Source of the DNA: an uncultured virus (IMG/VR IMGVR_UViG_3300029319_000021)
Taxonomy: Duplodnaviria > Heunggongvirae > Uroviricota > Caudoviricetes
Virus record (IMG/VR): IMGVR_UViG_3300029319_000021
Reading direction: 5' to 3' (one strand)
DNA: 64,000 nt
Shown: positions 1 to 64,000 of the stretch, piece by piece
Position numbering within the stretch: position 1 is the first letter of the stretch
How the letters are laid out: each line of letters starts with the position of its first letter
Program-made: the position numbers and the translations under genes
The notes under the pieces: generated by a model
Told to the model about the DNA's origin: nothing
Database searches by the model: none
Seen by the model: the letters and a program-made list of their open reading frames with translations, nothing else

Positions 1-24
1 TCTCTAAATAATCATAAATCGCAC

Positions 25-402
25 GTGCTTATGAAACCATTATCTTCTCCTCGTCAGTATTTGTTTAATTTGAAAACCACTAGTTCACAAGAAGCAATAA
101 GAATGTGGAGGAGAAATGTAAAAGAAAAATGGGATTATAAGTGTGCATATTGTGGGTCAGGAAAAAATTTAACAATCGATCATGTAGTTCCTCGTTGTAA
201 AGGAGGAACAGATTTCACAAAGAATGTAGTATGCTGCTGTCATTCTTGTAACCAATCTAAATCTCATAGTCCTTGGGAAGAATGGTATTTTTCTCAAGAC
301 TTTTTTAGTATGAAAAATTATAATAAGATTATAAATTGGATGAAACCAGATCCCCCACAGAATTTATTTACTTATCGTCCAAGACGCAACAATGCAACTT
401 GA
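25..402 (+). CDS. HNH endonuclease
   Basis: CxxC...TIDHVVP..GG...N...CCxxCN HNH signature; start may be ATG at 31. Confidence 0.9.
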   Translation: MLMKPLSSPRQYLFNLKTTSSQEAIRMWRRNVKEKWDYKCAYCGSGKNLTIDHVVPRCKGGTDFTKNVVCCCHSCNQSKSHSPWEEWYFSQDFFSMKNYNKIINWMKPDPPQNLFTYRPRRNNAT

Positions 403-458
403 ATAAATAAATGAAGGCAGTACATACTGTTTCTTCTGGTACATACCGAATATTATAA

Positions 459-2939
459 ATGGCAACACCGATTAGGATTAAAAGATCTGCGGTTGCTGGT
501 AAAAGACCAGCACTGGCTGATTTACAATTAGGAGAATTAGCACTTAATACCGTTGATGCTGAACTTTTAACGAAGAGATATAGAGCAGGTATCGGTAGTG
601 ATATTGTAAGAATAGGTGCAGGAGCAACAGTAACCAATATAATATATGTAACGAAAGATGGAAATGATGAGAATACAGGACTAAGAATTGGAGATTCAAA
701 GGCAACAGTAGGAGCAGCATTATCAATAGCACAAGCAGGATCTTGTATTAAAATAAGTGCAGGACTTTACGAAGAAGATAATCCATTAACAGTTCCAAAA
801 CAAGTTTCGATTGTTGGTGATAGTTTAAGAGAAGTATCAATACAACCAAAAAATCAAATTGAAGATTTATTTTATGTTGCTGCTGGAGATTATTTTGGCG
901 GTATGTCCTTTATTGGGACAATGACATCTGGAAATGCTATTTTCAGATTTAATCCAGACAAAAAAGATTATTCTGATCAGTCACCTTATGTTAGGGACTG
1001 TACTAATTTTGTTAAGAATAGTATTGGAATGATGATTAATGGTAAGGATGTCATCGGTCCTTTCAAGTCAATGGTTCTTGACTCATATACTCAGTATAAT
1101 GAGAATGGTATTGGATGTTCGATTACTAATGAGGGTTATGCTCAGCTAGTTTCGATGTTTACTATTTGTGATGACATTGCAGTTTTCTGTGGAACAGGTG
1201 GTGCATGTGATTTAACAAACTCTAACTCTTCATTTGGTAATTTTGGATTAATTTCTGATGGTGTTGGACCTAAAAAATATGTGGGAGTTATTACTAGTGC
1301 ATCTTCAGTAGATGATTCTGAGTTTGTTGTTGATTATGGTACTGATGATCTTACCGTAAAGGATGCAGTTTATACTGGATCAACTGGTATTGTAACTGTA
1401 ACCACATATACTCCTCATAACTTTGAGGTTGGAATGGGAATTACATTTTCTAACTTGGCATATACTTGCATGTATGGAAATTATGCTCATATTTTTGTAA
1501 GTGCTGCGACAAGTGCGGTTAATAAAATTGGTATTGGATACACTGAACCTACAGACGCTACTTATAATTCTTTAACTGGTGATTTAACTTTAACACTTGG
1601 ATCTGAACATGGACTTGCAGCAGCAACTTCACATACAATATCAACAGCAACATATGCTCCAACAACTGGAGTTTTAACTGTGACTATTAATGGTCATGGA
1701 TTCAATAATGGAGATAGAGTTAAGATAGATGATAATTCATTAACGTTTACATGTGATAAAGATGGTCATGCAACACAACATCCTTATCCAAGAGTAACTG
1801 ATCCTATTAGTAATAAGTGGATAACTATTGCAAATAAAACTACTAATACATTTGAAGTGAATGTTGGAGTTTCTCAATATGAATCTACTCATTCTTTAGT
1901 ATCTGCTACTTCTAATGGATTGAAGAAAGCGAATGGATTGATTGGACTTGGAACTGAGTCATTAGGATTTACTTGTGATAAAGATGGTCATGCCTCTACT
2001 CATTATTACCCTCGTACTAAAGATCCATCACATGGACAAGTATTGGGAGTAGCAGCTACGACTGCTACGACAGCTACTGTCAATGTTGGTGTATCAACTA
2101 TTGATATATTCCCAAGTGGTAAATATGGATATGTTTTTGAGGTTGTATCAGTTCCAAACTCAACAACATTCGATGCTTTTGTTGGAGTGAATACTCATCC
2201 ACATACTTTCCTTTCTGGTGGAAGTGTGAAAATTGATGTTCTTACACCTCATGAAGGTCAAGTTGTATTTTTTGATAGATTATATCAAACTGTAACTAAC
2301 ATATCAGTTGGTTCTGGTGGTACTGGATATACCGTTGCTCCTACAGTAACGATTGGTGATCCATCTACAAGTGGAGATTGGGGTGTGACAGCAACTGCAG
2401 TTGCTAATCTAAGTGGTGATCGTGTAAAGAGTATTGATATTGTTTCTAATGGAAGAGGTTATGAATCAACTCCAAGTATTACAATCTCAGGTCCTGAGTC
2501 TGGAATAAACACGGCAACTGCTGTATTGACAATGACTCCTGAATATTATTCAATCAGTGAAGCAACTCCACTTTCTGGTGGAATTTCCACAATCACAACT
2601 TCTGCAAATTTACCTTATGCAGTTGGTATTGGTACAACAGTACCAGTATTCAGACAAAGTAAGATTCTAGCATCCAGTCATTCATTTGAATACATTGGTG
2701 CTGGTGTGACTATTGGTGATGCTCTTCCTCAAAAAGGAGGATTAGTCATTCAGGAGAATGAAATTGCTGATCGTAATGGTGGACTGACAGTATTCACAAG
2801 TACTGATCAGACTGGTAATTTTAGGATTGGTGATGGTGTCATCATTAATCAACAAACAGGAACTATTTCTGGAACTTTCTATTCTAAGAGTTTATTTTCA
2901 ACAATGACACCGTTCATTCTAGCATTAGGAGGAGATTAA
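459..2939 (+). CDS. Virion structural / tail fibre-type protein (fibre anchor, beta-helix-like region, repeated FTCDKDGH modules)
   Basis: N-terminal IRIKRS...GELALN fibre-anchor motif; Gly/Thr/Ser-rich; GSGGTGY..AP.VTI modules; ATAAATA late-promoter motif at 403-409. Confidence 0.7.
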   Translation: MATPIRIKRSAVAGKRPALADLQLGELALNTVDAELLTKRYRAGIGSDIVRIGAGATVTNIIYVTKDGNDENTGLRIGDSKATVGAALSIAQAGSCIKISAGLYEEDNPLTVPKQVSIVGDSLREVSIQPKNQIEDLFYVAAGDYFGGMSFIGTMTSGNAIFRFNPDKKDYSDQSPYVRDCTNFVKNSIGMMINGKDVIGPFKSMVLDSYTQYNENGIGCSITNEGYAQLVSMFTICDDIAVFCGTGGACDLTNSNSSFGNFGLISDGVGPKKYVGVITSASSVDDSEFVVDYGTDDLTVKDAVYTGSTGIVTVTTYTPHNFEVGMGITFSNLAYTCMYGNYAHIFVSAATSAVNKIGIGYTEPTDATYNSLTGDLTLTLGSEHGLAAATSHTISTATYAPTTGVLTVTINGHGFNNGDRVKIDDNSLTFTCDKDGHATQHPYPRVTDPISNKWITIANKTTNTFEVNVGVSQYESTHSLVSATSNGLKKANGLIGLGTESLGFTCDKDGHASTHYYPRTKDPSHGQVLGVAATTATTATVNVGVSTIDIFPSGKYGYVFEVVSVPNSTTFDAFVGVNTHPHTFLSGGSVKIDVLTPHEGQVVFFDRLYQTVTNISVGSGGTGYTVAPTVTIGDPSTSGDWGVTATAVANLSGDRVKSIDIVSNGRGYESTPSITISGPESGINTATAVLTMTPEYYSISEATPLSGGISTITTSANLPYAVGIGTTVPVFRQSKILASSHSFEYIGAGVTIGDALPQKGGLVIQENEIADRNGGLTVFTSTDQTGNFRIGDGVIINQQTGTISGTFYSKSLFSTMTPFILALGGD

Positions 2940-2943
2940 AAGA

Positions 2944-3285
2944 ATGGCATTAGCATTAAACGTATTTAAAACCATAACACAGGTAGCACCTACAAGTCCT
3001 GTAGGAATATATACAGCATCTGTTGGATATTCTGGAGTTGTTTTATTAGCACAAGCAGCAAATGTAGGTAGTTCTACAAAAACAGTTTCATTATCACACG
3101 TAAGAACCACTGCAGGTATTGCTGTGACAACAGAGATTATCAAAGAATTGCCAATCGAAGCAAGTGATACTGCAAATTTACTTCCAGGTAAACTTGTTTG
3201 TGAGGCAGGTGATATTATTAAATTGTCTGCAAGTAATGCAACTGACATTAAATTTTTAGGAAGTATACTAGAAACACTTAAGTAA
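2944..3285 (+). CDS. Small virion beta-sandwich / fibre adaptor-like protein
   Basis: 113-aa ORF tightly packed between two fibre genes; resembles the C-terminal domains of the next gene. Confidence 0.6.
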   Translation: MALALNVFKTITQVAPTSPVGIYTASVGYSGVVLLAQAANVGSSTKTVSLSHVRTTAGIAVTTEIIKELPIEASDTANLLPGKLVCEAGDIIKLSASNATDIKFLGSILETLK

Positions 3286-3286
3286 A

Positions 3287-6200
3287 ATGACGGAAAATTA
3301 TCTCAGTGGTAAGAAGAGAAGCCTGAAACTCGGTGTATCGGGTCATAGTGAAAATTCAACTTCACTTCAGACTGTTGGTGGTGTTGGTATAGGAACCACT
3401 AATACTGATAAAAGGGCATTATATGTAGTTGGAAATACTGAGATAACTGGTGTCTTGACAGCATCATCATATTCTGGTGATGGTTCTGGATTGACGGGTG
3501 TTGCAGCAACAGATCATGTAGCTACGTTTGATTTAGTTGTTGCTGGTATATCAACATTCCATGATGATGTAAGAATTACTGGTGGTGGTATTAATGCTGT
3601 TGGTGTTATAACTGGTACATCATTTGATGGTGCAATTTCAGAATGGGTATTAGGTGCAGATGGTAGTAGTCATTATACTTTTACAGGTCCAGGATTAACT
3701 GGTGCTGAAAATGATCCAATAATTTATTTAAAGAGAGGACAGAAATATAGATTTAAAAATGCATCTGGTGGTCATCCATTTAGAATTCAAAGTGATCCAA
3801 ATGGTTCATCTGGCACTGCATATAATGATGGTATAACTAATAATGATGCTGGAGACGGCACTACATTGGCATGGAATGTTCAATTTGATACTCCTAATGT
3901 TCTCTATTATCAATGTACTTCTCATGGAAACATGGGTGGGAAAATATACATTGGTAATAGTGGAGAGTCTGCTACCATAGGAAGTGGTGGATTAGTTATT
4001 TCTGGAGTTACTACAGGTATTAATGCTGCTGGTGTTTCTTCATTCATACAACTTGATGTAAACACAGGTGGAATAGATGTTGACGGACCTACTGAATTAG
4101 ATGAGTTAAATGTAACTGGTGTTTCTACATTTACTAGTAGTCTTAAGGTTGATGGTGCAGTAGATATTGGAACTGGTGGTTTAGATGTTGATGGACAGAC
4201 TGATTTAGATGAACTTGTAGTTGCTGGTGTCTCTACATTTACTGGAAATATAGTTGCTGCCACAGCAGAATTTAGTGGTAATGTAACTATTGGTGGAACT
4301 TTAACTGTTGAAGATAAAACTAATGTAGATTCAATTGGACTTATAACAGCAAGAACTGGTGTAAGAGTAACTGCGGGTGGTATAGATGTAACTGCAGGTG
4401 TTTCAACTTTCAGTGATACTGTTAAGTTTGATGGTGCAGTAGATATTGGAACTGGTGGTGTTGATATAGATGGTCAGTTAGATGTAGATGAACTTATAGT
4501 TGCTGGTGTTTCTACATTTTCTAAAGCAATAGATTTAAATGCTGGTATTGATGTTGATGGTCAAGCAGACTTAGATGAAGTAGTAGTTGCTGGTGTCGCA
4601 ACATTTTCTAATGATGTATTTGTAGGAACTGCAATTACTATACATGCAGGTAATGTTCATGCAACTGGTATAATATCTGCTACAAAATTTGTTGGTGATG
4701 GTTCACAAATAACTAATCTTCCTGGTATTAATACTGTAGGTACATCAAATCTTTCTGATGTTAATATTTCAGGAACAACCACTACTACTCAGTTAAGAGT
4801 TAGTGGTATTGGAACTGCAGAAAAATTCTTTGTCAGCACTGGTGGTTTAGAAGTAGATGGACAAACTGATTTAGATGAACTTGTAGTTGCTGGTGTAGCA
4901 ACATTTAGTGCATATCCATCAATAGATGCTGATAATGAAATTCAAGTTGGTACTGCTATTCAACTAGGAAAGGCTGGAGTTATAACTGCTACTTCTTTCG
5001 AAGGATCTGGTGCAAACTTAACTGGTATTGCTGCAACTGATCATGTATCTACTTTCGATTTAGTTGTTGCTGGTATATCAACCTTTAATGATGATGTAAG
5101 AGTTCTTGGTGGTGGTGTTAATGTAACTGGTGTTTCTACCTTCAATGATAATGTTCATCTATTAGATAATGATAAATTATTACTCGGTGGTTCTGCAGGA
5201 ACACATGATGGACTAGAAGTATATCATGATAGTAATCATAGTTATGTAAATGATACTGGAACTGGTAATTTATATATTGGTGGAAATCAAATATTCATAA
5301 ATGATTCATCTCAGACTAAAGTAAGTGCAATATTTAATCCTGATACTAATACTCAATTAAAATATAATAATAGTACAAAATTTGAAACCACTGCAGTAGG
5401 TGCGACAGTTTATGGTAATTTTAAATCTACTACTTTACATGTTGCTGGTATTTCTACACTCACAGGCGATGTTAATTTTGTAGGAAGTCTTGATAATGTA
5501 AATGTTACTGGTGCTGCATTAACTACGATTAATGTTAAAGCAATTGGTGGTAATTATACTGGTGTCGTAACTGCTAGTTCTTTCTCTGGTTCTGGTACAA
5601 GTCTTACTTCACTTGATGCAGCTAATTTAGGATCAGGTACAATTCCAGATGCTAGATTCCCTGCAGTATTACCTGCAATTAGTGGTGTAAATCTAACTAA
5701 CCTTCCAACTGGTATTAATACTGCTAATGATTCAACTTTCAAAGATTTATCAATTACTGGTTTAACAGTCGCTGGTGTATCCACATTTAATTCTGCTGTT
5801 GATATTAATGCTGTTGTAGATATTGATGGTCAGTTAGATGTAGATGAACTCATAGCTAGTGGAGTATCTACATTCAGTGGATATTTGGACGCAGCAAGTA
5901 GATTATATTTTGATAAGGGTACTGGAACTAAGTACATGTTCGGAAGTGGTGCTGACTTACTAACGACAATTGCTTCAGAGGGAGATTGGAAATTAACACT
6001 TAATTCAAGTGGTGGAACAGGTGGAACTTTTATAGTAGAGAAAAGTTCAGGAAGTAGTCTTCTTGAAGCAAAAGGTACTGGTGCTGTTGATATTAATGGT
6101 ACTTTGAATGCAACTGGTATATCATCATTCACGTCATATCCATCAATAGATGCTGATAATGAAATTCAAGTTGGCACTGCTATTCAACTAGGTAAAGCTG

Positions 6201-8632
6201 GTGTCGTAACTGCAACAACCTTCAGTGGTGCATTATCTGGTAATGCTACTAGTGCAACTACAGCAACTAACGTAACAGTTGCCGATGAATCAAGTGATAC
6301 TTCCTGTAACGTATTATTTGTAACAGCAGCAACAGGAGATCTGGCACCTAAGAGTGGAACTAACCTTACATTTAACTCCGATACTGGAGCATTATCTGCT
6401 ACTTCATTCTCTGGTGATGGTAGTAACTTAACTGGTATTGGTACTCAAGGTCCTGATGGTGCATTTTTTGGAATAACTGTATCTGGTGTATCTACATTCC
6501 ATGACGATGTAAGAATTACTGGTGGTGGTATTAATGCAGTTGGTGTTATTACTGCTACTTCGTTCTCTGGTGATGGTTCACAATTATCTGGTGTTGGTAC
6601 TCAAGGTATTGATATACAGGCACGATCATTAGTTGTTTCTGGTGTATCCACATTTTATGATGATGTCAAGATTGTTGGTGGTGGTTCGACTGCAGGAAAT
6701 CAAATTACAATTGGTGCTACTACACTCAATGATGGAACACTAACTTTTGATGGTAGTGCAGGACAGTTATTCTCAATTACTAATAATCTAACTGATGGTT
6801 CTATATTCTCTGTCAATGACGTTTCTGGTATGCCAAGCATTGATGTTGGTGCTGCTGGAACAATTCAATTGGCTCCTCATGGTGCTGGTGAACTAGTTGG
6901 TATTGGAACCACACGTCCAACATCGAAGTTAGATGTTGTTGGTGATGTTCAGGTTGTTGGTGTCGTAACTGCTACTTCATTCTCTGGTGATGGTAGTGCT
7001 CTTACCAATGTTCCTGGTGCAACTGATGGATCATTTATAGGTTTGAATGTAACTGGAATTACGACCCTTGGTGATGATGTAAGAATAACTGCTGGTGGTA
7101 TTAATGTAGTTGGTGTTTCTACTTTCAATGATGATTTAACTATAGAAAGTACAAATCCAAAATTAATCTTTACTGATACTAACGGTGCTCCTGATTATAA
7201 TATCAACTGTGAAGGTGGTAAATTATATTTTAATGATTCTAGCGATAATAACAGAATACTAATTGAAGTTGATGGACATATTGAAATTCCTGGAAACTTA
7301 GAAGTTGCATCAAATATTACTGCAATCGGTGGTAATTATACTGGTGTTGTCACAGCATCATCCTTCTCTGGTTCTGGTGCAAATTTAACTGGTGTTGGTA
7401 CTCAAGGTATTAATGTACAGGCACAATCATTAACTGTTGCTGGAATGTCTACATTTTTTGGTGGATTATTCTTACCAGATAGTACGACTCTTCGCATAGG
7501 TGGATCTGCAGCAGGAGGAGATCTTCAATTATATCATAATGGTTCTAATACTTATATTGATAATTCCACAGGTACTTTACATATAAGACATTCTAGTGGG
7601 ACAGGTCAAATACAAATATTAGACAGCAGCCAAGGTATAACAATACAAGGAAAAACAGGGGAAGATTCAATAAAAGCTGTACCTGATGCACAAGTTGAAT
7701 TATATTATAATGATGCACTTAAACTAGCAACAAATATTGGAGGTATCACGGTTACTGGTGGAGGTAACTTCTCTGGTATATGCTCAGCAACACTTTTCTC
7801 TGGTTCTGGAATATTAGATGAAGATGATATGGCAAGTGACAGTGCCACAAAACTTGCCACACAGCAATCAATTAAAGCATATGTAGATGCAAATGCTGGA
7901 GGTGGAGGTGGAACTGGTGATTTCTATGTAGGATTCACAAGTTCTGTCACCATGAATGCTGCTAGTTATGAAACAACAGGACATACATTCCCATCAACAG
8001 CAAGTAAGACATATACTATTGATTCAATCATGGCATCAAACATTGCTAATGTTGGTGTCGGAACTACTGTAAATCTTATCGCTTCTATCTCATCAAACTC
8101 TGGTGTTGCTGCAGGAACTACAGAACAAACTTACTTTGCATATAATATTCCGATTGCTGCAGGTGGTGCGGTTGAATTAATTAAAGAACCATTTGTTGCT
8201 AATCCGAATGATATTGTGAAGTTATGGGCTACTGATTCAACATACTCTGGTATTAGTAGTGCCATTCAGGTACACATGACATATACTCAGCAAGATAGTA
8301 CTGATTTCTTTGGTAAGTATGCTGCTAATACATCTATAGGATCCACAACAATAATTGGCATACATACTGCAGGACCTACTTATGCAGCAGCTCTTCAATC
8401 TATTCATATTACCAATAGAAGTGATGCAGGAGCATTCCCAGTTGATATTCTATTGACAGACAGTACAGGAATTGTAACGACATATCTTGTCAAGAATTTA
8501 GTTATACCAAAATATTCAGCAGTAGAAATTTTAGAGAGACCAAAGAGAATGGAAACTGGATCATCGCTAGGAGTTAAAGTACAGCAAACAGGAACAATAG
8601 ATGTTATTGTCTCTGGTAAGACATACTCTTAG
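3287..8632 (+). CDS. Long tail fibre-like protein (GVSTF / GDGS repeats, cupredoxin-like insert)
   Basis: Many VAGVSTF, GVVTATSFSGDGS and VGIGTT repeats typical of cyanophage fibres; internal DNA duplication (4911-4977 vs 6135-6201). Confidence 0.8.
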   Translation: MTENYLSGKKRSLKLGVSGHSENSTSLQTVGGVGIGTTNTDKRALYVVGNTEITGVLTASSYSGDGSGLTGVAATDHVATFDLVVAGISTFHDDVRITGGGINAVGVITGTSFDGAISEWVLGADGSSHYTFTGPGLTGAENDPIIYLKRGQKYRFKNASGGHPFRIQSDPNGSSGTAYNDGITNNDAGDGTTLAWNVQFDTPNVLYYQCTSHGNMGGKIYIGNSGESATIGSGGLVISGVTTGINAAGVSSFIQLDVNTGGIDVDGPTELDELNVTGVSTFTSSLKVDGAVDIGTGGLDVDGQTDLDELVVAGVSTFTGNIVAATAEFSGNVTIGGTLTVEDKTNVDSIGLITARTGVRVTAGGIDVTAGVSTFSDTVKFDGAVDIGTGGVDIDGQLDVDELIVAGVSTFSKAIDLNAGIDVDGQADLDEVVVAGVATFSNDVFVGTAITIHAGNVHATGIISATKFVGDGSQITNLPGINTVGTSNLSDVNISGTTTTTQLRVSGIGTAEKFFVSTGGLEVDGQTDLDELVVAGVATFSAYPSIDADNEIQVGTAIQLGKAGVITATSFEGSGANLTGIAATDHVSTFDLVVAGISTFNDDVRVLGGGVNVTGVSTFNDNVHLLDNDKLLLGGSAGTHDGLEVYHDSNHSYVNDTGTGNLYIGGNQIFINDSSQTKVSAIFNPDTNTQLKYNNSTKFETTAVGATVYGNFKSTTLHVAGISTLTGDVNFVGSLDNVNVTGAALTTINVKAIGGNYTGVVTASSFSGSGTSLTSLDAANLGSGTIPDARFPAVLPAISGVNLTNLPTGINTANDSTFKDLSITGLTVAGVSTFNSAVDINAVVDIDGQLDVDELIASGVSTFSGYLDAASRLYFDKGTGTKYMFGSGADLLTTIASEGDWKLTLNSSGGTGGTFIVEKSSGSSLLEAKGTGAVDINGTLNATGISSFTSYPSIDADNEIQVGTAIQLGKAGVVTATTFSGALSGNATSATTATNVTVADESSDTSCNVLFVTAATGDLAPKSGTNLTFNSDTGALSATSFSGDGSNLTGIGTQGPDGAFFGITVSGVSTFHDDVRITGGGINAVGVITATSFSGDGSQLSGVGTQGIDIQARSLVVSGVSTFYDDVKIVGGGSTAGNQITIGATTLNDGTLTFDGSAGQLFSITNNLTDGSIFSVNDVSGMPSIDVGAAGTIQLAPHGAGELVGIGTTRPTSKLDVVGDVQVVGVVTATSFSGDGSALTNVPGATDGSFIGLNVTGITTLGDDVRITAGGINVVGVSTFNDDLTIESTNPKLIFTDTNGAPDYNINCEGGKLYFNDSSDNNRILIEVDGHIEIPGNLEVASNITAIGGNYTGVVTASSFSGSGANLTGVGTQGINVQAQSLTVAGMSTFFGGLFLPDSTTLRIGGSAAGGDLQLYHNGSNTYIDNSTGTLHIRHSSGTGQIQILDSSQGITIQGKTGEDSIKAVPDAQVELYYNDALKLATNIGGITVTGGGNFSGICSATLFSGSGILDEDDMASDSATKLATQQSIKAYVDANAGGGGGTGDFYVGFTSSVTMNAASYETTGHTFPSTASKTYTIDSIMASNIANVGVGTTVNLIASISSNSGVAAGTTEQTYFAYNIPIAAGGAVELIKEPFVANPNDIVKLWATDSTYSGISSAIQVHMTYTQQDSTDFFGKYAANTSIGSTTIIGIHTAGPTYAAALQSIHITNRSDAGAFPVDILLTDSTGIVTTYLVKNLVIPKYSAVEILERPKRMETGSSLGVKVQQTGTIDVIVSGKTYS

Positions 8633-8644
8633 AGGTAATATAAA

Positions 8645-11600
8645 ATGAGTGGGATATTTACATTAGGAAAAGTTGGAATAAGACAAGGAAAAGGCACTTG
8701 GTCTACTGCATCTGATGTATGGTTAATTGGATCACCAGTATTAGTAAAAGAAAGTCCCGTTGGATATGTTGGTGGTGGTGTAAGTCCTTCTGGTACTTTT
8801 TCAAATATAGATCGAATTGATTATAGTAATGATAATACACAACCAGTAACAAGAAGTGGTTTAGCAAAGGCATGTAATGCAGGAGCTGGTTTAGGTAATC
8901 TAACTCATGGATATTTTGCTGGTGGTGTTCCTGGTCATATGTCAACCGTACAACGAATTGATTTTGCTAATGATACAACAGATGCAACAGTTAGAGGTCC
9001 ATTAAGTGGCGGTAGATATCTTCTTTCTGCCGTAGGTAATAATAATTTTGGATATTTTGGTGGTAGTTATGATCCTCCTGGTCCATATTCAACAATAGAT
9101 AGGATAGATTATAGTAATGATACAGTAGCAGCAACACCAAAAGGTCCATTAAGTCAAACTAGATCTGCTGGTGCAGGATTAGGTAATAGTGATTTTGGAT
9201 ACTTGGTTGGTGGTTATCCTGGTCCTAGTCGGAGTTCAAGAGTAGATAGAATTGAATATGCTAATGATACAGAAACAACATCAATAAAAGGATCATTAGC
9301 TACTGCTAGGTATAGACTTGGAGCAACAGGTAATGATAAATTTGGTTATGTGGGTGGAGGACATACTCCATCTTCAGATCAAGCAACTATCGTAGAAAGA
9401 ATTGATTATTCTACTGATACGTCAACAGCAGTAGCAAAAGGTCCATTAAGTGAAGCTTCTGGAAGAATTAGTGCAACAGGTAATTTAAATCAAGGATATT
9501 GGTCTGGTGGTTGGTCACCTGGTGCAGCATCATTTGTAAGACGTATTGATTTTAGTAATGATACTGCAACAGGAACCACAAAAGGATCATTAACTATTTC
9601 AAAGTATTATACGATGTCAGCAAGTGCTGCAGCTAATGCACTAGCAGCAACAATGCAAGATGTCGCATCAAATACGGGAGTTGATAGAGTACCCGTCGGA
9701 ACTGATTTTGGATACTTTGCTTCTGGTAATGGATATCCAACAGGAACAATAACAAGTGTAGAACGTATTGATTATGCAAGTGACACATCAACAGCGTCGC
9801 CAAAAGGTCCATTAGCTGCTGCTAGATATTTAATGGGAACTACAAGTAGTCTCACTCATGGATACTTTGGTGGTGGTCAGATTATTCCTGGATATACTAG
9901 GCAAACAACAGTGCAAAGAATTGATTATAGTAATGATACAGCAGTAGGAGTAATAAGAGGTCCGATAACTTCTGCTATATCATATTCTTGTGCAACAGGA
10001 AATACTGCTTTTGGATATTGGATGGGTGGTATAACTGCTGCTCCTGCTATTATATCAACAGTGGATAGAGTTGATTATAGTAATGATACATTAACAGCAA
10101 CACCAAGAGGTAATTTAAATACTGCTAGATATAGGACTCAAGCAGGATTAGCAAATGAATCTTATGGATATTATGCTGGTGGACAGGATCCTAGTACTAC
10201 ATCAGATGTAGATCGTATAGATTTTTCTAATGATACTGCAACATCATTGGCAAAAGGACCATTAAGTGCCCTTACTTATCTTTGTTCTGGGGCAGGTAAC
10301 AATAATTTTGGTTATGTGGCTGGAGGATCTTCTCCTGCAGGAAGATCAACAGTAGATAGAATTGATTTTACTAGTGATACATCAACAGCAGCACCCAAAG
10401 GTAATTTAAGTGTAGGAAAAAGAAAACATAGTTCAACAGGAAACAAATCTTTTGGATATTTTGGTGGTGGTACTAATCCCAGTTCTCCTGTTCTATCAAC
10501 AATAGATAGAATTGATTATAGTAATGATACTCCAGTAGCAGTAGCAAAAGGTCCATTGAGTGTTGCAAGAAGTGGGCAAGGTGCAGTAAGTTCTAGAGAA
10601 GGTGGACTTCCAACTGAAAACATTTATTCGACTATTGTTTCTAGTAATGAAGAAGTAAGTGGAACTAGAAATCCTACACCTAATCTTGGGTATTTTGCGG
10701 GTGGTTATAATCCAAGTGCTGTTCAGTCTGGAATTGATCGTATTGATTTTTCAAATGATACTGCGACAACATCTCAAGTAGCAAAGTTTACAGGAACTCC
10801 GTGGCCTCAACAACGAACATTATTTGGTGTTGCAAGTTTAACACATGCATATTGGGGTGGAGGTACACATACTTTAGGATCTGAATCTTCAGCGATATTT
10901 AGAACTGATTTTGCAAATGATACAACTGATGCTCCTGCAGTTGGTCCTTTATCAGCAGTTGGTGGAGATTTTTCAGCAGTAGGAAATAGTTCATATGGAT
11001 ATATTAATGGTGATAGTAAAAGTAGAGTTGATCGAATTGATTATTCAATCGATTCTGCGACAACTGTAGTTAAAGGAAATTTAAATCAAACAAGAGTTTA
11101 TCCTGGTGCAACAGGAACTCCTGCTTATGGATATTTTGGTGCTGGAGGACCAAGTAGATCATCAGTAGATCGTATTGATTATAGTAATGATATTAACGGA
11201 GCAACACCAAAAGGTCCATTAAGTAGATCCATCCAATATATTTCTGCAACAGGTAATGCTGATTTTGGATATTGGGGTGGTGGAGGACCAGGTTCAAGTT
11301 CAAAAGTTGATCGTCTTGATTATTCAAATGACTCAGTAACAGCATTAGTAAGAGGACCATTAGCTGTTGCTAAGAAACAGACTGGAGCGACAGGTAATCA
11401 ATCTTTTGGATACTTTGCAGGTGGTGCTCCTTCTACTGCATCAATAGTTCAAAGAGTTGATTATGCAAATGATACTGCAACAGCATCACCAAAAGGTCCA
11501 TTAAGTGTTGTAAAGGAAGATTTAGCAGGAGCAAGTGGTCAGGCAAATGCACTACCACAATATAGATTTACAATAAGCACTCCATTTGCCTTCGGAGAAA

Positions 11601-14434
11601 ACTCAAGAATAGCAGCAGTAGATAATTATTTTATAGGTCATGGATATGTTGCTGGTGGTCCTGGTAATGCTCCTGCCCCTACTAAACATACTCATGTAGA
11701 TAGAGTTGATTTTAGTAATGATATGGTGCAATCATCAATAAGAAGTCCTTTGCCTGAGGGGACAAATGGAATGGGAGCAGTAAGCAGTCAGACTCATGCG
11801 TATTTATTTGGTGGTGGTTATAGTCCTACTGTTAGTTTCTGTAGTAGAATAGATTATAGTAATGATACAGGAGCAGTATCACCAAGAGGTACCACAGCAG
11901 TTGAAAGACGTTGGTGGGCTACAGTAGGCACTGTTAATTTTGGATGGATGACTGGTGGAAAAAACCCGATTTATACAAAAATAGATCGAATAGATTATAG
12001 TAATGATACTGCAACTGCAACAGTAAGAGGTGTGCTTAGTTCTAGTAAATATACTACTGCTGGAGTAGGTAATAAAAATTATGGATGGTTTGGTGGTGGT
12101 ACTGATCCTTCTCTCCCATCGGCTCCTGTGTCATCAGTAGATAGAATGGAGTATGCAAATGATACTGCAACAGCAACACCTAAAGGTCCATTAAGTCGTA
12201 GTCAGGGTTATATAGGATCAACAGGTAACGCTGATTATGGATGGTTTGGTGGTGGATATCCTCCTACTGTATCATTAGTAGATCGAATTGATTATTCTAA
12301 TGATACTGCAACAGCATCACCAAGAGGTCCATTGGCTGTTCCTAATTGGTCTATGGGAGCGATGGGTAATTTATCTTATGGATGGTGGGGTAGTGGTGAT
12401 CCATCTGGTACAGTATTACAACGTATTGATTTTTCAAATGATACTACAACGGCATCAAGAAGAGCTGACATGGCTACTTCTAGAACTGAATCTTCTGCTA
12501 CAAGTAATACAGAGAATGCACTTCCACAAGGATTTTTACAAGGAACTGTTGGTACTTTTGGTGCTGGATATTGGGGTGCTGGTGGAAATCCATCTCAATC
12601 AGAATTCTCAACAGTAGATAGACTTGATTTTGCGAATGATACGGTAAAAGCATCACCAAGAGGTCCATTAAATATTACTGCAATGGAAATTGCAGCAACA
12701 AGTAGTACTTCTCATGGATATTTTGCTGGTGGAGAACCAAGTTCTCCTAGTCCTGGTACAACATACGTAGATAGAATTGATTATGCAAATGATTCTGCAA
12801 TAGCATCACCAAGAGGTCCATTAACTGTTCAGAGAAAAATATTTGGTGCAGTAAGTAATGTTCATTTCGGATACTTCGGTTCTGGACAGAGTGGTACTTC
12901 AAAAATAGATAGAATTGATTTTGGTAATGATACTGCAACAGCACCATCAGTAGCTAATTTCCCTGCTCCTGGTAGATTAACAGCAGCAACAGGTAATAAA
13001 AATTATGGATACTTTATAGGTGGTGCTAGTCCTGTTAGATCGTCAGTATCTAGAATTGATTATAGTAATGATACACCAACAGCAGCACTAAAAGGTCCAT
13101 TGAGTGCTGCCATAGGATATGGATCTGCATCAGGTAATGAGGACTTTGCATATCATATGGGTGGTTTTCCTGGACCGTCTACGCAGATGACAACAATAGA
13201 ACGAATTACTTATGCTAATGATACTGCAACGGGAATAGTAAAAGGTCCATTAAGTGTAAAAGTATCAAAAAATCGTGCAACAGGTAATCAATCTTTTGGA
13301 TATAGTGGTGGTGGTAGTCCTGCAGGAAACAGATCATCAATAGAAAGAATTGATTACTCTAATGACACAGCAGTAGGATCTGTAAGAAGTTCATTACATG
13401 CTGCTTTAAGTTATATGGGAGCATCAAGTGCCAGATCACACGCACTACCAATAGTCGGAAGTACAGTTTCTGAGTTCACTAATATTGTTACTCGACAATA
13501 CTATCCATCATCACAACGTGGATACTTTGCTGCTGGTATGAATCCTGTTCAGTCAAAGGTAGAACGAATTACTTATGCTAATGATACTGCAACAGCAATA
13601 TTAAAAGGACCATTAAGTTATTCAAATAAATTTGGAGCAGCAGCTGGCAATCAAAATTATGCATACTATACTGGTGGTGGATATCCTGCGGTTTCAAATA
13701 TAGATAGAATTGATTATGCTAATGATGATGCAACAGCAACACCAAAAGGTAATTTATCTGCTACTAGATATAGACATGGTGCAGTAGGTAATAAAGATTT
13801 TGGATGGTTTGCTGGTGGATATAATAAAAAATCATCAATGGATAGAATAGATTATAGTAATGATACAGCAACAGCATCACCAAGAGGATTTTTGAGTGAT
13901 GGTAGAGATTATCTTAAAGGATCAGGTAATGTAAATTATGGATGGTGGGGAGGTGGAACCGAAGGTGGATCTCCTTCTGATCCTGGAACATCTATGGTGG
14001 ATCGTATTGATTATGGTAATGATACAGCAACAGCATCACCAAAAGGACCATTAAGTTCTGCTAGAACTTATATTTCATCGACAGGTAATAAAGATTATGG
14101 ATATTGGGGTGGTGGTCAGTCTCAAGCTCACCCAGGAACTGAATACTCAACTGTAGATCGAGTTGATTACTCAAATGATACAGCAACAGCAACAGTCAAA
14201 GGTCCTCTTGCCACTACTAGATCAGTAGGTGCAGCAACGGGTAATAAAGATTTTGGATATTTTGCTGGAGATTATCCCGCAGGACCTGCAGCATCATGGC
14301 AACAAGGTATTGATAGAATAGATTTTTCCAATGATACTGCAACAGCACTAGTAAAAGGTGCTCTTATATCTAAAAAATACATAATGGCATCTTTCTCTGG
14401 TGGAGAAAATGGACTTCCCCAATTTGGTGGATAA
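8645..14434 (+). CDS. Giant Kelch-like beta-propeller repeat protein A (36 repeats, 6 domains x 6 blades)
   Basis: Repeat GYF.GG-x(n)-S.VDRIDYSNDTATA..KGPLS-x(n)-ATGN counted 36 times in six blocks separated by unique linkers; GAGG RBS upstream. Confidence 0.85.
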   Translation: MSGIFTLGKVGIRQGKGTWSTASDVWLIGSPVLVKESPVGYVGGGVSPSGTFSNIDRIDYSNDNTQPVTRSGLAKACNAGAGLGNLTHGYFAGGVPGHMSTVQRIDFANDTTDATVRGPLSGGRYLLSAVGNNNFGYFGGSYDPPGPYSTIDRIDYSNDTVAATPKGPLSQTRSAGAGLGNSDFGYLVGGYPGPSRSSRVDRIEYANDTETTSIKGSLATARYRLGATGNDKFGYVGGGHTPSSDQATIVERIDYSTDTSTAVAKGPLSEASGRISATGNLNQGYWSGGWSPGAASFVRRIDFSNDTATGTTKGSLTISKYYTMSASAAANALAATMQDVASNTGVDRVPVGTDFGYFASGNGYPTGTITSVERIDYASDTSTASPKGPLAAARYLMGTTSSLTHGYFGGGQIIPGYTRQTTVQRIDYSNDTAVGVIRGPITSAISYSCATGNTAFGYWMGGITAAPAIISTVDRVDYSNDTLTATPRGNLNTARYRTQAGLANESYGYYAGGQDPSTTSDVDRIDFSNDTATSLAKGPLSALTYLCSGAGNNNFGYVAGGSSPAGRSTVDRIDFTSDTSTAAPKGNLSVGKRKHSSTGNKSFGYFGGGTNPSSPVLSTIDRIDYSNDTPVAVAKGPLSVARSGQGAVSSREGGLPTENIYSTIVSSNEEVSGTRNPTPNLGYFAGGYNPSAVQSGIDRIDFSNDTATTSQVAKFTGTPWPQQRTLFGVASLTHAYWGGGTHTLGSESSAIFRTDFANDTTDAPAVGPLSAVGGDFSAVGNSSYGYINGDSKSRVDRIDYSIDSATTVVKGNLNQTRVYPGATGTPAYGYFGAGGPSRSSVDRIDYSNDINGATPKGPLSRSIQYISATGNADFGYWGGGGPGSSSKVDRLDYSNDSVTALVRGPLAVAKKQTGATGNQSFGYFAGGAPSTASIVQRVDYANDTATASPKGPLSVVKEDLAGASGQANALPQYRFTISTPFAFGENSRIAAVDNYFIGHGYVAGGPGNAPAPTKHTHVDRVDFSNDMVQSSIRSPLPEGTNGMGAVSSQTHAYLFGGGYSPTVSFCSRIDYSNDTGAVSPRGTTAVERRWWATVGTVNFGWMTGGKNPIYTKIDRIDYSNDTATATVRGVLSSSKYTTAGVGNKNYGWFGGGTDPSLPSAPVSSVDRMEYANDTATATPKGPLSRSQGYIGSTGNADYGWFGGGYPPTVSLVDRIDYSNDTATASPRGPLAVPNWSMGAMGNLSYGWWGSGDPSGTVLQRIDFSNDTTTASRRADMATSRTESSATSNTENALPQGFLQGTVGTFGAGYWGAGGNPSQSEFSTVDRLDFANDTVKASPRGPLNITAMEIAATSSTSHGYFAGGEPSSPSPGTTYVDRIDYANDSAIASPRGPLTVQRKIFGAVSNVHFGYFGSGQSGTSKIDRIDFGNDTATAPSVANFPAPGRLTAATGNKNYGYFIGGASPVRSSVSRIDYSNDTPTAALKGPLSAAIGYGSASGNEDFAYHMGGFPGPSTQMTTIERITYANDTATGIVKGPLSVKVSKNRATGNQSFGYSGGGSPAGNRSSIERIDYSNDTAVGSVRSSLHAALSYMGASSARSHALPIVGSTVSEFTNIVTRQYYPSSQRGYFAAGMNPVQSKVERITYANDTATAILKGPLSYSNKFGAAAGNQNYAYYTGGGYPAVSNIDRIDYANDDATATPKGNLSATRYRHGAVGNKDFGWFAGGYNKKSSMDRIDYSNDTATASPRGFLSDGRDYLKGSGNVNYGWWGGGTEGGSPSDPGTSMVDRIDYGNDTATASPKGPLSSARTYISSTGNKDYGYWGGGQSQAHPGTEYSTVDRVDYSNDTATATVKGPLATTRSVGAATGNKDFGYFAGDYPAGPAASWQQGIDRIDFSNDTATALVKGALISKKYIMASFSGGENGLPQFGG

Positions 14435-14436
14435 TG

Positions 14437-14445
14437 TGCTATAAT
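14437..14445 (+). promoter_or_regulatory. Extended -10 (TGnTATAAT) sigma70-type promoter candidate
   Basis: TGCTATAAT just after the propeller A stop codon; identical copy after propeller B. Confidence 0.5.
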
Positions 14446-14470
14446 ATATAAGAAACAAATATAATTGTTT

Positions 14471-15124
14471 ATGGGTGTGATGATTGCCCTCCCTTGTCAC
14501 GGAGGGATTGTGGCAGAAAAAACTACGATGAGTTTATTCAATCTGGGTAAGCTCTTTGTTCGTAGTGGAATTCCACATGGATTATTGACACAAGCAAACT
14601 CTTCTTTGATTACTCAGGGAAGATCAAAGTGTGTTAGTTTCTTTATGAACAATACAGACCATGAATATTTGTTCTTTTTAGACAGTGATATTGGATTTAA
14701 TCCTGAAGATGTGTTAAAGTTAATAAATCATCAGGTTGATATTGTTACTGGTGCATATCCGATGAAGACAATACCCATAAGATATTGTGTGAATATCATA
14801 CAACCAGAGCAAAGGAAAGGTGATTTAGTTAAGATAGAAGGAAATGGAATGGGGTTCACACTCATTCATCGTAATGTCTTTACAAAAATGGCACAAAACT
14901 TTCCTGAATTAAAATATACTCCTCCTACTAAGGACAGTAATATTCCACCCACACAGGGAGAAATAGATAATTCATATCATTTCTTTATGGAACATAAAAA
15001 AGGCGATGGGTTCTTATCTGAAGACAAGAGTTTCTTTTTTCGAGCAACTATGCTAGGATATGATACATGGCTAGATACTACAATTAAACTCCAACATGTT
15101 GGTTCACATATTTTCGCAGAATAA
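14471..15124 (+). CDS. GT-A fold glycosyltransferase-like protein
   Basis: SLITQGR...YLFFLDSD (DxD), GMGFTLIHR and SED motifs; ATG at 14471 preferred over TTG at 14465. Confidence 0.75.
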   Translation: MGVMIALPCHGGIVAEKTTMSLFNLGKLFVRSGIPHGLLTQANSSLITQGRSKCVSFFMNNTDHEYLFFLDSDIGFNPEDVLKLINHQVDIVTGAYPMKTIPIRYCVNIIQPEQRKGDLVKIEGNGMGFTLIHRNVFTKMAQNFPELKYTPPTKDSNIPPTQGEIDNSYHFFMEHKKGDGFLSEDKSFFFRATMLGYDTWLDTTIKLQHVGSHIFAE

Positions 15125-15127
15125 ATT

Positions 15128-16921
15128 ATGAAATCTGGTTCTACCGAGAGTGCATATCATTATCTTGCAGAGCACTATAAATTTCCTGAAGATGTAGAAG
15201 TTACACATTTTCCTGATAAATTAAGACAATCTACTAAGAAATATAAAATTCTTTGGGCACATCATGCATATGATCAACCAGTATTCAATGGTTTTAATCA
15301 TAATACAGTAGATCATATCGTTATTCCTTCTCATTGGGCGAAGGAGCAATTGATTAAGTATCATCATGTACCTAAAGATAAGATTACTGTAATTGCAACA
15401 GGTGTATCTGAGAAATTTACTTTCTCAGAGAATAAAACTAAGACTTTTATTCATACTTCTGTACCATATAAAGGATTAGAATTATTTCCTGCGATTATAC
15501 CTCTGATTCATCAGAGACATCCTGATGCTAAGTTTAAAATCTTTTCATCAATGTCTTTATATGGTCAGGTTAATGATCCATACATTGAATTGTATGATAA
15601 ACTAAAGATGATGCCGAATGTAGAGTATTCTGCAGTAGTTGATCAAGAAGAGTTGGTCAAGTGCTATCAAGAAGCTGCATTCTTCTTCCATCCAAATATT
15701 TGGGAGGAAGTATTCTGTGTATCAATGGCAGAGGCAATGAAGTCTGGTGCTTATCCAATCATTACAAACATTGGAGCACTACCAGAAGTGTCAACAGAAC
15801 AGTTTGCATCTATAGTTCCAATTGATGGAACCCGAACTACGGAGAAATATGTAGTTACAGATGCCTTTATAAATAAATTCGCAGAGGTTTGTTGTACTGC
15901 TCTAGATTATTTTGAAAATGATCGAACACTATATAATCAGATCTCAAAATCTGCTTCAAATCACATTACACAAAAATGTGATTGGAAGAAAATCTCTAAA
16001 CAATGGGAAAAATTAATTACAAAAATTACAAGTGGACAACCTATGACTACCGAAAGCACTGATAAGAAAAATACTGCCTTATCATATGAACCAATTGATG
16101 CTCATCAAGCAGTTCAAGATGATGATTACCTTTATAGAGCATTTGAAAATGTAATGAAGTGGGAGGAGAGTGATAAAGAACTCGCACAGGGTAGAACAAA
16201 CTTCCAGTTAGAAAAGTTTGCACTACTTGATACTCATACACTTCCAGTTGCTTTTGAAAACAGTCTTAAGTCAAGAAGACAGATGGCAGAAGGATATATG
16301 TACAAACTCATTGAGATGAAAGAGAAGGTACGTGAGTTTGAGTACAAGTGGAAGGATAGAGACAGAACAAAACCTCTTATGTGGGAAGCTGGTGGAGGTC
16401 CAGATAGTAGTAAGAAATTATGTTGGTTCGATTTGGATGAACTATCACTTACACACTACCTAAAGTCTAGTGAGTTAGAAATTCGTGATAGACTACACCA
16501 GATGGAGCATTTAGATAAGATTCTTGAGAAACTTATTGAACAGAATGGTGGTAAGGTAGTAAGTCGTCAACAATTCCTTGATAATGATGGTGCATATTGG
16601 GAGCGTAGATTTGCTGATCAGGCAATGGATGAAATGATTGCTGCTCAGACTGGTATTTCTATCGGTAATCTTCATAGTATGCGTCGTGCATCTGCACCAG
16701 CAATTGTTGATAAGAGAAATGAATTACCAAATGGATATGTAGGATTGAATAAGGTTCTTGAAAGTCCACAAGGTAAGATGGATTTCCTTAACGATCTTCA
16801 GAAGAAAGTTCTTAATGGTATTGAGGAAGTGACTGGTGAGAGTCTAATGCTTGGAGGCACTAAAGAAGAAGAACAGAAGAGACTAGAAGCAGAGAAGAAG
16901 AGACTAGAAGCAGGTCAATAA
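15128..16921 (+). CDS. GT-B (family 4-like) glycosyltransferase fused to a C-terminal helical domain of unknown function
   Basis: HTSVPYKGL, EVFCVSMAEAM (E-x7-E) and GALPE motifs in the first ~300 aa; charged helical C-half. Confidence 0.8.
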   Translation: MKSGSTESAYHYLAEHYKFPEDVEVTHFPDKLRQSTKKYKILWAHHAYDQPVFNGFNHNTVDHIVIPSHWAKEQLIKYHHVPKDKITVIATGVSEKFTFSENKTKTFIHTSVPYKGLELFPAIIPLIHQRHPDAKFKIFSSMSLYGQVNDPYIELYDKLKMMPNVEYSAVVDQEELVKCYQEAAFFFHPNIWEEVFCVSMAEAMKSGAYPIITNIGALPEVSTEQFASIVPIDGTRTTEKYVVTDAFINKFAEVCCTALDYFENDRTLYNQISKSASNHITQKCDWKKISKQWEKLITKITSGQPMTTESTDKKNTALSYEPIDAHQAVQDDDYLYRAFENVMKWEESDKELAQGRTNFQLEKFALLDTHTLPVAFENSLKSRRQMAEGYMYKLIEMKEKVREFEYKWKDRDRTKPLMWEAGGGPDSSKKLCWFDLDELSLTHYLKSSELEIRDRLHQMEHLDKILEKLIEQNGGKVVSRQQFLDNDGAYWERRFADQAMDEMIAAQTGISIGNLHSMRRASAPAIVDKRNELPNGYVGLNKVLESPQGKMDFLNDLQKKVLNGIEEVTGESLMLGGTKEEEQKRLEAEKKRLEAGQ

Positions 16922-16942
16922 ATTTTCCTGATTTCAAAATCA

Positions 16943-17004
16943 ACTTTTAATTCCAAAAATAGGCGAAAAAAAATCCCAGTATTTTTTTCGTCTATAGGTT
17001 TTTT
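16943..17004. repeat. A-tract/T-tract hairpin element, copy 1
   Basis: ATAGGCGAAAAAAAAT-cccagt-ATTTTTTTCGTCTAT inverted repeat; related copy at 30397-30456. Confidence 0.65.
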
Positions 17005-17021
17005 ATAAAAGGTAATTAATT

Positions 17022-17558
17022 ATGAACCAAAAAATTATTGTTGTAGATAATTTTTATGATATTGCACACATGTACCATAAAAGTTTCTCTGAACATGTGA
17101 AAGAAATTAATCCTCAAGAACTACCAGATAAATTATCACATATTTTAGATCGACCTATCGATATATTAGAAGGTTTCAATATAGTTGACAATGAAAATAC
17201 ACCTAATGCAATTACTGCAAATACTGGATGTGATTGGATTGCTGTAATCTATCTCACGATGCCAGCAGATTGCATCATGAAGAAAGGTATAAGTTTCTAT
17301 TCACATAAGGCAACAAGGTTAGAATCTTTTCCCAATGAAAGTGAGATGGATATTCATGGGTGGCAGAATATGGAAGATATAATGAGGACATTTGATGTTA
17401 ATAATAATGAACAATGGGAAGAATATACTAATTTATTTGTAAGGTATAATAGATTGGTTCTATTTCGTGCTGATTTGTGGCACTCTTATGGAACTGGTTT
17501 TGGCACTGAACTAAATAAATCAATGATGTACCAAAAAGTATTAATACGAAATATCTAG
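17022..17558 (+). CDS. DUF6445-like 2OG-Fe(II) oxygenase-fold protein (degenerate HxD)
   Basis: IIVVDNFY...WIAVIYL...YNRLVLF...WHS pattern; paralogous to the next gene. Confidence 0.65.
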   Translation: MNQKIIVVDNFYDIAHMYHKSFSEHVKEINPQELPDKLSHILDRPIDILEGFNIVDNENTPNAITANTGCDWIAVIYLTMPADCIMKKGISFYSHKATRLESFPNESEMDIHGWQNMEDIMRTFDVNNNEQWEEYTNLFVRYNRLVLFRADLWHSYGTGFGTELNKSMMYQKVLIRNI

Positions 17559-17565
17559 AATTTAT

Positions 17566-18270
17566 ATGAGACAAAATATTATTATTGTTGATGATTTTTA
17601 TGACAATCCCCAAGAGGTAAGGGATCGTGCATTATCTGTAGAATATCCAGAACCAGAAGGAGGATATACTTATCCTGGAAAAAATTCTAAGGGTTCATAT
17701 TATAATGATGAAGTTCATGGTGCATTTGAGAAATTAGTAAAGGGTGGTTTGAATCCTGCGGATCAGAATGGATACTTTCGTATCTCATTAGACGGAGTTA
17801 AACATAAACAAGATGTTCATGTCGATCCTGGTTGGGATTGGGGTGCAGTTATATACTTATCTAAACCAGAGGATTGTTATGCTGAAGGTGGTACTTCTTT
17901 CTGGAGACACAATGATCTCCATTGGGATTGGTGTCCGAATGATGATGAACATGCACAGGTATATGGATATCCAACATATAAAGAAGCATGGTGGACAACT
18001 GTTTATGGTATGGGACAGAATAGAGAAGAATGGACTAGATATATGTTATGTCCTATGAAATATAATAGATTAGTATTATTTCGCACTCGTCTTTGGCACT
18101 CTCATAGTGAGAACTTCGGTGATACTCTTGAGAATGGTAGATTAGTTCAATTATTTTTCTTTAGTGATAAGAAAGAAAGTAAAGAACTTTGGAGAGATCA
18201 TCGTAATCTTGATTGGGGTAAAAAAAATAAAAAAAGATCTGAGGAAGACGAAAATTTTTTTGCAAAATAA
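17566..18270 (+). CDS. DUF6445-like 2OG-Fe(II) oxygenase
   Basis: IIIVDDFY, HVD, GGTSF, YNRLVLF..WHS, RLVQLFF. Confidence 0.75.
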   Translation: MRQNIIIVDDFYDNPQEVRDRALSVEYPEPEGGYTYPGKNSKGSYYNDEVHGAFEKLVKGGLNPADQNGYFRISLDGVKHKQDVHVDPGWDWGAVIYLSKPEDCYAEGGTSFWRHNDLHWDWCPNDDEHAQVYGYPTYKEAWWTTVYGMGQNREEWTRYMLCPMKYNRLVLFRTRLWHSHSENFGDTLENGRLVQLFFFSDKKESKELWRDHRNLDWGKKNKKRSEEDENFFAK

Positions 18271-18273
18271 ATT

Positions 18274-18498
18274 ATGAAAACAGATAGATTGATAGTTGCT
18301 GCCAGAATGATAGGCACATATGGTATAATATTGGGATACTTTGTTACATTACATGTGAGCACTCTCTTTGGTGCTATGCTTAATGTAACTTTTGAAATAC
18401 TTGCATTACCTTTCTATTTGAAAAATAAAATGTGGGATGTTGTAATCATGTTCGGATTCCTATTAACAATAGGATTTACTAAAATTGCTATGGGTTAA
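18274..18498 (+). CDS. Small membrane protein
   Basis: 74 aa, mostly hydrophobic; fills the gap in a tightly packed operon. Confidence 0.6.
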   Translation: MKTDRLIVAARMIGTYGIILGYFVTLHVSTLFGAMLNVTFEILALPFYLKNKMWDVVIMFGFLLTIGFTKIAMG

Positions 18499-18510
18499 AA
18501 CAAATAGATT

Positions 18511-19341
18511 ATGAATCAAAATTATTATTTTATGGCAGGACTTCCACGTGCTGGAAGCACCTTACTGAAAAGTATTATAGATCAGAATCCAAATGTTCAT
18601 ACTGAACCAGTGAGTCCAGTGATGGAATTAATGTATCATACAGAAGAATATTTTAAACAGAGTGAACAGTACATAGGATATCCAAAACCAGAAAATGCAT
18701 ATAAAATTATTCGTAGTTATATTGAAAATTATTATTATAATGTAGATAAACCAGTAATCATAGATCATAATCGTGCATGGCCAAATAATATAGAAAGAAT
18801 CAAGGCATATATAACTCCGAATCCTAAAATTATTTGTCCCGTAAGAGATGTATTAGAAGTACTCACATCTTTTATTACAATGATACATCGTAATTCAGAT
18901 GAAGTTTCATTTGTAGATGAGTATTTGATTGAGAAAGGATTTACTGTTGATGATGATAATAGGTGTCAGTATTTAATGGGTGATGATGGTATTGTGGATC
19001 AGGCACTCTGGGCACAGTCACAAGCTTTTCTTAGAAATGATACTAAAAATTTATTAATGGTTGAATATAATGACATAGTTGATCAACCTGATGAGACGAT
19101 GAGAAGAATATATGATTTCTTAGAGGTAGATTATTACAAACATGATTTTAATAATGTGACAAATAATCACCGTGAGAGCGAAAAACAGTGGAATTTAAAG
19201 GACATGCACCATGTTCGTAAACAAGTTAAGAGGATTTCTAAAAGACCTGAAGATGTTTTATCTCCTCGTATTCTAAATAAATATAAGAAGCTGGAATATT
19301 GGAAGTATCCAGACAGTCTTTATTTAGAACAATATGGCTAA
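18511..19341 (+). CDS. PAPS-dependent sulfotransferase family protein
   Basis: N-terminal GLPRAGSTLL PAPS-binding loop; KIICPVRD and VEYNDIV..P motifs. Confidence 0.85.
   Translation: MNQNYYFMAGLPRAGSTLLKSIIDQNPNVHTEPVSPVMELMYHTEEYFKQSEQYIGYPKPENAYKIIRSYIENYYYNVDKPVIIDHNRAWPNNIERIKAYITPNPKIICPVRDVLEVLTSFITMIHRNSDEVSFVDEYLIEKGFTVDDDNRCQYLMGDDGIVDQALWAQSQAFLRNDTKNLLMVEYNDIVDQPDETMRRIYDFLEVDYYKHDFNNVTNNHRESEKQWNLKDMHHVRKQVKRISKRPEDVLSPRILNKYKKLEYWKYPDSLYLEQYG
19273..19283 (+). promoter_or_regulatory. T4-type late promoter candidate for propeller B
   Basis: CTAAATAAATA ~50 nt upstream of ATG 19334, inside the sulfotransferase 3' end. Confidence 0.45.
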
Positions 19342-22300
19342 AGAACAAAGAGGTGGAGTATTTACATTAGGAGATGTAGGAGAACTACAGGAGACTGGTT
19401 CTTGGAATACGGCATCGGATGTATGGTTAATTGGATCACCAGTATTAGTAAAAGAAAGTTCGTTTGGATATCATGCTGGTGGAAGTGCTGGATTAGCACC
19501 ATTATCAAACCTAGATCGTATTGATTATTCTAATGATACATCAATAGCAGCAGCAAGAGGTCCATTGACTGGACAGAGATATTATCCTGCTGGAAATAGT
19601 AGCAGTGCTCATGCCTACTTTGCTGGTGGTGCAGCACCTGGTGAAGTATCATCAATGAATAGAATAGATTATAGTAATGATACATCAGGAGTAACAGTCA
19701 AAGGAACAATGACTGTAGCGAGGGACAAGTTTGCTGGAGCAGGTAATGTTAATTTTGGATACTTTGCAGGTGGTGCTCCTGGTCCATTATCAACAGTAGA
19801 CAGAATGGAGTATGCTAATGATACTGCGACAGCAACACCAAAAGGTTCATTAAGTACACCTGCAACTCATGTAACAGGAACAGGTAATCAGTCTAATGCA
19901 TATTTTGGTTCATTTGCTACTAAATCAACAATAAATCGTCTTGATTATTCAAGTGATTCAACTGCATGTGTGACGAAGGGACCATTAACTCTTGCTCTAT
20001 TTGGAGCAGCATCAGCAACTAATGGTAATTTATATGGATATTTTGCAGGTGGAACTGGTAATCCTCCAAATTATTCAACAGTAAATAGAATTGATTATAG
20101 TAATGACACAGTAACAGCATCAGCAAAAGGTCCATTAAGTGTCATTCGTGCAAGATTTTCTGCAGTAAGTAATGATAAATATGGATGGTTTCTTGGTGGA
20201 GTTGAAGGTCCTTATCCCTATCTTTCAAGTGTAGATAGAATAGATTTCTCTAACGATACCGCAACAGCATCAGTAAGAGGACCACTAAGTGGTGGTACTG
20301 GTGGTAGGCATTCAACAGGAGCAGCGAGTGCTTCATCTAATGCACTATCAGTAGGACTACAAGGTGTCGCATCAAATACGGGAGTTAATAGAGTACCCGT
20401 CGGATTTGATTATGGATATGCTGCAGCTGGTAGTGTTTCTAATCCTTATGTAACTTATTCTACTGTAGACAGAGTAGATTTTTCAAATGATACACCAACT
20501 ATGTCAATAAGAGGACCATTAAGTGCTGGTAGATATAAACATACAGCAGTGAGTAGTCTTACTCATGGATATCTTCTTGGTGGTTCTCCTGCTCCTAATG
20601 GTGTAGGAACTGTCAATGATAGAATTGATTATAGTAATGATAGTGCAACATCAATAACAAGAGGTAGTTTGGTTGCGAACAAATCTGATTCAGCAGCAGC
20701 AGGCACTACTGATTTTGGATATATGGCTGGTGGAATATCATATTCTGCTGTACAAAGAATTGAATACGCAACTGATAATGCACTTGCAGTAATAAGAGGT
20801 CCATTAACTGCTGCTAACAGATATCTTGGATCAGTGGGCAATCAAAATTATGGATATTTTATGGGTGGACAACCTGCTCCTGGTCCGTTCACCACTGTAC
20901 AAAGAATTGATTACACTAACGATACTCCAACAGCAGTAGTAAAAGGTCCATTGGCGGTAGAGATACAACAACAGGGAGGAACAGGTAATGGTGATTTTGG
21001 ATATGTGACTGGTGGATACAATGCTATTCCTGGTAGTAATAATTGGGTGACAACAGTACAAAGAATTGATTACACTAACGATACAGCAACAGCATCACCA
21101 AAAGGTACATTGAGTGTTGGTAGATCTACAAAAAGCACAGGTAATACTTCTTATGGATGGAGTCTTGGTGGTAATAGTAGTAATTCTACTCCAGGAATGC
21201 TCACGACAGTAGATAGAATAGATTTTTCTAACGATACCGCAACAGCATCAGTAAGAGGTTCATTAAGTCAAGCAAGAAATAAAAATCTTGGAGCACTAAG
21301 TTCCAGAGAAAATAATCTTCCAACTGAAAGACTTTATTCAACTACTATTTCTAATATTGGAAATGAAGAAGTAAGTGGAACTAAGAATGCTACAGAAGGA
21401 CGTGGATATGTATTGGGTGGATATTATCCTACTTCTAGTCCTTCAACTGCTGTTTCAACTGTGCAACGTATTGATTTTACGAATGATACAGCAACAGCAG
21501 CAGCAAAAGGTCCATTAAGTGGTAATAAAAGTAATGTAGCAGGAAATATAAGTAATCAAGATTATGGATATGTTGTTGGTGGTTATAATGGAATGTCTAC
21601 AGTAGATAGAACTGATTTTGCGAATGATACTGCAGCAGCAGTAGCAAAAGGACCATTAACTTATGAAATATATGCAGCAGGAGGATTTTCTAATGCTAAT
21701 TATGGATATCAACTTGGTGGTTCTCCTGGTGCTGGAGGTTCTTCAAAAGTATCACGTATTGATTTTTCTAATGATGGAGCAGATGCTTTAGTAAGGGGAT
21801 CTATAACTGGTAATCCTGGTTCATATTTTAATGGTGGAGCAGGTAATCAGTATTATGGATATATTTCTGTTGGAACTAGCAAGTCATTAGTAGATAGAAT
21901 TGATTATAGTAGTGATACAGCAAATACGACACCAAAAGGACCATTAACTCAGGAAAAATATGCTAGAGCTGGTGTCAGTAATGAAGATTATGCATGGTTT
22001 GGTGGTGGTACTCCTGGTCCTATTTCAGTAATAGATAGAGTTGATTTTGCGAATGATACAGCAGTAGGACAAGCAAGAAGTCAATTAAGTGTTGCTAGAT
22101 TTTATGCTGCAGGAGCAAGTAGTCCTGATTTTGGATATTTCATAGGTGGAGCACCTGGTGGATGGGGAAGTACTCAAGGATCAACAGTAGATAGACTTGA
22201 TTATTCTAATGATACTGCAGCATCATCACCTAAAGGTCCATTATCTGCAGGTCAAGGTTATTGTGCAGGTAGTGGTACTCAATCAAATGCACTACCAATA

Positions 22301-25114
22301 CAAAGATTTACAATAAGCACTCCATTTGCCTTCGGAGAAAATACAGTATCCTATCCTTATGGTTATGGATATATTGCTGGAGGACCAGGAGAGACTCCAA
22401 ATTACACAACCATACAAAGAATTGATTTCTCTAATGATATGGTACATTCATCATCAAGAGGAAATTTGATTACTGCTGGACATAAACAGGCAGGAGTAAG
22501 TAGTAAAACTCATGGTTATGTTTGTGGTGGCGGTGGATCTAACCCTAATAGTTCACAGGTAGTAAGAATTGATTATAATAATGATACTGCAGTAGCATCA
22601 GCAAGAGGTAATATGACTACTGCTCTACGTTCAAGAACAGGTGTACATAATAGTGATTATGGATATGTTGCAGGTGGTTTTAATCCTGAATCATCATTAA
22701 TTGATAGAATTGATTTCTCTAGTGATACATCAACAGCATTAGCAAGAGGACCATTAGCAGCTGCCAGATATGAGCAAGGTGGAGCAGGTAATGATGATTA
22801 TGCATATTATGCAGGAGGAGGTCCCTCACCAAGAGTATCAACGGTGCAGCGTCTTGATTATGCAAGTGATACTGCAGTAACAACAGCAAAAGGTCCTATA
22901 ACTAATTCTGTTGATTATCTAAGAGGTACTAGTAATGGTGTTTATGGATACATAGCTGGTGGTTATTCTCCCGACAAGTCCACTGTAGATCGTATTGATT
23001 TTAATAATGATACGGCAACGGCATCTACTAAAGGTCCTTTAGCAGCTGCTGCATGGGGAATGGGATCAACAGGGACACGATCTTTTGGATATTATGCAGG
23101 AGGAGATCCAGGTGGAACTGGATCAACAGTAAGTAGAATAGATTATAGTAATGATACTGCAGTAGCATCAGCAAGAGCAAAATTGAGCCTTCAAACTGGT
23201 AAAGTAAATGGTGTAAGTTCTCAAGCAAATGGACTTCCAGGATTTAATTTCTCACAAGGAACTGTTGGTACTTATAGTGCTGGATACTTAGGGGGAGGAA
23301 TAAAAAATCCTGGTTATACTAGAATATCAAACATAGAAAGAATAGATTATGCTAATGACACAGCAAATACATTATCAAGAGGTCCATTAACTGCTATTAG
23401 AGGTTATTCAGCAGCAGCAAGTAGTCCTTCTCATGCATATTGGATGGCTGGTAATACTCCTTCTAAATTGTCATCAGTAGATAGAATTGATTATGCTAAT
23501 GATACAGCAACAGCATCAGAAAGAGGTCCATTAAATGCTGCAGGTTATAGACATGCTGCAGTATCTAATCTTAATTTTGGATATAAAGGTGGTGGATCTT
23601 TTCCTAGTACTGTTTCAACAGTAGAGAGAATTGATTTTGGTAATGATACTGTAACAGCATCAGCAAAAGGTCCATTGACTGCTGCTACCTATCTTCTTTC
23701 TGCAGCAGGTAATAATTCTTATGGATACTTTGCTGGTGGTTCTCCTCCTACAGGACATTCAAGAGTATACAGACTTGATTATTCTACTGATAGTACTGCA
23801 TGTGTAGAAAAAGGTAATTTGAGTCAAGGTAGAAGAAAACTTGAAGCACAAGGTAATGAAGATTTTGGATATGTTGCTGGTGGTACTCATCCTAGTGGTG
23901 ACTTTTCAATAGTAGATAGAATTACTTATGCGAATGACACAGCAACAGCATCACCAAAAGGTCCGTTAAGTAAAACTAGAGATGCTTTCCTATCAACAGG
24001 AAATAGTTCTCATGGATATTTTGCTGCTGATGAATATTCAGTTACATCAATAGATCGTGTTGATTATAGTAACGATACTGCAACAGCATCACCAAAAGGT
24101 AATTTGAGTTTTGCTTTTGGATATGGGGGTGGATGTAGTTCCAGAGCAAATGCACTACCAATAATCGGAAGCACAGTTTCTGAGTTCACTAATATTGTCA
24201 CTCGACAATACTATCCATCATCACAACGTGGATATTTTACTGGTCTTAGTTCTGGTGATTCTTCAATAATCAATAGAATTGAATTTGCAAATGATACTGC
24301 AAGAGCAACATTAAGAGGTTTTAATACTGTTGAAACACAATGGTCAGGAGCAACAGGTAATGTTGATTATGGATATGTTTCTGGTGGAGGACAACCTAGT
24401 CCAATATATTCTACAACAAGTAGAATTGACTATAGTAATGACACTGCAAACGCAGTCGCAAAAGGTCCATTAGCTACTGCTAGAAAATGGTTGGCAGCAG
24501 CAGGTAATAAAGATTACGGATACTGGGCTGGTGGTAATACAGGTAGTGACGTATCAACAGTCGATAGACTTGATTTTGGTAATGATACTGCGACGGCAGT
24601 AGCAAAAGGATTCTTAAGTTCTGCTAAGAGATGGCCGATGGCAGCAGGTAATGCCAATTTTGGATATATTGCAGGTGGTGAAACTCCTGTTACAACAGTA
24701 ATAGATCGAATTACTTATGCTAATGATACACCAACAGCAACACAAAGAGGTAATTTAAATACTAGTAGATATGGAGGAGCAGGAACAGGTAATAGTGAGT
24801 TTGGATACTTTGCTGGTGGTCATCCTAGTCCTGCCAAATCAATTATACAACGTGTTGACTATTCTAATGATACAGCAACAGCATTAGCAAGAGGTCCATT
24901 AAGTGCTGGTAGACATTACCTTGGAGCAACAGGTAATATTGATTTTGGATACTTTGCTGGTAGTGGACCTAGTCCATTAGTATCATCAATAGATAGACTT
25001 GATTATTCTAATGATACAGCAACGGCATCACCCAAAGGTAATTTAACCCAAACAGGTGATGGTTTGGTAGGATGGTCTGGTGGAATGAATGGACTTCCCC
25101 AATTTGGTGGATAA
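19334..25114 (+). CDS. Giant Kelch-like beta-propeller repeat protein B (paralog of 8645..14434)
   Basis: Same six-domain RIDYSNDT architecture, same linkers, same C-terminus NGLPQFGG. Confidence 0.85.
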   Translation: MAKEQRGGVFTLGDVGELQETGSWNTASDVWLIGSPVLVKESSFGYHAGGSAGLAPLSNLDRIDYSNDTSIAAARGPLTGQRYYPAGNSSSAHAYFAGGAAPGEVSSMNRIDYSNDTSGVTVKGTMTVARDKFAGAGNVNFGYFAGGAPGPLSTVDRMEYANDTATATPKGSLSTPATHVTGTGNQSNAYFGSFATKSTINRLDYSSDSTACVTKGPLTLALFGAASATNGNLYGYFAGGTGNPPNYSTVNRIDYSNDTVTASAKGPLSVIRARFSAVSNDKYGWFLGGVEGPYPYLSSVDRIDFSNDTATASVRGPLSGGTGGRHSTGAASASSNALSVGLQGVASNTGVNRVPVGFDYGYAAAGSVSNPYVTYSTVDRVDFSNDTPTMSIRGPLSAGRYKHTAVSSLTHGYLLGGSPAPNGVGTVNDRIDYSNDSATSITRGSLVANKSDSAAAGTTDFGYMAGGISYSAVQRIEYATDNALAVIRGPLTAANRYLGSVGNQNYGYFMGGQPAPGPFTTVQRIDYTNDTPTAVVKGPLAVEIQQQGGTGNGDFGYVTGGYNAIPGSNNWVTTVQRIDYTNDTATASPKGTLSVGRSTKSTGNTSYGWSLGGNSSNSTPGMLTTVDRIDFSNDTATASVRGSLSQARNKNLGALSSRENNLPTERLYSTTISNIGNEEVSGTKNATEGRGYVLGGYYPTSSPSTAVSTVQRIDFTNDTATAAAKGPLSGNKSNVAGNISNQDYGYVVGGYNGMSTVDRTDFANDTAAAVAKGPLTYEIYAAGGFSNANYGYQLGGSPGAGGSSKVSRIDFSNDGADALVRGSITGNPGSYFNGGAGNQYYGYISVGTSKSLVDRIDYSSDTANTTPKGPLTQEKYARAGVSNEDYAWFGGGTPGPISVIDRVDFANDTAVGQARSQLSVARFYAAGASSPDFGYFIGGAPGGWGSTQGSTVDRLDYSNDTAASSPKGPLSAGQGYCAGSGTQSNALPIQRFTISTPFAFGENTVSYPYGYGYIAGGPGETPNYTTIQRIDFSNDMVHSSSRGNLITAGHKQAGVSSKTHGYVCGGGGSNPNSSQVVRIDYNNDTAVASARGNMTTALRSRTGVHNSDYGYVAGGFNPESSLIDRIDFSSDTSTALARGPLAAARYEQGGAGNDDYAYYAGGGPSPRVSTVQRLDYASDTAVTTAKGPITNSVDYLRGTSNGVYGYIAGGYSPDKSTVDRIDFNNDTATASTKGPLAAAAWGMGSTGTRSFGYYAGGDPGGTGSTVSRIDYSNDTAVASARAKLSLQTGKVNGVSSQANGLPGFNFSQGTVGTYSAGYLGGGIKNPGYTRISNIERIDYANDTANTLSRGPLTAIRGYSAAASSPSHAYWMAGNTPSKLSSVDRIDYANDTATASERGPLNAAGYRHAAVSNLNFGYKGGGSFPSTVSTVERIDFGNDTVTASAKGPLTAATYLLSAAGNNSYGYFAGGSPPTGHSRVYRLDYSTDSTACVEKGNLSQGRRKLEAQGNEDFGYVAGGTHPSGDFSIVDRITYANDTATASPKGPLSKTRDAFLSTGNSSHGYFAADEYSVTSIDRVDYSNDTATASPKGNLSFAFGYGGGCSSRANALPIIGSTVSEFTNIVTRQYYPSSQRGYFTGLSSGDSSIINRIEFANDTARATLRGFNTVETQWSGATGNVDYGYVSGGGQPSPIYSTTSRIDYSNDTANAVAKGPLATARKWLAAAGNKDYGYWAGGNTGSDVSTVDRLDFGNDTATAVAKGFLSSAKRWPMAAGNANFGYIAGGETPVTTVIDRITYANDTPTATQRGNLNTSRYGGAGTGNSEFGYFAGGHPSPAKSIIQRVDYSNDTATALARGPLSAGRHYLGATGNIDFGYFAGSGPSPLVSSIDRLDYSNDTATASPKGNLTQTGDGLVGWSGGMNGLPQFGG

Positions 25115-25116
25115 TG

Positions 25117-25125
25117 TGCTATAAT
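25117..25125 (+). promoter_or_regulatory. Extended -10 (TGnTATAAT) promoter candidate
   Basis: Part of a 38-nt block identical to 14408-14445. Confidence 0.5.
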
Positions 25126-25146
25126 TATTAAAGGTGTAATTTTATT

Positions 25147-25809
25147 ATGATAGACAACCCATTAACTTATATTTTAATCAGAAGGAATGTAATAAATTCT
25201 GAGGGTATAAAGGAAATAGTTAATCATATTGAGTCTTCACCAGCAGAAGACTTATCTGTTTTTGATTCGGAGAAAACGAATAAAACAGGTCAGACATCAT
25301 GGAGAGTTGATAAAGAAACTAGAGATACACAGATTGTTGATGCTGGACCTTTGTTTCCAAAAATAGAACAACTATATCATGATATGGTCAGAGAGATTGT
25401 TAATCCTTTCTTTCAGTGTCAGGTAGATAGTAGTGAAGTTCCACAGATACTTTCTTATGGAGTAGGAGGACACTATAAGCCTCACATTGATGGTGAAAGT
25501 ATATGGGTGACACCAAAAGGAGAACATATTTGGAAGAAATCTACTGATAGGGATTTATCTTTTGTTCTTTATCTGAATGATAATTTTGAGGGTGGTGATT
25601 TTATATTTCCAGATCATGCGATTAGAGTAAGACCAGAACCAGGAATGCTAGTTGCCTTTCCTTCTACTCATTTTTATAAGCACGGTGTCGAACCAGTGAC
25701 AAAAGGTAAAAGATATTCTATAGTATGTTGGGCTACTGTAAAGGGTGCTCCATCTATGAAAGAAATAAATGATAATCTATCAAAACAATATGGTGTTCCT
25801 GTGATTTAA
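25147..25809 (+). CDS. 2OG-Fe(II) oxygenase, prolyl 4-hydroxylase-like
   Basis: YKPHID, LSFVLYLND.FEGG, HGVEPVTKGKRYSIV (HxD...H...R). Confidence 0.9.
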   Translation: MIDNPLTYILIRRNVINSEGIKEIVNHIESSPAEDLSVFDSEKTNKTGQTSWRVDKETRDTQIVDAGPLFPKIEQLYHDMVREIVNPFFQCQVDSSEVPQILSYGVGGHYKPHIDGESIWVTPKGEHIWKKSTDRDLSFVLYLNDNFEGGDFIFPDHAIRVRPEPGMLVAFPSTHFYKHGVEPVTKGKRYSIVCWATVKGAPSMKEINDNLSKQYGVPVI

Positions 25810-25812
25810 ATT

Positions 25813-27228
25813 ATGGCAAACATTTTGGGATTGCAGTTCGGGCACGATGGTTCAGTCTGTCTTGTCAAGGACGGTAAGTTGGAGGCATCTGTAGCAACAG
25901 AAAGAATTACAAGAAAGAAAAAAGATCAGGCATTTACTGATGAAGTAATAGATTATGTTTTACAACAATGTAATTTAACATTCGATGATGTAGATTGTGT
26001 TGCGACTAATGATTTCAAGCAAGAAGTTTTTGGCAACAAATATCTCATAGAAGATATGCCTATGAGAGGGAAGAAAGTAAAGAGTTATATTATTCCTCAT
26101 CATCTGGCACATTGTGCTTCGGTATATTATACAAGTTCATTCGATGATGCTTATTGCTTCAGTATGGATTGTAGTATGGGAAAACCAGAGGCAAATTCAT
26201 TAGTTGCCTATGGAAAAGGTAAGAAGTTGATGGCAGAATACTGCCCTAACAGAATGGAAGGAGTATTATATGGTGAGGTGACAGAGAAATTAGGATTAGG
26301 TCCAGCACTTCATAAGGCAGGAACTACAATGGGTCTAGCATCTTACGGAAAACCATTTGAGTTTGATTGGCAATCATATACAGATGAGATTAAACATAAG
26401 ATGGATGTTGCTGCAACAGTTCAGAAAGTATTAGAACAGGTTTCTCTACAAGTTATTGAGGACATGGATAATAAGACAGACAATCTTTGTCTGTCTGGTG
26501 GATCATTTTTGAATTGTAATGCGAATGCAAGAATAGTAAAGGAATCTAAGTTCAAGAATTTTCATATCTATCCTGCCTGTGGTGATGATGGAACTTCTGT
26601 GGGTTCAGCACTCTATGTGTCACATCATATCTTTGGTGAACCAAGACATGATTATGAACAGAAAGATCTTTGTTATACTGGAAAGGATTATCAGGTACAG
26701 GAACCAGATTATGAATTGTTGGCACAAGAACTTGCCAATGGAAAGATTATAGGATGGTTCCAAGGTAGATCTGAGTTCGGACCAAGAGCACTAGGTAATC
26801 GTTCTATACTTGCTGACCCTCGAAATCCACACACCAGAGATATTATTAATCATGTGGTCAAGAAAAGAGAATGGTTCCGTCCATTTGCTCCTGTAGTATT
26901 GGAAGAATATTATAAAGACTGGTTTGATTTCCCCATACCTAGTCCTTATATGCTCTATACGGCACCAGTAAAACAAGCAGATAAAATACCTGCTGTGACT
27001 CATGTAGATGGATCTGCAAGGTTCCAGACCATCAATGAGAAGACGAATCCAAACTACTATAGATTACTCAAAGCATTCTATAAATTAACTGGTGTTCCTG
27101 TGCTATTAAATACCAGTCTGAATGGAAATGGAGAACCAATATTAGAAACTCCTGAAGAAGCAATTGAGTTTTTTAATAATTCTCATTTGGATATGATAGT
27201 TGTTAATGGTTGGTCTAAATATAAATAA
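25813..27228 (+). CDS. Carbamoyltransferase (NodU/CmcH/TobZ family)
   Basis: GHDGS, HHLAH, GRSEFGPRALGNRSIL, KKREWFRPFAP, THVDGSAR, LLNTSLN motifs. Confidence 0.92.
   Translation: MANILGLQFGHDGSVCLVKDGKLEASVATERITRKKKDQAFTDEVIDYVLQQCNLTFDDVDCVATNDFKQEVFGNKYLIEDMPMRGKKVKSYIIPHHLAHCASVYYTSSFDDAYCFSMDCSMGKPEANSLVAYGKGKKLMAEYCPNRMEGVLYGEVTEKLGLGPALHKAGTTMGLASYGKPFEFDWQSYTDEIKHKMDVAATVQKVLEQVSLQVIEDMDNKTDNLCLSGGSFLNCNANARIVKESKFKNFHIYPACGDDGTSVGSALYVSHHIFGEPRHDYEQKDLCYTGKDYQVQEPDYELLAQELANGKIIGWFQGRSEFGPRALGNRSILADPRNPHTRDIINHVVKKREWFRPFAPVVLEEYYKDWFDFPIPSPYMLYTAPVKQADKIPAVTHVDGSARFQTINEKTNPNYYRLLKAFYKLTGVPVLLNTSLNGNGEPILETPEEAIEFFNNSHLDMIVVNGWSKYK
27220..27227 (+). promoter_or_regulatory. T4-type late promoter
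   Basis: Exact TATAAATA 20 nt upstream of ATG 27248. Confidence 0.7.
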
Positions 27229-27247
27229 CTAAAAATCGTTTTGGAAA

Positions 27248-27637
27248 ATGACAAAGTACATTAAACATTATTGGAAAAAAGTTTCTGATAGTTCATGGAT
27301 CACCACTGATGGTAGTGTAGTAGAAAAAAGACATCCAGAAGCAGAATATGCTGGACTTGGTGTAAAAATCTGGATGAAGGATAATGGTGGTAGTGGAATT
27401 GATGTATGTCTATCAGAGATTCCTGATTCTACTTCTGCATCAGATATTACTGAAGGTTCTAAGAAAGCAGTTCAGGTACTAACTGAAACTCAGTACAATA
27501 CAGTCAAGACTCCTTACTTTGAGGCACAAACTCTTTGGTCTGAATCACTAGAATTAACAGGTGATGACAAGACTGCAAAAGAGACTGCGGCTACTGCTAA
27601 AGATACAGAAGCACAGAATGCATTAGATGCATTATAA
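27248..27637 (+). CDS. Hypothetical late protein closing the propeller island
   Basis: 129-aa ORF with a late promoter upstream. Confidence 0.7.
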   Translation: MTKYIKHYWKKVSDSSWITTDGSVVEKRHPEAEYAGLGVKIWMKDNGGSGIDVCLSEIPDSTSASDITEGSKKAVQVLTETQYNTVKTPYFEAQTLWSESLELTGDDKTAKETAATAKDTEAQNALDAL

Positions 27638-27639
27638 GC

Positions 27640-27668
27640 TTGACATTTAATTAAATGTCTTTTATAAT
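27640..27668 (+). promoter_or_regulatory. Consensus sigma70 promoter overlapped by an 18-bp palindrome
   Basis: TTGACA-17 nt-TATAAT; GACATTTAATTAAATGTC (27642-27659) is a perfect palindrome. Confidence 0.85.
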
Positions 27669-27674
27669 ATTATC

Positions 27675-27774
27675 ATCTTCAACGTCCTTGTAGTTTTGGG
27701 ATTGAAGTCACACTTCCTTGTGGTGGGGGAAGTGTGTTGGTGAGAAGATAAGGGGAGTTTGACTCCCCTTTTTT
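27675..27774 (+). ncRNA. Candidate small structured RNA (two hairpins plus terminator)
   Basis: Lies between a consensus promoter and an intrinsic terminator; stems 27677-27707 and 27709-27736; no evident ORF. Confidence 0.55.
27751..27774 (+). terminator. Rho-independent terminator
   Basis: AGGGGAGT-ttg-ACTCCCCT followed by a T run. Confidence 0.85.
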
Positions 27775-27789
27775 CTTTTATAAATTATT

Positions 27790-28053
27790 ATGTCAGAAAA
27801 ATTAACAGAAATGAATTTTGCAGTTTACACTAAAGATGGGTGCCCATATTGCGATAAGATAAAACAAGTATTAGAGTTGACAGAAAGTAAGTTTGTAGTA
27901 TATAATTTAAATAAAGATTTTAATAAGGATGCATTTTATGGTGAGTTTGGAAAAGATTCTACTTTTCCACAAGTAGTATGTGAAGGTAAAAAACTAGGAG
28001 GATGTATTGACACAATCAAATACCTCAAAGAACAAAAAATTATCAAAAACTAG
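27790..28053 (+). CDS. Glutaredoxin (NrdC/NrdH-like)
   Basis: CPYC active site, TFPQV, GG motif. Confidence 0.9.
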   Translation: MSEKLTEMNFAVYTKDGCPYCDKIKQVLELTESKFVVYNLNKDFNKDAFYGEFGKDSTFPQVVCEGKKLGGCIDTIKYLKEQKIIKN

Positions 28054-28222
28054 TCTAAATAATCAAAATACACCTTCTAACAGAGGTATTGAGTTTATTC
28101 TTAGTGGAGGTAAGAAAAAAAGAAAACCATTTCATATTATATTCGATAATATTGTTTGTTTTTTTAATAAAGAGATAGACATTTATTTTGAATTTTCCTT
28201 AAATATAAGGAACAAAAAATAA
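28007..28222 (+). CDS. Hypothetical protein (start uncertain)
   Basis: Fills the gap after glutaredoxin; TTG start overlaps the upstream gene. Confidence 0.4.
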   Translation: MTQSNTSKNKKLSKTSLNNQNTPSNRGIEFILSGGKKKRKPFHIIFDNIVCFFNKEIDIYFEFSLNIRNKK

Positions 28223-28240
28223 TTTTAAAGGAGGTAACAG

Positions 28241-28465
28241 ATGACCACAGAAATTATGCTAGTCATAGCGTTGCCAATATCTTTTTTATTATTTTGTGCA
28301 GGAGCACTAGGTGGTTGGATTGCACGAGACTACATGATGAACTATCAGGAAATACCACGACCTCACCCTGAAATGTTTGATGAAAATGGGAACTTAGTTC
28401 CAGATGAGGTTATAGCATTCAGATTTGAAAACAATTATGACTACGACGAAGAAGACGAAAACTAA
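28241..28465 (+). CDS. Cyanophage-type membrane-anchored hypothetical protein
   Basis: AGGAGG RBS; N-terminal hydrophobic helix; PHPEMFDENG motif. Confidence 0.75.
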   Translation: MTTEIMLVIALPISFLLFCAGALGGWIARDYMMNYQEIPRPHPEMFDENGNLVPDEVIAFRFENNYDYDEEDEN

Positions 28466-29042
28466 ACCAACAATAACAAGGAAGAAAAAGACTACACCTT
28501 TTGTTATTGATAATTTACCAGCTAGACCTTTAGTATTTGAGGTATTGGATTTAGTATCCCGTTCAAGAAGTAAGGCTAAGAAGATAGAGGTTCTTAAAAA
28601 ATATGATGAACAATCATTAAGAAGAGTTCTTATTTGGAATTTTGATCAATCTATACAGTCAATACTTCCAGATGGACCTGTTCCATATGTTGGATATGAT
28701 GAACAGAATACTTATAATGGTACTCTGACAACAAAACTAACAGAAGAAGTTCGTCAAATGCATGAGACAGGAAATTTTTCTTTAGGTGTAAGTGATCAAC
28801 AAGGTCATACTACTATTCGTAGAGAATCAAAGAATTTTTATCATTTTGTTAAAGGTGGTAATGATGCGATGAGTAATATACGTCGTGAAACAATGTTTAT
28901 TAACATTCTTCAAGGTCTTCATCCACTAGAAGCAGAGATTGTTGTTCTTGCTAAGGATAAAAAGATCTCTGATAAGTATAATGTTACAAGAGAAATAGTT
29001 TCGGAAGCATATCCCAATATTGTATGGGGTGATCAATCATGA
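28437..29042 (+). CDS. Conserved T4-like phage hypothetical protein
   Basis: RRETMFINILQGLHPLEAE motif; ATG at 28437 preferred. Confidence 0.75.
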   Translation: MTTTKKTKTKPTITRKKKTTPFVIDNLPARPLVFEVLDLVSRSRSKAKKIEVLKKYDEQSLRRVLIWNFDQSIQSILPDGPVPYVGYDEQNTYNGTLTTKLTEEVRQMHETGNFSLGVSDQQGHTTIRRESKNFYHFVKGGNDAMSNIRRETMFINILQGLHPLEAEIVVLAKDKKISDKYNVTREIVSEAYPNIVWGDQS

Positions 29043-29380
29043 CTGTTATGAAAGAAGAAAAAAAACAAGAAGAAGTAAAACTCATATGGACAAAAGAAGA
29101 GAAGGAAAAACTACCTGAAAAATATGGCACATCTATTATCGTAGAGAATGGTACATATGAGGAAGTAAGGACAACTCAAGCACCTAATGATGCATATATT
29201 GTTAAGTATGTGTACGAAGGTTCGGTTCGCTATGACCTTACAAGAGGCACTAAGATGTCCTTGTTTGATATGTACTATGATAAACTTAAACAGGGTCTGA
29301 GATCCATAGACTATGGTAAGGGAACAATTAAACCTAATCTCTGGGGTTATAAGACACCATCAAAGAAGAAAAAGAAATGA
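29039..29380 (+). CDS. Cyanophage hypothetical protein
   Basis: ATGA overlap with the upstream gene; FDMYYDK..YG.G...P.LWG motif. Confidence 0.75.
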   Translation: MTVMKEEKKQEEVKLIWTKEEKEKLPEKYGTSIIVENGTYEEVRTTQAPNDAYIVKYVYEGSVRYDLTRGTKMSLFDMYYDKLKQGLRSIDYGKGTIKPNLWGYKTPSKKKKK

Positions 29381-29550
29381 AGTACATTCTTTACAATGAA
29401 AATTTTGAAAAACAAGGTTCTTTTACATCAGTGCAAGAACTAAGAAATTTTCTTTGTGATCGAAAGTATGATATAAGTTGTGATGCAGATTTGTCATGTA
29501 CATTTGACTACATCAAACATATTAAGTGGCACTTTGACATAGCAGAATGA
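29377..29550 (+). CDS. Small hypothetical protein (57 aa, MKYILYNENFEKQGSF...), not in ORF track
   Basis: ATGA overlaps at both ends; read manually. Confidence 0.6.
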   Translation: MKYILYNENFEKQGSFTSVQELRNFLCDRKYDISCDADLSCTFDYIKHIKWHFDIAE

Positions 29551-29735
29551 AACTTCCATCCCTCCAAGATATAGTAAGGAGATATTTTCGTCTTCCCCGT
29601 AAAAAATTATGGATTGCTGCTTTGAAACTTCAAAGGTGGCCAGTAACTTGGTGGGATGAAAAAGTAGAAGAAAGGAGAAAAAAGGAAGAACTCCGTAAAA
29701 AAAGAATAGCAAGTCTTTATCCATCTAAAAAATAA
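29547..29735 (+). CDS. Small basic hypothetical protein
   Basis: ATGA coupling; fills the operon gap. Confidence 0.55.
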   Translation: MKLPSLQDIVRRYFRLPRKKLWIAALKLQRWPVTWWDEKVEERRKKEELRKKRIASLYPSKK

Positions 29736-29737
29736 TT

Positions 29738-30397
29738 ATGGCAGCACTAATTTGTAATTTACCCTCATATGAAGTTTGGGTAAGAAAAGAATATCTTACT
29801 GATCATCAAAGTGGTCATGGAGAATATGTAAAAGGAATCTGGGTATCTGCAAAATCAATACCTGGACGTGCATTTTATTTTGAAACATATTTACCAGAAT
29901 ACGCAGCAATGTTTGATAAATTGCCAATTAGTGCATTCTTATCATCACCAGAAAAACCTGATCCAGATATGGAATTACATAATTTACAATTCTGGAATTG
30001 CATGGACTATGGTGTTGTAGCAGTGCAGAAACAATTTATAGGTTCAATGCATTTTGAAATACTCACAAGAGATTATGGAACACAGACAGGAACATATATT
30101 TGTACTTTAGATCATTATCATCAAGATGTTGATGCAATTGATTATTCTACAAGTGAAAATCCAGCAGAGCACAAGTCATCTAATCTAATAGAATTAGATA
30201 ATGGTCAGTTTGCATTGTATCCTAATAATAGAATGAGAATTTATGATAATAGTTTAACACCAGAACATCCTAAGGATCCTGACTTTAAAGTATCAACAGT
30301 ATACTATCAAGTTGAAAATGGTCATGATCGTGATGGTTTAGGTAATGATGAGAACTATTTTTGGAAAACTGCTAAAGAGACTAGCCACCAAAATTGA
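29738..30397 (+). CDS. Conserved cyanophage hypothetical protein
   Basis: 219-aa ORF; KSIPGRAFYFE and NGQFALYPNNR motifs. Confidence 0.8.
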   Translation: MAALICNLPSYEVWVRKEYLTDHQSGHGEYVKGIWVSAKSIPGRAFYFETYLPEYAAMFDKLPISAFLSSPEKPDPDMELHNLQFWNCMDYGVVAVQKQFIGSMHFEILTRDYGTQTGTYICTLDHYHQDVDAIDYSTSENPAEHKSSNLIELDNGQFALYPNNRMRIYDNSLTPEHPKDPDFKVSTVYYQVENGHDRDGLGNDENYFWKTAKETSHQN

Positions 30398-30456
30398 CTT
30401 TAGTTTTCAAAAATCGGGCAAAAAAATCTCCAGGTATTTTTTGCCTGTAGGGTTTT
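30397..30456. repeat. A-tract/T-tract hairpin element, copy 2
   Basis: CGGGCAAAAAAAT-ctccaggt-ATTTTTTGCCTG with flanks similar to 16943-17004. Confidence 0.65.
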
Positions 30457-30457
30457 C

Positions 30458-30473
30458 TGTAACAGATGTTACA
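30458..30473. promoter_or_regulatory. NtcA-type binding site
   Basis: TGTA-ACAGATGT-TACA matches TGTA-N8-TACA; 7 nt upstream of a -35 box. Confidence 0.65.
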
Positions 30474-30480
30474 CAACTGG

Positions 30481-30509
30481 TTGACTATATACTATACATG
30501 TGTTAGTAT
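30481..30509 (+). promoter_or_regulatory. sigma70-type promoter
   Basis: TTGACT-17 nt-TAGTAT; predicted start ~30516, just before the first aptamer. Confidence 0.7.
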
Positions 30510-30517
30510 TAACACAA

Positions 30518-30745
30518 CGTTCATCCAATGATAGAGATCACACTGCTGGCATCAATCCTTGCTGAACATAATGCTTCCCATTGGGAAATGACTTGTTCAG
30601 AATGGAATCGAAACAGAATTGAGATACTTAGCGATAAGAATCTTAACTCTGATGCTCACGAGTATCTTATAGATTACTTGAGAACTAAAGTGTCAGGACA
30701 GTGTGATCCTTATATCATTGGACGCAAGTAAGCCGACACGGAACG
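30518..30745 (+). ncRNA. Glutamine riboswitch-like aptamer 1 with a ~180-nt ORF-containing P2 loop
   Basis: P1 CGTTC/GAACG; P2 TCCAATGATA (30524-30533) pairs with TATCATTGGA (30713-30722); junction CGCAAGTAAGCCGAC. Confidence 0.65.
30528..30731 (+). CDS. 67-aa hypothetical protein nested in aptamer 1
   Basis: Open frame; hydrophobic N-terminus, two Cys; ATG lies in the P2 5' strand and TAA in the junction. Confidence 0.6.
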   Translation: MIEITLLASILAEHNASHWEMTCSEWNRNRIEILSDKNLNSDAHEYLIDYLRTKVSGQCDPYIIGRK

Positions 30746-30749
30746 GACA

Positions 30750-30797
30750 CGTTCATCTCCTACGGGAGACGCAAATGCCGACTGAAGGAACGGGGCA
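30750..30797 (+). ncRNA. Glutamine riboswitch (glnA / Downstream-peptide family) aptamer 2
   Basis: CGTTCA-TCTCC(TACG)GGAGA-CGCAAATGCCGACTGAAG-GAACG directly upstream of a DUF4278-type ORF. Confidence 0.8.
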
Positions 30798-30825
30798 AAA
30801 ATCCCTACTACTTTGGAGAAAGCCA

Positions 30826-30933
30826 ATGGCACAAGTCACTTATCGTGGTGTTGTTTATGACACCAACAACAAAAAAGCTCAGCAAAAAAAAGAGGTCGAA
30901 CTCACATATCGTGGTATTGCCCACGCTAAGTAA
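30826..30933 (+). CDS. DUF4278-family small protein (35 aa)
   Basis: MAQVTYRGVVY...LTYRG repeated YRG motif; GGAG RBS at 30815-30818. Confidence 0.85.
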   Translation: MAQVTYRGVVYDTNNKKAQQKKEVELTYRGIAHAK

Positions 30934-31025
30934 TGTTAGTAACAGCAGAAATATTAGCAGCATCTGCTATATTTCTAACTATCATTTACGCTGAAGCTAG
31001 ATTCTTGTACGGATACAAGTTCTAA
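30933..31025 (+). CDS. 30-aa hydrophobic peptide (MLVTAEILAASAIFLTIIYAEARFLYGYKF), not in ORF track
   Basis: TAATG coupling to DUF4278; ends just before a terminator. Confidence 0.55.
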   Translation: MLVTAEILAASAIFLTIIYAEARFLYGYKF

Positions 31026-31030
31026 ACTGT

Positions 31031-31062
31031 AAAGAGGGTCTATTGACAGACCCTCTTTTTTT
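31031..31062 (+). terminator. Rho-independent terminator
   Basis: AAAGAGGGTCT-attgac-AGACCCTCTTT plus T run. Confidence 0.85.
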
Positions 31063-31071
31063 GTGTAAAAT
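31043..31071 (+). promoter_or_regulatory. sigma70-type promoter embedded in the terminator
   Basis: TTGACA-17 nt-TAAAAT; CTAAATA follows at 31074-31080. Confidence 0.6.
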
Positions 31072-31093
31072 GTCTAAATACCATATAAAAATT

Positions 31094-31261
31094 ATGGAAC
31101 CGCAAAGAGAACAACTGAAAATGCGACTTAGGCAGGTAGAACTAGCATTAGACGCACTTAAGGCAGAAATTTATTCTGACGTAGATGCGTATTCTACTGT
31201 AAATACCGCAACTAAAGTATTATCTGATTATGATGAAATCTTCGAGGACGATGACGGATGA
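31094..31261 (+). CDS. Small cyanophage hypothetical protein
   Basis: ATG at 31094; LKAEIYSD and DYDEIFEDDD motifs. Confidence 0.7.
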   Translation: MEPQREQLKMRLRQVELALDALKAEIYSDVDAYSTVNTATKVLSDYDEIFEDDDG

Positions 31262-31419
31262 GGCAAAAGCAAATTCTTAAAAATTTGAAAGAGGCACTTA
31301 AACAGGATTATTTGTATAATACTGAAGAACTTTCTTTCATGAAAGAGCAACTTGCCATTTTAGAGGAAGAAGTGTTAAAATCTATAAAAAAGAAACCTGA
31401 GGGATTTGGTAAAAAATGA
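31258..31419 (+). CDS. Small hypothetical protein (53 aa, MRQKQILKNLKEAL...GFGKK), not in ORF track
   Basis: ATGA overlaps on both sides. Confidence 0.65.
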   Translation: MRQKQILKNLKEALKQDYLYNTEELSFMKEQLAILEEEVLKSIKKKPEGFGKK

Positions 31420-32051
31420 ATGTAAAATTTGTGAGTATTACACCTGATGCAGAGAAGACAATGGCATATATTGCCAGAGTGTCAAATCCATCAAATCAGG
31501 AAAATGAGAAATATGCGGGACTTTTGAAATATTGTATTAAGCATAATCATTGGAGTGTTTTCGAACAATCCTCAATGACTTTGGAGATCGAGACGACACG
31601 AGGGTTAGCCGCACAAATTTTAAGACACAGAAGTTTCACATATCAGGAGTTCTCACAGAGATATGCTGACACAAAACTCTTAGATGATAAAATACCCTTA
31701 CCGAAACTCCGCAAACAAGACCTCAAGAACAGGCAAAATTCGACAGATGACTTAGATGAGTTTCTGATACAGGACTTTGAGTTAGAAATGGAGAAGTTGT
31801 TTAATTCTTCAATGAACTTATACAACAGAATGCTCGATAATGGAGTTGCAAAGGAATGTGCAAGATTTGTGCTTCCACTTGCCACACCAACAAGACTGTA
31901 TATGACTGGTTCGTGCCGTTCTTGGGTTCACTACATTAATTTGAGATCTGCACATGGTACACAGAAAGAGCACATGGACATTGCACATAAATGTAGAGAG
32001 ATATTTGTGGAGAAATTCCCGAACGTCTCAGAAGCTCTTGAGTGGGTCTAA
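31416..32051 (+). CDS. thyX: Flavin-dependent thymidylate synthase
   Basis: HWSVFE, RHRSFTYQEFSQRY (RHR-x7-S), ARFVLP, Q.EH motifs. Confidence 0.97.
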   Translation: MNVKFVSITPDAEKTMAYIARVSNPSNQENEKYAGLLKYCIKHNHWSVFEQSSMTLEIETTRGLAAQILRHRSFTYQEFSQRYADTKLLDDKIPLPKLRKQDLKNRQNSTDDLDEFLIQDFELEMEKLFNSSMNLYNRMLDNGVAKECARFVLPLATPTRLYMTGSCRSWVHYINLRSAHGTQKEHMDIAHKCREIFVEKFPNVSEALEWV

Positions 32052-32074
32052 ATAAATTACATTACTTTATAATT

Positions 32075-32323
32075 ATGGCAACATATCCTGTGGTTCACAA
32101 AGAAACTGGTGAACAGAAAGAAGTATCAATGAGTGTTACTGAATGGAATAAATGGTGTGAAGATAATCCTGATTGGAAAAGAGATTGGAGTGATCCATCA
32201 ACTTGTCCAATGGCAACAGAAGTAGGAGACTGGAGAGATAAATTACGGAAAACTAAACCTGGATGGAATGATGTATTGGAAAAAGCACAGACTGCACCTG
32301 GTTCTAAAGTAAAAAAACTCTAA
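32075..32323 (+). CDS. Conserved cyanophage hypothetical protein
   Basis: MATYPV...TGE; GWNDVL motif; typical position between thyX and phoH. Confidence 0.75.
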   Translation: MATYPVVHKETGEQKEVSMSVTEWNKWCEDNPDWKRDWSDPSTCPMATEVGDWRDKLRKTKPGWNDVLEKAQTAPGSKVKKL

Positions 32324-33078
32324 TGGCAAGAAGAAAAAAAGGTGCCGAACAACCGATTGGGGTTGGATTGACGACTAAACAAATGAAAAGAAAAAAACCA
32401 TTGAGTTCTGACTATTTGGTTAATATTGAACCAATTAGTGAGAATCAAAAAAGACTTTTTAATTCATATAAAGAAGGAAAACAGATAGTTGCATATGGAT
32501 GTGCTGGAACTGGTAAAACATTCATCACACTCTATAATGCTCTAAGGGACGTTTTAGATGAAAGCACTCCATATGAAAAAATCTATATTGTACGTTCATT
32601 AGTCGCAACAAGGGAAATTGGTTTCTTACCTGGTGATCATGAAGATAAATCTGACATTTATCAAGTGCCTTATAAGCACATGGTAAAATATATGTTCCAG
32701 ATGTCTTCTGATGCTGATTTTGAAATGTTATATGGAAATCTGAAGGCTCAGGATACAATTAAGTTCTGGAGCACTTCATTCTTGAGAGGAACTACATTAG
32801 ATAATGCGATTGTCATTGTCGATGAATATCAGAATCTTAATTTTCATGAATTAGATTCGATTATTACTCGTATTGGTGAAAATAGTAAAATATGTTTCTG
32901 TGGTGATGCTAGACAGAGTGATTTGATAAAAACTAATGATCGTAATGGTATTGTAGACTTTATGAACATCTTGCGTAAAATGTCATCTTTTGATATAATA
33001 GAATTTGAGATAGAGGACATCGTTCGTTCTGGACTTGTCAAGGAATATATTATTGCAAAAATGGAAGCAGGTATGTAA
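32323..33078 (+). CDS. phoH: PhoH-family ATPase
   Basis: GCAGTGKT Walker A, GFLPG, FLRGTT, DEYQN, GD..QSD, IVRSGLV. Confidence 0.95.
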   Translation: MARRKKGAEQPIGVGLTTKQMKRKKPLSSDYLVNIEPISENQKRLFNSYKEGKQIVAYGCAGTGKTFITLYNALRDVLDESTPYEKIYIVRSLVATREIGFLPGDHEDKSDIYQVPYKHMVKYMFQMSSDADFEMLYGNLKAQDTIKFWSTSFLRGTTLDNAIVIVDEYQNLNFHELDSIITRIGENSKICFCGDARQSDLIKTNDRNGIVDFMNILRKMSSFDIIEFEIEDIVRSGLVKEYIIAKMEAGM

Positions 33079-33758
33079 TGTTTAATCATGTTGATTTGAC
33101 CCTCCCTAAACTTTCTAGGGAGACTATAGATGGAGTTCGTTATTATTCTGTTCCAGATGAAGATGAGTTACTTAAGTTAGTTTCTATTACTTCAGTAACG
33201 AGTCATTTTAATAAAGAAATCTTTATTAATTGGCGTAAGAAGGTCGGTGATCAAGAAGCAGATCGTATCACGAAAGCAGCAACAAGCCGTGGAACTGATA
33301 TGCACACTCTTACAGAGCATTATTTAAAAAATGATGATCTTCCTACCGTTCAACCTATCTCTGATTTTTTGTTTAAAATTGCAAAGGGTGAACTCAATAA
33401 AATTGATAATATTCATGCTCTAGAGGGATCCCTATATAGTAAAGAATTAGGTATTGCAGGAACTGTCGATTGTATTGCAGAATATAATGGTGAACTAGCA
33501 ATAATAGATTTTAAAACATCAAAGAAACCTAAACCAAGAGATTGGGTGGAACACTATTTTGTACAATGTATGGCATACGGTTGTATGTTGTATGAAGTAA
33601 CGGGAATATCCGTAAAAAAACTTGTAATTATCATGGCTTGTGAAAATGGAGAATGTGTAATCTATGAAGAATACGACAAAGCAAAGTACATCAAACTGCT
33701 CGGCAAATATATTAGAAAATTTGTTAGAGATAAATTGGAACTCTATGGAACCGAATAA
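33078..33758 (+). CDS. PD-(D/E)XK exonuclease
   Basis: RGT.MH, AGTVDC, IIDFKTS, Q..AY motifs. Confidence 0.9.
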   Translation: MFNHVDLTLPKLSRETIDGVRYYSVPDEDELLKLVSITSVTSHFNKEIFINWRKKVGDQEADRITKAATSRGTDMHTLTEHYLKNDDLPTVQPISDFLFKIAKGELNKIDNIHALEGSLYSKELGIAGTVDCIAEYNGELAIIDFKTSKKPKPRDWVEHYFVQCMAYGCMLYEVTGISVKKLVIIMACENGECVIYEEYDKAKYIKLLGKYIRKFVRDKLELYGTE

Positions 33759-34005
33759 AGAACTAGAGGAAGCATTAGAAAAGAAATTTCTAACACCTCA
33801 AAAATTTGCTATTGAAATTGAGAATCTTGTTTCTCAAGAAGAAATGAATTATATTGATGCTATCTGTCACTATTGCGAAATCAATGGACTTGAGGTAGAC
33901 TCAATAACGAAATTAGTTTCTAAACCACTCAAAGAAAAATTGAAGTGGGATGCACAGGAACTTAATTTCATGAAAAAAACATCAAGGGCAAAATTACCTT
34001 TATAA
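33745..34005 (+). CDS. gp33: Late promoter transcription co-activator
   Basis: KF..EIE...NYIDAI..YCE..SKPLKEKL; position before gp59; ATG at 33745. Confidence 0.85.
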   Translation: MEPNKELEEALEKKFLTPQKFAIEIENLVSQEEMNYIDAICHYCEINGLEVDSITKLVSKPLKEKLKWDAQELNFMKKTSRAKLPL

Positions 34006-34610
34006 TGAAAGTGACTCCTTTTGAGACTTATCAAACTTATCTTTCGATGAAAAGTCATTTTACTAATCCTAAATATGATTTTTTTAAGTACGGTGGTAAG
34101 TCACGAGCTACTATGGCATCCTTTAATAAAAGAAAGGACAAATATTGGTTCGAAAAAACTTCTAGGAAATATTCTGATCAACAGATCCTAGATTTTCTTT
34201 TAGCAAATTTCGTAACTACAGACAACCCACAAAATTTATGGATTGGAGAAATTATCAATTCTGGCGAAAGAAACTATTCAGAGTGGATGAAACGCAAGCA
34301 GAGTTTAACTTACTTATTCAAAGAACAAAGCAGCGAATTGCTATTCAAAAACGACTTGAACGAAGTATTCGACTGCTCCAAGAGAAAGCATCCCGTAGTA
34401 CTAAAAAAGTATCTGGGTGGAGAGATAAGTTTAGAAACGCTTACGATACTGGAAAAAGTCTTTTCTTTCGTAAAAAACTTTGATAAAAAACTAAAAGACC
34501 CAGTGTGGGAATCCGTAAGTCTAAAAATAAAGAAATACGTTCCCTTCATAAATATTAATGTATTCCACTATAAAAAAATCCTAAAGGAGGTTATTAATCA
34601 TGGCTCTTGA
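34005..34610 (+). CDS. gp59: Helicase loader
   Basis: Y..YL.MK.HF...YDFFKY.G, F.KRKDKYWFEK; synteny. Confidence 0.9.
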   Translation: MKVTPFETYQTYLSMKSHFTNPKYDFFKYGGKSRATMASFNKRKDKYWFEKTSRKYSDQQILDFLLANFVTTDNPQNLWIGEIINSGERNYSEWMKRKQSLTYLFKEQSSELLFKNDLNEVFDCSKRKHPVVLKKYLGGEISLETLTILEKVFSFVKNFDKKLKDPVWESVSLKIKKYVPFININVFHYKKILKEVINHGS

Positions 34611-34791
34611 AAACAGTGAAGTTCTTCAGAATTTAACATTACAACTTGATCAAGTTACAGAGCAACTTAATTCATTAACTAATACTCGTATTCGTTTATT
34701 AGGTGCTATTGAAGTCCTTCAACAAATTGAACAAAGTAAAATTGAAGAAACAAAAGTTTCTGAAACTGATGTAGTGGAGGAAAATGAGTAA
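34600..34791 (+). CDS. Small coiled-coil hypothetical protein
   Basis: AGGAGG RBS; heptad-like sequence. Confidence 0.65.
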   Translation: MALENSEVLQNLTLQLDQVTEQLNSLTNTRIRLLGAIEVLQQIEQSKIEETKVSETDVVEENE

Positions 34792-35113
34792 CTTTTTCGA
34801 TTCTGAAATAATTCAAGAAGAATTGAATGAAATTAATAAACTTCAAGAAGAAGTTTATGGTAAGATACTAAATGTAATGCATCTTACTCCTGAAGAACAA
34901 GTCGAGCATATCGATAAGTTAAGGTTACTATTAGAAAAACAAAAAATTATGTATACCAGATTATCTCTTTCAGATGATCCTGAGGCTCTTAAATTAAAAA
35001 ATCAAATAGAACAATCAGTTGTCGTAATGGGATTCCCACAAGGAACTGATATGAATGTTTTGTTTGATAATATGGATAAAACCATTAATAATTTAAAGAA
35101 GAACGTTGACTAA
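34784..35113 (+). CDS. DUF1825-like cyanophage protein
   Basis: FFDSEIIQEE...KQKIMY.RL.LSDDP motif. Confidence 0.75.
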   Translation: MSNFFDSEIIQEELNEINKLQEEVYGKILNVMHLTPEEQVEHIDKLRLLLEKQKIMYTRLSLSDDPEALKLKNQIEQSVVVMGFPQGTDMNVLFDNMDKTINNLKKNVD

Positions 35114-35134
35114 TTTTTTAATCTTTGTTATAAT
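35106..35134 (+). promoter_or_regulatory. sigma70-type promoter for gp32
   Basis: TTGACT-17 nt-TATAAT. Confidence 0.8.
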
Positions 35135-35173
35135 CTAAACATCCAATTAATCCAATTAATCCGAGGTATCCAA

Positions 35174-36061
35174 ATGTCGTTTGCCAATCTTAAGAAGCAA
35201 TCAAAACTAGGCTCTCTTACACAAAAACTTGTGAAGGAAGTCGAAAAAATGAATAACACTAACGGTAATAATGATGACCGTTTATGGAAATTAGACGTAG
35301 ACAAAAGCGGTAATGGATATGCCGTCATACGTTTTCTTCCTGCTCCCGATGGTGAGGATCTGCCATTTGTAAAACTATACTCCCATGCCTTTCAAGGTCC
35401 TGGTGGTTGGTATATAGAGAATTCTCTGACTACTCTAGGTCAGAAGGATCCTGTTTCTGAGTACAATACTACTCTATGGAACAATGGCACAGATGCAGGT
35501 AAAGATGCTGCTCGTAGACAGAAGCGTAAGCTTACATACATCAGTAACATCTATGTCGTGAAGGATCCTGCAAATCCTGAGAACGAAGGTAAAGTATTTC
35601 TATACAAGTATGGGAAGAAAATCTTTGACAAACTTACTGCAGCAATGCAACCTGAGTTTGAGGACGAAGAAGCAATTGATCCATTTGATTTCTGGCAAGG
35701 TGCAAACTTCAAATTGAAGGCAAAGAACGTTGCTGGTTATAGAAATTATGACTCTTCTGAGTTCACTGCTGTCACTCCATTATTGGATGACGATGATGCA
35801 CTCGAAGCACTCTGGAAGAAAGAAAGTTCTCTTCATGAGTTTGTGGCTGCTGATCAGTTCAAGTCTTATGATGAATTGAAGAAGCGTCTTGGTTATGTTC
35901 TTGGTAATAAGACAACTGCAGTTCGTGAAGATGTAGAAACTGTTGATGAAGATGACAATCGTGGTTCAGCAGAACAATTAGTTTCTGCTGCTGTGTCAAC
36001 AGCACCTACTGAAGACGATGATGATACATTATCATATTTTGCTCAACTGGCATCAGAATAA
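35174..36061 (+). CDS. gp32: Single-stranded DNA-binding protein
   Basis: DDRLWK...GNGYAVIRFLP, WYIENSLTT, NYDSS, acidic C-terminal tail. Confidence 0.97.
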   Translation: MSFANLKKQSKLGSLTQKLVKEVEKMNNTNGNNDDRLWKLDVDKSGNGYAVIRFLPAPDGEDLPFVKLYSHAFQGPGGWYIENSLTTLGQKDPVSEYNTTLWNNGTDAGKDAARRQKRKLTYISNIYVVKDPANPENEGKVFLYKYGKKIFDKLTAAMQPEFEDEEAIDPFDFWQGANFKLKAKNVAGYRNYDSSEFTAVTPLLDDDDALEALWKKESSLHEFVAADQFKSYDELKKRLGYVLGNKTTAVREDVETVDEDDNRGSAEQLVSAAVSTAPTEDDDDTLSYFAQLASE

Positions 36062-36067
36062 TATAAC

Positions 36068-36094
36068 AAAGGGGTCGTTAAGACCCCTTTTTTT
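36068..36094. terminator. Intrinsic terminator between convergent genes (possibly bidirectional)
   Basis: AAAGGGGTC-gttaa-GACCCCTTTTTTT. Confidence 0.85.
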
Positions 36095-36743
36095 ATCGTA
36101 TTGTAACTTTAGTATTTTCCGTTTTAATTACGTTTTCATTTACATATTGAGAAGATCTAGAATAAATCATTTCATTTCTCATATCATTTAAGAATTGTTG
36201 TAGATATTCTATTTTTAAAAGATAGATTGATCTTTTCTTATCATTTTTCATTGTTTCATATTCATAGTTAGTAACAGATGCTACGGGATTCAATGTATTA
36301 TTGTATAAATCTGGATCTGGTATTGTAAATGTAGAATCTACTATTTTTCCTTTTGGTAAAATTAATTTACCGTTCAGATCTTTTACTTCTTTTGTTTCCC
36401 AATGATGTACATCAGTTAAGTAATCTCCGTAAATATCAAGAGAATAGTTATATAATTCTTTACTTGATAGTGGCCATTCATCTCTTATATTAATAATACC
36501 TGCAGTAATAATAACAACATAATCTAACTCAGGATCACCATAAAATTCTTCGGCAACATTATCAGGTCTTGCACCTTCTTTTATTTGGTACTTATTGAAT
36601 AATGTAAAAACATTTTGTAAGTCATCACGTATTTTAGATCTTCTGAAAAGATTTTTTACACGTATATAATCACCAGATGCATTACCATCCTTGGATACGA
36701 ATGATTGATAATCTAAATTTGGTAGTTCTCTAAAATATCCCAT
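36093..36743 (-). CDS. gp53: Baseplate wedge subunit
   Basis: YF..LP..Y, RPD.VA..FYG, EWP, HHWET motifs; synteny. Confidence 0.85.
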   Translation of the reverse strand: MGYFRELPNLDYQSFVSKDGNASGDYIRVKNLFRRSKIRDDLQNVFTLFNKYQIKEGARPDNVAEEFYGDPELDYVVIITAGIINIRDEWPLSSKELYNYSLDIYGDYLTDVHHWETKEVKDLNGKLILPKGKIVDSTFTIPDPDLYNNTLNPVASVTNYEYETMKNDKKRSIYLLKIEYLQQFLNDMRNEMIYSRSSQYVNENVIKTENTKVTIR

Positions 36744-36744
36744 T

Positions 36745-37698
36745 TTAATAACCTACTGTATTGTCTCTTGGTAATCCTGTATATTGATCATCATAATCAA
36801 TATCATAAATTGGTTCGAGTTCTTTGAATGTTAAGTCCATTATCATAGAGATAGGTGTTCCATCTTCATAAGTAGCATAATTACCTTCGCCAGTATAATT
36901 GACTGATACATCTTGTAAGAAGCATTGTTTAAATTTATTCAAGAATCTATGCTCTGTGCCTCCTTGCCTATACCTTAATTCAAATATATTTGGTGTTTTT
37001 AAAAATGCACGAGACTGTACAGTCTTAGGTGACATACCTTTTTTAAATGTTCTTATAATATTTTTAACTTGATTTGATTCATCTCTATTTCTTGGCATCA
37101 TTTTAAATGAAAACTTAAATGCTCTTAATGTCGGACCATTAAATAGAAGTTCCATATTTGGGTTAAATATTTCTCCTTGTTGTCTTGCTAATAACTGTTG
37201 TACTGTTATATTACCACCAAATAAACCTACTGCCTGACCTGCTAAGTAGTTGGTTATCAAATTTTGAGTATTTCCTAAGTCTAATCCAGATTGATTTAGA
37301 GCAGATGTCATAGATGTTTTAAAATTTTTTATTTGATCCTCCATATTCAAACCAGCTTTTGCTGCTCCTCTCATTATATTTGATGCACCAGCAGCAGCTG
37401 CTGCTGTAATGCTGTTCAGTTGATCGTCATTATATTGAACAGCATTACCATCTTGAATAGTTGATGGTATTGGTAATAGTATCGTACTGATAGGTCTCTT
37501 AGTACTATTTCTTCTAAATCTATCTCTAGGATCACTTGTGAGTGATATCGGGTTAAAAGCAGATGAAGAACCTATCTCACTATTATCATCAGTAGGACTT
37601 CCTCCTCCAAGAGACCTATACTCCTGCATATCTATTTGTAGATAATCAGTTTCTTCTGTAAATATTTTTAATGGATATCGAAGAACAGTTTGTGGCAT
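36745..37698 (-). CDS. gp48: Baseplate tail-tube cap
   Basis: LRYP, NPNMELLFNGPTLRAF.FSF, L.FKELEP motifs. Confidence 0.85.
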   Translation of the reverse strand: MPQTVLRYPLKIFTEETDYLQIDMQEYRSLGGGSPTDDNSEIGSSSAFNPISLTSDPRDRFRRNSTKRPISTILLPIPSTIQDGNAVQYNDDQLNSITAAAAAGASNIMRGAAKAGLNMEDQIKNFKTSMTSALNQSGLDLGNTQNLITNYLAGQAVGLFGGNITVQQLLARQQGEIFNPNMELLFNGPTLRAFKFSFKMMPRNRDESNQVKNIIRTFKKGMSPKTVQSRAFLKTPNIFELRYRQGGTEHRFLNKFKQCFLQDVSVNYTGEGNYATYEDGTPISMIMDLTFKELEPIYDIDYDDQYTGLPRDNTVGY

Positions 37699-37709
37699 TA
37701 TATTTCTTT

Positions 37710-38057
37710 TTATCTATTTATGAGAATTTTAGAGAAAGGTATTGCATCGAGGTCATTTAACTCATTATCATATACTTGATAGAGACCTCCTGCTACTTCA
37801 CTCCATGTATATTGACGAGGTTGACCCCAATGAAAATTGATTCCACGGAATCCCCATTCTAAAACTTCAGTGACGGCTACTAATGGATTTTGATCGTATG
37901 TAATGTTAGGTGTTTTTGGATTATAAACAAATACATAAAAATTACCTACTTCTGGAATTTTATCACCTTCACTTAGAACACTTATAATTTCAAACATTAA
38001 ATCATCAGCATCTTCAGTTCCAATTAAATTGTCTCTTACAGATCTAATACGACTCAT
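37710..38057 (-). CDS. gp2: DNA end protector-like protein (short)
   Basis: G.FY.FVY.PKT...YD..PLV...GF.GINFH pattern; adjacent to gp4. Confidence 0.6.
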   Translation of the reverse strand: MSRIRSVRDNLIGTEDADDLMFEIISVLSEGDKIPEVGNFYVFVYNPKTPNITYDQNPLVAVTEVLEWGFRGINFHWGQPRQYTWSEVAGGLYQVYDNELNDLDAIPFSKILINR

Positions 38058-38494
38058 TATTTTATACCTAATTCATTCTCTGTAAGTACTTTAAATTCCC
38101 ACTGTCTATCTTCACAGAATTCTTTTGCTGCTTCCCATTTTGCTTGATTTCTGGCATATTCACAAACTTGATATACATAACTCTTTGTTTTTCTTTTTTG
38201 AACTTTTGGTTCTACACATTGTTTTTGGGGTTTTATTTCAATTATCATTCTTTTAATCTTTCCTGTGCTTTCTCTTACCTTAATGTAGAAATCTGGAAAA
38301 TATCTATGATATCTATTATCAATAGGTGAACGATATGGAACTATGACTTCTTCACTTCCCCATTCTAATATATTCGCATTAGAATCACAGTATTTCATGA
38401 ATTTCAGTTCCCACGAAGAGCGATATATTATGTTTGTATAATCCCCTCGATACTTATTTGGAACCTTTGGTCTGAATTTTCCTTTGTAAGTCAT
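38057..38494 (-). CDS. gp4: Head completion nuclease
   Basis: YRSSWE, WGSEE..VPY, RYFPDF, IEIKP, NQAKW.AA. Confidence 0.92.
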   Translation of the reverse strand: MTYKGKFRPKVPNKYRGDYTNIIYRSSWELKFMKYCDSNANILEWGSEEVIVPYRSPIDNRYHRYFPDFYIKVRESTGKIKRMIIEIKPQKQCVEPKVQKRKTKSYVYQVCEYARNQAKWEAAKEFCEDRQWEFKVLTENELGIK

Positions 38495-38534
38495 CTAAAT
38501 AACTAATAATAAAAGAATCTTATAAGGTATTTAG
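38495..38534. promoter_or_regulatory. Pair of late promoters serving divergent genes
   Basis: CTAAATA on + at 38495-38501 and on - at 38528-38534. Confidence 0.6.
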
Positions 38535-38535
38535 A

Positions 38536-39354
38536 GTGGCTAATAGGCTTGTACAAAGTATTACGATGAATCAAGTGCAAGATCTGGTTGGTAAAGTTTC
38601 ACAATCCAATCAGTATCTTGTAAGTTTTTCTTCATTAAAACCTGAAATATTACAATATTTGGGTGGATATCTTGGAATAAACAATCCAGGTAATTTTCTA
38701 TCAAGAAAGAGTGGTCTTCTTTGTTCTGAGGCAGTATTGCCAACTACATCATATGCGACTGGTGAAGTGAAAGATAATTTTATGGGAGTACCTCAAGAGT
38801 TTGCACATACTCGTTTATATACTGATATTGATTTTACTTTTTATGTTGATACTGATTATACTAATCTAAGAATTTTCGAAGGTTGGATGGATTTTATTTC
38901 AAGTGGATCTCATAGTCAAATTAATGAGTTACGTGATAATTATTATAAGAGATACAGATATCCTGATGATTATAAAGTTCAGACAATGTTTATATCTAAG
39001 TTTGAGAAAGATATTACAACTCAAATAGATTATCAATTTATCAATGCTTTTCCGAAGACTATGACTTCTATTCCAGTGTCATATGGGGACGCTGATTTAT
39101 TAAAAGTTAGTGTTACTTTCAATTATGATCGTTATATTGTGAATCCTAGAGGAAGTTATATTAATTCTCCTGTAAGTGATTTTGATGATATACCACGTAC
39201 TTTCCTTGATACTAGGTTTAATAGATCCTCTTCACCCTCTTCGCAGAGTTTATTTAATAATACTGTTGTTAATAATGATGATGATGTCTTTGCTGGATTT
39301 GAACGAGGAGAAACCGATCCAAATACACTCACGTATGAGAGTTTTAACCCTTAA
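38536..39354 (+). CDS. gp54: Baseplate tail-tube initiator (gp19/gp54 fold)
   Basis: LLCSEAVLP, FTFYVD..Y...FEGWMDFI, NAFP..M.S, V.V.F.Y; synteny. Confidence 0.7.
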   Translation: MANRLVQSITMNQVQDLVGKVSQSNQYLVSFSSLKPEILQYLGGYLGINNPGNFLSRKSGLLCSEAVLPTTSYATGEVKDNFMGVPQEFAHTRLYTDIDFTFYVDTDYTNLRIFEGWMDFISSGSHSQINELRDNYYKRYRYPDDYKVQTMFISKFEKDITTQIDYQFINAFPKTMTSIPVSYGDADLLKVSVTFNYDRYIVNPRGSYINSPVSDFDDIPRTFLDTRFNRSSSPSSQSLFNNTVVNNDDDVFAGFERGETDPNTLTYESFNP

Positions 39355-39392
39355 AGAAACTTACTATATAATATACAAATTAATAATATATT

Positions 39393-40118
39393 ATGCCTTT
39401 ACCAAAAATTAATACCCCAACATTTGAGTTGGTATTACCTTCTAATGGAAAAAAGATTAAATATCGTCCTTTTCTAGTAAGAGAAGAAAAGATATTAGTC
39501 ATGGCCATGGAATCTGATGATATGAAGCAGATTACTTCTGCCATTATTGATATATTGAATAATTGCATTCTCACCAGAGGTATTAAGATTGAAAAACTTT
39601 CTACTTTTGATATTGAATATTTGTTCCTAAATGTACGTTCTAAATCAGTTGGTGAAACTGTGGAAGTAAATGTGACGTGTCCTGATGATGGAGAGACACA
39701 AGTTCAGATGGAAATTGACATTGATTCTATCAAAGTTCAAAAAAATAAAGATCATACAAATATTATCAAACTTGATGATAATCTTTCAATGAAATTAAAA
39801 TATCCATCTATGAATGAGTTCATTGAAAATAATTTTGATGCATCTGATACTAGTAGAAGTGAAGTTTCTCAGTCATTAGATATGATTACTTCTTGTATTG
39901 ATATGATATACAATGAGGAAGAAAGTTGGAGTTCTAATGATTCTACTAAGAAAGAATTATCAGAATTTATTGAACAGTTGAATACAAAACAATTTAAGGA
40001 TGTAGAGAAATTCTTTACAACAATGCCCAAACTTTCTCATACAGTTAAGGTAAAGAATCCTAAGACTGGTGTTGAAAATAAAGTCGTATTGGAGGGATTA
40101 GCAAGTTTTTTCAGTTAA
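39393..40118 (+). CDS. gp26: Baseplate hub subunit
   Basis: MPLPKI..P.F.L.LPS, YRPFLVREEK, FDIEYLFL.VRSKSVGE, EGLASFF. Confidence 0.92.
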   Translation: MPLPKINTPTFELVLPSNGKKIKYRPFLVREEKILVMAMESDDMKQITSAIIDILNNCILTRGIKIEKLSTFDIEYLFLNVRSKSVGETVEVNVTCPDDGETQVQMEIDIDSIKVQKNKDHTNIIKLDDNLSMKLKYPSMNEFIENNFDASDTSRSEVSQSLDMITSCIDMIYNEEESWSSNDSTKKELSEFIEQLNTKQFKDVEKFFTTMPKLSHTVKVKNPKTGVENKVVLEGLASFFS

Positions 40119-40120
40119 GT

Positions 40121-40300
40121 ATGGCTCATACAGATCTTGAGTCATACTATAAATTAAACTTTGCCCTGATGCAACACCATAAATACTCATTAACAGAGCT
40201 CGAAAACATGATTCCTTGGGAACGAGAAGTTTATATTTCTCTACTCAAACAATATATTGAAGAGGAAAATCTAAAACAACAGCAACAACAAAGTGGCTAA
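40121..40300 (+). CDS. gp51: Baseplate hub assembly catalyst (59 aa), not in ORF track
   Basis: YYKLNFALMQHHKYSLTELENMIPWEREVY motif, read manually after gp26. Confidence 0.88.
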   Translation: MAHTDLESYYKLNFALMQHHKYSLTELENMIPWEREVYISLLKQYIEEENLKQQQQQSG

Positions 40301-41573
40301 CGTAACAAGTTCAGGAAATACAACTATTAAACCCACAATAAATACTGCAAAATTTATGGGTTCATCTTATGCAGCTGGAAGTTCTTTAGAGAATAAGTTT
40401 GCAAATATTTATTCATCACTCAGCACTCTTGCAATAAAAATAAAGAAAAATTTTGATAATATAAATTTACTTACAGAAACTATACAAAATGCAAGTTTAC
40501 ATTCTCATACTGACAATGATGATAGTGATGGGGATAATAAAGATAATATAAGTAATGATGATAATTCAAAATTAGATGAAATAAATAGCATTCTTTTGGA
40601 TATTGGTGATGTAATATCATTAGATTTTGCGAATCGTATTGCAGAGAATAAAGAAGATATTAGTGATACACGAAAAGAAAAATCTAAAGGAAAATTTGAA
40701 AGAGCAGAAAGTGGAATAGAGAAACAAAAACAAAGAAAAGTAGGAAATATATTTACAAAAACAGCATCTAAGGCTGCTTCTCCTATTTCAGGTATTTTTG
40801 GTAAATTACTAGCATTAGGTGGAATACTAGGTACTGGAATAATGGCTAATGCTGCATTTGATTGGTTGAGAAATAAAGAAAATCAAGAAAAAATGTCAAC
40901 ATTTTTTAAAATAGTTAAAAAAAATTGGAAATGGATGTTAGGCACTGCTGGAATCTTAATAGGAGCAGCAATAGTTTTAAAGACTATTGCAGCAATAACA
41001 GTTATAGGAGGTGTTTTAGCAGCAATATCTAATCCTGTATTTCTTGGAATATTAGCTATTGCTGCTTCTGGAATGGGAGTAAAATGGATGTTAGATAGGA
41101 TTAATGACTATTATGCTGATGACCCTACAGGAAAGAAAAATTTTGTCGGTAATCCAATACCAGGTGCTCCAAAGGATGCTCTGCCAGGAGATTTCTGGAC
41201 AGATAAAAAAGGACAAACATGGGTAAAACAACCTTATGATTCCTCTAATGGTGGATGGAATAAAACTAATGACACACCTGAAGAAATATTAGAAACACAA
41301 ACTAAAGCATTTAAAGCTGGTTTTATTAAAAGGATTGGAATTAATTTAAATAAACCCACCATCACAAGTTCACAAAGACAAGATTTATCATATCTTAACA
41401 ATGATAAAAAGAGGATAAGTTTTGTAAATCTTGATCTACCGCCAAATTATAAAAACGAAAATAATTTAATAGATTCGTCTTCTGTGGCAACTGAGGTCGC
41501 TCACATTTCTGCAAAAAATCTGAGTGATCCTTATATACAATTAAGTCCAGAATACTACGGAATACACGTATAA
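40293..41573 (+). CDS. Putative tail/baseplate hub-associated protein with hydrophobic helices
   Basis: Follows gp51; coiled coil plus hydrophobic segments; GTG start. Confidence 0.55.
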   Translation: MANVTSSGNTTIKPTINTAKFMGSSYAAGSSLENKFANIYSSLSTLAIKIKKNFDNINLLTETIQNASLHSHTDNDDSDGDNKDNISNDDNSKLDEINSILLDIGDVISLDFANRIAENKEDISDTRKEKSKGKFERAESGIEKQKQRKVGNIFTKTASKAASPISGIFGKLLALGGILGTGIMANAAFDWLRNKENQEKMSTFFKIVKKNWKWMLGTAGILIGAAIVLKTIAAITVIGGVLAAISNPVFLGILAIAASGMGVKWMLDRINDYYADDPTGKKNFVGNPIPGAPKDALPGDFWTDKKGQTWVKQPYDSSNGGWNKTNDTPEEILETQTKAFKAGFIKRIGINLNKPTITSSQRQDLSYLNNDKKRISFVNLDLPPNYKNENNLIDSSSVATEVAHISAKNLSDPYIQLSPEYYGIHV

Positions 41574-41576
41574 GAT

Positions 41577-42818
41577 ATGGCAATTATTTCAGGAGTAGTA
41601 TTAGGAATAGGAAAAGTAGTATCGGGTGTAGTAACAGGAACTGCAAAAGGACTTGCTGTTGCTGGAAAAGCAACGGCAAAAGGAATATCTGCAACTGGAA
41701 AAGTAGTAGGAAAAGCAGCAAGTGCTACTGGAAAAGCAGCACGTGCTAGTGCAAGAGCAATAGGAAAAGCAACACGTTCTACTGCTAAAGGACTTCAAAA
41801 AGCAGTAAAATCCACTAAGAGAAGTATGTCAAAGTTTAGAAAATTTAGAAAACGAATATCTAAGAGAAAGACTGGTGCTGAAAAATTAAAAAGGAATGCT
41901 AATAAAATTAAATCTGAGCTTACTAAAAATATTAAAAAAATAAAGAAACAACGTCTTGATCGGGAACGAATACAAAAGAATGTTCTTGAAAGAAAAGAAA
42001 TAAGAAATATGGAGAAAAATATAAATTCTCCTAAAACTTCAACAGGAAAAAAAGTACAATCTATATTAAAAAGTCCTATGATTATCATTGATAAAATATT
42101 CGGACTTGGTGGTATATTATTAACTGGTATAATAGTAAATGCTATAGATGAAATATTTAAAAAGTTTAAAGAATTTAAAGAAACTTATAAAGAAGTATTT
42201 AATTTTCTTGGTAATATAGTAGAGGGAATTGGTAATTTTTTAGGGAGTGTAAAAATTAGTAAATTAGAAAAAGAAGGATTGAAAATGGATGAATTGGCTG
42301 TATTTAATGAAGAAGGAGATCTTATAGGTGGAAAACTTGTAGCAGTAAAGAAAACCACTGAGGGATTTTACCATACAATAAAATCGATAAAAGATTCAAT
42401 GGGTATTTACTCACAGGAAGAAGTTAAAAGGGAAACTTCTAAGAAATTAGAAAAGTATGGATTTGATCCTGAAAAGTATGAACTGGGTGATTCAAAAAGA
42501 CAAGAAAACAATCCATGGTGGCAATGGTGGGATTTTATGGATGTAGTTCCCAATCCATATAAAGCACCTATGAAATTGAAGAAAATAAATTCAGAACAAT
42601 CTTCTGATAGTAGTTTTAATGAGTCAATAACACCAATAAACAATAATAATAGTAATAATTTAGATTTAAGTTTTAATACTGATAATGAAAATATTACAAT
42701 TGTTTTAGCACATCAAACAGAAATAGAATATGTCATGACACCTTACAGTGATAAATCTTTTAAGGAAGGGTTAAAAAATAACTCAAAACCAGAATTATCA
42801 AAGTTATGGACGACGTAA
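41577..42818 (+). CDS. Putative tail-associated protein with Ala/Lys-rich periodic N-terminus
   Basis: GKATAKG-type repeats, highly basic stretch, one hydrophobic helix. Confidence 0.55.
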   Translation: MAIISGVVLGIGKVVSGVVTGTAKGLAVAGKATAKGISATGKVVGKAASATGKAARASARAIGKATRSTAKGLQKAVKSTKRSMSKFRKFRKRISKRKTGAEKLKRNANKIKSELTKNIKKIKKQRLDRERIQKNVLERKEIRNMEKNINSPKTSTGKKVQSILKSPMIIIDKIFGLGGILLTGIIVNAIDEIFKKFKEFKETYKEVFNFLGNIVEGIGNFLGSVKISKLEKEGLKMDELAVFNEEGDLIGGKLVAVKKTTEGFYHTIKSIKDSMGIYSQEEVKRETSKKLEKYGFDPEKYELGDSKRQENNPWWQWWDFMDVVPNPYKAPMKLKKINSEQSSDSSFNESITPINNNNSNNLDLSFNTDNENITIVLAHQTEIEYVMTPYSDKSFKEGLKNNSKPELSKLWTT

Positions 42819-42823
42819 GATAA

Positions 42824-44110
42824 ATGTCAAAAGCAGCACAAGCATCAATTTATGAACTTCTCACCATCGATAAGGATGGTAAAGAAGTAAATATTCAAGG
42901 AAAAACAACTAGTTTTTCTTATTATGAAAGTGTATTGTCTCCTAATATAACAGCATCACTTACATTTATTGATACTGGTGGTTCGATAGCATATGATAGT
43001 AATTATGATAAACAAGAAAGATTAGGTTCAATATATAATGCACTTCCTATTACGAGTGGTGAGAAAGTTAAGTTTAAAATAAGAAATAGTAATTCAGGTG
43101 CTCTTGATTTTGAAAGAAACCCACTTATTATTAATAGTGCATCAAATTTAAGTCAAACTTCTCAACAAAATTCAATTCTTATTAATTTAATATCTCAATC
43201 ATCACTTACAAATCAAAATTCTACAGTATATAAAAAATATAGTGGAAATATTGGAAATACTGTCGGAAACATTATAAAAGAATATTTTGATGTAGAACAA
43301 AATAAAGTAAGAATTGATGATACTAGTAATGATTATTCTTTTATTGGCAACAGCTATCCTCCTTTTGAATTAATAATGTGGTTGGCAGCAAAGTCTGTGC
43401 CATCTGAAGGTAATGCTGGATTCTTTTTTTATGAAACAAGAACAGGATTTAATTTTAGATCGATTGATTCTTTAATTTCTCAACAACCAGTAGCAACTTA
43501 TTATAGATCAGATGCATTCGCAGCCAATCAAGATAATAACGTTAATGATTTTAAGATTCAATCTTTTTTTATTAGTAAGAATCAAAATTTTCTTAATTCT
43601 TTAAAAACTGGTGTTTTAAATTCACGTAACATCTATTTTAATCCTAAAACATTTGAAGAAATTGAAGAACCATTTCAATTTACTGAATTAGTAAAATCCT
43701 TAGGTAAGGATACAGAAGAACCTAATGTAGACACCAATATCAATACAGGAAAATTTACTAGAACTCATTTTGATATTTTAGATATTGGAACACATAGTCC
43801 TGAAATTGATGGTTCTGATAATAATGATCCAACTCAATGGCAAGCACAATCTACAATGAGGTATAATATATTATTCAGTCAAGTGGTAAATATGCAAGTT
43901 CCTTGCAATATTAATTTGAGAGCTGGCGATACTATTAACTGTAATTTTGAAATTGTTACACAAGATAGTAAAGAGCAAGGATCTGATGATCCAGTACAAA
44001 GTGGAAAATACTTGATTATTGATTTATGTCATCATTTTAATCCTACCAAATCTATGACTTCAATGACTTTGGTTCGTGATTCTTATGGTCTATACTCTAA
44101 AAACAGCTAA
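42824..44110 (+). CDS. Baseplate hub protein (gp27-like position)
   Basis: YYESVLSP, GFFFYET..GFNFRSID, SGKYLI..LCH motifs; directly upstream of gp5. Confidence 0.65.
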   Translation: MSKAAQASIYELLTIDKDGKEVNIQGKTTSFSYYESVLSPNITASLTFIDTGGSIAYDSNYDKQERLGSIYNALPITSGEKVKFKIRNSNSGALDFERNPLIINSASNLSQTSQQNSILINLISQSSLTNQNSTVYKKYSGNIGNTVGNIIKEYFDVEQNKVRIDDTSNDYSFIGNSYPPFELIMWLAAKSVPSEGNAGFFFYETRTGFNFRSIDSLISQQPVATYYRSDAFAANQDNNVNDFKIQSFFISKNQNFLNSLKTGVLNSRNIYFNPKTFEEIEEPFQFTELVKSLGKDTEEPNVDTNINTGKFTRTHFDILDIGTHSPEIDGSDNNDPTQWQAQSTMRYNILFSQVVNMQVPCNINLRAGDTINCNFEIVTQDSKEQGSDDPVQSGKYLIIDLCHHFNPTKSMTSMTLVRDSYGLYSKNS

Positions 44111-44676
44111 TGAAAAATAATTTAGGAACAATCGGTAATAATTATAAATGGTTCTTGGCACAAGTTGCCACGGATCAAAATGAAATTGTTAAAGAAGGTG
44201 AATGGCCTGATATGCATGGAGATCGTGTAAAAATAAGAATAACTGGAAAACATCCAAAAAGTAGTGAAGCTCTTTCTGATGATAATTTACCATGGGCAAT
44301 TGTTGCTAAATCAACTTTACATGGATCTAAAAATTATGTATCCAGTGGTATATGGGGTGGTGAATGGGTGATAGGATTCTTTTTGGATGAGGGAGAACAA
44401 CAACCTGTTATTACTCATGTTCTTAATAATAATTTACCAGATTATGAGGTAAATAAATCAGATAGTTTTAAAAGAGTAAACAGATATAATTCTGGTATGA
44501 AACCAGGTAAACATCAAGTTACAACAGGAGGTCCACCAGGAGAACAAACAGAAATTAATAAAGAGGATTTTTTAAATCTGGAAGTTAAGGTTCCTACTAC
44601 TAGTAGAGACATTATACCGACTCCTGATATCGATGAATCAGCAGGTACAACTATCAACCTTAATCCTGCTCTATAA
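44110..44676 (+). CDS. gp5: gp5 N-terminal OB-fold domain protein
   Basis: WFLAQV, RVKIRI.G.H, LPWA, GEWVIGFFLD..QQPVI. Confidence 0.75.
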   Translation: MKNNLGTIGNNYKWFLAQVATDQNEIVKEGEWPDMHGDRVKIRITGKHPKSSEALSDDNLPWAIVAKSTLHGSKNYVSSGIWGGEWVIGFFLDEGEQQPVITHVLNNNLPDYEVNKSDSFKRVNRYNSGMKPGKHQVTTGGPPGEQTEINKEDFLNLEVKVPTTSRDIIPTPDIDESAGTTINLNPAL

Positions 44677-44679
44677 ATA
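44672..44679 (+). promoter_or_regulatory. T4-type late promoter
   Basis: TATAAATA overlapping the stop of the gp5 OB-fold ORF. Confidence 0.65.
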
Positions 44680-44700
44680 ACCGTATACAATTGTAATATA

Positions 44701-46326
44701 ATGTCAACAATAAACACATTAAAAAGTATTAAAAAAGAAGTTGAGAGAAGTCAACTATATGGAAATTCTCAACAAATTGTAAAATCAACAATATTTGCTG
44801 ACGCACTAGTAAATACTGGAGATCCTTGTGGTAAAAGTGAGTTGGGTAAAATTAGTGGTGCACTACGAAATTTATTCAAACAGTTAAAGTTGATTAGAAA
44901 ATATGGTCAGATGTATGTGAATGAAGTATTATCTGATTTAAGTAATATAAGAAGTTTAATTAAGGATGCTTCAAGTATTATTGCTGCTGCTCTCAGAACA
45001 ATTGTTCAAAGATTACGTAATTTTATAATAGATAAAATTAGAGGTGTAGTTCAGGCAATAGTTGATAAAATTTTTACTACACTTGCAAATACTATAAAAG
45101 GAACTATAGTTCAGAAAATCATAAATCAAATTTTATGCACATTTACTAATATATTAGATGGACTTGTTGATTTTGTATCAAATTTCTTAAGTGAGTTAGT
45201 AGGTAAAGTAATAAATATTCCTCTTTGTGCAGCACAACAATTTGCAAATGCATTAATTAATAATTTAGCAGCAAGTATTGATAAAGCATTGGCTCCAATT
45301 TTAGATGGAATAGGTGATCTTATGGGTGGAATCGGTAAAGTTGCAGGTTCAGTTTTTTCTGCTATTGATAAAATTCTTGCATTTGAGTCATTTTTATGTC
45401 TAGAACCAGACTGTCCAGACGTTAACGAGATTAATCTAAATCCTTCAAAGACCACACCATTTGAAACTGCTAAAGATAATTTTGAAAGTTTTATAGAAGT
45501 ACCATCATCTTCCGATGTAGAAGATTCTATTGGTCAATGGATTGATGGATTTTCAATTTTTGGAGAAAAAATATCAGATAGTCCAGATAGTGGACTTGCT
45601 TGCGATACGGATCCATTTAAATGTGGTCCTCCAACCATTGAAATTTTTGGTGGTGGTGGAATAGGAGCTGCAGGAAGTGCTATTGTTGATCATTTAGGAC
45701 ATTTAATTGGAATTAATTTAGATAATGGTGGATCAGGATACACTACTCCACCATTTGTTGCTATTATTGATGCTTGTGATCATGGACAAGGTGCTTCTGC
45801 ATATTCTGAAATTAATAATGAAGGAGTCGTAGTACGAATTATTATAGTTAATACTGGTGATGGTTATGATAATCAACCTACTGGTGGCACTGAATTTGAT
45901 GATGTTGACACTGACACTGACACTGATGTTGTTAGTGGTATAATATCAGATTATAATATATGTCTGGATGGTTTTGAAATTATTTCAACAGGAATTGGGT
46001 ATTCTCCCACTGATGAAATAACTATTACACCTGATATACCTAATTTAGAGGTGAGTGTGAGTATGAATGATCAAGGGCAGATTATTGAAATGCAAATTTT
46101 AGATAGTGTTTGTGGTATAACTGAGATGCCAGATATTGATATAAATAGTTTGACTGGAGCAGGAATAGAAGTTAGACCAATACTATCATTCAATAGAATT
46201 ATAGATGATTCTCCTCAAGAAGTTTCTGATAGAGTTGTTGAGGTTCCTATTGGTACTGATGAAGATACAATTAGAAATCTTGCTCAACAGCAAAATATAG
46301 TCCGTGTCATTGATTGTGTGTCTTAA
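44701..46326 (+). CDS. Baseplate hub / gp5-associated protein (helical N-half, GSGY modules)
   Basis: CGPP...GGGG.GA, GSGYTTPPFV, C-terminal VIDCV. Confidence 0.65.
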   Translation: MSTINTLKSIKKEVERSQLYGNSQQIVKSTIFADALVNTGDPCGKSELGKISGALRNLFKQLKLIRKYGQMYVNEVLSDLSNIRSLIKDASSIIAAALRTIVQRLRNFIIDKIRGVVQAIVDKIFTTLANTIKGTIVQKIINQILCTFTNILDGLVDFVSNFLSELVGKVINIPLCAAQQFANALINNLAASIDKALAPILDGIGDLMGGIGKVAGSVFSAIDKILAFESFLCLEPDCPDVNEINLNPSKTTPFETAKDNFESFIEVPSSSDVEDSIGQWIDGFSIFGEKISDSPDSGLACDTDPFKCGPPTIEIFGGGGIGAAGSAIVDHLGHLIGINLDNGGSGYTTPPFVAIIDACDHGQGASAYSEINNEGVVVRIIIVNTGDGYDNQPTGGTEFDDVDTDTDTDVVSGIISDYNICLDGFEIISTGIGYSPTDEITITPDIPNLEVSVSMNDQGQIIEMQILDSVCGITEMPDIDINSLTGAGIEVRPILSFNRIIDDSPQEVSDRVVEVPIGTDEDTIRNLAQQQNIVRVIDCVS

Positions 46327-46329
46327 ATT

Positions 46330-46935
46330 ATGAGTAAAGTTTTTCAACCAGAACATGTAGTAACTGATAATCCTCATGGAGGTATGATTTATGGTCCCAT
46401 AAACGATGAAAATAATGATGATGGGACTAGATATGTACAAACAGTTGAAGGTGGACATACCATTTTAGTAAATAAGAATGGTAATAAACTAGATCATACT
46501 CCTGGTACACATAATGAACTTTGTGGTACAGATCTTGTAAAAGGTAAAAATACAGACGCTCCAGACGAGGCAGTAGCAAAGGCAATAGTTGCTAGAAAGG
46601 GAGATATAGTTATAGTTGCAGAGCATGGAAATATAAAGTTAAAGGCACAAAATATTTGGGTTGAAACGGGTGGAACTGAAAATAAAGGTAATTTTTTAGT
46701 AAAATCCAATGGACACATTGCAATGACTGCTGGTGAGAAAGTAACTTTTGCTGGAACAAAACTTTGTATGATAGGTAAGGATCAAATTACTTTAAGTTCA
46801 AAAGGTAGTATAGATTTATTTTGTAGTGATTTAAACAAATCTTCTCCATTGGCAGGTATTTTTAGTATTTTTACAAATATGAGTCTAGCAAATTTATTGA
46901 AATTAGTTGATTCAGAGTGTGGGAGACAATTATGA
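46330..46935 (+). CDS. gp5 C-terminal beta-helix-like spike protein
   Basis: Short beta repeats (GDIVIVAEHGNIKLKAQNI); synteny. Confidence 0.55.
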   Translation: MSKVFQPEHVVTDNPHGGMIYGPINDENNDDGTRYVQTVEGGHTILVNKNGNKLDHTPGTHNELCGTDLVKGKNTDAPDEAVAKAIVARKGDIVIVAEHGNIKLKAQNIWVETGGTENKGNFLVKSNGHIAMTAGEKVTFAGTKLCMIGKDQITLSSKGSIDLFCSDLNKSSPLAGIFSIFTNMSLANLLKLVDSECGRQL

Positions 46936-47798
46936 CATTAGATAAAGCAAATTTTAATAGTATAGATGTTTATAATCCTATTCTAGGAAGTGGTATAGAA
47001 GTACCTAGAATGTTTTGGAAACCAGGAACATCAGCTTCCTATAACCATCATGTTGGTAAAACATCAATAACGGGATTATGGCAAGGAACTTTGATGGCAG
47101 GAATGAATCCTGACTCTCCTTTCTCTTATCTTGGTTCTCCTGGTAATATAAATCTACATTGGCCATCTCTTACTACTTATTATGGTGATCATATTGTAAT
47201 TGGTAGATCTACTGTTCTTGGAGGATCATTTAGAACTGCTGTTGCTAGTGCAACAATGGGAGCAGTTGGAGGTGCTAAGGTAATTAGTGGATCATCAGCA
47301 AAAATGGCAGCACCAAGAGTAGTGCTTGCTGGTGCTACAGTAAAAATTACTGGTGCTTTAGTCTCACTTCCAGGAGCAGCTAATTTTAGAGCAAAAGCAG
47401 CAATTTGGGATTCTAAAAAAGGTTTTGATATACCTCATCCATCAAAGACAAATCACCGTCTAAGATATATTTGTCTTGAGGGACCGACTGCCGATGTTCA
47501 TATTCGAGGTAAATCAAAATCTAATACTATTGAATTACCAGATTACTGGACTAATCTTGTAGATGTTGAAAGTATTACAGTATCTTTGACACCAATTGGA
47601 TCTTATCAACAATTGTTCGTAGAAAAAATTGACTTGAAGGATGGAATTGTAATTGGAAACAACTCTGGAGATCAGTTTAATTATCAATATACAGTATTTG
47701 CAGAAAGAATTGATGGTGAAAAGAACATCCCAGAGTATGAGGGCTTGACACCAGATGACTATCCAGGAGATAATAGAGAGTATAATATAAACACTTGA
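46932..47798 (+). CDS. gp5-associated structural protein
   Basis: C-terminal FDIPHPSK..HRLRYICLEGP...IELPDYW..LV domain; ATG at 46932. Confidence 0.65.
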   Translation: MTLDKANFNSIDVYNPILGSGIEVPRMFWKPGTSASYNHHVGKTSITGLWQGTLMAGMNPDSPFSYLGSPGNINLHWPSLTTYYGDHIVIGRSTVLGGSFRTAVASATMGAVGGAKVISGSSAKMAAPRVVLAGATVKITGALVSLPGAANFRAKAAIWDSKKGFDIPHPSKTNHRLRYICLEGPTADVHIRGKSKSNTIELPDYWTNLVDVESITVSLTPIGSYQQLFVEKIDLKDGIVIGNNSGDQFNYQYTVFAERIDGEKNIPEYEGLTPDDYPGDNREYNINT

Positions 47799-47799
47799 T

Positions 47800-48465
47800 A
47801 TGAAAATCCATGAAGTTTTTCCTACACTGATTTGTCAGGATAGGATTGATGTGCATGAAGAATTTAAAGAAAAATATTTTAAAGAGTTAAAGACTTTATG
47901 GTTTGATGGGTATAAAAATGAAACACCCGAAAATTCTGGAAGGTGTTCTTTACATTTAAATCCAAATTATATTATGTTTTTTGAATCTCTTAAGAGAAGT
48001 GTTTGTAGATACTTAGATATTTTAGAGGTGGATCATGGAAAATTAAATATTAATTTTACCAAATCTTGGGTTGGATATCATAATAAAGATATTCCTGGTC
48101 TTAATATGCATAATCATAATGCTGCTGATATATCTTTTACATATTATCTTTCATCGGATGAGACATCAGATAAATTTTGTGCTCATACTCAATTTAATAA
48201 TAATGAAGTATCTGAATCTCTCTTTGAAATAGGTAAATTAAATTTAATAAAGAAATTTAATAATTATAATTGTAATAAGTATACTATTACACCTAAAGAG
48301 GGAACTGTTCTTATTTTTCCAAGTTCTTTATTACATTCTACATTAAAGAAGGAAAATATAGGTGATAGATATACCATTCCTGGAGATATTAAATTATCTC
48401 TTAAACCAGAATATAATCTTTACCATCAGAGTATACCACACCCTTCACAATGGTTAGAATTATAA
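47800..48465 (+). CDS. Putative 2OG-Fe(II) oxygenase (TIGR02466-like)
   Basis: FPT, SW, HNH...ISFTYY, PKEG..LIFPS.L.H...R. Confidence 0.75.
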   Translation: MKIHEVFPTLICQDRIDVHEEFKEKYFKELKTLWFDGYKNETPENSGRCSLHLNPNYIMFFESLKRSVCRYLDILEVDHGKLNINFTKSWVGYHNKDIPGLNMHNHNAADISFTYYLSSDETSDKFCAHTQFNNNEVSESLFEIGKLNLIKKFNNYNCNKYTITPKEGTVLIFPSSLLHSTLKKENIGDRYTIPGDIKLSLKPEYNLYHQSIPHPSQWLEL

Positions 48466-48501
48466 AACCTAACTAAATATTAAACATATCATATTAATTA
48501 C

Positions 48502-49404
48502 ATGAAAAGAGAAGCAGAACTAGTAATTGACAGTATAAGAAAACAAAATAAAGAATTGGGTAAAGGTGGAACTGATAGTATTCCTGATATTACTGTTCCT
48601 TCAACTTATGAAGATAGATCAGTAGCACAGAATGATGATGGAACTTGGAATCAAAATATTATAGAAGAAGAAATTCCTGTAAAAAAAGATATTGATCAAC
48701 GTGCTAGTGAATTAGAGGGATTTGAGAGAGATGTTACTAATTATGAAAATCTAGCTAAGATTGGAGACAATAAAGTTCTTTCAATTCTAGGTGAAATTAA
48801 TGCTAAAAAGTTAGAAATTGTTGATACGATTAGTGATGCAGTAAGTGCTGGATGTTCTGTTCTTGTAGGTAATGGTCTTTGGGGACCAGTAACTGTAGAT
48901 GGTGTAGTTCTCGGTCCTGCCAATACACAGACAGTACATAATACAGATTATCCAGTACTTACTGAAGATTCTGTGAAATTATATAAGTATGATAATTTAG
49001 ATGTTTATTCTTCTGATGCTCCTTTCACAGGAATATCTTCTGCGATAATAACAGGAACTAATGTTGGAACAGGTTTTACTAACCAATGTTTTGCCAATTT
49101 TGGGGGTACTGTTGGAATGTATAAAACAATAACAGGAGCAGAAGGTGGAGCATGTGGTGCTTTTCGGGATAAAGTTTTTACACTAGCAGCAGAAATTAAT
49201 ACATTAAGAAATTCATTAGGAACAGATTGGGATGCTGGTTCTTATGTTGGAGTTCTTAAAGATACTATTGAAGTTAAAGATATAAAAACAGGAGCAGAAA
49301 CTATGGTATGGTCATATAAAAATGAAGATGAAGAAATAGAACAACAAAAAAATTCAAATAATAGTCTTATTAGCACTATTGAAGGTCAGAGCGAATTTCA
49401 ATAA
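48502..49404 (+). CDS. Hypothetical late (structural?) protein
   Basis: 300-aa ORF; CTAAATA at 48473-48479. Confidence 0.65.
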   Translation: MKREAELVIDSIRKQNKELGKGGTDSIPDITVPSTYEDRSVAQNDDGTWNQNIIEEEIPVKKDIDQRASELEGFERDVTNYENLAKIGDNKVLSILGEINAKKLEIVDTISDAVSAGCSVLVGNGLWGPVTVDGVVLGPANTQTVHNTDYPVLTEDSVKLYKYDNLDVYSSDAPFTGISSAIITGTNVGTGFTNQCFANFGGTVGMYKTITGAEGGACGAFRDKVFTLAAEINTLRNSLGTDWDAGSYVGVLKDTIEVKDIKTGAETMVWSYKNEDEEIEQQKNSNNSLISTIEGQSEFQ

Positions 49405-49405
49405 C

Positions 49406-49434
49406 TTGACAAAACCCTCTATATAAAGTATGAT
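49406..49434 (+). promoter_or_regulatory. sigma70-type promoter
   Basis: TTGACA-17 nt-TATGAT. Confidence 0.75.
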
Positions 49435-49456
49435 TTCTTTGTAACTGGTATAATTT

Positions 49457-49645
49457 ATGGACGATTTTGTGAATCGCACGATTATTGACGTGTGCACTAG
49501 ATCTTTTTTAATCATTTCTGATGATGGAGAGGAAAGGATGATAAAGTGTGAAACTGCAGAACAATTCATGAATGTGATGGAAGTTGTGAATAAATTATTA
49601 GATCCAGAAAGAATAGAATACTCAAACCTTAGTGTTAAAAAATAA
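49457..49645 (+). CDS. Small cyanophage hypothetical protein
   Basis: IDVCTRSF...SDDG...C.T.EQFMNV motif; upstream promoter. Confidence 0.7.
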   Translation: MDDFVNRTIIDVCTRSFLIISDDGEERMIKCETAEQFMNVMEVVNKLLDPERIEYSNLSVKK

Positions 49646-50103
49646 TGTTTTTTGAAAAAGTTAGTCTTGTTACTGGTGGATTTGATCCAATTCATAGTGG
49701 ACATATAAGATATTTTGAGAGAGCAAAGGATCTTTCTAATTATCTTGTAGTAGGATTGAATGGTGATCCTTGGCTAAAACGTAAGAAAGGACAATATTTT
49801 CAATCTTGGACTGAAAGAGCAGATATAATAAGACATCTTAATATGGTAGATGCTGTCATATCATGGGATGATAGTGATGATTCTGCGTGTGGTGCAATCG
49901 CAAAGTGTTTAGAAATTTCAGAGAAGGTAATATTCTGTAATGGTGGTGATAGAATTAAAAGTAATATTCCAGAAGTTAAGGGATATGGAGATGATCCTAG
50001 AGTAACATTTAAGTATGGTATTGGTGGTGAGGATAAGATGAATAGTAGTTCATGGATACTTCATGGATATTTTGAACGTCAAAGAAAACTTCTAGGTATA
50101 TAA
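49645..50103 (+). CDS. Cytidyltransferase-like (HxGH nucleotidyltransferase)
   Basis: TGGFDPIHSGH, NGGDR, KMNSSS motifs. Confidence 0.9.
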   Translation: MFFEKVSLVTGGFDPIHSGHIRYFERAKDLSNYLVVGLNGDPWLKRKKGQYFQSWTERADIIRHLNMVDAVISWDDSDDSACGAIAKCLEISEKVIFCNGGDRIKSNIPEVKGYGDDPRVTFKYGIGGEDKMNSSSWILHGYFERQRKLLGI

Positions 50104-50162
50104 TTTCCTATTTTCTGACTAACTAAATAAGATATAGTAATAATTTTAGTAGTCATAATCTC

Positions 50163-53100
50163 ATGCCTCTGAATAAATTAGATAATTTTATTAAGAATAC
50201 TGAAGGTCGTATTCTTTATGTGAGTCCAAGCGATTTAGACTCAACAGATAGTATTAGTAATCAGGGTAACTCACTTGCTCAGCCATTTAAGACTCTTCAA
50301 AGAGCACTTATTGAGTCTGCCAGATTTTCTTATCTTAAAGGTAATAGTAATGATGAAGTAGAGAAAACTACGATTCTTTTAATGCCTGGAGATCATCTTA
50401 TTGATAATAGACCTGGCCATGCACTTAAAAATGATGGTGGACTAGCAAAAGTAGTATCTGCTGGTGGTGGAGTGAGTGCTGCTACTGATACATTAGGACT
50501 TAATTTAGATTCAAATTTTGATTTAACACAGGAAGATAATATTCTTTATAAGTTTAATAGTGTTCATGGTGGTGTTATTGTACCTAGAGGTACTTCCATT
50601 GTTGGATTAGATTTAAGAAAAACAAAGATAAAACCAAAGTATGTTCCTAATCCAACAGATAATGGTGTTCCATATTCTGCTATATTCAGAATAACTGGTG
50701 GATGTTATTTCTGGCAGTTTTCTATATTTGATGCAGATGAAAACGGATTAGTATATACTGATCATCAAAGTTTTGCAGAAACTAATAGAGTAAGACCATT
50801 ATTTTCTCACCATAAATTAACAGTATTTGAATATGCTGATGGTGTTAATAATGTCACTGATTACCAGTTGACTGATCTTGATATGTATTATGGTAAATTA
50901 TCTAATGCATATAGTGTTGCTTCTGGTAGAAATATTGATAGTAAGTTTCCTGCAGATCCAGATGGTTTTGAAAAGCAAAGAATGGAATGGGAGATTGTTG
51001 GTGCATTTGCTGCAGATCCAATAAATATTGCAAGAATTTTCTCAGGGGAAGAAGATAGTAAAACTCCTAGCTCTATCGTTACAGTCATTACTTCAGAAGA
51101 TCATAATCTAACAGCAGGAACACCAATAAAAATTAATAATGTCGGTGTAAATGAATACAATATTTCTACAAAAGTTCAAAGTGTTGATATAGATGATCCA
51201 AAAAGATTTACATACTTACTTCCAGATTTTTCCAGATCTTTAGTAGCAGAACCACCTTTAACTAGTGGTGGTGGAAAAGCAACAGTAACTATTGAAACTG
51301 ATACTGTATCTGGTGCATCACCATATGTCTTTAACTGTTCTCTACGTTCAGTTTATGGTATGAATGGTATGCATGCCGATGGATCAAAGGCAGATGGATT
51401 CAAATCCATGGTTGTTGCTCAGTTTACGGGTATATCGCTACAAAAAGATGATCGTGCATTTGCAAAATATGATTCTTCTTCTAGACAATATCTCACGCTT
51501 GATGCAACTAAGGTTGTTGGAGCAACTCTTGCTAAGAATTCAGCCTCAACTAATTCAGAAACAGTTTATCATTTAGATTCTGGAGCAATTTATAGACAAG
51601 GATGGGAAACATGTCATATAAAAATCACTAATGATGCTATTCTTCAAATAGTTTCTGTATTTGCGATTGGATATAATAAACATTTTGAGGCACAAAGTGG
51701 TGGTGATGCTTCCATTACTAACTCTAACTCTAACTTTGGACAATTATCTTTAGTTTCTAAGGGATTTAAGAAGGAAGCATTTGCAAAAGATGATAAAGCA
51801 TTTATAACCAGTATAATTGCACCAAAATCAATTAGTTCTGATGAAGAAAATATTGATTGGATATCTGTAGATGTTGGTGTAACTACTTCTGTTTCTAATC
51901 CAAAAAGATTGTATCTCTTTGGATATACAGATTCTGATATTGTCCCACCTATTATTGCACAAGGATATAGAATAGGTGCAAAATTTGAAGATACATTGAG
52001 TGTAGATTTTAGTGCTGTCAGTGGATATGGTACAAGTGAAGCACAAATCTTAATGACGGATAAAAATGATAGTGGTGAAATAATACAAACAGGATTTACT
52101 GCTTTTAAAGAATATCCAGTTATATCAGGACCAACAGCAAATAGATTTGCTTTAAATTCTCATAGTCTATCAACAGGTGAGAAAGTTGTTGTAGTAAGTG
52201 ATACTGCTGATTATCCAGAAAATATTCAAGCAGATGTTATTTATTATGTTATTGATGATGGGGATGATAATCACATAAGATTAGCTGCTTCTAAAACAGA
52301 TGCAGATAATTATTCTAATCTTGGTAGAGGTGATATTACTGTATATGGTGGATCTCAACTTAGAATTATAAGTAGAGTAACTGATAAAGTTGCTGGAGAT
52401 ATAGGACATCCAGTACAGTTTGATGATACTTCTACAGTTAAACAATGGTATGTTACTGCATCTACTGACAATAATGTTTATACTGCTGTTACACAGATTG
52501 GTGTTAACACAGATGCTGGTTTAGATGCTTATACTCAACCTTCTTTTGTAAAAAGAAAAGCAGACTCTAGAAGTTTAGATGATAAAATTTATAAAGTTAG
52601 AGTTGTAATTCCTAAAGAATTATCTGGATCTAAAGATCCAGAAAATGGATTTGTTCTTCAGGAATCTAGCACTACTGGTGTTAGAACTGATAGTGATTTT
52701 AATCTTGCCTCTATAACAGATACTGATTATTTGTATGATAGAAATACAAGATTCATTAGTACTTGTTCATTTGTAGCTGGATCCCCTAACTCTACAGTAA
52801 GTGTTACTTCAGATTTACCACATAATTTGAATGTTGGAGATCAAATTATTGTTAAAAATGTAACTGACTCAACCAATCCAGTTGGATCTGCTACTAGTGG
52901 TTATAATGGAACTCATACTGTTAAAGCAGTTACTAATGATATGCAGTTCACATATGAAACTACTAAAACACTTGGATCTTCATTAACGAATGATCTTAAT
53001 ACAAGAACTGTTGATTTACCAAGATTTGAAAGAAATGATTTAAAATCAAACCTCTTTATTTACAGAAATGAGACAGTACAGAGATATATTGAAGGACAAC

Positions 53101-56099
53101 AAAGTGGAATTTATCATCTTTATGTTTTAGGTGCTGATATAGGTATTACAACAGAATTTACAGATTATAGGTATAGTCAGGATGTTGTTAATTTATATCC
53201 TCAATTAGATAGAGATAATATCAACGACAACCCAGAGTCAGCAGAGTCTTTTGCACTAAGATCTCCTCTTGGAGAAGTTGCTACTAGTGATCTTAAAAAG
53301 AGTATTACAAAAAAATCTGTTGATAATCTAATTACAAAGTTTAATAATAAGTTTGTTATAGCAAATGAGAGTGATTTAAGTGTAATCGCAGGTATAGCGA
53401 CTATTACATTCACAAGAGAGCACGGATTATCTGGTATTGCAACTTATGCTGCTATTGCAGGTGGTTCAGGACATACAAATGGAACTTTCTATAATGTAAA
53501 ACTCTTTAATGAAGTTGGATTATCAAGTTGGAATGGTGCCACTGCTACTGTTGGTATATCTGGTGGAGCAGTTGTGAGTGTAGATATTGAATCTCCTGGT
53601 TCTGGATATAGTGATGCTGATGTATTATATGTTGATACTGCTGTTATTGGTGGAAGTGCCAATGCTACAGTAACACTTAGAGGTGATGGATTAACTGGAT
53701 CTATTATATCTACGGGTGCTGGAATTTTAGATAGGGGTGCTGCAATTCAGGTTACTGGTATTGGAACTACGACTGGTGGTTATTATAGAGTAGTTTCTGT
53801 TCCTTCTAAAACTCAAATTGCCATAGCAAAAACAGTAGGAGATCCAATCAGTATATCTGGACAATATGTTCTTCCTACTGGTACTGTTGGTATTACTACT
53901 GATAGTGGTGGTGGATATGATTCTGTTAATGATATTGTTACGGTTGTACTTCCTTATGCTCATGGATTATCGGCTGGAGATAAATTTACTTTAAAACCAG
54001 TTGCGGGTGGTGGTACTCCTCCAGCTGAGTATACAGTTACATCAAGAGTAGGTGTTAATACATTCACTGTTAATAAACCTAGACCTAAATTTGAACCTAG
54101 TGATGCAAATGAAATGTTACGTCACTACATCATTCCACATGGTTTATCTGCTAATAATAATGGTTCTGATAAATCTGAAGTAGATGCTGCTGTAAGAGGA
54201 ATCAAGTTATATGATAATGAGGTATTCACTTTTGAAGGATTCCCTAGTCCAACAGATAATACTACGATTCAGATAAGTTCTCCTACTTTGGGTATTGGAA
54301 CTGAAAAGAGATTACCTTTAGGTTCTTATATTCAGATTGATAATGAAATAATGAGAATTTCCACTAATACATTAAGTGGTGCTGGAAATAATAGATTGAC
54401 AGTATTACGTGGTGCATTGGGTACTGGAATACAATCTCATGATGCTGGATCTTTTGCTTATAAAGTAAATCCATTATCTATTGAGTTCCGTAGACCTTCG
54501 ATTCTACGTGCTTCTGGACATACATTTGAATATCTTGGATATGGTCCAGGAAACTATTCAACAGGTCTACCACAAGTTCAAGATAGAACTTTAACTGAAA
54601 ATGAAGAATATCTATCACAATCACAGGAAAAAGATGCTGGTGCAGTAGTCTATACTGGTATGAATAGTAAGGGTGATTTCTATATTGGTAATCAAAAGAA
54701 ATCTGCTCTAACTGGAGAAGAAACTACTTTTGATACACCTATCCCAACAGTTACTGGTGAAGATCCTGCCAGATTAAGTGTAGTATTTGATGAAGTCATT
54801 ATTAAAGAACGTCTGACAGTAGAAGGTGGGGATTCAAAACAACTTCTTTCTCAATTTGATGGTCCAGTTACATTTAACAATCAAATTTTTGCTAAAGATA
54901 ATGCTACGTTTAGTAAACCAGTTAAAATTACTGATGAAACAGCTTCAACAAGTTCAACTACTGGTGCTCTTGTAGTCAATGGTGGTGTTGGTATTGCAGG
55001 AGATTTACATATTGGTGAGGGATCATCATTTAATTTTCCAGATGAAGCAAAACTTAATTTTGGTGATAGTAATGACTTGCAAATATCTCATACTAAAAGT
55101 CTTGAAAATCAAGTTGCTACTAATGGAGAGAAAGTTGCTCCAACTAAATGGGCTTCATTAATTGAAGATACAGGAACAGGTCCAATAATATTTAAAGGAA
55201 ATGGAGGAGGAGGAAACGGTAATTTTCAATTCTTTGATCAAGATTGGCGACCAATATTAAAAATGTATAGTGGTCTTGGAGCATCAAGAGTAGTATTATA
55301 TCGTGCTGGAGAACAAAGATTTGAAACCACTAAAGTCGGTGCAACATTAACAGGAGAATTAACTCTTAATAGTTTAAATATACCACCAAGTGCTGGAAAT
55401 CTTGGTCTTGCAACTGCTCCACATTTTCGTGCACTAAATACTGACTTTCCAAATCAACAGACTGATATTATTCCTGGTGGTATTGAACTTACAAAACAGG
55501 TTGATTACAAAGATGATGGAACCACTCCTAACGCAGGACCATATATTGATTTTAGGAGAGCTGGGGTAAATGATGCAGGTGCAGATTATGATGCTCGAAT
55601 CCAGATGGATGCTACGGGTGGTGGAACTGGCACTCAAGATGGTGAAATAGTATTCTTTACACCTGATGGGACTGGACCCTTACCTAGAGATGGTGCTACT
55701 GATAATGGGAATGGTGTTGTAAGTGAGGCGTTTAGAGTTCAAAGAGGTGGTGCTGCGGTCACTGGTGAACTGCAGGTTAGTGGTGATATTATTGCTTTTT
55801 ATTCTTCATCAGATAAAAACTTAAAGGATAACATCACACCTATTGAAGATCCTCTTGCTAAGGTGCTTTCAATTAGTGGTAATACATTTACTTGGAAGGA
55901 AGGAAATTCTTATCAAGGTGAAGATACTGGTGTAGTTGCACAAGAAATTGAAGCACTCGGATTACCTGGAATAGTCAAAGATCAAGATTCTGGACATAAA
56001 TCAGTACAATATCATAAACTCGTTCCTCTTCTTATTGAGGCTATTAAAGAGCTTTCAACCAAGGTCGAAAATTTGGAACAAAAACTCCAAGATAAATAA
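50163..56099 (+). CDS. Very large virion structural / fibre protein with C-terminal peptidase S74 chaperone domain
   Basis: ILYV...D.....G....PFKT.QRAL N-terminus; C-terminal SSDKNLKDNI...TFTW...GVVAQE..V.Y.KLVPLLIEAIKEL; CTAAATA at 50123. Confidence 0.8.
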   Translation: MPLNKLDNFIKNTEGRILYVSPSDLDSTDSISNQGNSLAQPFKTLQRALIESARFSYLKGNSNDEVEKTTILLMPGDHLIDNRPGHALKNDGGLAKVVSAGGGVSAATDTLGLNLDSNFDLTQEDNILYKFNSVHGGVIVPRGTSIVGLDLRKTKIKPKYVPNPTDNGVPYSAIFRITGGCYFWQFSIFDADENGLVYTDHQSFAETNRVRPLFSHHKLTVFEYADGVNNVTDYQLTDLDMYYGKLSNAYSVASGRNIDSKFPADPDGFEKQRMEWEIVGAFAADPINIARIFSGEEDSKTPSSIVTVITSEDHNLTAGTPIKINNVGVNEYNISTKVQSVDIDDPKRFTYLLPDFSRSLVAEPPLTSGGGKATVTIETDTVSGASPYVFNCSLRSVYGMNGMHADGSKADGFKSMVVAQFTGISLQKDDRAFAKYDSSSRQYLTLDATKVVGATLAKNSASTNSETVYHLDSGAIYRQGWETCHIKITNDAILQIVSVFAIGYNKHFEAQSGGDASITNSNSNFGQLSLVSKGFKKEAFAKDDKAFITSIIAPKSISSDEENIDWISVDVGVTTSVSNPKRLYLFGYTDSDIVPPIIAQGYRIGAKFEDTLSVDFSAVSGYGTSEAQILMTDKNDSGEIIQTGFTAFKEYPVISGPTANRFALNSHSLSTGEKVVVVSDTADYPENIQADVIYYVIDDGDDNHIRLAASKTDADNYSNLGRGDITVYGGSQLRIISRVTDKVAGDIGHPVQFDDTSTVKQWYVTASTDNNVYTAVTQIGVNTDAGLDAYTQPSFVKRKADSRSLDDKIYKVRVVIPKELSGSKDPENGFVLQESSTTGVRTDSDFNLASITDTDYLYDRNTRFISTCSFVAGSPNSTVSVTSDLPHNLNVGDQIIVKNVTDSTNPVGSATSGYNGTHTVKAVTNDMQFTYETTKTLGSSLTNDLNTRTVDLPRFERNDLKSNLFIYRNETVQRYIEGQQSGIYHLYVLGADIGITTEFTDYRYSQDVVNLYPQLDRDNINDNPESAESFALRSPLGEVATSDLKKSITKKSVDNLITKFNNKFVIANESDLSVIAGIATITFTREHGLSGIATYAAIAGGSGHTNGTFYNVKLFNEVGLSSWNGATATVGISGGAVVSVDIESPGSGYSDADVLYVDTAVIGGSANATVTLRGDGLTGSIISTGAGILDRGAAIQVTGIGTTTGGYYRVVSVPSKTQIAIAKTVGDPISISGQYVLPTGTVGITTDSGGGYDSVNDIVTVVLPYAHGLSAGDKFTLKPVAGGGTPPAEYTVTSRVGVNTFTVNKPRPKFEPSDANEMLRHYIIPHGLSANNNGSDKSEVDAAVRGIKLYDNEVFTFEGFPSPTDNTTIQISSPTLGIGTEKRLPLGSYIQIDNEIMRISTNTLSGAGNNRLTVLRGALGTGIQSHDAGSFAYKVNPLSIEFRRPSILRASGHTFEYLGYGPGNYSTGLPQVQDRTLTENEEYLSQSQEKDAGAVVYTGMNSKGDFYIGNQKKSALTGEETTFDTPIPTVTGEDPARLSVVFDEVIIKERLTVEGGDSKQLLSQFDGPVTFNNQIFAKDNATFSKPVKITDETASTSSTTGALVVNGGVGIAGDLHIGEGSSFNFPDEAKLNFGDSNDLQISHTKSLENQVATNGEKVAPTKWASLIEDTGTGPIIFKGNGGGGNGNFQFFDQDWRPILKMYSGLGASRVVLYRAGEQRFETTKVGATLTGELTLNSLNIPPSAGNLGLATAPHFRALNTDFPNQQTDIIPGGIELTKQVDYKDDGTTPNAGPYIDFRRAGVNDAGADYDARIQMDATGGGTGTQDGEIVFFTPDGTGPLPRDGATDNGNGVVSEAFRVQRGGAAVTGELQVSGDIIAFYSSSDKNLKDNITPIEDPLAKVLSISGNTFTWKEGNSYQGEDTGVVAQEIEALGLPGIVKDQDSGHKSVQYHKLVPLLIEAIKELSTKVENLEQKLQDK

Positions 56100-56114
56100 C
56101 TAAAAAGTCATAAG

Positions 56115-59100
56115 ATGGCAAATTATAGAAAGTCGTTTAATTTTCGTAATGGTGTACAAGTTGATAATGATAACTTTATAGTAAATCCAAATGGTTTAGT
56201 CGGTATAGGAACGTCCGTTCCGACTGAACTATTGGATGTTAGAGGAACTACTAAAGTTACTGGAATAGTAACTACTACTAATTTGTGGGTAAATGAAAAT
56301 TTATATGTTGGTGGTATTTCGACTGTTGGATTTATAACTGCATCAGATATATCGGTTTCTGGAGTTGTAACTGCCACTAAATTTAAGGGTGATGGTAGTG
56401 AATTATCAGGATTAGCACAGGCAGCATGGAATATAACATCGGCAGGATTATCAACATTAACTGATGTTGGTATAGGAACTACAAATCCAGAATATAAGTT
56501 ACAAATAGGATTTAATCCATCAACTGGCAGTGGAACTGGTATAGATTCGACAGGAAATGGATTTTTTAGTGGAATTGTAACAACTGGAGGACTCGAAACA
56601 ACTGGATTCGTAACAACAGGAAATCTATATGTTTCTGGAGTTACTTCACATTTTGATGATTTAACACTCTTTGGTGCAGGTGGTAATGCTTCATGGGATA
56701 GAGATGGTGGATCAGGTCAAGGACAATTAGGTTTTTCAGATAATGTTAGAGCAGTTTTTGGAACGGGAAATGATTTAAAAATATTTCATGGTAATTCCCC
56801 TTATGATTCAGAATCGGCAGACCAACACAGTTATATTCAAGATTCTGGAACTGGAGATTTAGTACTATTATCCAATCAAGTTGCAATAAGAAATGCGGCT
56901 GAAACTGAGGATATGGCAAGGTTCTACAGTGATGGATCTGTTGAATTGAGATATAATGGTAGTAAAAAATTCGAAACGAGTGGACTTGGTGTAACTGTAA
57001 CTGGTGTTACAAGCACAACAGATTTATGGGTAGATGAAGATGTATATATTACAGGAGTTGCTACTGCAACAACATTTTTTGGTGCATTAACAGGAACAGC
57101 ATCAACTGCCACAGCATCAGCGACTGCTTTTGGATTATCAGGAACTCCTCATGTTACTGTAGGAAATTTAATTGGTGCTGCAGCTACATTTACAAATCTT
57201 GAAGTTGATAATTATGCATTTAGTGTACTGAGCACAGGAAAAGTTGGTATAGGAACAAGCATTTCAACAGCAGATTTACAAATTAATAAATCTACTAATA
57301 CATTGCTAGAAGTAATAACATCGAGTAATACTTCAAGTGTGAGTGTTGGACAATCTGTTGGTTTAGGTAATAGTAGTGGTGCTCTACAATTTAATTCAGG
57401 TACTCTAAAACTTAAAAACTATGATTTGGGTGGAGTAGAAGTTGAGTTACATGCTGGTACTGGAAGTGGAACAACAGAATCATTTAAAGTTGTACACGAT
57501 GATAATACACAATTTGAAGCAACTTATGATGGTAAGGTTGGTGTTAATCGTCCTGGAGTAAATTTATCACGTAATTTAGAAGTTGGTGGTAATGCTTACA
57601 TAACTAGGGATTTGGAAGTTGTAGGTGTCATTACCGCAGGAGTCGGTGCTAATCAAATTACTTTTGGTGATGGTAGTTCTATACCATTCCCAGAATCTCA
57701 ACAATTTAATATTATTAGTGGTATTTCAACATTTAATAATTTGAATGTTGGACGAGATCAAAGAGTAGGTGGTTCTTCAACAATAAGTGGGAATTTATTT
57801 GCTGCTGGAAGCGTAGGATTTGGAACTACTGGTAGTGCTGGATTTCTTGGTGGTGGTAATTTTAGTGTTGAGGTATTTGGTGATTTATTGTCACATGAAG
57901 GAATTATCGCACAAAGTAAAGGTGGTTTATCAACAGCAACTGATGGAAGTTTATTAGGTGATCCAAGAAGTGTCGCTATTTCTCTTCTTCCAGATGAAAA
58001 TGTAGTTTCCCCACTTTCATATGGTACTTTCCAAGTAGATACAGCAGATCAAGGATTTAGTGTAATTGGTAAACAATCATTATTTGTTCCTACTGTGGGT
58101 GTTCCAGTAGCAGGATTTGGAGCAACTAACTTAGGAATTCTTCCTAAGGATTTTGCTAAACAAAAGAGTTTATCAACGGTTGGAATCAATACTTACTTTG
58201 CTAGATCTGTTCTTGATGTTGGTGCTGCAACTACTACAAATAATAGTTATTTCATTCCACCTTCAGTAACAAGTGGTGAACTTGAAATAATTGCTAATCT
58301 ATGGACTGGAAAGATAGTTGGATATGGTACAGTTCGAGCTAAACAGGTTACTCCAGATGGAGTTCCTGGTGGTGCATTAGTATATAATAGAACCAATACA
58401 AGATTAGAAGTTGGTATTGGTACAACAACTTTCTGTGGAATTGCTACATTAACAAATAATCATACTGGATATAGTGCTTATGTTCCACCATATGTTAATA
58501 CAGAACAAAGACTTGCATTAACAAACGCTGGAATTGCTAGTGGTGCGATTATATTCAACCCTCTTAACAAGAGGTTGGAAATGTATAAAGATGCCGTAAC
58601 AGGATGGGTTGGAATTGCAACTGGTTCTACTACTGGTGCAGTATCACTTGACGACCTAATTGATGTTGAAGTTCCTTATCCTAATGATAAAGATTCATTG
58701 GTATGGAACGCAGGTGCATCTAAATGGGTGCCATTCAATGTTGGAACAGGAAGATTTATATCTAATGATACTGGAATTAGTACAAATACTAATTTAGGTA
58801 TTGGAACTACAACTGCCTCATCAGCCTTAACTGTTAGTGGTGATGGTATATTTACTGGTGTTGTAACTGCTACTTCATTCATTGGTTCTGGTGTAAACTT
58901 AACTGGTGTTGGTACTCAAGGTCTTAATGTACAGGCACAATCATTAACTGTTGCTGGTATATCAACATTCCATAATGATATAAAGATTGGCACAGGTGTT
59001 ACGATAGAGTCAAATGGAGATGCAACTTATACGGGTATTGTAACTGCTGGTTCATTTGTAGGTGATGGTTCTGGACTTACTGGTGTTGGTACACAAGGAA

Positions 59101-60668
59101 TAAATGGACAATTCCGTGGATTAGTTGTTGCTGGTGTTTCTACCTTAGGTGTTACTTCAGTAAGTAATTTAGGGGTAGAAGAATTAAATGTAACTGGTAT
59201 TAGTACATTTACTACAGTTAGTCTTTTAAAAGGATTATCTGTTGTAGATATTACTGGATCAGGTCTTGTTGCATCTGGTGTTGTTACTGCAACGACTGTA
59301 GATGCAGGTATTGTCACCTCTACAAATCTTTATGTAACAGGTGTTTCGACTGTTGGTGTTATTACTGGAGGCACTTCGGTAGGTGCTAGTAACTTCTATG
59401 GTAATTTGGTTGGAGATGTAACTGGTGATGTAACTGGAAATACAACTGGAAATTTAACAGGTAATGTTTATTCAGCATCAGGTATTTCAACATTTATGGG
59501 AAGTGTTGGAATTGGAACAACAGACATTGTTGGTGCAGCAAAAACTCTTAATACCTCAGTATTAAATGCTGGTATTGTTACTGCTGCATATTTCTATGGT
59601 GATGGTAGTGGATTAACAAATTCTAGTGCTACTCTTGCTGCAGCATCAGGAACTCAAAGAGTTGTTCTAACCAGCTTAACTTCAGGTGATATGGTTAATG
59701 CTGCTACTGACGGAGATTTATCATTTACTGTTGCTACAAATACATTAAACACAATAAACATATCTGCAACTGCTGCTAATTATACTGGTATTGTAACAGC
59801 ATCTTCTTTTGTTGGTGATATAACAGGAGATGTGACAGGTGCTTCCTCAAAAATAACATTAGGAAATGAATCTACTGATACTACTTGTTTCCCAATATTT
59901 GTCACAGCAGCGACAGGTGATTTAGCACCTAAGACAAATACAAATTTAAGTTTTGATTCTTCGAATGGAACTTTAAGTGCTGCTAAATTTTCTGGTCCTG
60001 CTTCAGCATTAACGAATGATGCATCAGTCAATACAAGTGGAGTTATTACCGCTTCTTCTTTTGTTGGTGATGGTTCTGGATTGACCAGTGTAATTGGTTC
60101 TGGTTCAGGTGTTGTTATAAAACATGATGATGCCACAGTTGGTACTGCTGGTACGATTAATTTCTCATCAAACTTAGATGTATCTGATATTTCTGCTGGT
60201 GTCGTAACTGTAACTGCGTCTGGTGGTGGCGGTGGTGCTTCTGGAGTATGGGCAACCACTGATGCTGGAATTAATACAACTTCAAGTGTTGGTGTAGGAA
60301 CAACAAATCCACAATCAACTTTCCAAGTAGAAAGATATGGTATTCAGACTGGATTAGGAACATTTGATGCAATTGCTGGAGTAGCACAAACAGTTGATAC
60401 ATTTGCAATTTCCTCAACAGATTACAGAACTGCAGAATATACTCTTCACTTTGAAAGAGGAATTGATATTCAGGCACAAAAACTTCTTGTGATGCAAAAT
60501 GGAACCACCGCATACTCTCAAGAATATGCAACAATGGCTGAATCTAATACTATTGTTTCTGTAGCAGCAACAATTACAGGTGGAACTACCTGTGAGATTT
60601 TGATAACTCCAGAAATAGGTATTAGTGGACTAACCACATATAGATTCGTAAGAGGGGCTCTTCTTTAA
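56115..60668 (+). CDS. Long tail fibre-like protein
   Basis: VGIGTT, GVVTATSF.GDGS.LT and GISTF repeats; ATAAATA at 56092. Confidence 0.8.
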   Translation: MANYRKSFNFRNGVQVDNDNFIVNPNGLVGIGTSVPTELLDVRGTTKVTGIVTTTNLWVNENLYVGGISTVGFITASDISVSGVVTATKFKGDGSELSGLAQAAWNITSAGLSTLTDVGIGTTNPEYKLQIGFNPSTGSGTGIDSTGNGFFSGIVTTGGLETTGFVTTGNLYVSGVTSHFDDLTLFGAGGNASWDRDGGSGQGQLGFSDNVRAVFGTGNDLKIFHGNSPYDSESADQHSYIQDSGTGDLVLLSNQVAIRNAAETEDMARFYSDGSVELRYNGSKKFETSGLGVTVTGVTSTTDLWVDEDVYITGVATATTFFGALTGTASTATASATAFGLSGTPHVTVGNLIGAAATFTNLEVDNYAFSVLSTGKVGIGTSISTADLQINKSTNTLLEVITSSNTSSVSVGQSVGLGNSSGALQFNSGTLKLKNYDLGGVEVELHAGTGSGTTESFKVVHDDNTQFEATYDGKVGVNRPGVNLSRNLEVGGNAYITRDLEVVGVITAGVGANQITFGDGSSIPFPESQQFNIISGISTFNNLNVGRDQRVGGSSTISGNLFAAGSVGFGTTGSAGFLGGGNFSVEVFGDLLSHEGIIAQSKGGLSTATDGSLLGDPRSVAISLLPDENVVSPLSYGTFQVDTADQGFSVIGKQSLFVPTVGVPVAGFGATNLGILPKDFAKQKSLSTVGINTYFARSVLDVGAATTTNNSYFIPPSVTSGELEIIANLWTGKIVGYGTVRAKQVTPDGVPGGALVYNRTNTRLEVGIGTTTFCGIATLTNNHTGYSAYVPPYVNTEQRLALTNAGIASGAIIFNPLNKRLEMYKDAVTGWVGIATGSTTGAVSLDDLIDVEVPYPNDKDSLVWNAGASKWVPFNVGTGRFISNDTGISTNTNLGIGTTTASSALTVSGDGIFTGVVTATSFIGSGVNLTGVGTQGLNVQAQSLTVAGISTFHNDIKIGTGVTIESNGDATYTGIVTAGSFVGDGSGLTGVGTQGINGQFRGLVVAGVSTLGVTSVSNLGVEELNVTGISTFTTVSLLKGLSVVDITGSGLVASGVVTATTVDAGIVTSTNLYVTGVSTVGVITGGTSVGASNFYGNLVGDVTGDVTGNTTGNLTGNVYSASGISTFMGSVGIGTTDIVGAAKTLNTSVLNAGIVTAAYFYGDGSGLTNSSATLAAASGTQRVVLTSLTSGDMVNAATDGDLSFTVATNTLNTINISATAANYTGIVTASSFVGDITGDVTGASSKITLGNESTDTTCFPIFVTAATGDLAPKTNTNLSFDSSNGTLSAAKFSGPASALTNDASVNTSGVITASSFVGDGSGLTSVIGSGSGVVIKHDDATVGTAGTINFSSNLDVSDISAGVVTVTASGGGGGASGVWATTDAGINTTSSVGVGTTNPQSTFQVERYGIQTGLGTFDAIAGVAQTVDTFAISSTDYRTAEYTLHFERGIDIQAQKLLVMQNGTTAYSQEYATMAESNTIVSVAATITGGTTCEILITPEIGISGLTTYRFVRGALL

Positions 60669-62977
60669 TGCATACTATAACTGCAGTATCATTTGGTTCA
60701 ACTATACAAAATGATGTAGTACGTGTCATAAATGATACACCAAGAACCGATCCACAGGCGTTCACAGTTTATGTAAAAGATGCAAAGGATTGGAAAGAAA
60801 TTCATGATTATATCATTTATGAAAATAATCTTGATGATATTCCTAATCGTCAAATAAGTGTTGTATCGGAACTAGCATTTTCTCCAAAAAGATCTGTTTA
60901 CTCTATGTCAGAAGATGAGGCAGATGTTTTAAGAAATCATCCAAAAGTTGGATTAGTGACATATTCTTCTATGTACAATGAAGTTGTATTAGAACAAGCA
61001 AAATATGATCAAGAGCATGATAGACTTACAGATGCATTTAGATTTCAAGATACTTTTAATAGTACTAAATTTTATAATGCTCTAACATTTCCCCCTCACA
61101 ATACCGACGATCCTATTGATTGTAAAACAGAACATATATCATTTTGGAGAAGGGATACTAATACTGTATTTGATATTAATACTCCTTTACCACAAGGAAC
61201 TACTAATGGTGTTTATCGAGATTTGAGTTTTGGAGGTATTGGTATAGGATCAACAAATCCAGGTGTAGGTCTAACATTCACACAATGGGGATTACATAGA
61301 CATAGTTATAAAGAAAATCCTTTTAAAGCAGGTTATCCTGATAGTGTTAATGGATCTCTTGATAATGAAGTAATAACTGACAAAGATGTTGCATTTTCAT
61401 TAACAGGAAAACATGTTGATGTTGTTATTATGGATAGTGGAGTTATATGGAATCATCCAGAATTTTTACTTCCTGGTATAACTACTATTTCTACATATAG
61501 ATCAACAACAGATTCTGAAGGAAATTCATATGATGCAAGTACAGAATGGGTAAAACCATATACAAGAGTACGAGATATATTACTTGATGGTAAATCTGAT
61601 TATGGTATTGATTGGGAAGCAGAAGGATTAGTTTCTGCAGGTGCTGGTATATTAACCGCTTATAATAGACAAAATGTGCTTTCACAATCGGGCATAGGAA
61701 CTGATAATGGACATGGTACTCATGTTGCTTCAACTGCGGCTGGTAATGTATTTGGACACGCACCTGAGGCAAACATATGGTCTATTGCTTGTGTTGATAG
61801 ATCAGATGTTGGATTTGCAGAAGCTTCTGATGGTTTTGATTATATTAAAGTATGGCATAAGAAAAAACCAATAAATCCTGTAACAGGTAGAAAAAATCCT
61901 ACTATTGTTAATTGTAGTTGGGGTCAGAGACAGTTCTTTGTGTATAGTTTTGCTAGTCTTCCTTATACTGCAACTTTTAGAGGAACTTCCTATACTAGAG
62001 AACAAATAGAAGCAGATAATAATGCTGCTCCTGCCATTTATTATATCAATAAATCAGGTGGTTCTAGTCAATTCTTTAAGGCATTTACGAGTAAAAAAGA
62101 TAGTGGACAAGCATCTGCCGATGAATTATATGAAGATCCTGATTGTAAGGATGTTATTCTAGTATGTGCAGCAGGTAATAGTGGATATGACAATGGTAAA
62201 CAGGACTTGCCATTGGGATATGGTGGTGATGGTGATTATGAAAATAATGAAATTACTTCTGGTGCTTTCCTCTATACCTCTGGATTTGACAATCATTACA
62301 ATCGTCCAGGTACACCTGCAATTACTGGTATTGGAAAACCTGATGCTGTAATAAAAGTAGGTTCTATTGATAGTACACGAACAGGTGTTGGAACTGTTGG
62401 AATTGATGATGGTAGAGTAGGAACCAGTGGTACTTTTGGACAGGAAAGAATTTCTAGGTTTAGTAACAGAGGTCCAGCAGTTGATGTACTAGCTGCTGGA
62501 AGTAATATATGGGGAGCGTACGATAGAATCGAAAATTCTGTTTTACCTGATGGATACAGAGATCCTAGAAGACCAATATTCGATACATCATTACCTGATG
62601 ATGATATTACAAGACGAGCAAATGCATTCTCTTGTGTTCCTGTAAGTGGAACTAGCATGGCAACACCACAAGTAACAGGTGTCATTGCACAAAAATTACA
62701 GGCAGATCCATCAATGAATAGGATTGATGTTAGAAATTGGTTAATGAGTGAAGGGTCTGTAGTGGTAGATAATGAAGAATTTTGGGGTGGTAGATCTGGA
62801 AGTTCCCTTCCTTATACACCTGAAGATGCTGTAGGTGTTAATTCTGTTGCTTATTGGAGTGATGATTATGCATTAAGGGGTAATAATACTCGAATATTAT
62901 TCAATCCTTATGCTAATAATTCACGAGCTTCTATAAAGGGTGTGAATATATCTGGAGTTTCTATAACTCAATTATAA
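60668..62977 (+). CDS. Subtilisin-like (S8) serine protease
   Basis: Catalytic motifs VVIMDSG, HGTHVASTAAG, SGTSMATPQVTG and the AAGN oxyanion motif. Confidence 0.92.
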   Translation: MHTITAVSFGSTIQNDVVRVINDTPRTDPQAFTVYVKDAKDWKEIHDYIIYENNLDDIPNRQISVVSELAFSPKRSVYSMSEDEADVLRNHPKVGLVTYSSMYNEVVLEQAKYDQEHDRLTDAFRFQDTFNSTKFYNALTFPPHNTDDPIDCKTEHISFWRRDTNTVFDINTPLPQGTTNGVYRDLSFGGIGIGSTNPGVGLTFTQWGLHRHSYKENPFKAGYPDSVNGSLDNEVITDKDVAFSLTGKHVDVVIMDSGVIWNHPEFLLPGITTISTYRSTTDSEGNSYDASTEWVKPYTRVRDILLDGKSDYGIDWEAEGLVSAGAGILTAYNRQNVLSQSGIGTDNGHGTHVASTAAGNVFGHAPEANIWSIACVDRSDVGFAEASDGFDYIKVWHKKKPINPVTGRKNPTIVNCSWGQRQFFVYSFASLPYTATFRGTSYTREQIEADNNAAPAIYYINKSGGSSQFFKAFTSKKDSGQASADELYEDPDCKDVILVCAAGNSGYDNGKQDLPLGYGGDGDYENNEITSGAFLYTSGFDNHYNRPGTPAITGIGKPDAVIKVGSIDSTRTGVGTVGIDDGRVGTSGTFGQERISRFSNRGPAVDVLAAGSNIWGAYDRIENSVLPDGYRDPRRPIFDTSLPDDDITRRANAFSCVPVSGTSMATPQVTGVIAQKLQADPSMNRIDVRNWLMSEGSVVVDNEEFWGGRSGSSLPYTPEDAVGVNSVAYWSDDYALRGNNTRILFNPYANNSRASIKGVNISGVSITQL

Positions 62978-62980
62978 ATA
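62973..62980 (+). promoter_or_regulatory. T4-type late promoter
   Basis: TATAAATA 16 nt before ATG 62997. Confidence 0.7.
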
Positions 62981-62996
62981 TCTAAAAACAATAAAA

Positions 62997-64000
62997 ATGG
63001 CAAATAAGAGCTTTGGTACAAAACAATTAGATTTAACTGGTGCTTCTGGGTCTCCTATTATTACGAGTCCAAGTGATTTAAGTATCAATGCAACTACTGT
63101 TGCTATAAGCACAAATATATCTGTGGGTGGTTATTTTGCATCTAATGTTAATGTAGGAGCAGGATATTCAGTTGGTATAGGAACTACTATTCCAAGTGCA
63201 GAACTTGAGGTTAGAGGAGATATAAGATTAAGAAGAACTGCATCTGACGATGGTGGAATATTTTTTGGAGCTACAGATAATAATTATATATTTGGTTCTG
63301 ATACAGATGATCTTTTAACCTTTGCCACTAATGGTAGTGAAAAACTTCGCATTCAATCAAATGGTTATGTTGGTATTGGAAGTGAAAGTCCACAACAACA
63401 ATTAACTGTTGAAAATGATGCTACACATTGTTTAGTTCGTGTCATAAGTAACAACTTGAATGAATCTGGTATAGATTTTGGTGATACTGACGATGGTGAT
63501 CAAGGAAAAGTAAGATATAATAATGCTAATTCATATATGAGGTTTGAGGCTGCTGCAACTGAAAAACTTCGTATTACAGGCACTACAGACACCACTTTTG
63601 CAGGTAGTAATGATATAACTTTGAATCAAGGAGGTGGCATTGCTGAAACCACTCAGGTTACGGGTGTGATAAATATGGGAACTTCTTATTTAAACAGTAC
63701 ACATACTGCTGGTAGTGGACATTATGGTGCTGTAAAACTTCATTTATATAAGAGTAATACTGGAACAAACGCTGAGACAATAGACAATGTATATGGTTTA
63801 GGTGTTAGTAACGGTATGATGGAGATACAATCTAACGCATTTTTAGGATTCTTTGCTGGAACTTCTGGTGCTGGAACTGGAACAAGACCATTACGAATGG
63901 TTATAGATACGAATGGTAATATTGGAGTACCAGGTAATTCCACTGAAATTTATAATGCATCTGATTCTAGATTAAAGAAAAATGTAGTCACCTTAGATAA
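62997..64000 (+). CDS. Tail fibre protein with start of an S74 chaperone domain (3' truncated by window)
   Basis: Frame MANKSFGTKQL...; VGIGTT.P and EKLRI.S.G.VGIG repeats; in-frame SDSRLKKNV at the window edge. Confidence 0.8.
   Translation, partial: MANKSFGTKQLDLTGASGSPIITSPSDLSINATTVAISTNISVGGYFASNVNVGAGYSVGIGTTIPSAELEVRGDIRLRRTASDDGGIFFGATDNNYIFGSDTDDLLTFATNGSEKLRIQSNGYVGIGSESPQQQLTVENDATHCLVRVISNNLNESGIDFGDTDDGDQGKVRYNNANSYMRFEAAATEKLRITGTTDTTFAGSNDITLNQGGGIAETTQVTGVINMGTSYLNSTHTAGSGHYGAVKLHLYKSNTGTNAETIDNVYGLGVSNGMMEIQSNAFLGFFAGTSGAGTGTRPLRMVIDTNGNIGVPGNSTEIYNASDSRLKKNVVTLD

Follow-up and report, generated by a model that had tools for sequence, protein, structure and literature searches.

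The usual view of a riboswitch aptamer is of a compact, non-coding domain upstream of a gene. This locus raises the question of whether a complete, selected gene can instead lie inside an aptamer, and what this would mean for the folding of the one and the translation of the other. The stretch of DNA analyzed (the window) is 64,000 nt from an uncultured member of the Caudoviricetes. On direct reading, CGTTCA at 30518-30523 opens a first unit (30518-30746) that carries each conserved piece of the glutamine aptamer. The arms of its P2 hairpin, TCCAATGATA (30524-30533) and TATCATTGGA (30713-30722), are perfectly complementary over 10 bp and enclose 179 nt (30534-30712), and CGCAAGTAAGCCGACACGGAACGG (30723-30746) comes straight after the 3′ arm; arithmetic puts the chance of ten fixed-register Watson-Crick pairs at ~1e-6. 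An open reading frame (ORF) of 67 codons (30528-30731) has its ATG (30528-30530) within the 5′ arm of P2 and its TAA (30729-30731) within CGCAAGTAAG. Given a gene inside a hairpin of the sensor, the same letters would act as sensor and as codons. A second unit consists of CGTTCA at 30750-30755, a compact P2 hairpin, TCTCC-TACG-GGAGA, at 30756-30769, and then CGCAAATGCCGACTGAAGGAACG at 30770-30792. The first-pass annotation had described the P2 arms, the enclosed 179 nt and the ends of the ORF, and all are exact to the base. These features are on the plus strand, as are those described below except for one palindromic box.

The closest known system is the type-1 glutamine riboswitch (Rfam Glutamine, RF01739), represented by the Synechocystis gifB/IF17 leader (PMC6212724) and a crystallized aptamer (PMC5393176). 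The same words, CGUUCA, CG(G/C)AA, AAGUAAG, UGAAG and GGAACG, are found in the locus studied here, and the two systems also share the U-A/C-G base of P2, a position upstream of a DUF4278 gene and a likely nitrogen signal. Unlike the known riboswitch, the one described here is phage-borne, its P2 appears to enclose a translated gene, its E-loop, P1 and P3 strands are probably divided between two units folded one in the other, and the Rfam model misses unit 1 and scores unit 2 under the gathering threshold. Specifically, unit 2 matches RF01739 with 32.9 bits (E 2.4e-5), ~2 bits short of the gathering score of 35. An Rfam scan gave no match to unit 1 in the window; neither unit reaches the RF01739 threshold, and nothing else in the window reaches a gathering score. 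Scans of the whole P-HM1, syn9 and P-SSM4 genomes gave 0 matches. The nested form is thus invisible to the Rfam model, as the first-pass annotation had expected of covariance-model scans. It had also expected unit 1 to score once its loop was deleted. This is borne out through a natural compact-P2 ortholog in P-SSM2, which scores 35.1 bits against RF01739; the J1 segment of the P-SSM2 unit differs from that of the window at a single, covarying position. The Downstream-peptide model (RF01704, Glutamine-II) gave 23.3 bits, below its gathering score of 33, with non-standard pairs in the 3′ hairpin.

Evidence that the two distant P2 arms pair with each other came from covariation. The P2 hairpin directly follows CGUUCA, with a loop that here amounts to 179 nt and holds the gene. 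Among 87 distinct unit-1 arm pairs, pairing is kept in 85, 85, 86 and 83 at positions 1, 2, 3 and 5, respectively, and position 3 varies between CG (61) and UA (23); position 4 counts against the pairing, being unpaired in 48 of the 87. Unit 2 has 84 distinct arm pairs, 83-84 of which are paired at each of positions 1-5, with variants CG 55, UA 17 and UG 11 at one position and AU 61, UA 16 and CG 5 at another. The P2 pairing fraction was 0.80, versus 0.36-0.65 for slid controls, and none of 2000 shuffles attained the observed value. An alignment (A3) had 86.8% of its P2 cells paired, versus 30-47% when slid, with a covariation score of 0.176 versus 0.113 (0/500); P2 of unit 2 (helix 3) was 98.7% paired, and three of its four pairs were changed on both sides. 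RNAalifold, applied to 28 full units, recovered P1 alone and neither P2 nor its extension. Arm indels disrupted the P2 columns in that analysis, and P2 was therefore tested by flank anchoring and with a hand-set structure. The extension of P2 in unit 1, in which GATCACACTG (30537-30546) is predicted to pair with CAGTGTGATC (30700-30709) in the minimum free energy (MFE) structure, belongs to a rod that has no one conserved register, and its support therefore comes from energies and not from covariation.

The strong folding of the insert (MFE z-score −6.84 for the window), together with an ORF that has no Shine-Dalgarno (SD) sequence, would be consistent with the insert being an RNA extension of P2 and nothing more, with the ORF untranslated. 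The properties of the ORF make this explanation very improbable. Its product matches phrog_6471 with an E-value of 1.6e-31 (residues 1-64 on profile positions 1-66 of 66), the family to which T4-like GC 429, as homologs are annotated in P-HM1, P-RSM4 and P-SSM4, and syn9 gp196, adjacent to gp197, also belong. Homologs are found in 57 GenBank phage records and make up 288 protein clusters. The reading frame is retained across 171 loci, down to ~43% identity, with a median dN/dS of 0.124 (716 pairs) and codon-periodic variation (entropy 0.28/0.21/0.66 at the three codon positions). Third-codon entropy drops to ~0 over the last 3 codons; where the coding sequence runs into the aptamer core, synonymous sites no longer vary. 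These comparisons indicate that the ORF is a real protein gene under purifying selection, in agreement with the initial proposal. The genes carried by unit 2 in relatives have a median dN/dS of 0.331 (950 pairs). The 67-aa protein has no Pfam match; its AlphaFold model is small and helical (pLDDT 73.4), with no Foldseek match in the PDB at E<=0.001, and in the protein atlas it falls in its own viral clusters only.

The arrangement is not confined to the window. Of 173 related loci, 172 have the gene nested between equivalent aptamer halves: both units are nested in 152, a nested unit is followed by a compact one in 11, and there is a single nested unit in 9 and none in 1. A homologous ORF with the same flanks was present in all 12 GenBank phage loci examined. 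Of 240 IMG/VR loci found by pattern, 103 are nested then compact, 90 compact then nested and 19 nested in both units; the other 28 either lack a full ORF in the insert, consist of a single compact unit, or could not be parsed. All four combinations of compact and nested units thus occur, and most relatives hold a gene in the second unit too. The cargo families are found in 57 and 310 GenBank cyanophage records, 13 of which had their flanks checked, and in hundreds of IMG/VR contigs. As judged from these comparisons, the layout is common to hundreds of related phages, and both P2 hairpins act as slots for cargo. The cargo includes several small two-cysteine protein families. Among 10 loci with other cargo, the 8 whose sequence extends far enough all have a YRG-type peptide downstream. 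The two cargo families align in hhalign with a probability of 32% (E 4.8e-4), which is only suggestive of paralogy.

These observations also lend themselves to a different explanation, in which the P2 loops are merely tolerant sites for small phage genes. The cargo would then be translated constitutively, for example during transcription, and the sensor would control DUF4278 only, with neither reciprocal nor glutamine control of the cargo. The cargo is indeed dispensable and exchangeable, as the four compact/nested combinations illustrate, and since compact P2 hairpins in relatives show that the sensor can do without cargo, the cargo could be a passenger. Truncated cargo remnants are found at five loci (L178, L179, L186, L187 and L188), several of the small cargo families look unrelated to one another, with 62 of 237 nested ORFs matching neither cargo profile, and the tip of P2 lies outside the conserved core modeled in the Rfam consensus. 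On the other side, nearly every unit keeps its start and stop codons only a few bases away from the aptamer core: 119 of 126 have the ATG at P2 position 5 or 6, and the stops fall in the 3′ arm or the J segment. A ribosome on the last codons would, on steric grounds, have to unfold the core. Codon choice is also selected for long-range pairing, which would be needless for a mere passenger. Of 21 unit-1 representatives, 18 fold better with their native codons than after synonymous shuffling (median z −3.24), with 30 long-range pairs versus 19.8 in the shuffles; for unit-2 representatives, the native sequence beats synonymous-codon shuffles in 10 of 21 (median z −1.92). Folding predictions thus indicate that codons are selected for structure. 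Taken with the leader sequences discussed below, these points make the passenger explanation unlikely, and we favor a gene whose translation and whose surrounding sensor affect each other.

The first-pass annotation described the two units as tandem copies. Both units are present; their simple side-by-side arrangement is not supported. If the units were two independent aptamers, with P1 helices 30518-30522:30741-30745 and 30750-30754:30788-30792 and the gene enclosed by P2 of the first, each would have on its own the order that Rfam models (P1-P2-J-P1). The 32.9 bits of unit 2 and the score of the P-SSM2 compact unit 1 as a stand-alone aptamer are consistent with this possibility, as is the description of glnA RNAs in tandem by Weinberg et al. 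2010 (PMC2864571). The strands themselves are compatible with either fold: CGUUC and GAACG P1 strands are present in both units, and because all four are identical in 355 of 365 distinct double units, either pairing could form, and the RNA may switch from one to the other. The rare variants are informative. In 9 of the 365, GCAACG in the 3′ strand of unit 1 (a3) occurs together with CGTTGA in the 5′ strand of unit 2 (b5), with the outer strands unchanged and no single changes; this is the sole strand covariation in the set. Side-by-side units with these variants would have C.C and G.G mismatches beside both junctions, whereas interlocked units would have none. The double change spans ~15 nt, and co-transfer by recombination could have produced it.

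The junction segments, J1 (CGCAAGTAAGCCGACAC, 30723-30739) and J2 (CGCAAATGCCGACTGAA, 30770-30786), argue in the same direction. In the crystallized 61-nt aptamer (PMC5393176), the E-loop strands GAAGUAA and UGAAG flank P3 within one aptamer. Each unit of the phage RNA supplies only one such strand: J1 has AAGUA in all 365 units and never the 3′ strand, whereas YRAA forms the end of J2 in 361 of them and AAGUA occurs in J2 in only 2. Together, the two units supply both strands, AAGUAAG at 30726-30732 in J1 and UGAAG in J2, plus a covarying J1:J2 helix at the position of P3 (30734-30738 with 30776-30780). This helix would be a pseudoknot between side-by-side units. It has 98% of its cells paired (0/500 shuffles), and at one of its pairs, J1-16:J2-7, UA is seen 143 times, AU (the type in the window) 23, GC 10 and UG 1. 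The MFE structure of the window likewise prefers the interlocked pairing, forming an inner hairpin from GAACG (a3, 30741-30745), a GACA loop and CGTTC (b5, 30750-30754). Given the a3/b5 covariation and the J1:J2 pairing, the fold is most likely that of one unit within the other, and the units are probably interlocked and not independent neighbors, with P1 partners swapped between them. The side-by-side arrangement is correspondingly improbable. The inner helix, P3 and the MFE structure together lead us to propose an outer helix between CGTTC of the opening CGTTCA (a5, 30518-30522) and the end of GGAACG at 30787-30792 (b3, pairing through 30788-30792); it has no covariation of its own because the P1 strands are invariant in all but the few double units noted above, a5 being invariant in all 28 aligned units.

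The best explanation for the surroundings is that 30459-31058 forms a small cassette, running from promoter to terminator, in the genome of an ocean cyanophage of the T4-like type. It would begin with a putative NtcA-like palindromic box, GTAACAGATGTTAC (GTA-N8-TAC, 30459-30472, no strand assigned). Among 145 distinct upstream regions of 110 nt from related loci, 133 contain this pattern, whereas its frequency in the window predicts ~0.05 occurrences per 110 nt; the distance of the box, ~51 nt from the predicted start, and not 41.5 nt, counts against an NtcA site. A sigma-70-like promoter, TTGACT-17-TAGTAT (30481-30509), predicts transcription to start near 30516, ~12 nt upstream of the nested ATG, and a strict version of the pattern (TTGAnn-16..18-TAnnnT ending 7-9 nt before CGTTCA) occurs in only 60 of 127 distinct upstream regions, which counts against a general promoter here. 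An SD-like word is found in 0 of 127 distinct leaders of the nested gene. The predicted start and the leaders agree with the proposal of an ATG just downstream of the transcript start and without an SD, and the leaders count against a constitutively translated passenger. Contigs from four metatranscriptome runs of one study cover 30517-30967; start, strand and level are not readable from them, and DNA carry-over is possible, so that the missing cover at 30362-30516 and past 30981 carries no weight here. Downstream of the aptamer, an SD (GGAGA, 30815-30819) precedes a gene for a 35-aa peptide (30826-30933) that matches DUF4278 (PF14105, 29.6 bits, Pfam cut-off 25.3) and phrog_5049, confirming the DUF4278 assignment made initially. 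A 30-codon hydrophobic ORF (30933-31025) has its ATG overlapping the DUF4278 stop (TAATG), and an intrinsic-terminator-like hairpin with a T run (31031-31058) would close the cassette.

We consider the following mechanism the best explanation of the locus and hold it with moderate confidence. The mRNA would start almost at 30518 with an interlocked double glutamine-riboswitch aptamer and end with the gene for the DUF4278 (IF17-like) peptide. P2 of unit 1 would form a long, partly coding rod around the 67-codon gene, whose stop lies in the conserved AAGUAAG junction; outer P1 (30518-30522 with 30788-30792), inner P1′ (30741-30745 with 30750-30754), the shared P3 and an E-loop assembled from J1 and J2 would complete the fold. 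The nested start region would be free only in nascent or unfolded RNA. Consistent with this, its predicted unpaired probability is 0.31-0.73 while the transcript measures 40-190 nt and drops to 0.17-0.43 for the full unit, a decrease predicted at 10 of 10 loci. Once the 3′ half has been made, and if no ribosome is on it, the rod and both cores would close, hiding the leaderless-like start. Any ribosome that reaches the stop codon in J1 would unfold J1, P3 and the inner helix, so that translation of the cargo and the glutamine-binding fold would be mutually exclusive on any one molecule. The folded, glutamine-bound state would turn on DUF4278, by analogy with the cyanobacterial gifB leader; Klahn et al. 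2018 (PMC6212724) describe glutamine aptamers upstream of DUF4278/gifB that raise expression on nitrogen supply. Glutamine binding, the direction of regulation and its timing are what we infer, and the modeled folds suggest that the nested gene and DUF4278 may form a reciprocal switch.

A more specific version is more tentative. The locus might be a translation-gated, two-pocket glutamine sensor, in which the cores are strand-swapped into one fold and each of the two P2 hairpins can take one small gene or another. The sensor would stay open while ribosomes occupy the cargo, and closure aided by glutamine would shut the cargo start and open DUF4278. If this is true, one short mRNA reports both nitrogen status and its own translation history, and an early burst of cargo would be followed by a glutamine-dependent IF17-like peptide.

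There are parallels with several known RNAs. Glycine riboswitches have tandem aptamers, two ligand-sensing units in one leader with contacts between them. Open reading frames in peripheral loops of group I introns, and tmRNA, place a coding frame in a hairpin loop of a functional RNA, where translation and folding compete. The maturation gene of phage MS2 is under translational control by delayed RNA folding. The tandem glnA RNAs noted by Weinberg et al. 2010 (PMC2864571) similarly have two sensing units per leader. Unlike tandem aptamers, which dock side by side, the units of the phage RNA appear strand-swapped and nested, and one or both carry genes. In contrast to group I introns and tmRNA, the phage locus involves no splicing, homing endonuclease or trans-translation, its host RNA would be a metabolite sensor, and the first and last codons belong to sensor helices and a junction. 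As in the MS2 maturation gene, the start region is predicted to be open in the nascent chain only and to be shut by long-distance pairing with a 3′ partner. One important difference from MS2 is that the closing structure would be a ligand-binding aptamer, and closure could therefore be tuned by glutamine.

Literature searches found no published description of a gene nested in a glutamine riboswitch. P-SSM4 and syn9 are absent from the supplementary glnA alignment of Weinberg et al. 2010, and five nested 5′-arm/ORF words were absent from the supplementary alignments of that study or present in another motif only, in a search that gap-split words would escape. A survey by McCown et al. 2017 (PMC5473149) counts “only two glutamine riboswitch aptamers” in cyanophages and describes phages as rarely using riboswitches, a count to be set against a nested form that the Rfam model misses. 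Beyond the use of riboswitches by phages, a gene whose ends double as sensor helices and a junction, within two aptamer units that appear fused and interlocked, would provide a natural test system for translation and ligand-dependent RNA folding competing on one molecule. The locus also suggests that a small phage operon, related to the host glutamine-synthetase inactivating factor, is controlled by nitrogen status. A pattern scan of cellular genome contigs found 38 loci. Of these, 35 are GC-rich and without an ORF, a number near the chance expectation (~25 calculated), and the 3 real loci are all on phage-like contigs, from Prochlorococcus single-cell assemblies or a marine MAG.

The two glutamine-aptamer-type units lie in DNA of a T4-like cyanophage, where the region's best DNA and protein matches are to Prochlorococcus and Synechococcus myoviruses. 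Direct reading places unit 1 at 30518-30746 (CGTTCA, TCCAATGATA, 179 nt, TATCATTGGA, CGCAAGTAAGCCGACACGGAACGG) and unit 2 at 30750-30793 (CGTTCA, TCTCC-TACG-GGAGA, CGCAAATGCCGACTGAAGGAACGG). The nested ORF (30528-30731; 67 codons) starts within the 5' arm of P2(1), the P2 hairpin of unit 1, and its TAA lies within CGCAAGTAAG. The next ORF, at 30826-30933, is a DUF4278 gene (29.6 bits against a cut-off of 25.3); a sigma-70-like promoter at 30481-30509 precedes the two units, and a terminator-like hairpin at 31031-31058 follows the DUF4278 gene. An Rfam scan of the whole window at gathering thresholds gave no match. In a relaxed-threshold search, unit 2 scored 32.9 bits (E 2.4e-5; gathering 35) against RF01739, the Rfam Glutamine model (glnA RNA), and 23.3 bits against Glutamine-II. 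Direct reading, the ORF call, Rfam and the DUF4278 match bore out all details of the sequence observation in the first-pass annotation, which had described a gene enclosed by the first of two tandem units. Its warning that covariance-model scans could miss the nested unit was also apt, as unit 1 had no Rfam match even with relaxed thresholds.

Judged by its sequence, the nested ORF is a real gene. A tblastn search found homologues, the most divergent ~43% identical, in 57 phage records, each from a cyanophage or a marine single-cell viral contig. The ORF corresponds to phrog_6471 (E 1.6e-31), its homologue is annotated 'T4-like GC 429' or 'gp196' in P-HM1, P-RSM4, P-SSM4 and syn9, and its protein is represented by 288 clusters in a large protein collection. 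Purifying selection, proposed earlier as a check, is evident in the unit-1 cargo, with a median dN/dS of 0.124 over 716 sequence pairs; column entropy at codon positions 1, 2 and 3 is 0.28, 0.21 and 0.66. Third positions hardly vary in the final three codons (G-R-K), whose nucleotides are the aptamer letters GGACGCAAG. The protein matched no Pfam family; its predicted model is small and helical (pLDDT 73.4), a search of solved structures with that model found no look-alike, and the conserved residues include two cysteines, one histidine and one tryptophan.

P2 is a genuine helix to which the gene itself contributes. The arms were anchored on invariant flanks, giving 87 distinct arm pairs for unit 1 and 84 for nested unit 2. 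In P2(1), positions 1 (UA) and 2 (CG) are each paired in 85/87, position 3 in 86/87 (CG 61, UA 23, UG 2) and position 5 in 83/87 (AU 79, GU 4); position 4 is often mismatched (paired in 39/87). Positions 1-5 of the nested unit-2 P2 are paired in 83-84 of the 84 arm pairs, with CG 55, UA 17 and UG 11 at position 4 and AU 61, UA 16 and CG 5 at position 5. Overall P2 pairing is 0.80, compared with 0.36-0.65 when the partner is slid, and 0/2000 shuffles attain the observed count. Twenty-eight diverse unit-1 sequences, k-mer filtered from ~150 distinct ones, were aligned with MAFFT; in this alignment 86.8% of cells of the named structure are paired versus 30-47% when slid. Both-side changes occur in 24 cells of this alignment versus 10.5 in shuffles (0/500), which, with the CG/UA exchange at position 3, answers positively the question of whether the arms covary in homologues.

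In the window, P2(1) is extended by pairing of GATCACACTG (30537-46) with CAGTGTGATC (30700-09), and the 285-nt RNA has a predicted energy of -95.4 kcal/mol (z -6.84); RNAalifold found no conserved register for the extension beyond the basal P2 helix. Codon choice is biased towards structure: when protein and codon usage were kept and codons shuffled, native unit-1 sequences were stabler in 18/21 representatives (median z -3.24) and formed more long-range pairs (median 30 versus 19.8 in the shuffled sequences). Unit 2 gave a weaker result in the same direction (10/21 below -2, 20/21 negative).

The first-pass annotation had also treated the units as tandem aptamers. Two unit copies are indeed present, but covariation argues against their folding separately. 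The loci yielded 365 distinct double units, and in 355 of them the P1-type strands are CGTTCA, GGAACG, CGTTCA and GGAACG. Nine units instead combine GCAACG as the unit-1 3' strand (30741-45 in the window) with CGTTGA as the unit-2 5' strand (30750-54), the outer two strands (30518-23 and 30787-92) being unchanged; neither change occurs alone in any of the 365. The two changes compensate for each other only if the unit-1 3' strand pairs with the unit-2 5' strand. The two changes are close enough that they could be co-transferred by recombination; the nine units vary in spacer, P2(1) and cargo family. Side-by-side pairing of the two units may exist as an alternative state, but in that model the double change gives a mismatch adjoining both junctions.

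Additional evidence for an interlocked fold came from the junctions of the two units, J1 and J2. The short-type J1:J2 pairing, GUCG:CGAC, is paired in 162/162 units, with AU, UA and GU variants. In the long type, which is that of the window, pair 16:7 is UA in 143, AU in 23, GC in 10 and UG in 1; pair 15:8 is CG in 177; pair 13:10 is GC in 150, AU in 16, GU in 10 and unpaired in one; and pair 12:11 is CG in 162, UA in 4 and unpaired in eleven. Long-type pairing scored 99/104 versus 10-40/104 when slid (shuffles, 0/2000). In 76 aligned sequences (the window and 75 of 83 distinct compact-unit-2 segments, that is, those whose P2 lacks a gene), P3, the inner helix and P2(2), the unit-2 hairpin, have 98.3% of cells paired versus 29-57% slid, with both-side changes in 81 cells versus 21 in shuffles (0/500). 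J1 contains AAGUA in 365/365 units and a YRAA ending in none, while J2 contains AAGUA in 2/365 and a YRAA ending in 361/365. The E-loop strands are thus split between J1 and J2, whereas the crystallised single aptamer (PMC5393176) has both strands around its P3. Finally, in the window's minimum-energy fold 30518-22 is paired with 30788-92, and 30741-45 forms a hairpin with 30750-54. Taken together with the strand covariation, these lines of evidence indicate that the two units are probably interlocked into one nested fold. This fold would consist of an outer P1 (30518-22:30788-92), which shows no variation at all among units; P2(1) with its gene; an E-loop with its 5' strand in J1 and its 3' strand in J2; a shared P3 (30734-38:30776-80) with a central A.C mismatch; and, inside P3, an inner P1' hairpin followed by P2(2).

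Among the loci compared, the arrangement is conserved and modular. The nested ORF lies between CGTTCA-TC...ATG and ...GA-CGCAAGTAAG(Y)CG..CGGAACGG in 12/12 GenBank phage loci fetched around homologues. The second unit of those phages likewise encloses an ORF (T4-GC 430/541, syn9 gp197, phrog_504), whose final codons (W-D-A-N-D or D-A-K-A-D) coincide with the aptamer letters GGGACGCAAACGACUGA. A census of 173 loci (the window, 12 from GenBank and 160 from IMG/VR) found both units nested in 152, the window's form, nested then compact, in 11, a single nested unit in 9, mostly at locus ends, and none in 1. P-SSM2 has the converse layout: its unit-1 P2 is compact (ACCTGA-TACAT-TCAGGT), its J1 is one letter off the window's, and its unit 2 holds an unannotated nested ORF of 49 codons. 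This compact unit 1, which scores 35.1 bits with the Rfam model, is a natural counterpart of deleting the loop and scoring the remainder. Across the complete P-HM1, syn9 and P-SSM4 genomes, in which both units are nested, Rfam searches found nothing, and S-CAM1 gave two weak matches only, both elsewhere. The nested units are not marked as riboswitches in any of 13 annotated loci, and GenBank has no CDS for the nested ORFs at 1562-1711 of L174 (the P-SSM2 locus) and 492-692 of L008 (Sf-CH11).

Pattern scans of IMG/VR found at least 240 further loci. Among the 240 matches listed, 103 are nested then compact, 90 compact then nested and 19 nested in both units; the other 28 carry inserts that lack a full ORF, consist of a single compact unit or could not be parsed. 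The 237 nested ORFs among the matches listed comprise 99 that fit the unit-1 cargo profile, 76 that fit the unit-2 profile and 62 that fit neither. The ORFs of this last group encode small proteins (56-98 residues) that have two cysteines and a hydrophobic N-terminus, in some cases signal-peptide-like, and they lie in the same double unit 5' of a YRG/DUF4278-type peptide in 8/10 sampled loci, those with enough downstream sequence. Cargo of gp197 type is found in 310 GenBank phage records, all cyanophages, and another type in S-WAM2, S-RSM4, S-RIM and others; aptamer flanks were confirmed for the fetched loci only. Further cargo families occupy P2 slots in six IMG/VR loci and others, and in S-WAM2, S-RSM4 and S-RIM32, often terminating in aptamer-encoded DAND or DAKAD. 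A pattern scan of one genome per prokaryotic species gave 38 matches, of which 3 were real, all on phage-like contigs; the other 35 were GC-rich and contained no ORF.

Relatives also include truncated inserts and remnants of deletions. Five IMG/VR loci are decayed or shortened forms: a deletion fusing the GGAAC of unit 1 to the 3' portion of the cargo of unit 2, a cargo reduced to 8 codons, a 35-codon mini-cargo, and two 50-60-nt inserts in which just the 3' end of the gene from unit 1 survives. Three double compact units from IMG/VR have a ~20-nt spacer between the inner strands, compared with the usual 3-4 nt; it carries its own small hairpin (ATCC-TTAT-GGAT), which would extend the inner stem-loop.

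From the predicted promoter, the RNA would begin one or two bases 5' of CGTTCA. Of 127 distinct upstream regions of relatives, 60 satisfy a strict -35/-10 pattern that stops 7-9 nt short of CGTTCA; an SD-like word occurs in 0/127 leaders, and in 119/126 the ATG occupies P2 position 5 or 6. Promoter and ATG placement together imply a leader of ~12 nt for the nested gene, itself the P1 strand. A perfect NtcA-like palindrome, GTA-N8-TAC (GTAACAGATGTTAC), lies at 30459-30472, ~51 nt before CGTTCA. Since GTAN8TAC recurs in 133/145 distinct upstream regions of related cassettes, centred either ~45-54 nt or ~11-15 nt before CGTTCA, cassette transcription may also respond to nitrogen status.

The most likely working model of the cassette draws on folding predictions and on analogy. 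The predicted unpaired probability of the leader and first codons is 0.31-0.73 in 40-190-nt transcripts and drops to 0.17-0.43 when the 3' half has been added (10/10 loci). Nascent or open RNA would be the main template for cargo synthesis, which closure would shut off. A ribosome at the J1 stop would cover J1, P3 and the inner helix, so cargo translation and the sensor fold would be mutually exclusive. DUF4278 would be turned on by the closed fold with glutamine bound, by analogy with cyanobacterial DUF4278/gifB leaders, for which the relevant passages of PMC6212724 describe increased expression with nitrogen supply via glutamine aptamers.

The aptamer itself, on sequence grounds, belongs to a known class. 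Neither a gene within a riboswitch aptamer nor the interlocked double form is described in the literature searched, and as far as that literature extends, the architecture and its implied logic are new. In the sections of Weinberg et al. 2010 (PMC2864571) on these RNAs, tandem glnA RNAs are the only related arrangement mentioned. The supplementary alignments of that study include the compact aptamers of S-PM2 and P-SSM2 and lack P-SSM4 and syn9; four 9-13-letter words from the nested form are absent from them, and a fifth (8 letters) occurs in another motif only. The part of McCown et al. 2017 (PMC5473149) dealing with cyanophage genomes gives only two glutamine aptamers.

Several features flank the cassette in the window. 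An A/T-rich inverted repeat (30417-30445; GGCAAAAAAA...TTTTTTGCC) between the upstream gene (29738-30397; P-HM1 counterpart annotated purM) and the cassette promoter may be the terminator of that gene, and P-SSM2 has a similar element in the same place. A 30-codon hydrophobic ORF (30933-31025; MLVTAEILAASAIFLTIIYAEARFLYGYKF), whose ATG overlaps the DUF4278 stop as TAATG, lies just 5' of the terminator-like hairpin. Just downstream, within 31416-33078, are ORFs that appear from their translations to be ThyX-like (31416-32051) and PhoH-like (32323-33078), arranged as in other cyanomyoviruses.
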